A DNA stretch of 60,269 nucleotides, the filler included, from Porpidia crustulata (lineage: Eukaryota): assembly GCA_964255105.1 (NCBI GenBank). It is 12 parts of 12 records of this genome, joined end to end, with 100 filler letters (N's around TTAATTAATTAA, not from the genome) between each part and the next. Parts side by side here need not be neighbours in the genome. Positions count along the whole stretch, not along the records: positions 1 to 4,945 come from CAXUWE010001955.1; 11 more parts are not named here. One strand, given 5' to 3'. Of the stretch, positions 1-60,269 are shown piece after piece (positions within the stretch are counted from its first letter, which is position 1; each line of letters opens with the position of its first letter). A program made the position numbers and the translations under genes. Under the pieces are notes generated by a model. It was given only the letters and a program-made list of their open reading frames with translations. It did not search any database and had not been told where the DNA came from.

Positions 1-305
1 GTGCCGAAGTACCCAAGCTTTGATAAATTCACAACGATCTAATTCGGAGGGTTTTAGGAGAAGCTGGTAGGACTTACACCGGGTGTAAATAACCCTTTAG
101 CAGACATCCTATCCGGCTAGGGAGCAGGACCTGGTTTCTATGAGGGAGCGGTTGTGATCCGGCTACGGAACCTTTGGTTAATGCATATCCTGAACCCCGG
201 GCTTAATGGCCTTTTCTATGCCATCTGCGATGACGGACACCGCTTGAGTTTCAGCAGCCATACCTCCCGTGTCGTGTCCCAATGTATGCCGGATTAAATC
301 ACCAC

Positions 306-1560
306 TTACGCGGCCGTCATCTCCGTCTGCATTCCCTTCACGCTCTTCCACTCCATTGCCACGCTGCCAACGCTCGTCAGGCATGCCATAACGAGGACAA
401 CCTGAAAAACATTGACCAAGGCATCATTGTACGTTTGGATGACTCCTTGCAAAAACTCCGGCGGGATTATATTGCGAATCTCGGTCGCACCTGCACGCGC
501 CGCGGCCGCTGCACTCACTCCTGGGACGTTCCGGGCGATATAGGTAATCAACTTATTGGTGAGCACGCTGTTGCCCACGGAGACGAATACGGAAGCACCG
601 AAGAGTTGCAGGAAAATCATCGTGGCCGTCGCGATGGGAATCTCAGACATGTCGAGTACGGTCTGAACAGCGATCAATGGCGGTTGCAGGCCTAGACCGA
701 TACCGAAGCCCAGAATAACTTGGTACCCGATCCATGCCGAATGGCCGGTACTAGGTTCGAAGGTAAGGAGTAGACCGGCACCGATAGATGTCAACACCGA
801 GCTGGCGAGCATGAAGGGGGTGTAATAGCCGATCTTGGAAACACTGGCACCAGAAAGTATCGTTCCCACGACGACAGACAGCAAAATCGGAATGTTCCTA
901 ATACCGGACTTGTATGCGCTGACGCCCTTCACGACCTGAAACCAGATCGGGAGGTAGTAGATTACCACGAAGAAGGCGGAGCCCATAGCGAAGGTAAAAA
1001 TGCCCGCGGCCCAGACGCTTCGTTTCTTGATCATATCCGGACGAATGGTGGCGTATTCTGGTCTCCAAAATTGGACGCCAATGAAGACTACCATGCAAAC
1101 CCCGAAGACGACCAGGAGGGCAATGATGCGGCCGCTGGACCAGGGATAGGTGGAGCCCCCTATCTGAAGCGCAACAAGCAGACAGACCACTCCGGGAAGG
1201 AAGAAGGTCGTTCCTATGATGTCAAATTGCTGTGCACGCTTTTTCCATGGGAGTGATGTAAGTTGACTTTCTTGAGCAATCGGCTTGAAGAATACAATAA
1301 CCGCGACAGCGACGCCACCAATGGGAAGGTTGATGTAGAAGCACCATCGCCACGAAACCTTCACGGTGAATGCTCCACCTGTATTGCGTTAGCAGATGAA
1401 ATCCCTATTTATCAACGAAGATGTTATGACGAGACATGAATGTGTGGTGCAGCCAGCTCCATAGAGAAGTACTACAGAAGGCAGATTGTGACGATGAGAA
1501 GAGACGCATCCTACCTAGTAAAGGTCCAACGACGGAAGCGATGCCGTACATGCCTCCAAT
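306..1560 (-). CDS. MFS drug/toxin efflux transporter moiety (DHA2, 14-TM, AflT/GliA-like), TM5 to C-terminus only
   Basis: GPLLGG motif C, SWRWCFYINLPIGG, multiple hydrophobic helices and the C-terminal MEWKSVK. No TM1-4 or motif A is found upstream. Confidence 0.9.
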
Positions 1561-3048
1561 GCTGTTGAATGTTTGGATCATAGTCAAGTCTCGAACCCGA
1601 AGAAGCGCTTCTTCCACAATGCTGATAGAGCCTGGGAGAGGAAGAACAGTGTCCATGATGACCAGGCGCGCGCGCGGATTCGCTTTCAAAGCCTCTAGAT
1701 GGTTCCTGAGGATATTTAGTGCATCTGCGGCAGGCCAGTCGTGCAGAATCATTCGGAAGAGATAGACATCAGCGCCTTCAAGGGTTTGTGGGGCAAAAAA
1801 GTCGTGATTCTTGGTGCTTATACGTGAGCGTATGGTCTCGGGATGGGAAGAAAGTAAGGCGGAACTATGAGCGATCGTGTCGGGGAGATCTTCGACCACA
1901 AATCTAAGGCTGGGGAAAACTTCTGCGAGTGCGATGCTAGAGCTGCAGGTGGACCCGCCCACCTGTCTTCATGGTTAATGAGAGGTCCTATAAGACAAGA
2001 GATGGGCACCACGATGAAAACATACATCAACGATAACGGCCTCGCCCAGACTTTCCCAATCGTATCCGGTCTGCAAATGCTTAAGGCTGGTTCCGGTGCT
2101 AGCTTGTACATTCTTCATGTACAATGCAAACTGCTTGGAGGTTTCTGGGGACTGCGCAAAGAAGTCGAAAAAGGGTCCGTCAGTACGAGTGGCTACGTTG
2201 AAAGCTGTCTGGTTTTTCTTGTCAGTAGTACCCCACTTCTCGGTTGTCTGCGCAAAAGCCGCTGCGGTCGGCATCGGGTATTGGGCCATGAAGTCGATCC
2301 AATTCGTAAATCCGGTGTTCGTGACGAAAAGGCGAGAGACCGAATTGTGGGCAACGCTATGGAGAGTAGGCTGAGATAAGAAGTTGCTGGTCATAGCCAT
2401 ACGTACGACACTCTTCAGTTGGGATTCGGGCACGCCTGTTGTTTTCGCGAGTTTGGTGTAAGAAATGGAGCCGTGGAGGGGAATCGAGGGGAGGATTTGA
2501 AAGCGAGATAGCCATCGGAGGCATGAGAGTACTTGATACTACAACTCAAGTCAGAGATTGCGTATGTCGATGCCATTGGCAGCGTGTAGCGATCGGACCT
2601 GGCATTGGACCAGAATATGGATCAAGGATAGTAAAACATCATTTACAGAGATACATTGTGTATTCTCTCATTTGGACATCAAAAATGGAATTACCAAACG
2701 AACGTCAACATTGGATGAAACGAGATCAAAACGAACATGAATAGCTAGATTAGGGAGGTACTCCGCCGGCTCCAGGACCACTTGCTGAATCATAGCCGCG
2801 GAAGCGATAATCTTCTGTCGAGCAGCTTGGATATCGAGAGGAGCCGTGGGAGGGATAGTGATAGCTGGCGCCTCCGGATCGAAGGCTGGGTGCGGTAAAG
2901 CATTCTCATCGCAGTAAGCGGTGATCGTTTCCGCTGCTGCGCTGATTTCGTTCACATATGTCTGAAGCGGAGGAACGCTGATTTCAGGTTGTGGTTGAGA
3001 GATTCCATTACGAACATGGGCCATTTTTGTTGACATTTTATGATGCAA
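306..3048 (-). CDS. Chimeric ORF: secondary-metabolite O-methyltransferase (AurJ-like) fused in frame to the C-terminal part (TM5 onward) of a DHA2-family MFS transporter. Exons 3048-2737, 2538-2026, 1962-1515, 1378-306; about 781 aa
   Basis: All three introns have GT..AG ends and branch-like motifs, and the exons sum to 2346 nt in frame. OMT motifs: LSCLRWL, GVPESQLKSVVRMAMT, IVDVGGS, HDFF, YLFRMILHDWP, IMDTVLP, RDLTMIQTFNS. These run directly into MFS motif C (IGGMYGIASVVGPLLG|GAFT), then WRWCFYINLP, YYLPIWFQ, GYYTPFM and MEWKSVK. The start codon could be 3048 or 3036. Confidence 0.8.
1561..3048 (-). CDS. O-methyltransferase moiety (SAM-dependent, Methyltransf_2 type), lacking the usual C-terminal ~40 aa
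   Basis: N-terminal dimerisation region (LPHPAFDPEAP...AARQKII), SAM-binding DVGGS and the LHDW catalytic motif. It ends at FNS, without the following KER...W segment typical of this family. Confidence 0.85.
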
Positions 3049-4000
3049 GAAGGCGGATATTGTTATGGCCCGAGCTTGACGGGCAGACGATGAGTTCTGG
3101 ATATGTAGATGTCAAGCTGCAGGTCTTCAATGGAAAACCTGCGGGATCGGCTCCTTGAGCTGTTCCGCGACGGACACATAGGAGCATTCGGATTTCTAGC
3201 CTTACGCATGCTGTTGATGCATCAGCGTGGTGCACGAAAGGAGCAGAATCATGAAGAGTCTGAACGAGCGGCAGCTTGGGCGCCGGTCGGTATAGATTTC
3301 ATACGAAATCACTCGGATTTAGTGCGCCCCGAAAGAACTGGCGTGTACTCAATCCTTCTTTGGGAGAAAAGGGGCTCCTGCAACGTTGTCGGTCTTTTAC
3401 CGGCCTTGCCCTTCTTTTTCCCCTCGGGGCTTTCAGCGGCAAGGGCGCCCCTCTTTGCAGTACTGGTCCCTAAACCCGGGTAAACGACCGGAAATTGGTA
3501 CCCACGATTAAGCGCTAATATCCCTAAATAATCACATAATCTAGGCCGATACGCCGACAACAACCGACGACTACTTCCCGTTTCACAGCTCTTAACCCGT
3601 GGTACGCCCAACTATCGGTTTTCCATCGCGTGTTATCGGTATAATCCAGTCCTTGAATACGGAGCTGTAAATTGCTTGTTTCGCACAAACAGGTGCCCTT
3701 CATCGTATGTCCGAACAATTGAAGTGATTGGCGACAAGCAGCTATTCCTCCGACCTTGCGTTTGACCACGCTGACGTCAATCCGAATCCGTCCCTTCTGA
3801 TGGCGTTTCATCATGCCTCATGTTATTCCAATTATAACGATCTGTTCGTGGATAACCTTTTCATCGCTTGATACCATTTTTTGCGCCGATAACCAGTATT
3901 CTATTCAGCTGGCGAGTCGCTCTTATTGTATACCAAGAATATCTGCTTCTATGCCCAATTCACCGACAATTTCTCGTACATAACAATATCAATAAACAAG

Positions 4001-4945
4001 ATGATTATGGATAGCACTCTACGGATAGACAATCTATTCAACATAGACGGTCTGGTTGCTGTGATCACTGGTGGAGGCACAGGTTGGCAATCCCCTGTAA
4101 ATACGGAGCTTAAGGAGCCGACAACTGTTCACGTAGTTGCTTACGTTTTGTTGTGACCATCAGGCATCGGGAGAATGATGGCTATGGCGCTCGCAGAAAA
4201 CGGGGCGCACAAGATATACGTCGTCGGGAGGAGAGAGCAGCCACTCAAGGAGCTAGCGACCAAGTTCCCTGGGTATGCACCGTCCTAGATTTCCATGAGT
4301 ATTGCTTTATCTACAGACGTTCCATCAGAAAGCTATCTCGTTTACTGCCAGATTTAATTTTCGGAGAGCCTATGGGCTTATATTGATACGTCACAGTATC
4401 ATCATCCCGATGCGCGGCGACATCACCTCACAATCCGACCTCGAATCGATCCGCTCGCGCGTCAAAACCGAAGTCGGCTACATCAACGTCCTAGTCGCCA
4501 ACGCCGGAGTCACGGGCCCGATGCTCAAGGACCTCAAACCGCGACACACAATCTCGGACTTTGTCGACTTTGCCTGGAAGACGCCGATGCACGAGTTCAC
4601 CGACACGTACGCGCTCAACTGCACGGCCACGTATTACACCGTCCTCGTCTTCCTCGAGCTGCTGGACGAGGGCAACAAAAGCCGGTACCAGGGAGGCAAG
4701 AGCCAGGTCATCGCCACGGCGAGCACGGCCAGTTTTCTCCGCGACCCGAGGGCCGGGTACGCGTACTTGAGCAGTAAAGCGGCGGTCATCAGTCTGATCA
4801 AGTCGTTCTCGACCTTTTGCGCGCCGTGGGGGATCCGGTCAATGCTATCGCAGCGGGATGTTCGTGTCCATTTTTCCCTTTCCCTTTTCCGCTTTCCTCC
4901 CTCTTCATTTCTTCTTCTTCTTCAGGCTCTTAGTATCCCCTTGAC
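4001..4945 (+). CDS. Short-chain dehydrogenase/reductase, 3'-truncated by the contig end. Exons about 4001-4082, 4164-4272, 4397-4859; apparent 1-nt frameshift near 4837
   Basis: VAVITGGGTG|IG Rossmann motif across intron 1, VGRR, GDIT, LVANAG and catalytic YLSSK. Divergent from the OMT gene. Confidence 0.85.
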
Positions 4946-5045
4946 NNNNNNNNNNNNNNNNNNNNNNNNNNNNNNNNNNNNNNNNNNNNTTAATTAATTA
5001 ANNNNNNNNNNNNNNNNNNNNNNNNNNNNNNNNNNNNNNNNNNNN
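4946..5045. other. Artificial contig linker (44N-TTAATTAATTAA-44N). Identical linkers at 9984, 15019, 20052, 25085, 30117, 35146, 40175, 45203, 50228, 55249
   Basis: The same 100-nt spacer, with stops in all six frames, occurs 11 times at ~5.03 kb spacing. Confidence 0.98.
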
Positions 5046-5418
5046 AGCCACAACAACGCTCGGGGCTTTTGGATTCTCACTGTCAAAATCTCACCTTCTC
5101 TCCGCGTGGCCGGCGATCAGGAAATTCAGGATGAAGTTGCGGCTTAAAGCAGCGACAGCACCCGGAGTGCTATCCTAGCCTCTGTGCCTCTCCACCTTCA
5201 ACACGGCAAGGACTAAGGAGGGTGGGAGGATACTTCTGATCGTCCCCCCGAGTTTCAAAGTCAGCAAGGTAGGCCACGTGCCGAAGTGCCGATCCCAATA
5301 GCAGACAGGTTTCTGGCAACCAACAAGGACCGCCTCGCCTCGCCCCGCCGGTTCGCCATCCACAGTCCGCATGTTGGAAGGGATTGCGGGATAGTAGCAA
5401 GAGAAGGGGATAGATATA

Positions 5419-5446
5419 CTTGAGACTTGAGACTTGAGACTTGAGA
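5419..5446. repeat. Tandem repeat (CTTGAGA)x4
   Basis: Directly visible perfect 7-bp tandem repeat. Confidence 0.9.
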
Positions 5447-7717
5447 TTGGAAGATGGGTTTGACAGCCACGACATGTACCATTTTTGTTCATTGTCATAG
5501 ATGATACTTTGAAAACAAGCAAGCCAGCGTCTTCTCACATGCAACAGACAGCCAGGCTCCCAGAAGTCAAGAAGGCTGACCGACTACTTGCTAATGGGAA
5601 GCCGGTATCTCTTCACTAAAATAAGACCTACCTAGATAGGTAATTTCTTTTACTCCACCATTACCCTGACGTGGGTGAAGTACCCCAACGTCTTTTCTCC
5701 AGGGCCAATTGGGAACAATGCCATGAGAGTGGGTGGTGGGTGTCTCTTTTACTTTACCGACCCCCACACCGGAGATGCTGGCAATCTGCATCATGGCCCC
5801 GGAAGGCAAGCCAACTTCCCCGGCCGACGCAGACCCCCCAGCAATCCTTCGAAAATGCCGACCCGTTCCACATCCATGGAATTTCCATCTCCACTCACGA
5901 GTCAAGATGCTCAACCAATCTCCCCCCCCTTCGCTGACCCTTCTATGCTTTGTTATTCCCACACGCACACACTTATCGGAATACATGCGATCCATTCGCG
6001 ATGTGTCTGTAACGATAAGGCGATGACAAACTCCAAATATCCCGATTCCACAGGATCATAACGTTTCTCGGGATCTCAGGCTTCATATGCGCCTCTACTC
6101 ATGTCAACCCCAGATTCTACTCGATCCAGTGTCCAGTCTGACTCAGTAGTCGTCACGTTTTCTTGACCGCCAGACGGAATGACTTCGGAGACATCCATGT
6201 TCGTGGAGGGTTTAAATCTACATAGTACGCACAAAATAACAAGTAATAATCAAGTCTCATCTGACCCCATCTGACCATCAGTAAGTGATTGCCTTCCATG
6301 CCACGGGGGAGGCTGGAATAGGGTATCACGTGGAGTTTGTGGAGATAAGCTTCAAACGTCCCTCAGTACCTTATTCATCTCCACCTCGCTCGATCTAGAC
6401 GATTCGGAATCTCGACGCGGACTGTGTACCGCGGAGTCGGCAAACGAAAGTATGCACCCCCCCCAAAACGAACAACTCCAGGCTTGATTTGGACAGAAAG
6501 TTTATTCACTGTCGCACGTGGATGTCAATTTCAGGAAATGTACAATCGTAACAAGGTTTATGGCGCCGCCACGCGTACCGCCTTCTCGCCATCACCTGCC
6601 AGCTCCAGGCCTTTCAGGACGCCTGGGGTCTATGGTAGTGGTAAGTAGTGGCGATGCGTGCCTGGCTCTACCGTGGGCGTGGTGCTTTCTGTGGTGGGGT
6701 ACAACCGTACGAATCGTTTGCTTGGAACGGGAATGATACTTGAGCAGCATAATTGACATGATCCTGATTCAATCATCGTGCATTCTGCATCAACCCCCTG
6801 AATCACCGTATTTGAACGCGTAGATACAGATGTAGATGCCAATCCTGGCATCGCTTTTTCCTTTGCGGTCGCAAGCAATAATGCAAGAGAATTGAGGTTC
6901 AAGGACTTCTTCACTTCAGGAAACTACGCATGCATGATGCCTTCTCCTTTCATCCTATGACTTAAGTTTCCTGCTATTCCTTATCCGTTTGTAATCCAAG
7001 CTCCCTTCCTTGGACTACGCACTCGATCATGATGGTAGGCTACATAGTCCGAATGACCCTCAGACGCTTGTTTCGGCGTCATTCCGGAGAGAATTTCTCC
7101 TTCACTCAACTTTGAACGTGATCGCGCTTGAAACGCAATGAAAAGATATCTGGGGTGTCTTCAACCTAGCTAGGCAGCACCAGCAATTGGCTCGTCTACC
7201 TAACCACTTTCAAATCCGTAATAGTCTTGCTTAGGCATGTCCTTCAATTCAATTTCTGAACAAAATCTCGAAAATTTCTGAAGTCATCATGGGCTACGGC
7301 AGCCACCACAAGTCAGACAGGTCAAAAGTTCAAACGAAAATAGCCGTTTGTCTGATAGAGAATTGTCGGTTCTTCACAGCTTCAGAAGCACCATCCCATT
7401 TCAAACGGCTTTGAGACTTCAGGTCTCTTATCAAAAATATATTGGTAAGAATGCGTTTGCCATGTAAGAACCTACCATGCAAAGGTTTCGGGCAGCTTGG
7501 CTGTTCGCCAAAACCTCTTCCAAGCCAAATCCCGTGGATTTCATCATCTTCGCACGGGTGTATGCATTTGTTTTATTTCCAGGCATGCTGCCTTTGAGCT
7601 CCTTTCGAAGATTCACGTAATAAGGTGATGATCTGTCTTTCTTCTACGAGTGTGTGACAGTTCTGCTTCAGAAATACTTTTGTTTTTTTAGATTACTTAC
7701 CTCGCAACACTGAAAGA

Positions 7718-9872
7718 ATGGGATCCAATGGGGCTATGGTGCTAGACAATGGTAAACCTATCCCCTCTGTTGTGCTCCTCTAAGTATAAGACTGAATCAA
7801 GAGACACTGTAGATATCAGCGTTCCTGATGTTCCTGACGAGCTTGAGCTTCCTGACGAGCTTGATGTTCCTGACGAGCTTGATGAACTCCAGACCACTTC
7901 ATCCCTTGAAGGTCTTCAGACAGATGAGCAGCGGCGAGTCCTAGATATCATCGCCCAACTCCGTAAATGTGGCCTTGAAAGCGTCCTTTCACTACCCCAG
8001 CTCGTTGTTTGTGGCGACCAATCAGCCGGGAAGAGTTCTGTGCTGGAAGCCCTGACGGAGATCCCATTCCCGAGGAACGATAATCTTTGCACCCGTTTTG
8101 CGACTGAGATTATTCTACGCCGGGCGGTTACTAACTCGCTCACTATCAAAGTAATAGCGGACACGAAACGACCCAGTAATGAGCAAGAAGCAATTGGTGC
8201 TTTCGAAGAATCCATCACAAACTTTGATGAGCTCCCTCGCGTCATGACCGAGGCCATGAAAGTCATGGGCTTGGATAGCTTGGACAGCACATCGATTTCA
8301 GCTTCCAATGCCAAGGCCTTCGCCAAAGATGTACTGAGCATTTTGATAGAAGGTCCATCAAGGCCTCAGCTTACCCTAGTAGACCTTCCTGGTCTAATCC
8401 AGAATCAGACCAAGGGCGTCACAGAAGCCGACGTGGACATGGTCAAGGAGATTACCGACAGTTACATTTGTAAACCCCGCACGATTTGCCTCGCTGTCAT
8501 CACTGCAACCAATGATTACGCCAACCAAGTAATCGTGACAAAGGTCCAAAAAGTTGATCCCAACGGAAACCGTACGCTCGGCATTATCACCAAGCCTGAC
8601 AGATTGCCTGCGGGCTCAGGGAGCGAACAGGCGTTCCTGAATCTAGCAAGAAACGGTGATATTTTCTTCAGCCTAGGCTGGCATGTACTCAAAAACCGTG
8701 CTTTCGAGGAGGGTGGTTGCTCGTTGCTAGAGCGCAACGCCTCGGAGGCTGCTTTCTTTAGGAAGTCCAATTTCAAGACTCTTCCAGGCGAGTGTGTTGG
8801 AATCGACTCGCTGAGACATCGTCTCAGCCAGCTGCTATTCGATCACATCAAGCAAGAGCTCCCGCAATTGCGAGAAGATCTCGATACGGCATTAGCTGAT
8901 ACCAAGAGCGAGTTGAGTACGTTGGGTGACTGCCGAACAACAGCGCAAGATTGCAGGACATATCTTATGCAGCTCAGCCTCGGCTATCGTGATGTTTGTA
9001 GAGCAGCTGTTGGAGGGAATTATGAGGGCGACTACTTTAAGCATAACACTGATAACAGCTTTTCCGTCAGCTCCTCCTCGACCATCCGCAGACTACGTGC
9101 AGTGATTCAGTATATGAACACTCAATTTTCTGACACTGTTCGTACAAGGGGTCACAAGTACCATGTAAAAGTATCCGGAGATCTCAAGCACCCGGAAATT
9201 CCCCCTCTTGCTGATGAGCCGTGTGAGGACAGTTCTGATGAGGACATTACTCCACACGCTTCCAATACTCACAACAGTCTTTCGGCTCTGAACTCCATGG
9301 AACCCACCAAATTGTCGAAATCTCAAGCGCTCGCATGGGTTAAACAAGTCCTTACCAGGACTCGCGGGAAAGAGCTTCCAGGCAATTTCAACCCATTATT
9401 GATTGGCGAACTGTTCTGGGAACAGTCTTCCAAGTGGCGCCGCTTGGCAGCAGATCACTTGGAAAAAGTGGCAAGCGTTTGCAGCCGTTTCGCCGCGGAT
9501 TTCTTCCAGCAAAATTGTCCTAAAGACGTCCATTCTCGGCTCTGGTCATCCAAAATTCAAGGCGAGATGAAGACGCGCACCAAGGCCGCAGTAGAAGAGA
9601 TGGATCGGATCATGATGGACCTTCAACATTATCCCATCAATTACAATCACTACTATACCGATACGGTCAAGAAGAGACGCCAAGCCAGGCACAAGGAATC
9701 TCTCGCGGATATCGTTGAGGGTGCAACCTCACTTACTCACCCTGATGCCTTTAGCAGGTCCACGAGTATCGATGTCGACAAAGTCGTCGGCCAGTACTCC
9801 GAGCGGATAGACCCAGACATGGAAAAGCACAGCTGCGAAGAAGCCCTCGACTGCCTCTTTTCCATCTACAAG
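7718..9872 (+). CDS. Dynamin-superfamily (Mx-like) GTPase, 3'-truncated; the GED exon lies beyond the contig end. Probable exons 7718-7751 and 7813-9872
   Basis: G1 LPQLVVCGDQSAGKSS, G2 LCTRF, G3 DLPG, G4 TKPD, LGWHVLKNR, and RGKELPGNFNP in the middle domain. A phase-1 intron (7752-7812, GTAAAC..TAG) gives the N-terminus MGSNGAMVLDND. A GCAAGT donor follows YK. Confidence 0.88.
7827..7880 (+). repeat. 18-bp coding tandem repeat x3 (DVPDEL/ELPDEL/DVPDEL)
   Basis: GATGTTCCTGACGAGCTT / GAGCTTCCTGACGAGCTT / GATGTTCCTGACGAGCTT. Confidence 0.9.
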
Positions 9873-11337
9873 GCAAGTCCTCGTCCCCTACAATCCTAAC
9901 CATCCCGTGCCCCCCCACCCCCACCCAACCATAAAAAGGCCCCAACCCCCCCACAACAAAAAACCCCCACCACCGGCACCACANNNNNNNNNNNNNNNNN
10001 NNNNNNNNNNNNNNNNNNNNNNNNNNNTTAATTAATTAANNNNNNNNNNNNNNNNNNNNNNNNNNNNNNNNNNNNNNNNNNNNACCCGAGTCCCCGCCTG
10101 GTATTAGGAATGAATGGGCTTGATTGTTTCCGGGGGACTTTGGAGGAGGTGTTGTGTTGAGGGGATTTTTGCGCTGGCGGGGGGGTTTGGGGTGCTAGCG
10201 TTGCTTTTGCCGCGAGATAGGTAGATCTTTATTGGTCAATCTATCACGACTTTTCGGTAGATTGTACATATCGTATCTCTTCAAATAACCGAGAATAGTA
10301 GTTTTCCTCGGAAGTTGCAAAAAAAAAAGTGCATGACTAGTACATATGATTTACACATATGTGAGGCCCCACGGCTTCACAGTCCTAAATCATTCGACTC
10401 CCGTACTACCTGGTTTTACATGATGGTTTCATTCCACGCGCTAGAGCGCAATCAGATTCGGAGGTGAACTCCCCCTCCCCCGTTCCACTCAAACATGCAA
10501 ACCAGGTTCATTCCTGTTACATAAAAATATGGAAGATTGCGAATTTGGCTCACTTTCCGAGTCTGACTTTGTATCTGAGATCGAGCAGGAAGGCATAGTT
10601 CGAGGTCGTCGTTGCAACAGCTCAAGAGGAACAGGCACTTATCCAGGGGAGAAGGGGGAATTGAAGGTTTGGGATCGTCGCGGAGTAAAAGAAGTTGGTC
10701 TTAGTGGTGTCTTGTGGAGGAAGCAGCGGAAAGGAGGGTACAGAGGGTACAGAGGAGAGGGGAGGGGAGGGGATGGGAAAATGAGAGAGACAGTCTTTCC
10801 ATTGTTTTAGAGCCTCGAAAGTATTGAAACACGTTTCGTATATTCAGTCAGCAGACTTTTATTGGCATCGAATACTTTGGGATTCTGAAAATCATCGCTG
10901 CGGAGTGACCATGCGACGAAATGGTAGAATAGTCGTTCGCATCGGATGGTGCTCGACCTTGTTGGTCTGGTGAAGGACTGATACTGATACTTCAGACTAG
11001 GAATAGGGATATAGTGGTCTATCGTCAATTGGGCACGAGGAGAAGGATGGAGAAGTTATGAAGAGAGTTGGAAGCTCAAGTATTTGGAGGGTCTATTTGG
11101 TCGGATGCTAGGAATTTAGATCGTTATGAATGGGGAGATTTTGTTTATTTTGCAATTTTTCTGAGATCATAACGTGGAGGCTCTTAGAAGCACCCATGCT
11201 CAGGTAGATGCCAAGGAGTATCTTTAAATCGCCATTGCTCCCCCGTATAATACAACTCAGGGACCCACGCTTCACGAAGATCCAATCGCCAGGATGCCGG
11301 TACCCAAAGCGCCCTACTCCCTCGAACACATGTGGGT

Positions 11338-12181
11338 TCAATCTGCCAGCCTGTCCCGATCGTAAGTAAACCTGATGAGCAACGTAAAAAGCCTTTCAAC
11401 CAACCTGTAGCTGACCATCGTATCCACTCGGTGGTTACTCGTGCTAAAGCTCCTCAGCTGCACCTTTTCTCCGTCTTTGATTTCTTTCGCATCGCTGTCT
11501 CCCCACTCCATTGGCACATCCGAGTCCGCATCCGCGTACACCAGTACATTGAACGTGCAATTCCCATCCAGCTGCGGCAGGAAGGTCACGCTAGCCGTGA
11601 TCTGCCTGAATATGCTCTGTATCTCCGCTTGGATTTCTTTCTCCGTCTTCTCCGGTGGTGAAATTGCCGCGGCTTCTTCCGGCACAGCGTTTTCCTTATC
11701 GGTGGGCTTCGGGGTTTGAAGTTTCCTTGAGGGTTTATTAAAGATTTGAACATCGAATTGCCAGCGCTCGACGTGCTCGCCAGTTTCTTTGGAGGTTATG
11801 ACGACGACTAATTTCGAGATCTTGCCGCCGGTCATCCATTTGTTAAGCTGAGACATTATCTTTTTGATGTAGGCTTTTACTTGATCGTCAGAAGTGACGA
11901 GCATGTTGAGGCCATACTTCTTGACCCTAGGAAGCGCTCAGTAATTTGAACGAGCCTGGACGGGGATTTCTGGACCGGAGGACGCACGGAGTGAAATCTT
12001 CCGCAGGGTAAACGCCGCGTTGGAATAGAACAGTATTGATAGAGTACTCGAAGAATTCGGCGACTAGCTTAGAGGATCCTATAACGACTTAGTACTGGGA
12101 TTTTGTTTACTGTAAGTGGCGCAGAGTGGTACCTTTGAGCGAAAGCTTGTGCAACTTCGATTTGTCTTTCTCTGACGACAT
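11338..12181 (-). CDS. MAD2: Spindle assembly checkpoint HORMA protein Mad2 (4 exons)
   Basis: MSSEKDKSKLHKLSLKG|SSKLVAEFFEYSINTVLFQRGVYPAEDFT|VKKYGLNML...ERWQFDV...RQITASVTFLP...VQLRSFST...VSYR|LAD*. Confidence 0.95.
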
Positions 12182-12424
12182 ATTAAATGGTTTAACGAAA
12201 GAAGGGTTGTGTCTCTGTGAATTGATGTAATTGTCAGAGATGACTTCTGCTCAGTCGATTGGCAATATTGACAGGTAGATGTTGGTGGGGTAACCTTAAG
12301 CTTTGTATGGGGAAAGCCACGTGCCCGCTATCGTGCCGCTCCCGCAGCACACTAGACCAATCTTATGTCCTTTACTCACATTTGGAAATTCTCCCATCAT
12401 GTCCACTCGAGCTCAATAACCCTC

Positions 12425-14465
12425 ATGCGACCATGCCTCCAGTCGATGATTAGAGCTCGACTTTTCCACAAGCATGCTTTCCACCAACCAGCGTCGTGGA
12501 ACGCCGTCTCTTATTCATGGAAACGCGACTTCACATCTACCTTCATAAGGTGTGCCGCCTCGACCAACAGGATTATTGGCGATTTAGAGAGGAGAATTCT
12601 CGACATTCCGTTGGAGCGTTATCGCAACTTTTGCATCGTTGCTCACGTCGACCATGGCAAAAGCACACTCAGCGACCGCTTGCTTGAACTTACGGGTACC
12701 ATTGCGCCTGGAGGCAACAAGCAGATTTTGGATAAACTTGACGTCGAACGAGAGCGGGGTATCACAGTGAAAGCGCAGACGTGTAGCATGATATACAACT
12801 ACAAGGGAGAAGACTATTTACTGCATCTAGTGGACACACCTGGCCATGTCGATTTTCGTGCTGAGGTGTCACGAAGTTATGCTAGCTGCGGCGGGGCACT
12901 TCTTCTTGTGGACGCCAGCCAAGGTGTTCAGGCGCAAACGGTAGCGAACTTCTACTTGGCATTCTCCCAAGGCCTTCAATTGGTGCCCGTTATCAATAAA
13001 GTTGACCTGCCGTCGGCAGATGCTCCTCGAGCATTGGAACAGATGGAGAGTACCTTCGAGCTTGACCCAGAGACAGCTGTGCTCGTATCGGCCAAAACTG
13101 GCCTGAACGTGGAGGCAGTTTTACCTGCCGTGATTGAGCAGATACCGGCGTGAGCTCAAATGTTCGGTCGACTACTTGGGTAGTTTGCTAACATAATGTA
13201 GCCCTACAGGCGACAATCTCAAGCCGCTGAAATTACTACTCATCGACTCATGGTACTCCAACTACAAAGGTGTCATCATTCTTGTTCGCATATTTGATGG
13301 ACAAGTGAAGGCTGGCGACCACATAACGTCGTTTGCTACAGGGCTAAAGTACACCGTCGGCGAAGTAGGGATTATGTACCCTGACCAAACACCACAAACG
13401 GTCCTTAGAAGCGGGCAGCTTGGCTATATATTTTTCAATCCTGGCATGAAGAAAAGCCAGGAAGCAAAGGTCGGAGATACCTACACTACCGTTGGATCTG
13501 AGAAACTTGTCGAGCCTCTGCCAGGCTTTGTTGAGCCAAAACCCATGGTTTTTGTAGCAGCTTTTCCAGTCGACCAAAGCGACTATACGCATCTTGAAGA
13601 CAGCATCGAACAGATTACCCTAAATGATCGAAGCGTCACGCTGCAGAAGGAATATTCGGAAGCGTTGGGTGCTGGATGGAGGCTTGGTTTCCTCGGAACA
13701 CTTCATTGCTCCGTCTTTGAAGACCGACTTCGACAGGAACATGGCGCCAGCATCATAATCACTCCGCCCACGGTGCCATTCAAGGTCGTCTATCACGACG
13801 GCAAGGAGCAAGTCATCTCGAACCCAGCGGACTTTCCTGATAACGACCTCGCGCAGGCGGGCATTGCCGATCTTCAAGAGCCTTACGTGTTAGTGACCAT
13901 CACTCTCCCAGAGGAGTATTTGGGTAAAGTGATCGAGCTCTGCGAAGGCAACCGGGGCGTGCAGAAGGAGCTCTCCTTCTTCACCGCCGTCCAAGTCATC
14001 CTGAAGTACGAGCTCCCCCTCGCGCACCTGGTCGACGATTTCTTCGGCAAACTGAAAGGCGTGACCAAAGGCTACGCCAGTTTCGACTACGAGGAGTCCG
14101 CCTGGCAGCGCAGCAACATCACCAAGCTCCAACTCCTCGTCAATAAAGTCCCCGTCGACGCCGTCGCCCGCGTCGTGCACACGTCGCAAGTGGACAAGCT
14201 CGGGAGACTGTGGGTCACCAAATTCAAGGAACACGTCCAGCGCCAGATGTTCGAGATCGTCATCCAAGCCGCCGTGGGCCGGCGGATCGTGGCCCGGGAG
14301 ACGATCAAACCGTTCCGGAAGGACGTGCTGGCGAAACTGCACGCGGCGGATGTTTCGCGGCGGAGGAAGCTGCTGGAGAAGCAGAAGGAGGGCAGGAAGA
14401 AGCTGAGGGCGGTGGGGAATATCACGATTGAATCGAAGGCTTTTCAGGCGTTTTTGGCGAAGTAG
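12425..14465 (+). CDS. GUF1: Mitochondrial translation factor GUF1 (LepA/EF4); one intron at about 13149-13201
   Basis: [62 protein letters not shown]; Arg/Ser-rich N-terminal presequence. Confidence 0.96.
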
Positions 14466-15592
14466 ATGTGTTTGTAGGGGGGCGTTTGTAAATATCATGT
14501 AGGAAGAAATACATATGCAACATTTACTTATATTTACTTATTCATAACATTTCATCGGGGTGTATGTTTCAATAAAAGTAAACATGCTATATGGAATAAT
14601 GTCTACTTCGATAAATATCTTCTTCGATAAAAACATGATCACGAAAATATTTGTCCCCTTTTCCTTCCCCTTTTCGATATGAAATTAATATAAACCTATT
14701 CCTTATCAAATCGCTTCTTCATCATGCATTATGGGAATATCGAGCAGTCACACTATGTGCTAATTCCATTCAAAAACATTCTCTTTATTAAAGTGTCATT
14801 TAAAGATCTTTCGTTCGTTTAGAAGATGAAATTACTCTTTTGTTATTTTAAAGTCGATGCCTCTTTTTCTTCTTTTCACTTTACCTCTCTCTATTCCCTC
14901 CCTCCCCTCCACATTCTCCTGCCACCCTCTCTCTCCCTTCACATCCTCCCTCTCATTCCTCCTTCATGTTACGATCAGACCTTCCCCAACATCCCCAGCA
15001 GCCCACCGGATCAAGGTGNNNNNNNNNNNNNNNNNNNNNNNNNNNNNNNNNNNNNNNNNNNNTTAATTAATTAANNNNNNNNNNNNNNNNNNNNNNNNNN
15101 NNNNNNNNNNNNNNNNNNATTGTGTGGTTTTGGTTTTGGTTTTGGGGAAGGAGGGGGGGATTATTGAAAATAGATGGGTGAATGTATGGAATGTGTATAG
15201 TATGGGGAAATTGAGAGCGTTGGCTTTACTATTGTGTGGGGCGTGAAACTCATCAGCACACCGTAAATGGGAGTCAAGGTATTGACGCGTCTACAACATA
15301 GGCAACTAATGGTAAATGGTTCGTAGCAAGGGTATCTTTCATATGTAAATTACGCATCCGAGCAAAATCCTTAACATCCCGCTCGTCCTCCAACATTAGT
15401 CAACTTGCATACATGACAGGCTCGACCGCAGACCCAAAAAATATCACCAAAAGCCAGTATAACAAGAGATCGTCAATGGCTGCGCCAGACCTTCCAGAAA
15501 CTGCCCGACGACGGCAGTTCCATCGCGCCAAAGGATCTGCCCGAGCCGATGATAGGCCCTGAACAAAATGGACTGTGAGCGGGTACATATCA

Positions 15593-17554
15593 TCACTGCA
15601 TACGCTTCCTCTTCCGGTCATCACTCATGGCATCATCCTCATCCCTCTCGATTGTCTCTGCAGGATTTAGCAAAGAATGCACGTTGCTCGCCATGCTCGA
15701 ACGCCTGGTTTGCGGTGCCGAGTCTAGTAGCCTCGGTGTGAATCTCGACGCCCCCAACGACCAATTACTCTCGACACTCAAAGCTGACGGCGTAGTATCG
15801 CTCGTCAATGGAGGGGTGGTCTGATGCGAGCTGAAGGATTGTCGAGGTGCCCCAAACTCATACTGCGACAAGGTATTCTGGACATGCGGATCGACGCCGT
15901 TTTCATTTGGCTTGGGCGACGACGGCCAATGCGTAGAAGATTCACCGGATGCAAATGGAGACCCGGTTTGACCAGGCCAGCCGGGAACCCGAATATCGGC
16001 AGAAGTGTGTCGTCGACCTAGATTGGCACCGGGTGGCGATGACGCACGGGCAAGAGGGTGTTGTGAAGGAGGATGATGCATTTGAGGCTGCGGCGGTGGC
16101 TGAGGCTGTACGACGCGATGGAAATTGGGCGAAGGGTTGGCTGTACCGATAGATCCATATCGACGAGGCGAAGAGTTGAAATGAGCCGGCAATGGTGGCT
16201 TGAAAAAGTTTTGCCGTGGCAGGGTGTGAAGCGAAGGGCGGCGCTCGTCGTGGAAAACCTGCCGAGGAGAGAGGGGTGCTGAATCTATAGCCATGTTCGA
16301 AAAGTATGGCTGTCTTCCAGATAGAAGTGATTCGTGAGGGTCTTCGTAAGTGCGTATCATATCCATCTGCTTTGTAATGTCTTTTTGCATATTGCAAACT
16401 GCTACTTGTCAATTGAACGTGCTTTACTTGAATCCATCAACCGTGCTTACCATCGCGATGAATATGATTATCTGGATCCGGAATCATTGCCAAGATGTGG
16501 TGAGACATATCGTAGCTCCACTTGAAAAATTTAGCATGGTGTAATCAGACTTGGTGATAGCTTACCTGATGACATCTTGCTAGACCGTCATTCAAAGCTT
16601 GACACCTGGAACTCAGGGCTGTGTTGCTTTCCTCCGTTCGTGATAGTCGCGCATACAAATCATAGAGGCTGTGTTCGAGGGCCGTGAGTCGAGCGTCCCC
16701 CACGTCCGGTATTGGTTCCGCAGGGGTACCAGGCTGCGAGACGCTAGGCTTGTGAGGTGGAAAGGAATCGCGGTGGATCAAAGCATGCCTTGATGCTCGT
16801 CTTTTGATTTCTCGCAAACCAGCGAGATCGCCTCTCTTGAAGTTTCCATTACCGTGCTTGAATTCCCAAAGCGTAGATTCAGGTGAACCAGTATGGAAAA
16901 CATCGCTCACTGGAGAAATTAGCCAATTGCCATAGGACGTGCTACTTATATTAATAGGGTACCTTTATGAAATCCATACATATTAAGTTGCCTAACAAAT
17001 GATGAAGTATTGGTATGTTTAAAATATTGCCTATTCAGTTAGTAAAGAGCCTTGTGATTTGTAGGATCACCACTCACGCAAGGACCTTGGAGAAATCAGC
17101 AGTTGGCGACATGACGAAGCTTTCGTTGTTATTTGACCAGGATATGAGATGCTGTATAGTATGGTCCTCCAGCATGCTGTTGCAATCGTTTAGTTTGTGC
17201 ACCACGTCGTTGAACCCAATGTACCCACTTATATAGTTTGTGTATAAAGGCTGTCTGTACCACTTTTGGTTGTTGCGATGCAGTCGCAGCGGCAGCACTG
17301 ACACTGTTTCCCGCTGGTCCGTTGTGTACTTGTGCCTCTCCATAAGCGCCATTGGTCGTACCTGTTCCATGCTCCATTTCCGGGCTGCTATTGACAGGTG
17401 GACCCATCGACACAGATGCTGGTGGAGTGACATCCATCGGCTCTCCGTTTTCTGAGCCACCAGATCTTGTAGAAGAGGGCAGGATGGGTAGGTTCCTTCC
17501 CCTATTGTGTTGGGGATCTCCCGAGAACGGACTTCGTGGCATTGCTTGTAGCAT
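15593..17554 (-). CDS. SFL1: HSF-type DNA-binding transcription factor, Sfl1-like (multi-exon)
   Basis: QTAFIHKLY|NMLED..LISWS..SFVMSPTADFSKVL|..YFKHTN.SSFVRQLNMYGFHK|VSDVFH..WEFKHGNGNFKRGD..IKRRASRH, a coiled coil, and C-terminal VHSLLNP..RKRKR. Confidence 0.85.
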
Positions 17555-19790
17555 TGGGTACGAGACGCCAGAGTTTTATCGATGTGTATGAGAGACTTTA
17601 CGGGGATGGCAGACGGATTGATGTCATGTAAATATTGTCTAAGGCTCATGAGCAATGTGTGGACGATTCGGATGGCGGCGCGGATTCCTCCTTCTCTAGC
17701 TTGCAGCACCCTCACCGTTCTTCAGGAGCTCGCGATTGATTTGTAGGGATCAGTGTTTCAATGTCAGCCAAGGGATGCTGTTTGAGGTGATGTTGAACTG
17801 TTGGGCGAGTGCTGGATAGAGTTGCAGATATAGGTTGGTGGGATTCAAGCATTCGTTAAGACAGAGGACCACTGAAACGCTTCCTTAAAGGGCTGGATCC
17901 ATTTTCATGAATATCCAAAACGTCTTTGATTGACGTAGGTAGTTTTACTGCGGCTTGCTTTGTTCAGACGAATGCTGTTTCCCGCATGTCAAGGCGAGGT
18001 TTCGGGACCGCAATCAACAGTAAGACCTTATCTCGCGGGCCGTGGACTAGCTGGAGCACGAAAGCAATCGATTTCAGAGGCAGAGGCGTGGTGGATGCAG
18101 CGGATAGTTGTAGCTGTCAACCTGGGAGGTTGCTGCGTTTCGTGGTGGAAGCGGGCAACGGTCCTAGGATATTTCTCCGCACTCGGCCATTGCGAGCCGG
18201 AGCAGCTACAAAACTTCTAGCGATCGTGCAGGAGAAGGGGCGCGAAGCTGAAAAGAAAGCTGAGGATGATGAACGATAAGGTGGGTCTGGACGGGGGATA
18301 AAAGGGTGAAGTTGGATTGACTGGTGAAGAATGCGATGTCGGGGTGGTGGTACAACAATGGCACTACGAACTACGGACGCTCGTGGGCTCCCGTTTTCCG
18401 AGAGCTAAAAGCCGGTTATGAGACACCAGCGCTCAAGCGAACACGCGAAAGTCAGTGCGCCCCCGTGAGCATGGAGGGGAACAAGGATGATAGCTATTTA
18501 GGGTAAGGAAGCATCTACTATGAACAATCTTACACCAATGCGTCTTGACCGTGTGTAATCAGGCACGCCAACAGGCCGATATTGCCGGTGGTCAGAGATC
18601 GCCAGAGATCCGGTCCGAACGACCTGCAAACAATCTGCGGGTGCAGGTGCAAAGACTGAATCAACAATCGCCTGGTTCGGTCCGCCATGGTACAAGCATG
18701 TCTTCGGCATTGAGGAAATGCCCCCAACTCAGGGCTTATGATTACTTGATCTCAGCATCGAGCAAGGCTGAACGTTGGCGATCAACGTGAACGGCCCCCA
18801 TCGCTGTGCAGCAAGCAGGTCGAGGACACGTGTGTTTGACACATCTTGATAAGAACGAAAACCGGTCCTTGGGAGCTGGGATCTACGACCTCCATTCAGC
18901 TCCACACCACAGGGCCGTAACGCACTGTCAGGCTGATGATCAGGCGAGAAAACAAGCAATTTCTGACCTGCACTTGGCGACCATGCATGGTAGGGAAAGC
19001 ATCGCAGTCGGACACCTCCAGCCGTGCCCGGCGTTCTCTGCAGCCAAGTGACCGATCTTGATGTCCATTGGTGTCTTCCATGGCTAAGGTGATGCAGGCT
19101 CGTCCCGAAAGATCATGCATGCGCAGTCTCCAATAGTCGCGAAGATCAAGCATGACTTTTACCCAAAAGAACGGAACCTCCTTACCAGGACGCTGAAAAA
19201 ATGCTTGGGTACTACAACGATACGGGACACTGATCGCGACGGAGTGGGCGAGGGCATCCTTGATCATGTTCAGCAGGAAGTGGCTTGTCCCACATGGCAG
19301 GCGAATCCTGCCATCCCCACAAGAATGCGAGCTTGCTTCATAGCGGAAGCGGCTGGCTGACTGGCCAAAGATGTGCCGGTGTTTGCTTTTCTAGCTAATT
19401 CCATTGCGTCAACTCGCTTGTCTTCCACATGTCCAAGATGAGAGGGAGATCCTGGAACGTGGCATTTCTAATTCTAGTGAACTACATAAGCAACGCATAT
19501 GACTTGCGACTATTGAACAGCCACAATCCTAGACAGGTATTCCGTAAACTGTAAACACCTTTCAATAGTCAACGTGTCTTACAGTAGCTCCTTATTAAGT
19601 TCTTCCAAGGCGTTTGGAACAGGAGAACTGGCGCATGGCAACAAGGATGATGACGGGCACGCTAGGGCCGAAGTCTGCGGGGAAGCTTGGAGGAACAATT
19701 CTGCCCCTCGATGTGTCACGTTCTATATACAATCAAAATTAGAGTGTAAAGTCTCATCCTTGGTCGAGACAACTTGCTGTCGGTGCATCG

Positions 19791-19846
19791 TCACACCGTC
19801 ACTCCGTCGCTCTGTCACACCGTAGCACCGTCATACCATCACACAC
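19791..19846. repeat. Imperfect 8-bp tandem repeat (TCACACCG consensus) x7, just upstream of the XPT/HPT start
   Basis: tcacaccg tcactccg tcgctctg tcacaccg tagcaccg tcatacca tcacacac. Confidence 0.7.
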
Positions 19847-19886
19847 CCGGCTGTGCCTATCCATCGGCCCTTCCACTACAGTGACG

Positions 19887-20051
19887 ATGGTAGAAAAGGT
19901 CTATGTGACCTATAACCAGGTACACCAAGCGACCTATCCCACTTGCCTCATAGAGCCCTCCTTGCTGACGAGAATCATCAGATACACAAGCTCTGCCAAG
20001 CATCCGCCGACCACATCCTCAATGAATTCAAACCAAGCCTCATGATCGCCA
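19887..20051 (+). CDS. XPT1: Xanthine/hypoxanthine-guanine phosphoribosyltransferase, 5' fragment (not in the ORF track)
   Basis: ATG GTA GAA AAG... gives MVEKVYVTYNQ|IHKLCQASADHILNEFKPSLMIA with an intron at 19920-19981. This matches the fungal Xpt1/Hpt1 N-terminus that precedes IGGGG. Confidence 0.85.
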
Positions 20052-20151
20052 NNNNNNNNNNNNNNNNNNNNNNNNNNNNNNNNNNNNNNNNNNNNTTAAT
20101 TAATTAANNNNNNNNNNNNNNNNNNNNNNNNNNNNNNNNNNNNNNNNNNNN

Positions 20152-21287
20152 GGGTGGGCGAGGCTGGTTGTGATTGTTTTCGTAGAGGGGTTTGAGGTAG
20201 TGCTGTTGTTCACAGGGTTGGCAGGTTTCGAGATACCTAGCGCTTTCGCTTGCGGCAGCTTCTCCTTTGTACAAACGATACCACCATCGCGGCAATTGAT
20301 GCATGGCGGTTCGCGATCTTTTCTCCCACGGAAGGAGCACCACTTCTTCGTCTCCCTGCACTGCGTACAGCTAGCGATCTGTTTCGGTGGTCTAGCCATC
20401 TTCAATCTAGCCATTGCATCTTGATCCATCGAAGGCCCGGTCCTGGTCCTCCCTGTGGCAGGCCCCGCTACGCAATGAAGACTCGAATCAGCACATTGTG
20501 CGCACGGCAGACTATGATCACCGCCGTCTGCGCGGTAAGAACAGACGACCCGGCGGCGCTTGCAACTTTCGCAAGCAGCTTTCCTAGCAGGCTGAAGAAT
20601 AAGTTCGCAGGCGATGTCATCTTCTCTGCAATCGATGCATGGGTAAGGCGAGCCTTCTTGGAGTAGGCTACATGGAAGGCGGATGTCCAGACAGGCTTTG
20701 CATCCTCGAGCTGCTGGATGACCTATCGTCACATCTTCAAGATTGAAAAGTTGAGAAGTGTAGAGGCCAGTAATGAGGCGAGCCGGACGTTCCGCCCGTC
20801 GCTTGCGAAGCAGATGTTGAGCGGGATCACGATCATCTTCGGTACTTTCAGCGTCTGATACTTCTTGCGGTTCATGTGGCCAATTATTCGAAGCGATACC
20901 AATCACCTCCAAGACCGCTTTTCCGTGTGCTGACCCAAACCGAAGTGTCACTAAACCATTTTGCCCCGTATATCGACCCGATTGCCATGTATTCGTTCTT
21001 GCTTTCTTGAGTAGCTGACTCTGCCCGCTTTGTAACGGCCGATCTCTTTTCTTCCGAGGAGGAGCAGGTGGAGGGTCGAGCTTGCAGTTGGGATCAAAAT
21101 CACCGCTCTCGTCTTGATCTACCCAGGTACTAGGGCCGAATCCCAAGGAATCTCGTAGGCTAGTGCGGAATTTATACTTGGACGACGATGGGATCGAATG
21201 GCGCAGTGAATCACCATTGAGATCGTCGTATCCCCAAGCTATGAAACTAGGAGGGAATTTCTCGAAGTCCTTGAAAGCGGTGGTCAT
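20152..21287 (-). CDS. Protein with three tandem Zn(II)2Cys6-like motifs, 3'-truncated
   Basis: CKAC-x6-C..CIDC-x6-C; CESC-x6-C..CAQC-x6-C; CTQC-x6-C..CINC-x6-C; basic NLS-like patches (PRKKRDR, LRKRR). Confidence 0.75.
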
Positions 21288-22613
21288 ATTGTAGAAAAGC
21301 GAAAGAAGAAAGTATACAAAGACGTCAGAGTGAATGCTTAGCGAGCTTCGGGATTTTTCAATGAGACCAAAGTGAAGCATTACCTAATAAATAGACATGT
21401 CATGCAGGCATAATCGGTAGCCAGTGAAGAAGCACTACCAATTTTGAGCGGAAGAAGGTAAATCAATGGGATGACAAACGCGGGTACATGGCCTTTAGCC
21501 GTTAGGAACCAGGCGATATTCGTAACTAGGGTAAAAGGTTGGCATTATAATAAATTGATAATGCTCATCATGGAGTTGCGCTGCTCGAAATGTGTACGGC
21601 CGGTCACCGATGTAGACGCCATGAAGGTTAGTTTGAGAAGGAGAAGAAGAGCAAGTGCTGTATCGCTTGTTGCATATCCCAAGGTAACGTCTTTGAGGTG
21701 AGATGTTCAAGATCATGTAAGAGTTTCCTCTGAGAGATGTCCGACGCAGGATTGAAATGTGGGATCTTGCAGAGCCAGAGACGAAGCAAAAAAAGTCCCT
21801 CCCAGCAGTTGATTTGCGAGATCCTACTGGAAAAGCTACCTTTACGTAGAGACCGAATAAAGTTGAGAAATTCACCTCGAAAGCCCAGTATGCAAAGATA
21901 AGCCCAAAGTTGGCCGGTTCGTATTACGTCGCTGGTCCTGGAGGGAGTGTAATCGCTGAAAACAAGATCCTGCTGGCACTCCACTGACCTAGATCATACA
22001 TTGGCACATTTCTTGAGGCTACTGTCGCAAACACGGTTCAAAAGCTCGCCCCAATCCTAAAGAAGACAATTCATAAAGGGCCTTAGACAGACTGCATCCT
22101 TTCTCAGATCGGCACCACGTTCACTTTGAACTAGGCCCGCTCCAAAACCCACGGAATCTCCATAAATGCAACCGAGAACTCGGAAAGGGTGGGATAGACT
22201 ATCTAACCTACTGGCATATAAGAAGTAATCTTTTAAGACATCCCAACTTTGAAGTAACGGCCAACCGAAAAGTTTAGACCGCATGCCATCTACTGAGAGG
22301 GATCAGTCAGTATAGAGTGGAGATGATAAGATTATGTCTAGAGTATTTGCATGACTTTGGTGAGCTGATGTTTGTAGAGTCGCTTACAGCAACAGTGTTC
22401 CTGCATAAATTTGACCTTCAGATTTGTTCTCTGAGCGTCTGGGTCGACCACTCATGATCCACATTAGTCCACGGTATTACGCCCCCAATCATGCCGTAGC
22501 AGAGCCGCCCAGCCTCTAGTCTATGGCCCACGCAGAACACCTACGTGAATACGTCCACTTCGTAATTTGTCATCCGAGAGATACAAACCTTAAAATCATA
22601 TGTACAAACCGCA

Positions 22614-24059
22614 CTATTGGTGCTTCGCGATAGTCCCTCGTTCCCTGAAAGTGCTCACGGCAGGAATATTCGCTTTATAGCGTTGTTCTTCTGTTGCATA
22701 GGCTCTAGGAGTAAGCTTGATCAGCGTGTGTAGTGGAACCTCCATCCACGGTGATTTCTCTTGCGGTATATTCATGTAATACGCATAGATACATCTTAGT
22801 ACGGCTTGGTGCGTAACTATGATTATATTTTCACTTCTCTCAAGCTCCATGATAATTGGCTCCAAGCGGATGACGACGTCGCGATAGCTCTCTCCTCCAC
22901 GATACCGGTAATTATACTTGTCATCATCTCGGGCTTTGAAGTCTTCGGGATACTGTTCTTGAATTTCTTGATAGGTAAGGCCATCGCAGACACCAGAGTC
23001 AAGCTCGTCAAGAGCTTTCCACTCAAGCTTATCATAGCCCTTAGGAGACGCCGCAAGGAAACGTGCGGTCTGGATGGTGCGTTTGAGCGTGGAGGTCCAT
23101 ATCGTCAATTGACGGTCATCACCAACGGACTCTGCGACCAGTTCCGGGAGTCTTCGAGCATAGAGCTCACCGCGCTCAGAGATATTTGCATCCCCTCCGA
23201 TTTTCCCCTCGAGATTGAAAACTGATTCACCATGCTGCAGGTTCCATTAGCTATTCAAATTCGATTTGTGGCTTCCGATTGCCTTACCCGTGAGAGCCAG
23301 ATTGAACGCGGTTTGATATGGAGGTTCATCAGGTAGTAGACCACACGACTTTGCAAATAATCTTTTATCTGATTGATAATCACTTGCTTTCCAACATCAA
23401 TGAGTTTCACATATGTCAGATATCTCTCGTCCTCATCGATAGTCTCGTAGACTTTTTCATAATTACGAATGCGATTTCGGAAGTCTTGAGCAGCAACCTC
23501 TGGATCTTGACCCTTGTAATCTGGCGAAGTTGTCTTGACCTCCAAGATATTACTCATAATTAGGTCCTCGTTGTCACACTTGGACTCCACGTACAGAGTC
23601 TGGATATTATTTTCCTCGCAGCGTGTATGAACCCAACGACGACGAGCCTTGGTCGAATTGGTAGCGTCCAAAATAGCGACCACTCCTTTCCCTTGTTCAA
23701 ACCATTTGACCATATCAGCGACAGCAGCCTCGGCAGCAGCATGGCGAAGACGCTCTCCCTCTGGGTTGGAAGTATCGAAAAAGTCGGCCTTGGGTTGGGG
23801 AGTATCAGCGCGACGATACGAGCCCACGTTGAAATTCTTAGCCGTAATCGACAACCAAGCAAGGTAGCGGACAACTGTCCAATTCAAGATGTGTCAGATG
23901 TAGTTCAGAAAGCCTCCTTGGAAGTACTAATTTGCATCACACACCTTTCTGAGCGATCAGACTTTTGCCTCGGGCTGGCAGGCCAACCATTACAACGCAG
24001 ATACGGGTATCCTCGACCTGGACCCCTTTGCCATTAGTTTTCTTGTAGTAGGTAGACAT
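22614..24059 (-). CDS. FBP26: 6-phosphofructo-2-kinase/fructose-2,6-bisphosphatase (3 exons)
   Basis: MVGLPARGKS P-loop, FNVGSYRR, DATNST, IWLSR|HGES catalytic His, WKALDELDSG, GGESYRDVVIRLEP, HQAVLRC. Confidence 0.93.
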
Positions 24060-25432
24060 GCTGGTGGACGACTAATTATGCCCCGCTTGGTAGGCATATG
24101 TGATCGGCGCAGAAGCATCAACAAAAGGGAAATGTGACTTTGGAATGTAGGTGGATCACGAAGAATTGTTGGTAGATTTTCAAGGTCCTCAAGTCAGTGA
24201 TTATATATTGTGGGAATTGTTTGACATCCGAGGCACACAGCGTATAATTATTCGGCTGATGGGCCAGGGATTACCAGGCACGTCGTCAAGTATTGGTTAT
24301 GACAAGCAGATGCGTTGGTATGTTCAGATCGGTTTGATATTTACCACTGTATTCTGAGAATAAAGAGCAATCCACCTTGGAGCTGAAAGAGCAATCCGGA
24401 ATATTGAAGCCAGTTAAGTCAACAGGCGTGTTGTGCACGAACGATAAAATTCATGACGATTTTCCAATCGACCTTTTGACAGGGATTATTTTTCGCTACT
24501 ACCCGCAGTCCCCCGCTCACCCGGATTTGGAAGTGGTCCTTGCACGGCACGCACGGTTGCACCCTCCTGGAAGAAACACTACCGTTCTAGATACACAGCT
24601 GCTGAGGCTCGACTCGAAGCTTTGGATTTGGCCTTTGATCCCTCTGATCCAATAAGAAGCTGGCTTTCTCTTTGCTTTGACCGCTTGCTGCATATGGATG
24701 CCCAAACATCATATCCCATTTAAGCAAGTCAACAAAGCCCAAGCGAAGGTCGCGTGCTCTCTGGATGAAATCACCGAATCCAGTCATCCAAGCTTCCCAC
24801 CCGGTTCCGCCGGGTCCCGCCACGCTATCGGAAGATTGCGGACCAAGACGTGGTCGGGATGCTTAGAGATAGCGTCGGCTGATGTGCCAGGTGGAAGAAA
24901 GCAGCCAAAGAATTGAGAGAAAATGTGAAAAGAGAGAAAAAGACTGATGAGGACGAGGGTATAATAGATGTGATTATTGGCTTACATTACTCATCGAAAA
25001 CACATGCGGCGAGCCACCCATTGCTGCTTGCCTATTTCCTCTTACAGTACCACGACGTCCACTGAGACTGATGGGGTGTTGATCNNNNNNNNNNNNNNNN
25101 NNNNNNNNNNNNNNNNNNNNNNNNNNNNTTAATTAATTAANNNNNNNNNNNNNNNNNNNNNNNNNNNNNNNNNNNNNNNNNNNNATCGGCCACCCCCCCC
25201 CACTTACTTCACTCTCTACTGTTTAACAACTGATGCTCAACTTTGCGTTCACACGATTTCTGCTCTGACTTTATCTACAATCAACCCACTGCTTGTATAT
25301 CTGCTAGTACTTTATCTCACTCATCTCGCTTGTACTCATCGACATTTACTGGGCTCACGAAGCTGGAATTCGTGGCTCTTCACAGCTGTATCACAGTATC
25401 GAGATCGACCAGCATTTATAGGTAGCGCAACA

Positions 25433-27518
25433 ATGGCCGACCTAGACGCAGAACTTCTCGCGCTTGCGGGTGATGATTCCTCTGGTGAAGAAACCTCCAA
25501 GCCCACCGAGACTATTGCCAAGGCAACTGCTTCACCCAATGCTGCTGGCTCGTCTGCGGTGAAACATAATGACACTTCCGCCACTAAACACAGCATGGCC
25601 TCCAAAGGCGCAGCTAAAGTGAACGGTAACTCGACCAAGGCCAAGAAAGGTCACAAAGATGACTCTGAGGAGGAAGGTGAAGCGTAAATAATCCTTCCTA
25701 CTTTCTCATGTTATATGCAGTTATCGAATATGGTGCTCACCTTGTCTCCCAGCTCATCGACGCCAAATTCGCCGAATTCACTCCAGTCTGCTCCGATGTC
25801 CGAATCCGACTCCGAAATTTCTCCTGGCTCTGTCCTAGATGATGATGGACCCATGTTTGCTCTCGAAAACAAGTTCCACTCTCAGAAGGACAAAGATTAT
25901 ATCATGGCACTCTCTGAGGTTCAACGCGAGTCAATCCTCGCTGAGCGTGCCCAGATCCTCGAACGTAAGCTGCAGGACCAGCACCTACGTCGTCTCCTTC
26001 AAGCTCGTGAAAACGCAGAGAAAATCGATGACAAGAAGAAGCGTAAAGCGGGGAGCGCGGATCTGGAGGATGGTAATAGGAAAAGCTCCCGTCAGAAGAC
26101 CACACTTGGTGGACGTAAGGTCGGCGAGACTTCCGGTGCTATCGAGGCATACAAGAAACAGCGTGAGCAGAAGGGTGCTCGAGACGAGCAGAGACGTCGC
26201 GAAGGCGAAGCACGAAAGGACCGTAAGAATCGTGGCTCGTCGAAGGATGCGATTTCCGACGCAGATGCCGAGGGCGAGAGCGATGTTGAGTGGGACAATA
26301 CCAAGGCCAAGGCCAGCCCTCCTAGCTCCTACAGTGATCAGCCTGCGGACCAAGTCGACTATGAGCGTGTACGTATCGGTCGAGACAATTTTGCCAAAGT
26401 CTGCTTCTATCCTGGATTTGAGGAAGCGATTGCGAATTGCTACGTACGCCTATGCATTGGACTTGACAAGAATACCGGGGAGAATATTTACCGCATGACA
26501 AAGATCAAAGGTAGGTCAATCCTTGGGCGGAAAGTGTTTTGATTTAACAAGCGCCAGGTTTTACTGAGGGGAAGCCATATGCACTGGAAGGCTCTAACGG
26601 CAAACACTTCGCCACGACCCAATACGCCTTGCTGGCTCTTGGGAAGGCCGAGAAAGAGTGGCCATTCTTAGCGTGCTCAAATTCGAAATTCACTGCTGTA
26701 TGTTGAGCCTGAGCCTTTCAAGTGTATTCCACTGACTTGCATAGGCGGAATTTGAGTACTACAAAAAGACCATGATCGAAGAGACTCTGACTTTACCCAC
26801 GAAACCCTTCTTGATCACCAAAATCCACCACATCAACGCGTTGATCAACCGCAGCTTTACTGACGCGGAAATCCAAGAGAAACTGAGGCGAGCAGGTATT
26901 TTACAAACCAAATATGCCTCCTTGGAACGTCCATCTATTCTCAGCCGTCGTGCCGCCGCTGAAGCGCGTGGGGACGAAGCAGCAATAGCGGCGCTGGATG
27001 CTGAACTCGCAATCTTGGACGGTCCGAAGCTCGCATTTGGCACCTCGCTCCAAAAACCGGCGCCGAAATTCACCTCTACAGGCCCGAATCAACAAGAGCG
27101 TCTGGCAATCCTCAATCGTGCGAACCGTAAAGCCAATACCCATGACGTTCGGAAAGCTCAGCAAGCTGAGAGAAAGGCTGAAGCTCTTGCCCGTAAAGCC
27201 ATCGAACGTGGAGAGGCTGTGCAGAATCCGTTTGCTCGTGTCAAGACTCGAGCCAAGACCCACTACGACGTTAATAATTCTCTCGCCCCACCAAAGCCAT
27301 CTCACGCTATCGATGATCTATTTGAAGACAAGAGCAAGAACAACAGCCGTGCGGGAACTCCATCCAGTGTACGCTCCAGCACTCCGATGCCCACCGGGAA
27401 CCCACATGTTCGAATCAGCCCAACGACCTTCAAGAACGGGCTGCCGTGCATTGGAACTCGCAACATGGACGATGAAATTATTGGCTCAATGGACCTTGGC
27501 ATTGATATTGAGATCTAG
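25433..27518 (+). CDS. RTF1: Paf1-complex subunit Rtf1 (Plus3 domain; 4 exons)
   Basis: MADLDAELLALAG, EVQRESILAER, Plus3 region (FYPGFEE..CYVRLCIG..YRMTKIKG..EKEWPFLACSNSKFT), and C-terminal MDDEIIGSMDLGIDIEI. Confidence 0.92.
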
Positions 27519-28321
27519 AGGAATTCTCAAGATGTCTTCTGGATATGGTTATGCCAAGATCGAGAAGCCAGCTTCAAATTGATTTACAAAGGTCATGATC
27601 GAGGAAGCAGGTATCGGAGGCGGTTTGGTTTTGGTACGAAGCTAGAGACAGATTCGTGCCGTACAAGCTCGAGAGGGCACATGACGTGTACGACATCCAT
27701 CTGAAGGGAAAATTGCATTGGGATCATAGGCAGCGTAGGCGCTGGTAGGAGAAAATGGTTTATTTGACTTGGAATGGGGACTTGACTTGACTGACTTGAC
27801 TTACTTTATCCGAATGGGAGAAATCACATTCACTATATCATATTCCTTTAGCCAGACATGTATTCCAGTGCACAGTTACTCTTGGTACAGGACATCCATG
27901 GTCACGAGTCCAGGTATATGTAGAGTAGTTACTACATTGGGACGATAGGGCAAGCTCAGGCGCGACCAGGCCGCTTTCGTTGAATCTGCTTGGCATTTGT
28001 ACGCTAGGCACAACACGCCCACAGACCCAAATAAGAAGACTTTGCAAAACCCAACCAGCAAAGCTGATTTTCATTCTGGCATTCCTATTCACTTCACGAA
28101 TTTTGATCGTGTGACTCCTCCTCAACGCCCTAGCCTTGTACTGACTCATCTTCATATCCACCTTATGGAACTACGGACGTACCTCTTACCTTCAGAACTC
28201 TACATATTTCCATTACCAGATCCTTAACCCACGGACCGCAAGGTGCTCTTATAGATTCTACTTTCAAGACTACCTCTCTCGAGTCAGGCTTGATAAATAT
28301 ACACCAAATATAACCTTCACT

Positions 28322-29832
28322 ATGCACGACTTGCGGCGACAGGCTCTCGAGAGTAATAAAACCGTTTCGCGCAAGGCGAAGGCGCGGTCGAGTCAGTCGT
28401 CACCGGCCAATTCGCGTTCTAACTCTGCTCCGCCGTCGCGCAGCGCCAGTAGGGTTGCCAGTAGACACGGATCGGACGAGGAAGATGGTGGGAATCTCAG
28501 CGATGAGACGTCTTTCAGGTAGGATTCCTACGATTTATCAAGGGCTTCGCGTTCCCTTCTCTGTTCATAGCTGCAGAATACAGGGCTGATCTCATACATA
28601 GCGTCAATTCCATTGATGAGATGCTCAGCGCCGAGAGCCCAGAAGTCTCGACCGACGCATGGATATCAGAGCTGGCGGATCGAATAGAAGAGATCATCAA
28701 TCGAAAGCGCAGTAGTGTTCAGGGCCGCGAGACGTGTCTTGCAACCTATGTCCGGATTTTGACGGCACACTACGCCGAAGAAGAAATCCGTGGGAAGGAG
28801 GCTGAGCTAGTGACAGCATGTCTCAAGAGCATCAAGACCGAATCCAGTGAAAAGGAGGCAGTTCTAGCCATGAAAGGTAGGTCAAAGCCCATGTACTCCC
28901 TGTACTTGCACCCGTAGCTGACCGCATTTCCTGCGCCAGCTCTTGCGATGACGCTTATTACCTCTCCATCTGACCAAATCTACGAAGCTGCATGCAATCC
29001 ACTCAAGCGAACTATATCAGACTCCTCCTCTATCGCCTGCAAAGTAGCCGCTATCCACACTCTCGGCGCTTGTACCTTCTATGGCGGCGCCTCCGACGAT
29101 GAAATCCTAGACAATATGGCCTACCTGCTCGAGATCATTGCCTCGGACGGTCACTTCATCGAAGCTCCTGATGCTCCTGACCCTGTCACCGCTGCCCTCG
29201 AAGAATGGGGATTCCTCGCCACCCTCATTGACGACCTCTCCGAAGACTCTGACGAGGCCATCGCTACCTTCGTCGACCAGCTCGAAAGCTCCCACCCTTC
29301 GGTCCAAATCTCCGCCGGCGAAAACATCGCCCTTCTCTATGAAAAATCCTACATCCCCATCTCGGACGAAGACGCCCTGGCAGACCACCCAAACGCCACC
29401 ATCGTCGAGGATCCGGACGAAGACGCTGATCTCGCTAAGCTCGCCCACATCTACTCCGCCTACCGCCGCACCGACACCCTCCTCCTCACCCTTGCCTCCA
29501 TCTCCACCACAAACTCCCACCGTCTCTCCAAAAAGGACCAAAAAGCCCTCCGCACCTCCTTCGCCGACATCCACAACAGCGTTGAGTTCCCCGCCCGCGG
29601 CCCCCGCTATCGCACCGCCGTCAGCAACCAGACGGGCAAGACGTACGGCTCACGCATGGTGATTCGCATCCATCAGGAAGGCGTGGTGCGGATCGACAAG
29701 TGGTGGAAGCTGCATCGCTTGCAGGGGCTGAGGCGCGTGCTGCAGGGAGGATTTCTGGGGCATTATGAGCGCAATGGGGTGGTGTTTGAGAGCTTGCCGG
29801 TCATGGTCAGTAGGGATAAGAATTGGGGGTGA
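28322..29832 (+). CDS. Interferon-related developmental regulator (IFRD)-domain protein (3 exons)
   Basis: MHDLRRQALES.KTVSRKA, RKRSSVQGRE, ALEEWGFLAT, QISAGENIALLYEKS, IDKWWK..L..VL.GGF..HY..N. Confidence 0.85.
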
Positions 29833-32715
29833 GGACGGTGGGATCGAGCATTGGGAATGGGGAGAACGGGGGTTAAAATGGTCCGGCGTTTGGCGGATTG
29901 CTGGCGTTGAGGGCTAGGCAAGATGCGGCATTGTAATGCAGCGGTTTCTGGTCATCGTCCGAATTGCCGCACGCGCGCGGTGCATGCGCGCTTTCGTTTG
30001 GATAAACCATCAAGGGCCGGCAGACTGTGTTCAAAAGTACTGCGACAACTACCTATAGGGCAAATCATCATCACAGTATCCATCTCGACCACGACCACAT
30101 CCGCATTCCACGCAGCNNNNNNNNNNNNNNNNNNNNNNNNNNNNNNNNNNNNNNNNNNNNTTAATTAATTAANNNNNNNNNNNNNNNNNNNNNNNNNNNN
30201 NNNNNNNNNNNNNNNNGGGCGGGGTAGTGTAGGAGGGATACGAGGGTTGTGGGAGAGTTGGTGGTTGGGGTCAAAGGGCTGCGGAGGAAGTTGGATGGTA
30301 GATGGTGGATAATAGACATTAGATGTTGGATCTTGGATAGTTAGGTAAAGTCAGCACGACTCCTTTCGTTATCGCCCTAGCTGACTTGTTGCTGTAGCTA
30401 GGGCCGAGAGGAGAGAGGAAACACAAAAGAAAGAAGAACATAATGATAACGATGATATTTTAGTCCGTTTGAGGGTTTTGTAACAATGAACGAGAAAAAC
30501 GGCGGAGTGGGAAGGGACAGGGGATGTGTGGGATGATGATGATACAAAGATTAAAGACATCCGAAGTGTCTTACCAAGGGAACATGATACTCTATCTTCA
30601 CTACGAAACAATTTTCCTCCTTCCTCCCTCCCTTCCTCCCTTCCTTCCTTCCTATTTCTGTTCTTTCTATTCATCCTGTCGGCTGAGTATCTGTATCTAC
30701 GCTGAACCCAAAAGCGTTTGGATTCCCCAAACAATGTGGAATCGATCTGAACGAGGCTTTTGCTTTCTTCCGTTCTGTCTTTCCGTCATTGATTTCACTG
30801 ATGGATTTCCAGATACGTGTGCTTTTCTGCGTTTTATCTAAACAGACGAGCGTTAAGTATCGAGTCGTTAGATATATCCAGCGGGGGAATAATCATAAAT
30901 CTGATGCCGTGGAATCTTTTGGGCTTTTTCTTTTTCTTTTTCTTTTTCTTGTCTTCCTCCTTCCTTCTCACTTCCTTGCTCACTCACCAGCAAAAAATGA
31001 AAAATCTACTCCCGCCTTTTCTCTCTCCCCGTCCCGTCCAGGTCGCTCCGATCTCCAAAGTCGATTTTCGCAAAAGGTCTGATCGATATCTAATAGTGTC
31101 GCTCAATCCTTTTTCGACTTGTTTATATACATACATGTTATCTGAAGCTTTTTGTGTTTCGCTTAAATCGAATCTTGTGGGAGGCAGGTTTGTTTTAATG
31201 AAGTTGTTATCAAGTATTCAAGATTGATTTCATCTCAGTCAGTCATAATGACCAAAACCACACCGTCCAACTTTCCTTCCTTGATACCTGCTGAAAACTA
31301 TCTACAGCTGCACGCACTGTGCTGTTTGTAAGTGATTTTCTCAGAGGGGGGGGGATACACCTGTAATAGGTCTAGCGATGATATCGAAGCATGCGGTGCA
31401 CCTCAGTACTCTTCTACGAACGCGACCTTGACAACTTGCAACCCTTGTCTCAGTGCTGAACCTACAGGAGGAACCACGCTTTGGGGTCAAGGTATCTGCT
31501 CGGAAGCTGATCCAAGGCTTTTCTGGGGTTTGGTCTCGGGTTTTGATGAGATCGAACGTGGGAATTATGTGATTTGGGACGGAAATGGCTGCGGGCGCGA
31601 GGGCGGGGGCGGATGCATTTGGAGTTTATGACTTGAGTGCGGGATCAAGTCGGCTTGTTGAGATCTCGGATGAGGTTGGGATTCTGGGTTATGGTTGGTG
31701 GTTCTTGGACGAGGGAAGGATGGAGGCGGTTGTTGTTTTTTGATTGGTTTTGGTTCTTTACATGCTCTTCTCAGGCACCAATCTTGCTCATGTTTGAAGT
31801 GGAGGACAATCTGGAACCAAATGATGCAATTGAGAGCGATCGTGAATGGATATCGCTGTGGTGATCTGAGGGGCAGTCAATGTGTTGGCATATCAGCACT
31901 TCATGATGCTGATTTCATTGAGTGGATAATTTCCGGCTAGGGGTTTTCTAACCGTCAAAGAGGACGCAATAGCGGAACGTCGCAGCAATAGGCTGCTATA
32001 GGTAGACCCATATGGCTCAGTAGGGACCGGAGGCATAAGAAAATCGTTGAATCGATCACCTGTAGCCAGTGCTTTGAGATGATAAAATAGGCAAATTCTG
32101 GTGGGTGACGCCGGCAACCCTATGCTCTCCTTGGCTAAACCACACCTACCAAATCCAACCATGAAATACAGCGAAATTACACAATAGGCATGCCATAAAT
32201 GCACTACTTTTGAAAAAAATCTCATGGCATATCGACCCCTATTTTTTCGCGGTAAATGTGATGGCCAATTAGAATGAGGACGTACGGTGCAAGGAGAGAG
32301 GCTTTAGATATCAGCTTGCGCTGAAATGCACAGCTAGTAAGAGGAGGAGCGAGGGTCTACAACCAAGGGCATGAGCGTGACGGGCTTAATGACTCGCCAT
32401 TATACATCTTCAACGATGAAGGCTGATCTGGGGAAGAAGGAAAAATGAATATGCAGTGCCAGAGATATCAAGGGCGAAGCCAATAACCTGGAGCAAGGGC
32501 GAAACCTTCGATAAAGACATAAAGAATAGCGTCGCCGAGGACAAAAAAAGTTACGGTAAAGTTATCGTTTATTGCAAGCCCCCTCTAACGTAGGGATACT
32601 GATACATACAGTCTATCGCACTGCTTCTCCGTTTATAATTTTATGCCAGCGACGCCAACTACACGATATCGGACACTTAGCAGTAGAGTCGACGTATCTT
32701 AAATTCAGGGTGGTT

Positions 32716-33892
32716 TTACTCATTATCATATAAGCCAACGATTTCCCTTCCCTTCTGGCTTTCCCGAATGCCTGTCATTACAATCTCGGGTCTCGAGGTC
32801 GATAGGAAATCGAGTTGGATAACTCTATCTGCGTCAAAATAGTATGTTTGCGTATAGGGCCCTTTCCCTTACCTATACTGGTGCATCTGGTACATCCATT
32901 GCCAGTAGTCATAATCACGACACCTGAGGAACCCTAGGCCCCATAACCCTTTTACCTTGCCCACTGTAAACGGGCCTTGGCCGCACAGGATAGGCTTAAA
33001 GTTGACAGCACCATCCTCGGCTCTTGCGGTCAGAGGACCGCCTTTGAGGTCCTTATGCCTAAGTGCGGGCTCGTCGGTGTGAGGACCATTATAGATAAAG
33101 TAAAAGTCTCCAGCTGTACCATCGTCACGGATCTCCAGCACAAGGGCATATTCACTCTGTATCCATCTCCATGGTAACTCCATTTTCTCCGCATAGACCA
33201 GATGTCCTGTATGTTTCAGTCACGCGACCGTTCCTCGGGTACGCAAGAAAGCACAGAAACCTACCAAATGGGGCAATAATCATCTCTTTACTAGCTTGCT
33301 CGGCCTGGTATCTCAATCCAAGAATGTTGATAAGATTAGAACCTATAATGTCATAGGCCTCGAGCGAGTCGCACAATGAATCCTGAGGAATAATACACCA
33401 GGCATTGACTGCGACTCCAAGACGAGCTCCCTCCAATGACTTTAACACGAGCGTAACTGAATCTTCGCTTCTGGTGTTCCACATCAGATGGAACATGCGG
33501 TGGTATGCTTCGCTGTCATACTTCCAGTTTGCGGCCTCAAGGTCGCGCTTAAAGTCCCCAAAGTTGGTTTTTTTATTCGAATTAAGACCATTCTCTGGCT
33601 TCGGCCCACGAAAAGACATCCACTTTGTGAAAAGGTCGGCTAGGTCTGGCGTATCGAGAGGTTTGCTAAGATAAACACTCCACTCCAAGATATCGCCGAC
33701 ACTGTCAATAGGGCGCTTCTTGAATTCCGTTTCTAGCTCCTTAAATAGCCGTTTCGTACGCTTAGCGAGGGCCTCAAACCTCTCCTTGATGCGCTCTTCT
33801 GACAGGTTTCCAACCTCGTCATTGATGGTGGAGCTGTCCTGTTCGGCTGCGTTGGGTTTGCTAACAATTAGGGTGCCAGCCTTGGTGGACAT
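32716..33892 (-). CDS. Spliced hypothetical protein of unknown family. Exons about 33892-33265 and 33206-32873, with a possible last exon ending at ~32716
   Basis: A 58-nt intron (GTAGGT..ACTGAA..ACAG) joins the 288-aa and 104-aa ORFs in frame (PFG|HLVYAEKMELPWRW). A second GTAAGG donor lies at 32872; the 3' end is uncertain. Confidence 0.6.
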
Positions 33893-36332
33893 TCCGGACG
33901 CCAGTAGAGTTGGGGTAGGATTATGTTTATCTTTTGTGAGATAAAAAGGAAAAAAAAGATTTCGATCGTCGATGGTTAAGCTGTTTGTTGACCCCTCTAA
34001 TGACCTGAGATGATGCAAGAGAGAGAAAAGAGGAATGGTGTTTTAGGGCTCGCGGGTCAGGGGACAAACGCCGGTGTTGGCCTCCTTGGCGATTAGTTGC
34101 TTGACATTCATAGGTATGTCTATATAATACCGTGCTTCATAGCCCTAGGCTGCATAAGCACGTAAAAATGAAGAAATAAAAAAAATAAAAGTCTATATAA
34201 TACGTTAACATTTTAAGGTCAATTAACTGTCGTGCGCTGTCAAGTATGTTACCTCACGTGACCGAACTTCATTTTTTGATTTTACTTTCAAAATGAAGCA
34301 TTAACTGAAGCACTGAGTGAACATTAAATTAAACACTGAATGAATATTACATTAAACACTAGTGTGACCGTTGGTTTGGTTTGGTTTGGAAGCGAATTTT
34401 GAAATCCAAGATAAAAAGGCTCCAAAGAATAAGTAAGAATTATAGGAAAATAACTATCAAGTGTCCAAGGCAAATGATACCGGATCTGCATAATGCTGAA
34501 TGTTGAACGGGATCTAGGGGAACACAGGCCAATATGTCGTGAGATGAAGTTCCGTCGCCTCAGGCTGCCGTTTTATCTCGTTTCATAAGAATTTCACGTT
34601 CATATACAACGAAGACGAGCACGATGACCAATTTCGTGTTCTCGGGATGCGGGGCACGGGATGTTGATGTGAAGTGTCTAGGCTTGTCCGACTCCACGGC
34701 GTTGATAAGTAGTGAAAAGGTATATAGTAAGAGTATTCGAAGCCTCCTGCAGCATAGAATGAATACGTTCTAGCGGAGAGTTGGGCTGTGACCATTTGAG
34801 CTCCTATGGCGGGTAAACCTTGGAACTGAAGTGTTTAGATGAGATATCATAAGCAGCATCAAAGAGAACGCTATCCAAAGCGCGGGATAATATTTTGATT
34901 AAAAAGTGTTGTATGGAGTACTGGCTAGAGTAGAGGCTCGAACATCTATTGACGCTTCATTTAGAGCACTATCGACTAATGCGTGTAGAACGTCTGGATG
35001 AGCTGTGAAAGAAGCATTTATTGAAATAGATGTTATGCACAAATTGAAGCTCAAGACTATAGATGTAAACTCTATAGGTACTGCATTTATGAAGTAGAGA
35101 ATATAGTAGGAGAACTCAGGAGAGAGAGGAGAGGAAGGTAGGGAGNNNNNNNNNNNNNNNNNNNNNNNNNNNNNNNNNNNNNNNNNNNNTTAATTAATTA
35201 ANNNNNNNNNNNNNNNNNNNNNNNNNNNNNNNNNNNNNNNNNNNNGTGTACGATTGTGGGGGGGCGGATGGTGCGGGAATGCGTGCTATTTATCCGTTAT
35301 TGCTACAGGAACCATTTCCTAATCGTATGGGTGCGATGGCTGCAGCGTTATCTTGAGCCTCGCTCATCGTGTGGCTTGGGGAAGAATTACTGGGCCTGCG
35401 ATCCGGGATTTTGCATTTGCCAAAGACTCTTTTACAGGAAGCTCGAAAATTCCATACACCTCTGTGGAGACTGCCCGCATGGCTGGCTTGTCCTCCATTT
35501 CGCCATCAGCAGCGGACCGCAACCTCGATTGTTAGTAAAACTGGTCCGATAATTGAATTATTTCGAGCTTCGCCTGCCTGAACTCAAGGAACAGAGCTCG
35601 AAAAACCAATCCCGCGGCTATGGTTCATCTGGAAGGCCACCATCCATACGCCGGTAGCGAAGCAGTAGCGTCTTGCTACCCATTGGTTCATGGTCGGACC
35701 CGGGCGGACGAGGGATTAGGTGACATGGTAGCGCTTTCGATATGCTCGAACTGCTTCACTCTCCCTTGATAGAAGTTAGCAGGATAGCCAGTGTGTCTGA
35801 GTGGGCACGACAGTGCGTGGCTTTGTGGTGCGGATGCTTATGTGACGATGGCTGAAAGGGTTTGCATCCGGATTTCTGTGTGAAGGATTATGTTGTCTAG
35901 AGCTTGGGGAAGGGCGTACCGGAGGGTCGGAATATATCTGATGGGAAAGGCGTGAGATTTTTGGCTCACGAAGATTTTCCGTGGGTTGGATGATGGCAGG
36001 GGTGAGGTGAAGTAGGTATATATTGGAAGGAATGGACCAGGTTTGGGAGTTGCAATCTCAAAGTTTTTTCATCTTGGTCATTTACCTTTTAATATTCCTT
36101 AAAGTTTTCAAGTATTCATAATCCATCGTCTTATTTAGGCAAGGCAGCTTGTTCTAGTCACAATAATTTAGTTGGTTTAGTAAAGTAAAAATAGAGGAAT
36201 TCTGAATTTCAAAGTATTTTCGATATACTCTAGATCTACTTCAGTCGATGTACGCATTGCACCTGCTTTTATAGTCCAGGAAGCCTCGCCTATAATAGCT
36301 TCTGGCATCCTCTCACAGCCTCCACCTTGAAA

Positions 36333-37163
36333 ATGGCACCAGTATTTGCATCAAAGGCATCGAAGAGCGTCAATGGCGGCGCCCAGCTCCGGTGCGGAGT
36401 ACCCTTTGCTGGCACCTATCCGCCGCCGTTTTGTTTCCAAGAGCCAACTCTCGCCGCTTCGATGCGAGCAAGAGGGTTGGCCAGCAACTGGCCTGCGCCA
36501 ACGCTCAAGGAAACCATGGTCAGCCCATGGACCTGGGTTGCCATCCTCATTGGACTGATGGTATTGATGTCTACAGCAGCAGTTTGCTACCAATGCCGAT
36601 TATCGATTGCCGAGCGACGCAGGGCGCGTGATGAAGAGAACATGGAGAGGGAACAGGCGCAGAGTGAGACGGGAAGCTTGACGAGCGAAACAGGAGAAGA
36701 AGGAACCGAGCTGCGTTCCATGCTTGCGCCACACCCACTCCGCAGGTATCGGGAGCGGCGAGAAAGACGGGCGGCCAGCCGGCAGGCTCATAGAGACCGC
36801 GAAGAGCGGACTATCATGGAGTTTGGGCGCTTGCATCAAGCGTCACGAGAGGAACAGGCCCCGGGCGTCCTAGTCAGCGAGACGGAAGTGCATAGCTACG
36901 AGATCGGCCACGAGAACCTCCTCGACGAAGCCAGGTGGCTGTCGATGCGGGACACGGATCTTCCGCGCGGCCCGCACCAATTTGAGGTCCATTTCCGGGA
37001 GCACACGATCGCTCGAATCCCTACTCATAGCAGCGAGGAGGCGGTCTGGCGAGGTGTCAGCGGCCAGTCGGATCTTGCGTCTTCGAGTAGTCCATCGGGG
37101 ATTGGGATAGCGACACCGCCGCCTTCGTACGGTTCGGATTCTCCGCCGAGGCCAACGATGTAG
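36333..37163 (+). CDS. Hypothetical single-pass membrane protein
   Basis: Intronless ORF with one hydrophobic helix (WTWVAILIGLMVLMSTAAVCY), a basic/charged tail and a C-terminal PPPSY. Confidence 0.55.
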   Translation: MAPVFASKASKSVNGGAQLRCGVPFAGTYPPPFCFQEPTLAASMRARGLASNWPAPTLKETMVSPWTWVAILIGLMVLMSTAAVCYQCRLSIAERRRARDEENMEREQAQSETGSLTSETGEEGTELRSMLAPHPLRRYRERRERRAASRQAHRDREERTIMEFGRLHQASREEQAPGVLVSETEVHSYEIGHENLLDEARWLSMRDTDLPRGPHQFEVHFREHTIARIPTHSSEEAVWRGVSGQSDLASSSSPSGIGIATPPPSYGSDSPPRPTM

Positions 37164-37813
37164 TGGAGAGGGTGATGAAGAAAGCATTACCGTGGAGATT
37201 GTGGGTTTTTTTTATTTGAATGCGATATGAGATGTACTTATCAGGGATGGAGAAAAAGGTGTGGAGTCAGAAGGACCTTATTGGACACTTAATGAGGGAT
37301 TGTGGGATCGTTCTTGACTGTTTAAGATGCTATAGACAGAGAAATGTTCTTGATACTTTGGATAGTAGAAGAGAGATACTTGTACTCTGTAAGCAAATCC
37401 ATGGGGCTGACGCTTTCGCCGTATGTAGAAGAAGATACATCTCTTCACCAAGCTACCCTGGCCCGCTCATCCACTCCCATGCATATATATTGTGACTGGG
37501 ACTCTTATAGCAGGAAGGGAATGATGGGTTTGTCGTGCCCTTCTCCCTCGGCTACAGATACTCCATGGTTTAGGGCTGAATAAACAGCAACGGCGACACC
37601 GCTAGCCGATAGTGGAATATGTATAGCTGTTCCACGAAGCTTGCAACCCACAACTATACGCTCTTTTATGTCTTTACAGCGAAATTTGCGATCATCCAAG
37701 GCAGAAGCGAAGTCACACAGGGTTCTGTCTGGAATTGGAAGGCTGCGGCCTTAAAAGGGAAATTTATGCACACCGGTCCCTTGCATAGAGGAGTAGACTG
37801 GTAAATCGCAAGT

Positions 37814-40174
37814 ATGCGTTTGGACGTCAAGGTAAGCTTCGTGTGCCTCAATTGTGAGAAGTGATCGAGGGACAGGATGGCTTACCTTCACATCAATCCA
37901 CAGAGACAGCTCCTTGCAAGATCTGAGAGGGTCAAGGGAATTGACTTCCACCCCTCAGAGCCATGGATCTTGACGACTCTTTACAGCGGCCATGTGTATA
38001 TATGGTCGTATGAGACCCAGGCGATTGTGAAGACGTTCGAGCTTACAGATGTCCCTGTACGGGCAGGACGCTTCGTAGCGCGCAAGAATTGGATTGTCTG
38101 TGGTTCCGATGACTTTCAAGTACGAGTATACAATTACAATACTTCGGAGAAGATTACCTCCTTCGAAGCCCACCCAGACTACATCCGCGCCATCGTCGTT
38201 CACCCCACACAGCCATTTGTTCTTACCGCCTCAGATGACATGACCATAAAGCTATGGGACTGGGACAAAGGATGGAAGTGTGTTCAGGTGTATGAAGGCC
38301 ACAGCCATTATGTCATGGGCCTAGCAATAAATCCCAAGGATACCAATACGTTTGCATCTGCATGTCTTGATAGGACGGTTAAGATTTGGAGCTTTGGCTC
38401 AGGCCACGCAAATTATACGCTGGAAGCTCATGAGACCAAAGGCGTCAACCATGTCGATTACTATCCACAGGCAGACAAGCCATATCTTCTCACCACATCC
38501 GATGACCAGACGGTCAAGATCTGGGATTATACAACCAAATCTTTGATCGCTACGCTCGAGGGGCACACAAGCAACGTCTCATTTGCCTGCTATCATCCAG
38601 AGCTACCTGTTATTATATCTGGTTCGGAAGATGGCACTGTCAAGATATGGCACGCGAACACCTACCGGTTAGAACAGTCTCTGACTTATGGGCTGGAGCG
38701 GGCTTGGTGTGTTAGTTATCAACGCGGTCGACAAGGCGTCGCCATTGGTTTTGATGATGGCGCCGTGGTTGTCAAGATGGGACGAGAAGAACCAGCCGTG
38801 TCGATGGATAATTCGGGGAAATTGATTTGGGCACGGCATAGCGAGATTCTTTCTGCGATGATCAAAGGAGGTGATGCAAGTATCAAGGATGGCACGCCTA
38901 TAAGTCTTCCTTCGAAGGACTTGGGAAATTGTGAAATATACCCTCAGACCTTACAGCATTCACCTAACGGCCGATTTGTTTCCGTATGTGGTGATGGCGA
39001 GTATATCATCTACACTGCTTTGGCATGGCGAAATAAGGCGTTTGGCTCTGCTCAGGATTTTGCGTGGGGTTCGAAAGATAACAGCAACGATTATGCGATA
39101 CGAGAGTCTTCAATGAGCGTAAGGATATTCCGTAATTTTAAGGAAAAGGGAGGTGGCGTAGATGTTGGGTTCCAAGCTGAAGGGCTGAGTGGTGGTGTAC
39201 TACTAGGTGTGAGGGGTCAGGGTGGTATTGGGTTATTCGATTGGGAGACTGGCGCTCTGGTGCGAAGAATAGAAGTCGACCCGAAAAATGTGTGTCGAGC
39301 TGTTCTGTCATTTGGGAATAACCTCCTTGCTAATCTGGATTAGGTCTACTGGTCCGAAAATGGCGAGCTGGTCACTCTTGCCTGTGACGAAACCTTTTAT
39401 GTTCTCCGCTACTCTCGTGAACACTACATTGCAGCCCTCAATGCTGGCCAAGTTGAAGAAGACGGCGTTGAGTCCGCCTTTGAAGTCGTGACTGACATCA
39501 ACGAGTCCGTTCGTACGGGCCAATGGGTCGGCGACTGCTTCATCTACACCAATTCTACGAACCGCCTCAACTATCTTGTCGGCGACCAAACGTATACAGT
39601 CTCTCACTTTGACCAACCCATGTACCTCCTCGGATACCTACCGCGCGATGGAAAAGCCTACATCGCAGATAAAGACGTCAACGTCGTTTCGTACGCCCTT
39701 TCCCTCTCAGTGGTCGAGTACCAAACGCTGGTCTTACGAGGCGACATGGACACCGCCGCCGAACTCCTCGAAGACATACCCGACGACCAGAAGAACAAAA
39801 TCGCCCGTTTCCTCGAAGGCCAAGGCTACAAGGAAATGGCCCTCGACGTCGCCACCGACCCTGAACACCGCTTCGACCTCGCCCTCGCCCTCAACAACCT
39901 CCCCATCGCCCTCGACATCGCCCGCGAAGCCGACGTCGAGCACCGCTGGAAAACCGTCGGTGACGCCGCCCTTGCAGCCTGGGACCTCGCCCTCGCCGAA
40001 GAGTGCTTCGCCCGCGCCAAAGACCTCGGCTCCCTCCTGCTCATCTACAGCTCCACCGGCAACGCCGCCGGCCTGCGCAAACTCACCGCACAGGCCGACG
40101 ACGCCGCACTGCACAACATCGCCTTTTCCTGCCTTTGGCAGCTCGCCGACCTCGACGGCTGCACGGACCTGCTG
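37814..40174 (+). CDS. SEC27: Coatomer beta' subunit (WD40), 3'-truncated
   Basis: MRLDVK|RQLLARSERVKGIDFHP, WD repeats, FEAHPDYIR, YGLERAW, HSPNGRFV, VGDCFIYT, ATDPEHRFDLAL. Introns at about 37832-37902 and 39290-39343. Confidence 0.97.
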
Positions 40175-41625
40175 NNNNNNNNNNNNNNNNNNNNNNNNNN
40201 NNNNNNNNNNNNNNNNNNTTAATTAATTAANNNNNNNNNNNNNNNNNNNNNNNNNNNNNNNNNNNNNNNNNNNNACTGCACTGCGGCGGGGTAATATGGC
40301 GTTATTTATTGGGTTGGTTTGGGTTGGGGTTGGGAGTGTGAGGATGGGTGAGGATGGGTGATGGGTGATGGAGAAGGGGGATGGGGATAGCGATGGTAGG
40401 TAGGAAGTTATTGAATCTAGCAGTCCATGACATGCTCATCAGAAAAATTTGCTCGAAATCTCAATATAGAGATTCAAGATTAATATCTTTACCGCCACGT
40501 ATCAAAAAACCCACGAGAGTTTTATGCAGATGAGCAACGGTAAACCTCAGCTATCTCGTGGGTGTTTTAAGAACTAGTCTGAGATTAATTTGTACGTGCA
40601 GCGGTAGTTGAACATCATGTGGAGCGGCGGTGGTCTGATGCTGACGCTGACTCTGTCATCAGCAATGAGCAATGAATGCGAGAGACCATGTGCAGAGAGA
40701 AAGACCCGGTGAATTCGCTGATCGTGAGGATTTCGGACATTAGATATAATTAGATCTTAACATACATTAGCCTCACCAATGCAAATATCTGAGTGAGTGA
40801 TAAATCAAAGCAAAATTTGCTGCATAACCACCAACAGCAAGCGGAACTTTCTTCATCCTCCTGGTCCATAATCTAGCATTGAATCTAAGACTGGCAAGTA
40901 AGAGTAAACGAGTGATTCGAGGGCAATAGAATAGGAATGTGCTACTGGCTAGTAGTACGCGACAGCGCTGCAGATGTGTTTACTAACGTTGACTTAAATG
41001 AGCTCTAAACAGGCGAACATCAGGTATCCGACTAGACACAATGGTCCCTATCCGTTGATCCATGTTGATAACGAAAGAAATGCACTTATCGGAACTTCAG
41101 TAGCTATACCTATATAATTCATTGTAAGATTGAGAGACTCCACTAGTCTCTTCAAGAAAATGATGAACAAAACTGCAGCGAATTCGAAGCTAGGTGAAGG
41201 TCGTCCTCAATCGTAACATACGTAGCGGAACAGCGCCGAAGATCAGTATGGCTGAGTTGCAACACGTGACAGATTTGGTGCAGTGATGTCGGACACGGGG
41301 GGGAAAGCGGCTGATTAGCACAGCTTTCGCGACCCGTCGTGCTTTCTTGCCCCGTTCACCAGGATATTTGACCAGTGATAATCCCATTGGGTCACACCCC
41401 AATGCTAGTGATGGTATCAGACTGTAAACGAGGCAAGTCGACGCATGCCTCGAGGTCGACAGATGCAGTAGATCCTTCGGCACGTGAGATTCGATTGACT
41501 AGATAAGAGGGCGTGTTTTCACTCTCGTCATCTCACTGATCATCTACTGCATGCTCTCCTGTTGCTCCAACCATGCTTCATCTGCAATATCACATACTCC
41601 TCCCTCAGTCTTGATTCTGTAGCTT

Positions 41626-44571
41626 TCAACGACAAATGTCAATCAACCTGGTTACCTCTCTGATCTGACGAACTTGACTCCAAAGTCTTTGAATTTCTTT
41701 TGATATTTTACCCGGATCTTTACCTCTGATTAGTTGCTCGACCCGATCAAACGAGTTTTGTAGGATATTTGCGCCGATGCCGGCTTCGAGCAGAGTTCGA
41801 AAACAGTCGTATGAGGAAAAGGAGAGCGCCGCTTCCAACAGGAGTGCGGAATATTCGGGTCAATATCATCTAGATGCGACATCAAATAAAGATCTAGGGA
41901 CAGATCCAAGTCATAGATGATGTAGAACAATAGCATCTGAACACCATCGCGACTGTGTACACCACTAACTTGATTTAACCATTCCGAAGGTTCCGGGTTG
42001 CCCCTGTAATTGATCCTGCTCAGTATGCGATTGCGATCTGCCATAGACTCGACTACAGGTCCAAGATAGGGCCCAATGGCCCGACCCTCTCCAATCTCTA
42101 CAGCCTGTGCGTGTTCCTGGAACTCCGTGATCGCAAATTCTTCCTCATAGGCTAATCTACTGATGATGTATCGAAGAATCATAAGGTTGCCACTCTCCCA
42201 GCATTCCACATTAAGGTTCTCGCTGATTAAGTTCTTGCCTTTCTTTGTAAGTATGAATTCTTTCGCTGTCTGGTGGATGAATTGGACTATTGGGTTTCGA
42301 CCACGACTTTCAACTTCCAAGAGCCCAGCAGATTTATTGTTGAAGCGCCGCTGCATCTCGTCCCGTGAAAGTATTTCGCTAGAGTACCGCAATGATCGTA
42401 ACTGGCGAATGGAACCAGGTAATGGATCTACGATTCCTTCAACAAAAGATCCAGTAGCATCGGACAGATCAGCAGACGTATCGTCAAGACGCCCACTCGT
42501 CTCATCCTGTATAGCTCGCTTGGAGCCAGGATCCAAGATAGTTAGAAACGCCGTTGCATTTAGGAAATCGCTCGATCTCATAGGTTGGTTCGCAAATATT
42601 GCGATCTGAAACATGACATAAGTCTCGTACCTCTGGATGTTTGAAGCTATTTTGGGGCCGCGACGAACACGTCGAATTGCCCTTGTATAGAGACCCTCTA
42701 ATTCCGGGGGAATCTCGAAAAGCAGAATCTTTAGCTCGTCCAGGGTGGCTCCTCTGCATATTCCGTCGACAATCTCGTCAACAGCCAGTCTTACCCATAG
42801 AAATACGCCGTTGGCTTTCCGTACGATTTCTTCGATGAGGAACGCAACTTTCTTTTTGCCTTCATCGTCCAGAACGCCCCGGTAGTCTTTATGGATTTCA
42901 TCTTTGGCAAAGTGACGTATATCAGCGGTAGTATAGTCTTGAATCGCAAGTCCGGGACATGTTTGGAAAGCATCCGTGAAGACATTCTCTGGCCGCCCAG
43001 CTACGCAAAGACGCATTCGAAACAAGAGGTTCTCGGGCAAGCGGGCTAGATCCTTTAAGATCGAAATCAACTGAGTGTGCTTTCCGTCGTGTTCATCCAG
43101 GGCATCAACAAAAAGACAGCAATTGAGGGTGGATGTTGACTTCGTCCCAATTGATAACAGAGCTTCTCGGAGTTGCTCTAGGCTCCACATCGATCTACGC
43201 TCCCACGTTGTAGAATTCGACCGCTGTGACGCCCTGAGCCGAGAGAAGGTCGAGTATACCAAAGAGAAGAGATTCCGGCGTTGGCTGAGCATTTGGTAGA
43301 GGATTTCTTGGAGAAACCCCTTAACGGACTTCTGACCCCACTCACCGCGGTCGTGGAAGAAATAGCCCGCAGTGATCCACGAGCAATTGCTATAATTGAA
43401 AAAGAGCCCAGAAGTGAGTCCGTGATTCATAGCAAACTTCATGAGCGTGGACTTGCCCGAGGCAGGCTTCCCACGTATCCAGTAGATGGATTCAGAGATT
43501 TTACTTTCTAGCCAAGGCGCGAAGTCGACCTTGGGATCAAACAGCCACTCGTATGTATTTTCATACGTGGACTCGACACCGTCCAAGCGCCACCTTGCCA
43601 CAGGGTCGTTGAGAGTCCCCAAACATTCTTGATATTTTTTACTGAAGTCCTCTCCGTCCGGAAGCGTTGGACATTCTGTGTCTAAGGACAACGATTGACT
43701 CGGTGCAGGTTGCGATTCATTAATTTCGTCGACCCATCGTCTCAAGACCGAAACGACACGTTTAAAGTTTGGATCATTAGCGGTGGAGAACTTGACCATA
43801 TCTTGATGATTGGCATGCAAGGTGCTTATGGACTCGTTCACATCGCCGAGTCTCGAGGAGGATGCATCAACAATCGAGATTCCGTGTGTCTGAAGCTCCT
43901 CCTGGAATGAATGAATATTGATCCGCCCCGAAGCAAGGACGTGTCTAAAGGTATTCGATATACGTTCGAAAGTATCCGAATCCTTCTCGAGCGCTGACAA
44001 GATGTTCGGATTAGGATTTTGAAATGCGACTCTCGCTAACCCGGATATAACCTTGCCGAGCGAGGCTACCGCTGAGCCCCGATGAGGCGTACCCAGAAAT
44101 ATTACACCTCTAGTGTCAGATACTATCTCCTTGGCGAACGTGGCCGCGATTTTGGAGGTGTTTAGAGCATCTTTGACCACAATACCGCCAAGGCTATGAG
44201 CGATGAAAATTAATGGTTTTCGCTTTCGTTGTGCTAAATCGGACAACAGCGTTTCGGCATGTTGGAGGATGGTAGCTTGGGACGCCGCAGCGGCCAATTT
44301 CACGATATCGACGTCGTAGCCCCACGTCAAAATCCTTGCATTGGGAATCTCCTCGGGCAGGAGGCCTCGCGGCCAGAAGACCTTGGGGACAAGCTCTTTC
44401 GGACCATTTCTCAAACCAAAGCGTGGCTTCTTGCGAGGCGGGCCATCAGAGCTCAAGTGCACGTCATCCTTGTGGGGTCGATCTGACGAGGCACTCGCCA
44501 ATAAGTGCGTGGGAGCGTTGCAAGTCCAAGTTGTCTCGGGATGGCCGCGCAGCCCATGAACAAACACGATA
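41626..44571 (-). CDS. Fungal NLR-like protein: N-terminal SesB/SERAC1-like alpha/beta-hydrolase + NACHT NTPase + short C-terminus. 5' exon unresolved; probable frameshift near 41857
   Basis: IVFVHGL, ARILTWGYD, AHSLGG nucleophile elbow, FLGTPHRGS, HQDMVKF; Walker A GKPASGKST, Walker B LFVDALDE, GVFLWVRL, P.ELEGLY, VQFIHQTAKEF. A splice acceptor (GCTGAC..TAG) lies at 44573-44572. Confidence 0.88.
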
Positions 44572-46092
44572 CTATTCACAGATGCACGTCAGCACTGATA
44601 CCACCTTGAGCTACTAGTAGGTACGTAGTATGTTCGGTTGCCTAATTATAGCCTTGCGCTAACTTGGTCCTCGCTTATTCCGCAGACGCAAGCGAATCAA
44701 GAAGCTTCGATTTCTTTAGCCACAGCGAAGAAAGCCCTGGGTCAATCTTTCTGTCATATCTACGATAGCTTCTCTCACACAACTTGCAGCGAACCACGTT
44801 ATATCCTCGTTCAGCTCACCATCTCGCCTAAACTCCCCTAACCCCCCCAAAGAGCACGTCGAGCAACTCACTCCGTTGAGTCATAAATAAGCCCTGAGTC
44901 AATATAACTAATTAATCCGTTATTAACCTCAAACCAATCCGAAGTCGGGGTTATGGATTTTCTTAATCGTAGAGAGCGTAGGATCTGTCGTGCTAGGGAG
45001 TAACTTCGACAATCTTAAAGATTCAGTGCGAAAAACCGTCTATCTAGACATCCTCCACAAATACTTCCGTTCATCCTCTCAATATTAATCGCAAAATCCC
45101 AACTCTTCCTCTTCCTCAACACCCTTAACTCAGATCCAGAAGCTTAGAGTCCAGCTAGCTGTTGCTTTGGATCGCAGAAGTAGCCCCGTCCACCCCCCCC
45201 CTNNNNNNNNNNNNNNNNNNNNNNNNNNNNNNNNNNNNNNNNNNNNTTAATTAATTAANNNNNNNNNNNNNNNNNNNNNNNNNNNNNNNNNNNNNNNNNN
45301 NNGAGGGGGGGTGGGGGGCACTACTGTACCTCTCCACCTAGACTGCAAAGGTTCTGGACTTTGTCTTTTCTTGTAGTTTGCCCAATGCGCAGGCTTATCA
45401 GAGGTCTATAAAGTGATTGCTCACTAAAGCCCTAGTTATTTCATCAATGGTGGGATTGATATTCAGCGGCTGAACATGATGCCATGGTGTGCGATCACCT
45501 CACCCATCAAATTTGTAAGACAATCTCGAGGATGGTTGGACGATGGATGCTATCCAGCACCAATCACACCAGGAGTGGACCAGAGTGAGAATTGTACCTT
45601 AAGGATCCTAAGGCGTGTGGGTCGATGAGATGGCCAAGTTTCTTAGAAATGTCGGAAGCCACCGGAGAACCTTGTTGAGAGTAAATAGCATCGCGTATGT
45701 AGATGTTTGTACATATGGTGTGAGGTTTGTACTTCAGTATAACGAATATTTCATATTTCGTCTATGGAGCGAGGAGTGCAAGTATGTGTTGATCTTATCA
45801 AATAAATAAATAAATTGATGAATGGATGAATTGGTGAATTTTCTTGCCTCGCACGCCTAGTACCTCATACTTACCAGCAGCCGTTAACCTCCCGTCTGTG
45901 AGGCAGAAATTCTGGTGCGCCACGGTGGCTTGAGTTAGATTATGTGGCGCGTGGGTTATCGAAGATGTTTACGCCGACGCCACTTGACAGGCATCAGCAA
46001 CTGAGGAAACGACCGTATTGACGCATTATGGCCACCGGCGACCGACGTCCAATACCTTTTTGTACCTCCAATATACACTTCCAAATTTGAGG

Positions 46093-49003
46093 ATGGTGAC
46101 TACCCGACGACAGCGCCCTGATGCAGCGTCAGGATCCCCCACAATCAAGCAGAGCAGCCTGATAAAATCGCCTTCACGTCCCAGTAAGCCCCCGTCCATC
46201 TTATTATGCTCTTCCTGGTACGTTCAATTCAGAACGACCAATATTTCTCATGGCAGAGATCCATTTCAGCTACAATCTTGTTTACCAATCTGATACTTTT
46301 TCATAGACTTACTAAAGCAAACGCTTTCGCCTCTGGACGTGTCACCTTCGAATTATGATAACCGTGCCATTGATGGGCATGAGACAATTGGGTCTAGATT
46401 GAGAAAGAGACGTCGAACTGGATCGTCACCAAAAGAAACAACGCCAGCAACTTCCCGCCATATAAATGCAAAAACGGCATCTCGCAACGACAAAAATATA
46501 CTAGACGAGGTAATCGTGCCATGCCCTTCGCCCAACATCGATCGAATCCCGCTCGAACAGTCCACGTCCTGCAGACCACAACGACTTGCTACATCAATCC
46601 CACGTCAGAACGATACCAATGAAGTTCTCCTCGAACATCCAGTCTTACCTACGCTACAGGCCAATGGAAACACTAGAAAATCCGAATTTTCACAAGAAAT
46701 TTCTCCGGAACCCTCGCTCAAGTCTCAAGAGCAGCCTTTCCATGCTGCGATCACGCAAGATATGCAAGCAGTGATCAAAAGGATTGTCCATCACAGCGAG
46801 CATGTTGATAGTCATTACGCGAGTCAAAGTTACAACGAGATGGGAACGGTGGATACTGAAAGCTTCTTGCCTTTGGGAGCTAGCTTACACCTCAAGACCC
46901 AGAGCCTGCCAATCCTTGATAATCTGGTAAGCTGTCCTATGAAGTGGTCAATGGCTATCTGACAAGCAGTAATAGGCCACCCAGGTTTTGAACACATTAG
47001 CAAAGTCTTCATACGAGGAGATTCTAACCATAGCCACGGATTCTGAGTCGGATACTGGCCAGGCGTACGCAAGATTGAAATCGCTTTTCGACCACACAAA
47101 GAAGGTATACTCAATCACAGAGCCGTTTTTGTCTCCCTATCTATTGGGCCCAAAAACCGAACAAGCACATGTAGAAACAATTCGGAAAGCAAATCTTGCA
47201 ACATTTGTATCGAGCGTTTTTGGGAGTCAGGATGTTGGGTTCTATCATTTGCATGAATACTTTCTCGATACATTTGTTGCTGATGGAGGTCGTTTATTGA
47301 AGAGCCAAGCTCAATTATTTCTGGAACTCAAAACGCAAGCGTACATTTCTGCTTTGTCACATGGAGAACGCTCCAGAGAGGAAATACTTGAAGACCTTTT
47401 TCCTGCTGACCTCCATGAACGCCTGCTGAGCCGAAGGCCAGGTGCTAAGCAACTTGTACCAAGCGAAGCCGACTTTTTGCTACGGGCAAGAAATCGGAGT
47501 AGAGCTTTACTAGAGGAATCCATGACTCAAGAAGCCATTGCGGCGTTACCTGAAAAGTATATCTGGGAAGATTTTCTAAGGGATGTCAGTGGATATGTTA
47601 GCAAGAACTTTGCCACCATTCTTGGAACGCCTGTAAGTCTAATATTTATAGCCACTGCCTACAATCATGCTGACCTTTTTCACCAGGTTCGTAAACCTTT
47701 ACATCCCGGTCGTTCAAACTTCTTCGTTACAGATCAGCAGCAGCAACCACACTTACAGCGACAACAGCAAACCCAACAAAACTGGCATACGCAACAGGAA
47801 CCCTCTCCACAAGACATGCCGCTAACTTCAACGGAAACTTTAGGTCAACAAAACCCTCGGGGTGCTACAGACACCGATGATATAGTGGAGAAGGCAGCTC
47901 GAGCGGCTCGCTTTGCTATGCAGGGGTTTGGCCAGAATATGGTTGGGCCAACGCCACAAATGTACCAGACGCCGCATCAGCGATCGAATCAGATACCACA
48001 CCCCCATATACCAGGCCCAATGCAAGATCAAACACAGGCTCTTGGGCAACAAGCTACACCGGCGCATCCTCAACAGATACAATATCAATTCGAGCCTCAA
48101 CCCACACCTCAATACTACCACCAGCCTACTTTTGAGCACCATCAGAGTATGCCAAGTCTAATGAATCAACGACTTACCAACATGAATCAGCAGCATCAAG
48201 CCTATGCCGACCAGAAGGCTATTCCGTATCCGACGCAGTCAGCACCTACCCAGGTGTTGTATGAGCGAGCTCGCATGGCCGCAACTGCTAAGGCTTCGCC
48301 AAGCAATCGCCGTGCTGGCCACCCAAGCCAACGTCGCCCATGGACCACAGACGAGGAGAACTCTCTTATGGCCGGTCTTGATCGTGTCAAGGGTCCGCAT
48401 TGGAGTCAAATTCTTGCCATGTTTGGGCCGGGTGGTACCATTAATGAAACGCTGAAAGACCGCAATCAGGTGCAACTCAAGGACAAAGCCCGCAATTTGA
48501 AGCTCTTCTTCCTGAAAAGTGGTATCGAAGTCCCTTATTACCTGCAATTTGTTACTGGTGAACTCAAGACTCGTGCCCCAGCACAGGCAATGAAACACGA
48601 GCAAAGAGACCAAAGCCTGGCAGGAGAAGATCGACCTTATGTTGACGCCATAATGTCACTCGCTGAAGGCTCTGCACAAAGCCCTGAACAAGCCGCTAGT
48701 GGAATAGAGGATGAGCCTGAAGACGCAGAAGAGCACGATCAGTTGACAGAAGATATTGGTCCTGCTCAGAACGGTAGCTTTCTACCTGATATAACTAGCA
48801 ATAACAATGCAGTTACTGGTGACGAGCAGCAACAGCATATAACGAGTCTGCAAGGAGCCTTCGTTCACAACAATCAGATACCTGCAAATGATGAATCTCA
48901 ATATAAGGGTCCGGCCAGTGAAGTCAGTGCCAAGGGATGTGGAAATATCTCCAATGATACCGTCATGGAGACTCCAAATGTTAGGGCGATAAGTCTTGCC
49001 TGA
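46093..49003 (+). CDS. TBF1: Telomere-repeat-binding factor Tbf1 (TRF-like domain + Myb/telobox). Exons about 46093-46183, 46307-46926, 46976-47632, 47687-49003
   Basis: QSLPILDNL|ATQ, IRKANLATFVSS, LFLELKTQAYIS, and the telobox RRPWTTDEENSLMAGL..GPHWSQIL..RNQVQLKDKARNLK. Confidence 0.92.
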
Positions 49004-49900
49004 ATCCAATATGCTACATTCGTTCTTTCTCTCGCCTGTTCCTTCTCATTCAGCGAGTAGAATAACGGGCAGGAAACCGACATTGACTACAGCCTCAACT
49101 CTACGAACCACTTAAGCTTGCTGAGAATACTGCACGATCTTTTGCCATTTTTAGTAGATGGCTTTAATTGTGGCTTGGGTACGTACACGCGAGTGGACGC
49201 AAAATCTCCCAACGAGGCTAGACGGGGAAATCCAACGACCTCATTTCTTATCTTGAAATTCTCTTCATCGTCTGGTCTTCATGACTAGGTCAGGCATCTG
49301 TCGTATCATTGATATGGTGAAGGCCTTTACTTTACTACGGTGGTAGGCTCGGAGCATTATGTGTTCTCCTCATTTGCAAAGCTATTTAAAAGGTCAGCCG
49401 CAGGCGTTTCTGTATGATACAACTTTGCGGGATGATAACAGGGCTAGCAAGGTCATCGTATGTGATTTTACTATGATGGCAGGTAGGCATAACGTAGCGA
49501 TTATGCGCCAAAATGTGCATAGCTGTTAGAGATTGCAGTACAACATAAATCGTAGTCTTGTCAAACCAGTCGTGTCAATCAATTTCCGCTACTAGTTCCC
49601 TTAGGTGTTCTGGCGAGCCTAAAAATAACCTAGATGGCTTACCAGCTTGCATCACAGAGTGAGCAAGAATCAATACGCAGGCCCCATTTGGCATAGTTCA
49701 TTGTTCGGATTTACAAATTAGCCTTACTGTTAACCCCGCTAGGCTCTCTTTGTCGCACAGGTATTGTCGCATAACCTCTTTGAAAGGCAACAACGGAGTG
49801 AGAGCATCACCTTTGGATACTCAATTGGTGGGTCGGCGCTCTCTAGTCTCAATACAGTAGCTCGCCATACGGTGAGACACGACTACCCACCATCATCAAC

Positions 49901-50227
49901 ATGGCCGACCAATCTTATCCAGCGCAAGATACGTCCATGCCTCGAAATCCTACTCAACCCATGGATCCTGTAGATCCGTCGCTCGAGACGGACCCAGACG
50001 TCGACATGGCCATCGATACAGATCCCAAGTTTGAACCAATCCTTCCAAATGCCACAAATCTTCCTCCAGAACCCCGTATGCCTACACGCAAGGACATTTC
50101 ACTGCGAGATTTCCTTGCCAAGATGGATGACTACGCACCAATAGTGGGCAAATCTTCATAGCTTCTACATATGACATGATCCGGCTAACGTGACACCAAC
50201 AGATCCCCGACGCGGTCACCCAACATC
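49901..50227 (+). CDS. TAF10: TFIID/SAGA subunit Taf10, 5' part
   Basis: [28 protein letters not shown] across a GT..CAG intron. Confidence 0.92.
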
Positions 50228-50970
50228 NNNNNNNNNNNNNNNNNNNNNNNNNNNNNNNNNNNNNNNNNNNNTTAATTAATTAANNNNNNNNNNNNNNNNN
50301 NNNNNNNNNNNNNNNNNNNNNNNNNNNTACGAAAGCTGTTTAAACTTGGCAGTTCTCACCATACCGTCACGGCCAATCCTCCTCGAACAATCCGCCCTAC
50401 TTCCCCTCACGGAAACATACGAGCGCCTGCAGTAAGAATCCTAAAACGACCCTCAAGGTCCCTCAATCACACCTCCAGACCATCGGAGACGCTGGAACAT
50501 GCCATACCCCCATCGATGCCACTAGACTGCACACTCCACGGCACCTCCGGCCACGTATCAAAAGATTAAGGATCAGGTTTGACAACCGGGTCTTGCTTTC
50601 GTAGAAGAGGGGGTCAGTAGACGAAAGGGAGTTTGAGATTGAAAATGGCGAGGTTGCGATATCCTTTCTCTCCCGAAAATGGGAGAGAGGGCGTTTTATG
50701 TCAATGAAATAGCATACACGTTGCTTCAGAATAGTAGAGGCACGGCCGAAAAAAATGCTTTTTCTACGTGGTATCTGGCCTACCGGCTCTAAAACGCCTC
50801 TATGGTCATACTCTCATCCCATCCCAATTCGACTCTTTGCCCACAACCTATCACATTCATTCGGGGTCGGCGCCATGATGCTTTTGGCGTTGCTTTCGCT
50901 GGCCCGGGGCCTGGTGTCACATAAACGAGACTGAGGTCCCAACGCGAGACCGCGCTGTGCATTCCCTACC

Positions 50971-53013
50971 CTATACCTGCCCCATCGTGACCATCTTCTT
51001 CCGCAGGTAATTCTTGTAGCCGCCGATTGTGCCGTCCCATCGTCGGATCGTCTTGTTTTCGCAGACCATGATGTCTTTGGCGATTTTGTCGAGGAGTCTA
51101 CATGGCCATTTGTTAGCATCTATATCTAGCATCTGCATTTCCAGGTCACAGTATCCGAACGGAGGGACTTTGCTTACCTGAAGTCGTGAGAAACGACCAC
51201 CACGCCCCCGCTGAACGCGTTGATGGCATCGGCTAAGGAGTCGATGGTAGGGATGTCAAGACCGTTGGTCGGTTCGTCCAGAAGCAGCATATTAGGTCCA
51301 TCAATGGCAAGCAGCGCAAACACGATCCTCGATTTCTGGCCCTCGGACAATGTGCCCATCAGTGCCGTCTGCGACTCCCCAGATAGCCCATACCGTCCCA
51401 GCTGCTGCCGCCAATACTGGTAGTCCTGGTTCTTATCCGAGTACTTGTCGCGCACGAAATCGAGTGCTGATTTAGTGAGATCGAGCTGTTCGGCAGAATG
51501 TTGGCTGTAAACTCCGAGTTTCAGATGCGTATGTCGGCTCACTACGCCACCTGTTGGCGAGAGCTTGCCCGTCATGAGGCGGAGGAGAGTGGATTTGCCC
51601 ACACCGTTGGGGCCTACGAGTGCGGTTCGGGAGTCCATGTCGACACCTAGATCGAGATGCTCGTAGAGATTATCTTTGGCTTTGCCGCTGTAGCTGAATG
51701 TAACGTCGTCGAAAGAAAGAACAGGAGGGGGTAGCTTCTCGACGTCGGCGAAGCGGAAAGTGAAGACACGGTCTTCGGCTACTTTCTGTATAAAACCGTC
51801 GGCTTCCATTTTGTCGAGGATCTTTTGGCGGGATTTTGCTTGGCGGACTAGATTGGCGTAGGTACCGGCTGAAGCGATGAATTTCTTGATGTGTGAGATT
51901 TCTTCTTGCTGCTTCGCATATGCTTTCATTTGGTTGGTTTCCTGCTCGCCTCGGGTTTTGATGTAGGAGTCGTAATTTCCACCGTAGTAGATGAGCTGGC
52001 GCATACGCATGTCAATCATGTTTGTGCATACACCATTGATAAAGTCCATGCTGTGGGAGACAAGAATTAGTGTGCGATCCCATTTCTTAAGATACTCTTC
52101 CAGCCAGACACAGGCCTCCAAGTCTAGATGGGCGGTGGGATCGTCGAGGAGTAGGAGGGAGGGTTTAACGAAAAGGGCTTTGGCGAGGGCAACGCGCATT
52201 CGCCAGCCTCCAGACATGTCTTTCGTCTGCTTATGGATAGTTTGTTTGTTGAAGCCAAGACCAGTCAGAATAAGAGAAGCGCGGGTTTGAAAGGTTGAGG
52301 GGTCCATGGTTTCCATACGCTGGGTTTATCAGCATCTGTCTCTACATGGGATCAAGAAATCAAAGTACCTCGTATAGATCTTCCAAGACCGGATCGTCAG
52401 GACCATTCTTCTCCAGTATCTCCTCGGCCAACTTATCTAACCTTTCCATCTCGTTTTCTGCTTCTCGAACAACCCATTCGAGCGCACCGAGATCACTGGG
52501 AGGAGCTCCCTCGTTCAGCAGGTATATGTCGACATGTTCAGGGATGGGATATTCTCGCTTGTCTATTGCTTTGAGCAGCGTAGATTTTCCACATCCGTTC
52601 TCTCCTAGTAAACCATATCTTCGACTGTAGTTTAGCTCGAGCATAGTATCTGTTATTAGAACTTTGCCGTGAAACACGAGAGATACGGAATTGATTTTGA
52701 CGTCTCGGCTGGCAGCCAAAGAGGCTAGTACACCAGTTGTTACTCTGTCGGATAGGCCGTGCTTATCCATCTGCTCTGTAAGTTTCTTGACCGTCGACAT
52801 TTTCTCATCAGTGGTGGCGGGTTGCTCTTCATCTGGCAGAGCATTTCCATCGCCGTCAAGTAGCGGTGGTGTCTCATCACCGTTTATGGAAGACGCCGAA
52901 GACCCATTCTTCGACGTTGCTTTTGACGACAATTTTGATGCTGCTGTCTTTTTCTTATCCCCAGTTTTCTCCGCGCGCTTAGCCTGGCGTGCGGCCTTTG
53001 ATGAGGAAATCAT
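50971..53013 (-). CDS. ARB1: ABC-F ATPase Arb1/ABCF2 (3 exons)
   Basis: Two NBDs and no [86 protein letters not shown]. Confidence 0.95.
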
Positions 53014-53936
53014 TGTGGTAGATGTGTGTCGAGGTTCTTCGAGGGTGTGGTATAATTTCGACTGTCGTTGATGGTAGTGGGGCTTATCGATTGGCGTCAA
53101 GTGTTTTTCACCACCAATATGACGTTGGTGCTGTGGCTAAGTGCTCAAAAATTTGCAGCGTATTCGAGCGTCGAGCCTGATTTAGAGTTGGATACCGTGT
53201 CTAAAATACCACTCATACGGCGAGGATCAAAAAACGCTCTGCAATTCGAAAGCCACTGTTTGTGGGTGATTCATACAAAACTTTCTGTGCTCTCTGGACC
53301 CTTCAGTGTAGGCTAAGCCCACAATAGCTACTATAAAGGCTAACTGTATATGGTAAGGACTAGTCCTATACATGTAGCTTCGCAGTTCTCGCTCCTACGA
53401 ACTTCAAGTCATCGTCGTTGAATATCAGAAACACGACCACCGTCAATACGATGACCCAGTCGTCCATTGCTGCTTCCCCGACAGGTAATTTCTGACGGCT
53501 AGACGATCTTGTATGAATGACAAGATCGGCTCCTGCTCCGCGGTTGAGCGAGCTGACTAAGTCTCCTCCTTCAACCGTCCAATCCCGTTTTGGGTTTCCA
53601 TGTGTCATGCCTTCCCTTCATTTGGTGAACATCTCGAGGGATTCCGTCATATACCCTCCTGATTCACGACAAATAGATAGTTGTGAGTTACGAACAGTTT
53701 CCCGTGACCTAGGAGTGCGTCCGGTATTGCGGAGACACCGACGATTTGTACTGTCTCGAAGTGAAAATGCGTCTCTGAAGTATTCCGTGATTGGGTACAC
53801 GGCATTTTCATTATGCAATTGGCGCCATCGTCACTTTCTGCTTATAATTCATGTCTCCTTCGCACCTTCGGTTCTTGGTTTCTCCTGTTATGTCTTGTTG
53901 TAGCTGTCAAGGCTGCCAACATTCAAAGTCGACGGT

Positions 53937-54947
53937 ATGCCTATCCTAGAGGCTTCCGGATTCGACTTTGACATCGATGCCTATCTTAATCGTTTCATCC
54001 CTCGAAATCGTGTACAGCATTTGCCGCGTTGTATTTCCCACTTCTTGGGCTATCGGGCAAAACCATACCAAGAGCCTGGCAATGTTTTCATTGCATTATG
54101 GTCGCTCATTGGTGCCTTTGTCGGCATCTCCGCTGTGGAATGGACGTTCAAAGTACCATTGATCGCCAGCCATGGAGTGCCTACGATTATAGCGAGCTCG
54201 GTACAGATCGCTTGGACTAGTTGAGAAAAAGAAGTATGCTGATTTCTTCAGGGTGCTGCAGCGATTTTGGAATACAGCATGATCCAATCACCAGCGGCAC
54301 AACCTCGGAGTTCGATAATTGGACACTTGCAATCGGCCATCATAGGTGTTGGGATTCAGAAACTGTTCAGCATGAGCGGCGAACCCGAGAACCTCCGCTT
54401 GCTCGTTGCAGCTCTGTCTGTTGGCTTGGCATCTGCCTCTATGGTCTTGACCAAAACCGTATACCCTCCTGGTGGCGCCACTGCACTCCTTGCAGTAGTG
54501 GATCCTGCAGTACAACACCTTGGCTGGTATCTGGTGGCTCTGGTCATGCTGAGTACAACCTTGACGCTCCTGTCGTCCCTGGTGGTGAACAACATCCAGC
54601 GCCAGTATCCGATTTACTGGTGGACAGCCGCCGATGTCAGTAAGACGAAGAGAAACAAAGACATTGAGAAATCAATAGAAACCAGCAAAGCCTCGTTAGA
54701 TCGTCAACCCAAGCATCTGAGAGCCGGAAGTAACCATACCATCCAAATCACAGAGCGCGGAATCATTCTTCCTCAGCACATGGAACTGTCTGCCGAAGAA
54801 AAAGCCCTTCTGCAGAAATTAAAACAGCGACTCGCGGTTGGCATTCCCACAGCTCCCACAGCTACACTTCGGTCGTACAGCACGGCCCAGCTAAGAGCAG
54901 AGGACGAAAAGAGAATGGAACGCATCAAATCGGAAGTGAGCATCTAG
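53937..54947 (+). CDS. HPP-family integral membrane protein; intron at about 54201-54252
   Basis: IIASS|GAAAILEY..SPAAQPR..IGH, TKTVYPPGGATAL, LVVNNIQRQYPIYWW. Confidence 0.88.
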
Positions 54948-55436
54948 CCTTGAGTAAAGGGGGACGCGACGTTTCAGATGGAGGTTTTTTTTCCCATCAA
55001 ATCTGAGCTCTCAAATCTAGCTTCATTCAATCCATAGTCAAACATCAATCTAATGAGCTTTCTGTCCCAAAATCGCAATCACCATTGCTCACGATGAAAA
55101 ACACCAGCCAGCGCGTAATCGACGCATCCGATTTTTCTCAACCTGCTATCCAGATAATTCAAATTTGTGAACCAAACCCCTGATCCTGAAATTCTGCTTT
55201 CATTGCATCAACTCCGAAACCCCATATCCACCCATAAACCCATCCAACNNNNNNNNNNNNNNNNNNNNNNNNNNNNNNNNNNNNNNNNNNNNTTAATTAA
55301 TTAANNNNNNNNNNNNNNNNNNNNNNNNNNNNNNNNNNNNNNNNNNNNATCGTGTTGTGTGAGAGGGCTTTGTAGTCTACACTACACACTGTATAAATGG
55401 CTTCAAGAAAAAAAACAACCGAGGCCGAATAATCAT

Positions 55437-55949
55437 CTAGGGGAAAAGATCTTTCGCCCTGTCAGACAGACTATGCATCTCAAAAACCATGCCGGACGAT
55501 GGATCACCAAGGAGCCTGAGTGTTTCCTCGTGCTTTGAAAAATATTGTACCCCGCGGGCAGGCAGACCATCTCTCTCAAAATGCATGAGATCGGATTCGG
55601 TAAGGTTCTCCCAGCTTGCCATGTTTGCGAATGCGGCGTTCGGTCTCCTGCATATGTGCCCGATGATGAGCTTTTCAGCTTTGATCCGGGCCAGGTTCCC
55701 TTCGAGAGGGTCGCCACGTCTTGACGTCCACATGACCTTCTTTCATAGATCCCCGTAATTGAGGATGAACGGCTGGAGAGATTGGATGAGCGCATCTGGG
55801 ACCTGAAGGGAAAGGAGAGCGATCTGGGATAATCTGGATCGTTTTTTGATGAATTGGGCATGGATGTCTGCAACTTCCCGGTCGGGAGCCGTGTATAGCA
55901 TCGTTGCAGGGGTAAAGTTCGGGGCGTAGCCTCCTACAACCTTCCTCAT
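55437..55949 (-). pseudogene. Probable pseudogene or fragment: two same-frame ORFs split by one TGA (55743-55745)
   Basis: ...FILNYGDL*KKVMWTSRRG... is read in a single frame. The 5' side borders AT-rich degenerate sequence. Family not recognised. Confidence 0.5.
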
Positions 55950-56302
55950 GGAGCCATCTTGATTCGTAGCATTTCAAAATGGAAGTTCAAAGCAGGTATA
56001 GCGTCTGATATCTAATATATGTTTGTATCTCATATGTATTATGAAGAAGTTTCAAGTCAGTCTTTTCGTTGTATACTCACATTGAACAACACCGAGAGGG
56101 TCTGCATGTACTGCAGCACGGATCGTGCAAATGGAAGTAATCAAAATCGAAAATTGAAATTTAGGAAATTTAAAATCTGAAGAATCAAATGTTAACGATG
56201 TTAAAGAGAGTGTGTAGATAGACGTTCACAGTAATTTTAAGATTTCATTGTCTTGATTTCTTTCCGTAATTGTTTTTTACGCGCATTTCTGGATAAATCG
56301 AT

Positions 56303-56395
56303 GGATGGAGTGCTGGACGGAGCGCTGAATGAAGTGCTGAACGGAGCGCTGGATGTATGGAGCGCTGGATAAAGCACCGGATGGAACGCTGGATG
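56303..56395. repeat. Degenerate 12-bp tandem repeat (consensus GGAYGGAGCGCT), about 7 copies
   Basis: ggatggagtgct ggacggagcgct gaatgaagtgct gaacggagcgct ... ggataaagcacc ggatggaacgct. The variants are almost all transitions. Confidence 0.8.
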
Positions 56396-56701
56396 CGGCT
56401 TTAGATGGATGCAGCACTGATAGGGGCGCTGAAAGAAATCGAGATAATGTCATTTTCAGATCAATATGACTATTTCTATATAAGCTCCTTTCATAATCGT
56501 TGATAGATCAAAAAATAGATCATGGATACTGAAATATCTTATGATATGCTGCTGATATTGGTGGATGGTGGATGAGGGTGCGCGATTTGCGGTTTTTCGA
56601 TGTGGACTGCCGTACGCATCCATAATCTAGGTAGCAATAGCAAGAATGAGCTTTATGGAATATAGAACCATCGCAACAATACCACGAAGGAAGTCTGAAT
56701 T

Positions 56702-59175
56702 ATGGCTGTAGAAAACCTCAACTCCAAAGCTCTCAGGCATTGGAAAGATGCTTTTCAATATCCTATCATTACTATGCAAAGCCTAGAACAGCAACTTCAC
56801 AATGATATCGACTTAAATAAAGAGAAGCTGAGGACACTGGTTGGGTGCGAGCTCCAGACATCTTCTTGAGTCCTCAAAATACTTTTAACGAAAAGACATT
56901 TGACTAACAGTTGTACGAACGGATAGAGCAAGTTATCGAGACCTACTTGGAACGGCAGAATCGATTGTTAAGATGGACGAACACATGCACCAGGTTGAAG
57001 CGTACATAGGGGACATGGGCCAAAAGTGTAACACCAGGCTACTGGAAAAGAAAGGGACTAATTTGAGGGCTTGGAAGAAGGGGATTGGAGCTGCAGGTGC
57101 TTACCTTCCATGGCACACCCGATAGTCCGGGGTTTGACTTACGAGGTATCGGGGCAGATAGTGAGCGACATGCATTGACTTCGCAGCTCGCTGTGTTCCG
57201 CAGCTGCCCTGAGGTCATGTCAAGGCTGTTGAAGAACAGGTCATCCGTACTACTTGCTGCGAGGGTACTGGTGATTTCAAGGCTACTTCATATCAAGATG
57301 TCACAGCATTCAACGTCTCCCCCCTACTTGGAGAGTCTTAAGAATCGAATGACGACGCTTCGTCACAAATTATTGGTTAGGATTGATGAAAGCTTTAAGA
57401 TCCCTGAGATCTCAGGTGATGAGCTGGTGGAGGCCATGTGTGCTTTCTCCCTCGCCACCAGCTCCTCGCCGACAGACGTTCTTCGTCACTTCCACCACAT
57501 GCGGCGAGAGGCCACGTTTGAGTACATTCGTAAGAGCAGCTTTGGCCATTCAGGAATTACTTCCGCCTTACAGCTTTACGTAAAGACCGTCAAGGATTCA
57601 CAAGCATTAGTGCCTGTACAGTTGGCTCGCGCTCTAGAGCGGCTCAAATCAGTCCCCTTATTCGAGAACTCAGATCTATTTTCGCTGATAGAGCTTAATC
57701 TCGAGATGCATGAGAAATGGATTGGCGATGACATCAAGACGTTCACACCCTACATACGGCAGGATGATTTACAAAGGTCTGTAGCCGAGAGTTTACTGAG
57801 GTCATGGTCTAAACAAGCCTTTGCGGGCCTTCTATATCATTTGAAGGACCGTATAGAAGAGATTGATGAGCCTTCAATTATTGTGCAATTACGAAGGCAG
57901 ACCATCGAAATCTGGTTCTCAAATAGCTGGCACTCATCTGGCATCGATCCGAACGAGGCACTTGATAGCTTCCGAGATGTTTTCAATGGTCAACTTATAT
58001 GGCTTGTCCAAAGTCGAGTTTCTTCACTGGCCGGAATCACGTCAGCTATCAAGTCAGCCTTGGATAACCTCACAATTAACGCCGGTGATCGGGACCTGTC
58101 TTTGTGGGCTACATCTATGGTCTCCATGGACATTTCCAGAGGAGCAGATTCCTTCCGAGACACCCTCTTGACCACAATCAAAGGCCAAAACTCCATTTTG
58201 AAAAAGATAGCAGCACAGTATGACGAATGGCTCGCCCGTATCTCAGCCATAGAAGCTACAATTAAAATCCTCCAGTCAGAAGTCTGGGATATCGACCTAG
58301 ACGACACTGATGATGGTGATGGTGATTCATCAAAGCAAAGCCTGCTTAGCTCAGATGACCCAGCTGCCATTCAGACAGAATTATCGAAATCCCTCAGATC
58401 ATCTTTTAGCTCGCTAGAGACCTCGCTCGAAGCTTTACTCTCAACTACCGATGAACACAACTACGGCTATGTGTCTACCTACCTACTCCGTATTTCGAAA
58501 GAACTACGTGAGAACCTCCCCTCTAGTTGCGAGGACGTTGAATTCGGCCTTCGCTTACTTCCAAAATTGCACAAGATACTGGCGAATGCTGCCCTTGATA
58601 GTCCTTGGCAGAAATGCCGAAGACGCATGCAAACCGTGAACGTTGCCGGAAGGCAGCTCTGGGAAGGGAATCCAGAATTACCCGTTCTACCATCACCATG
58701 GGCGTTTCGATTCTTGAAGGACTTATCTTCATCAATGTCGGATTTTGGGACTGATGTTTGGAGTCCGTCAGCTGTAGAGGTGCTCAAGGGAAGCCTTTGC
58801 GGAAATCTAGCGTTAGAGACCAACCGACCATTTGGAACCCCTCCAGTAATCAATGGGCACTCTACTGATGAGATAAATGGGAATGTTGATGGAAACAAAA
58901 TAACGAACGGCGTCTCGTCCCCCACATCCCAGGTTGCACCTTCAACCTCCCGAGACTTCAGTATCCAACGCCTCTTCGACAGTCTCTATGTCATGCACGC
59001 GGCAGCGCCGAAAGAATCTCGCGATAGCAAGGAAACCCGGACCGACGACTTTGATATTCAGGTAGCAGGGATAAGAGAGGCTGCTCGGGTGGATAAGGGA
59101 TACGTTGAGAGGATAGAACGAGGCGCAGAAGAGTATTGGAAACGGACGGCATTATTATTTGGGCTATTAGACTAG
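56702..59175 (+). CDS. COG1: Conserved oligomeric Golgi complex subunit 1 (N-terminal Vps51/Vps67-like domain; 3 exons)
   Basis: WKDAFQYP..EKLRTLVG|ASYRDLLGTAESIVKMD, AFSLATSSSPTDVLRHFHH, LWEGNPELPVLPSP, G.DVWS, EYWKRTALLFGLL. Confidence 0.85.
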
Positions 59176-59570
59176 AGGGTCAATAATGTCGACTAGATAG
59201 TCCATTCAATCTATAGCGACCGTGCCAAATCTGAGCCTGAGACGTATCCAAGATCAGTCCAGAAATCGATTATGAGTTTAGCGTTTCGTAAGTATAGAGT
59301 TAACAGTGTTTGCATTCTCAATGGTCCTGCAGGGCTGTTTTTTTTTTTACGTCAAGTAGTAATCTTGTATTTTGGACATTTGTTTGTATTGGGGAAATCC
59401 AGCTGTAGATAAAACATAAGGAGAAACCGCAGACTGGCATTACGGTTATCAAAGCACGTGCTTGGATCACGGTTCCTTTTGCGCAACGGCAGCCGAAACC
59501 AGGGTCCAAAGATTATCATCCGACCTTTACCAAAGGCTGCTCCGAGACTGCAATTGTGCAACAAGCCAAC

Positions 59571-60269
59571 ATGTCGATACCACGCCTAACATTCTTGTAC
59601 CCCTATCTATTCAAGCCAGCAAGATTGTACGAACCAGCCTTAGCTCAGCGGCCCTTACGCGCTGTCCGCAAGCGTCCGCAAAAGCAGTGCTTCAGCACTA
59701 CTTGTCGGCGTACAGAAGAAACTTACGCCCAGCGATATGGCACCGCTGCGGAACCATTACCACCTCCACTGGTGCCCAACGATCTGGGCCGACAGAGAGC
59801 GCTGGATAGCATTGAAAAAGAAGTTATCGCGCCGGCCCCTCGAAGCGAGGAGGAGAAGGCGGGGCCCGAGAAACTCGCGCAACAAGACAGTCCAGGCCCT
59901 AAGGAGGGGCCCGAGACCAAAGAGAACTCACAGCCCTCTGAGCTTGATGCCATTGAAGCCAAAGCGCAAGAACTCGCCAACTCCCCGCGAAGAGAAGCAG
60001 TGAGCAAACCTCTCGACAGGGTCCTTCAGATCGAAACCCCGACCGAGTCCAGAAGTGAGGGGAACCAAAAGCCTCCTCACCTCGAAGCACCTCGCTACGT
60101 CCATCATTTCGACACCTTCACCTTGGTCCGCGACCTGGCAAACGCCGGGTTCTCGGAACCCCAAAGCGTCACCCTCATGAAAGCCGTCCGGGGCCTACTG
60201 GCCGTGAACATGGAAGTAGCTCGCGCGGGCCTCGTCTCAAAATCCGACGTCGAAAACGTACCTTCTCCC
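59571..60269 (+). CDS. Mitochondrial DUF1640/CCDC90 (Fmp32/Put7/MCUR1-like) protein, runs off the window end
   Basis: MSIPRLTFLYP presequence, AQRYGTAAEP, KPPHLEAPRYVHHFDTFTLVRDL..GF...Q..TLMKAVRGLL..N..VSKSDVEN. Confidence 0.8.
   Translation, partial: MSIPRLTFLYPYLFKPARLYEPALAQRPLRAVRKRPQKQCFSTTCRRTEETYAQRYGTAAEPLPPPLVPNDLGRQRALDSIEKEVIAPAPRSEEEKAGPEKLAQQDSPGPKEGPETKENSQPSELDAIEAKAQELANSPRREAVSKPLDRVLQIETPTESRSEGNQKPPHLEAPRYVHHFDTFTLVRDLANAGFSEPQSVTLMKAVRGLLAVNMEVARAGLVSKSDVENVPSP

What the first reader, a model, noticed from the sequence alone, without database searches (positions are those of the whole stretch)
306..3048. In-frame O-methyltransferase::MFS efflux-pump fusion gene
Seen in sequence: one spliced ORF (4 exons, 2346 nt) with no stop or frameshift. 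The OMT sequence (..RVRDLTMIQTFNS) continues directly into MFS TM5 (IGGMYGIASVVGPLLG) at 1561/1560, inside exon 3, and the MFS intron 1514-1379 restores GG-AFTVKVSWRW exactly. Established: AurJ-type OMTs and DHA2 pumps are separate, often adjacent genes in fungal polyketide clusters. OMTs continue past FN(S/A) with KER and the final beta-strands, and DHA2 pumps need TM1-4 with motif A. Both are missing here. Inference, three options: (a) a recent in-frame deletion between two tandem cluster genes that disables both; (b) a membrane-anchored tailoring/export chimera, which would be a new architecture to my knowledge; (c) an assembly chimera. Loss of essential parts in both halves favours (a) or (c).
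Basis: partly seen in the sequence, partly recalled or inferred. Interest (0 to 1): 0.8.

Follow-up and report, generated by a model that had tools for sequence, protein, structure and literature searches.

The report
Fusion scar in dying pigment-type cluster
In one lichen fungus, two neighbouring genes of a natural-product gene cluster were broken and joined in frame; both lost essential parts and the cluster's core enzyme is also broken, so this is most likely ordinary gene-cluster decay rather than a new kind of protein.

Summary
The fusion is real in the DNA. Four exons with GT-AG introns give a stop-free 777-aa ORF: 405 aa of O-methyltransferase joined at 1561/1560 to 372 aa of a 14-TM MFS pump. 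A second assembly, probably of the same sample, spans the junction unchanged. Both halves are cut where it matters. The OMT loses an invariant Glu-Arg pair, a helix and its last two beta-strands. The pump loses TM1-4 and the start of TM5. In relatives the orthologues are separate neighbours in an NR-PKS/halogenase/SDR cluster, and no other OMT-MFS fusion was found (0 of 243, 0 of 252). New here: this genome's cluster PKS has two in-frame stops and a thioesterase frameshift, and the adjacent SDR is frameshifted. At that lesion density, an unbroken 2.3-kb ORF is expected 18-36% of the time. Verdict: a non-functional rearrangement scar in a pseudogenising cluster (about 0.85). Deletion versus inversion is unresolved, because the syntenic relatives seen at DNA level have the two genes tail-to-tail. 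Low interest.

The parts
2737..3036 (-). Exon 1 of the O-methyltransferase gene (ATG at 3036; N-terminal helical/dimerisation region)
2539..2736 (-). OMT intron 1, 198 nt, GT..AG
2026..2538 (-). OMT exon 2 (171 aa)
1963..2025 (-). OMT intron 2, 63 nt, GT..AG
1561..1962 (-). OMT part of exon 3: SAM-binding DVGG motif and catalytic HDW motif kept; ends at FNS, two residues before the invariant Glu
1560..1561 (-). In-frame OMT/MFS junction. One shared base (A); a weak imperfect ~15-nt similarity lies just upstream, offset by about one codon
   Evidence: spanned by a Logan contig
1515..1560 (-). MFS part of exon 3: distal TM5 with most of antiporter motif C (first Gly lost)
1379..1514 (-). MFS-derived intron, 136 nt, GT..AG; shows that the fusion arose in genomic DNA, not through an mRNA
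   Evidence: absent at this place in L032
306..1378 (-). Exon 4: rest of the 14-TM DHA2-type MFS pump (end of TM5 to TM14) and stop codon; 90% identical to Usnochroma LQ338_006231
3037..4006 (.). Divergent intergenic region shared by OMT and SDR (same arrangement as L032/L033); inferred promoter of the chimera
   Evidence: function inferred
4007..4945 (+). Short-chain dehydrogenase gene of the same cluster, cut by the contig end; 1-nt deletion near 4838 relative to L032/L033 shifts the frame
   Evidence: this position is not covered by the second assembly
1..305 (.). 3' flank of the MFS up to the contig end (second-assembly piece here at depth about 4); under the inversion model the reciprocal MFS5'::OMT3' join would lie beyond position 1
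   Evidence: inference

Best explanation
A lineage-restricted DNA rearrangement broke two neighbouring genes of a halogenase-bearing non-reducing polyketide cluster in a Teloschistales-related lichen fungus. It joined the 5' 405 codons of the O-methyltransferase to the 3' 372 codons of the MFS efflux pump, in frame by chance. The product, if made, is neither a methyltransferase (second-shell Glu and two strands of the Rossmann sheet gone) nor a transporter (TM1-4 with motifs D1, A and B gone). It survives because the cluster is already dead, so nothing selects against the scar. Shown: junction, lost parts, separate orthologues, lesions in PKS and SDR. Inferred: inactivity, linkage of contig C240 to C1955, recent age. 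Mechanism, my estimate: deletion between tandem genes about 60%, inversion from a tail-to-tail layout about 35%, other 5%.
For: Second assembly spans the junction: X1 contig of 4274 nt covers 243-4488 at depth 10.6 with 0 differences. Window OMT is sister to Letrouitia Q9214_002428 (97/83). Window MFS sits in a clade with Q9214_002427 (98/96) and Usnochroma (100/100). Those two Letrouitia genes have consecutive tags on a 6429-nt contig. L032/L033 show intact MFS, OMT, SDR, halogenase and PKS as separate genes. The own-genome contig C240 holds the halogenase and a SAT-KS-AT-PT-ACP-ACP-TE PKS in the same order. That PKS, spliced unrepaired through 7 GT-AG introns, has stops at codons 346 and 1400 and an off-frame TE end; the PT stop aligns through to PksA; the TE has +1 nt against L032/L033. 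The SDR has -1 nt. Other PKS matches in the same assembly lie in open frames of 1413-2502 aa, so sequencing error is an unlikely cause. E400/R401 are invariant in 57 of 57 OMTs; helix 403-412 and strands 418-426 and 434-442 lie after the cut. The junction falls inside helix 173-203, the fifth TM. With 3-5 PKS lesions, 1.0-1.7 are expected in the fused ORF, so P(0)=0.36-0.18.
Against: The fused ORF itself shows no decay. Only 2 of 26 derived MFS changes hit conserved columns (177 of 356; P=6e-6 against neutral spread), and 4 of 118 conserved OMT columns differ, like intact orthologues. Splice sites and catalytic HDW are intact. This fits a recent event but equally fits continued selection. The halogenase is intact (548 aa). 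C240 and C1955 do not overlap, so their linkage rests on synteny. The SDR lesion is near a contig end and not covered by the second assembly. The second assembly is probably from the same sample, and raw reads were not seen.
Confidence: 0.85

Rival explanations
1. Functional or selected chimera: the OMT N-terminal dimerisation region and partial SAM domain are tethered to a 10-helix membrane anchor and kept for a non-catalytic role (scaffold, ligand binding, or a half-pump that dimerises through the OMT domain).
For: Open frame, intact splice sites, retained HDW and DVGG motifs, and substitutions that avoid conserved columns in both halves. The N-terminal domain of this OMT fold mediates dimerisation (10.1101/491761, passage). 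This OMT family does form real fusions, with FAD monooxygenases (ElcB type).
Against: Invariant Glu-Arg and two core strands lost; TM1-4 and motifs D1, A, B lost. The pathway PKS is broken, so no substrate would be made. 0 of 243 OMT and 0 of 252 MFS relatives show the fusion; the 90%-identical Usnochroma pump is unfused. An unbroken frame is expected by chance at this lesion density.
Confidence: 0.07
2. Assembly or library chimera joining two loci.
For: Coverage is low (contig depth about 10). The assembly is fragmented (22.9 Mb, 2447 contigs). Only one run holds the stretch, and it may be the source sample. Raw reads were not available.
Against: A separately built contig spans the junction without a difference, at depth like other contigs of that run (10.6 vs 10.8), with no loose end listed at 1560 (22 weaker loose ends were not shown). 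No orthologue-level OMT tail (best other match 34%) or orphan MFS N-half (best N-terminal matches 55-61%, on contigs that also match the C-half) exists in G000. The two halves are orthologues of genuine neighbours, which a random misjoin would not favour.
Confidence: 0.05
3. The fusion is one breakpoint of an inversion, and a reciprocal MFS5'::OMT3' gene lies beyond the contig end. This is a sub-case of the best explanation; the confidence given is for this mechanism.
For: L032/L033, which share the OMT-SDR-halogenase-PKS order, have MFS and OMT convergent, 697 nt apart, and one inversion yields this junction. The contig ends 305 nt after the MFS stop. None of the orthologous loci read at DNA level has OMT upstream of MFS on the same strand (L031/L034/L035 have MFS first).
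Against: The reciprocal product is not in G000, though G000 is probably incomplete (Teloschistales assemblies listed in PMC9907504 are 24-40 Mb; passage). Gene order in this cluster is fluid (tags 2-10 apart in other genomes). The orientation in the closest relatives is unknown. Deletions are commoner than inversions (general knowledge).
Confidence: 0.3

Closest known systems
Pseudogenising secondary-metabolite clusters, e.g. Aspergillus fumigatus cluster 4, half-lost gliM O-methyltransferase and half-lost fmqE permease (PMC5711037, passages)
   Same: Nonsense and frameshift lesions in several genes of one cluster; loss of the second half of an OMT and of the first half of a transporter.
   Different: There the two truncations are separate events in separate clusters; here one event joins the remaining halves in frame.
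Lichen PKS14-type cluster (Pseudevernia furfuracea cluster 8; Cladonia uncialis CU-PKS-4, MIBiG '6-hydroxymellein') (PMC8533459 Table 3; PMC12848540 passage)
   Same: [quoted passage not shown]
   Different: Here the PKS and SDR are broken, OMT and transporter are fused remnants, and no close FAD-monooxygenase orthologue was found (best 41%). Placement in the PKS14 clade was not tested by phylogeny, and the product is unknown.
Bik3/AurJ/PgmB-like fungal class I O-methyltransferases (PF00891); nearest solved folds PdxI/HpiI, GedA, LepI, OxaC
   Same: N-terminal helical region, DVGG and HDW motifs; 72% identity to the closest intact relative.
   Different: Lacks E-R, the last helix and the last two strands.
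DHA2 (14-TM) fungal MFS pumps of AflT/RoqT/TOXA type (PF07690)
   Same: TM5-TM14, 90% identical to an unfused Usnochroma pump.
   Different: Lacks TM1-4 and the start of TM5.
ElcB-type OMT::FAD-monooxygenase fusions (CTB3 likeness recalled)
   Same: The same OMT family fused at its C-terminus to another cluster gene product.
   Different: Those keep the whole OMT domain including the E-R motif and last strands and recur in many genomes; this one truncates both partners and was seen once.

Membership tests
Active class I O-methyltransferase (PF00891) | SAM-binding DxGG motif and catalytic His (HDW) | tested here: met
   D264, G266, G267, H338, D339, W340 are invariant in 57 relatives and present in the window protein
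Active class I O-methyltransferase (PF00891) | Second-shell Glu of the His-Glu dyad | tested here: not met
   E400 is invariant in 57 of 57 and lies two residues after the cut. The dyad is described in 10.1101/491761 (passage). Equivalence to LepI E350 is inferred from alignment end points, not seen residue by residue.
Active class I O-methyltransferase (PF00891) | Complete Rossmann sheet including the last two strands | tested here: not met
   AlphaFold model of intact relative P0005 (pLDDT 91.7): strands 418-426 and 434-442 and helix 403-412 lie beyond the junction at 398
Active class I O-methyltransferase (PF00891) | Methyl-transfer activity | not testable with these tools
   needs an enzyme assay
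DHA2 14-TM MFS antiporter | TM1-4 with motif D1 (TM1), motif A (loop 2-3) and motif B Arg (TM4) | tested here: not met
   Helices 51-85, 88-115, 118-137 and 142-170 of model P0235 precede the junction at I183; R149 and G110 invariant; motif positions from PMC10604125 (passages)
DHA2 14-TM MFS antiporter | Motif C in TM5 | tested here: inconclusive
   GP-xx-GG kept, first Gly (G181 in P0235) lost
Lichen PKS14-type cluster | Gene content: NR-PKS with tandem ACP and TE, halogenase, SDR, OMT, drug transporter | tested here: met
   linkage of C240 to C1955 inferred from synteny only
Lichen PKS14-type cluster | PKS falls in the PKS14 clade by KS/PT phylogeny | not tested
Conserved functional domain fusion | Recurs in independent genomes | tested here: not met
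   0 of 243 OMT and 0 of 252 MFS relatives; one run holds the DNA. Many database entries are single-exon fragments that could not show a spliced fusion.
Conserved functional domain fusion | Purifying selection after the fusion | tested here: inconclusive
   Changes avoid conserved columns, but pre- and post-fusion changes cannot be separated without a sister isolate

The most novel reading that the evidence does not exclude
The chimera is expressed from the OMT promoter and kept by selection as a new architecture: an OMT-derived dimerisation/ligand-binding module on a 10-helix MFS remnant, recruited after the pathway's PKS died, for example as a dimerising half-transporter or a membrane sensor for a halogenated aromatic.
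Probability: 0.06. Interest if true: 0.7.

Novelty: new member of a known kind. Interest (0 to 1): 0.2.

Why it matters
As most likely read, it is a small, well-documented case of a lichen natural-product cluster dying, and a warning that gene callers can turn such scars into 'novel multidomain proteins'. It predicts that this fungus no longer makes the cluster's (probably halogenated, O-methylated) polyketide. Comparing it with relatives that keep the cluster could help assign that product. Only if the chimera proved expressed and conserved would it matter as a new protein architecture.

Tried and rejected
RNA: no RNA holder listed; this says nothing on expression. Runs X2 and X3 gave only short paralogue matches. 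Microhomology, using relatives' MFS DNA as proxy: 10 of 15 matches against L032 (fraction of random pairs 0.006; 0.02 and 0.04 at other window sizes), 0.03-0.15 against L036, none against L030 (0.68-0.90). Window sizes were chosen after seeing the data, so it is a weak hint only. No repeat explains the junction. Relative-rate tests: 2 of 10 comparisons had p<0.05 for a faster window MFS; not relied on. Tandem duplication from an MFS-then-OMT layout was rejected, because SDR rather than MFS lies upstream and no intact copies exist. Retroposition or trans-splicing was rejected, because introns of both genes are present. Dropped or faulty rows: the L032 OMT row was mis-framed and was left out; the PKS splice models had wrong acceptors, so their stop lists are void (one search is the valid one; the Poisson figures depend only on length); SDR splice trials were off by a base (one search is valid for the window gene, while its L032 model is still mis-spliced, so the SDR lesion rests on the DNA alignment). 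L030's OMT is a paralogue and was not used for orientation. One search gave no relevant match for the PKS linker frame. The ESM Atlas returned only ordinary OMT clusters. The window's exon-3 products are not in the protein collection. Whole records behind the metagenome loci and earlier scan findings were not available. Literature: searches listed no paper describing an OMT-MFS fusion (listings and abstract starts only; open-licence library only; no supplements read).

Full report
Observation. The window is a concatenation of contigs separated by N spacers; only 1-4945 (contig C1955 of a 22.9-Mb, 2447-contig assembly) bears on the finding. Residues 1-405 are a Methyltransf_2 O-methyltransferase and 406-777 an MFS_1 transporter. 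The switch lies inside exon 3: its first 134 residues align to a Letrouitia OMT at 74% and end at FNS, and its last 15 match a Letrouitia MFS at 15 of 15.

Is it in the DNA? One public run holds the stretch. Its separately built contig covers 243-4488 at depth 10.6 with no difference or gap, and no loose end is listed at the junction (22 weaker loose ends were not shown). It is probably the same sample, so this excludes an assembler-specific join but is not independent biological replication. The missing pieces are not elsewhere in the assembly: the best other match to an orthologous OMT C-terminal fragment is 34%, and the best MFS N-terminal matches (55-61%) lie on contigs that also match the C-half.

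What was lost. In 57 aligned OMTs the E and R two and three residues after FNS are invariant. Of 243 relatives, 231 reach the junction, and 207 of these continue with E-R/E-H. A confident model of the intact relative P0005 puts a helix and the last two strands of the Rossmann sheet after the cut; the fold matches PdxI/HpiI, GedA, LepI and OxaC. A His-Glu dyad is described as strictly conserved in functional OMTs (10.1101/491761, passage); that E400 is this Glu is inferred. In a model of the intact pump P0235 the junction is inside the fifth helix, so TM1-4 are gone, and with them motifs D1, A and B and the first Gly of motif C (PMC10604125, passages). Neither activity is expected (inference).

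Where the halves come from. Nearest named relatives are Teloschistales lichen fungi. The OMT is sister to Letrouitia sp. Q9214_002428 (97/83). The MFS groups with Usnochroma (90% identity, 100/100) and with Letrouitia Q9214_002427 (98/96). These two Letrouitia genes are separate, with consecutive tags on one 6429-nt contig, and the Usnochroma pump is unfused. Homologous pairs lie 2-10 tags apart in four other taxa. Of 15 metagenome loci, 6 carry an OMT within 10 kb. L032/L033 show FAD monooxygenase, MFS, OMT, SDR, halogenase and NR-PKS, all separate, with MFS and OMT tail-to-tail. L031/L034/L035 have MFS followed by OMT. L030's OMT is a paralogue. No relative combines the two domains: 0 of 243 OMT rows and 0 of 252 MFS rows. 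These rows are the listed best hits only (120 of 386, 120 of 894, 150 of 3356), and many are single-exon fragments that could not show a fusion.

The cluster is decaying. The window keeps the divergent OMT-SDR pair. Contig C240 carries the halogenase and a SAT-KS-AT-PT-ACP-ACP-TE PKS in the L032 order; linkage is by synteny, not overlap. Spliced without repair, the PKS has a TGA at codon 346 in the SAT-KS linker, a TAG at codon 1400 and an off-frame end. The TAG sits in a stretch that aligns through to the PksA product-template domain. The TE has one extra base against L032/L033, ahead of the conserved His motif. The linker resembles a paralogue in another frame, which suggests two indels (inferred), and no in-frame ATG follows the upstream stop (an unseen upstream exon is possible). 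The SDR lacks one base near 4838 (less certain, near the contig end). The halogenase is intact. Other PKS matches in the assembly lie in open frames of 1413-2502 aa, so these are unlikely to be sequencing errors. Gene content matches the lichen PKS14-type cluster (PMC8533459 Table 3); clade membership was not tested.

Evidence against my reading. The fused ORF shows no decay: 2 of 26 derived MFS changes fall in conserved columns (P=6e-6 against neutral spread), and 4 of 118 conserved OMT columns differ. An unfused-status-unknown relative, P0218, looks plainly decayed by the same test (16 of 22). However, most of the window's changes may predate the fusion. If neutral, the fusion is younger than about 1.3-1.9% divergence. 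Scaling 3-5 PKS lesions to 2334 nt gives an 18-36% chance of no lesion. The open frame therefore needs no selection, but selection is not excluded.

Mechanism. The join is at DNA level, since introns of both genes remain. It has one shared base and a weak, post-hoc microhomology signal. A deletion needs an OMT-then-MFS tandem ancestor, which none of the loci read here shows. An inversion from the L032 layout needs a reciprocal MFS5'::OMT3' join, which is not in the incomplete assembly but would lie just beyond the contig end. I estimate about 60:35 for deletion, on general mutation frequency and the missing reciprocal product.

Comparison and verdict. Half-lost OMT and permease genes and multi-gene pseudogenisation are documented in Aspergillus fumigatus clusters (PMC5711037, passages). 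Real fusions of this OMT family, to FAD monooxygenases, keep the whole OMT domain. Nine paper searches listed no OMT-MFS fusion. Of nine papers I saw keyword passages only, and no supplements. Verdict: a real junction; a non-functional scar in a pseudogenising cluster (0.85); functional chimera 0.07; artefact 0.05; interest 0.2.

Noticed in passing
window 4946-5045 and ten more spacers about every 5 kb: The window is a concatenation of separate contigs joined by N44-TTAATTAATTAA-N44 spacers; neighbourhood beyond 4945 is not real.
   Followed up: yes
L073 (G000:C240) 2980-10260, minus strand: The cluster's NR-PKS is a pseudogene: stops at 9115 and 5844, +1 nt near 3150, apparently no start codon.
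   Followed up: yes
L073 (G000:C240) about 20-2202, minus strand: The flavin-dependent halogenase is intact (548 aa) beside the dead PKS; either chance or used by another pathway.
   Followed up: partly
protein P0218 (ENA, 4785-nt contig): A close MFS orthologue in another sample has 16 of 22 derived changes in conserved columns, suggesting independent decay of the same pump.
   Followed up: partly
window about 1290, minus strand: One-codon deletion in the Phe run at the end of TM6 relative to the closest orthologues.
   Followed up: no
L031, L034, L035: Order transcription factor, MFS, OMT on one strand, as in biruloquinone brq1-3; the OMT match there starts only at residue 75.
   Followed up: no
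L030 about 20180; protein P0426: Other OMT homologues appear to go off-frame right after the FNS motif.
   Followed up: no
proteins P0420, P0432, P0404: Long OMT-containing gene models with extra N-terminal parts (P0420's start resembles the SDR); possibly merged gene calls.
   Followed up: no
G000 whole assembly: No close orthologue (best 41%) of the FAD monooxygenase that flanks the MFS 5' end in L032; lost or in an assembly gap.
   Followed up: partly
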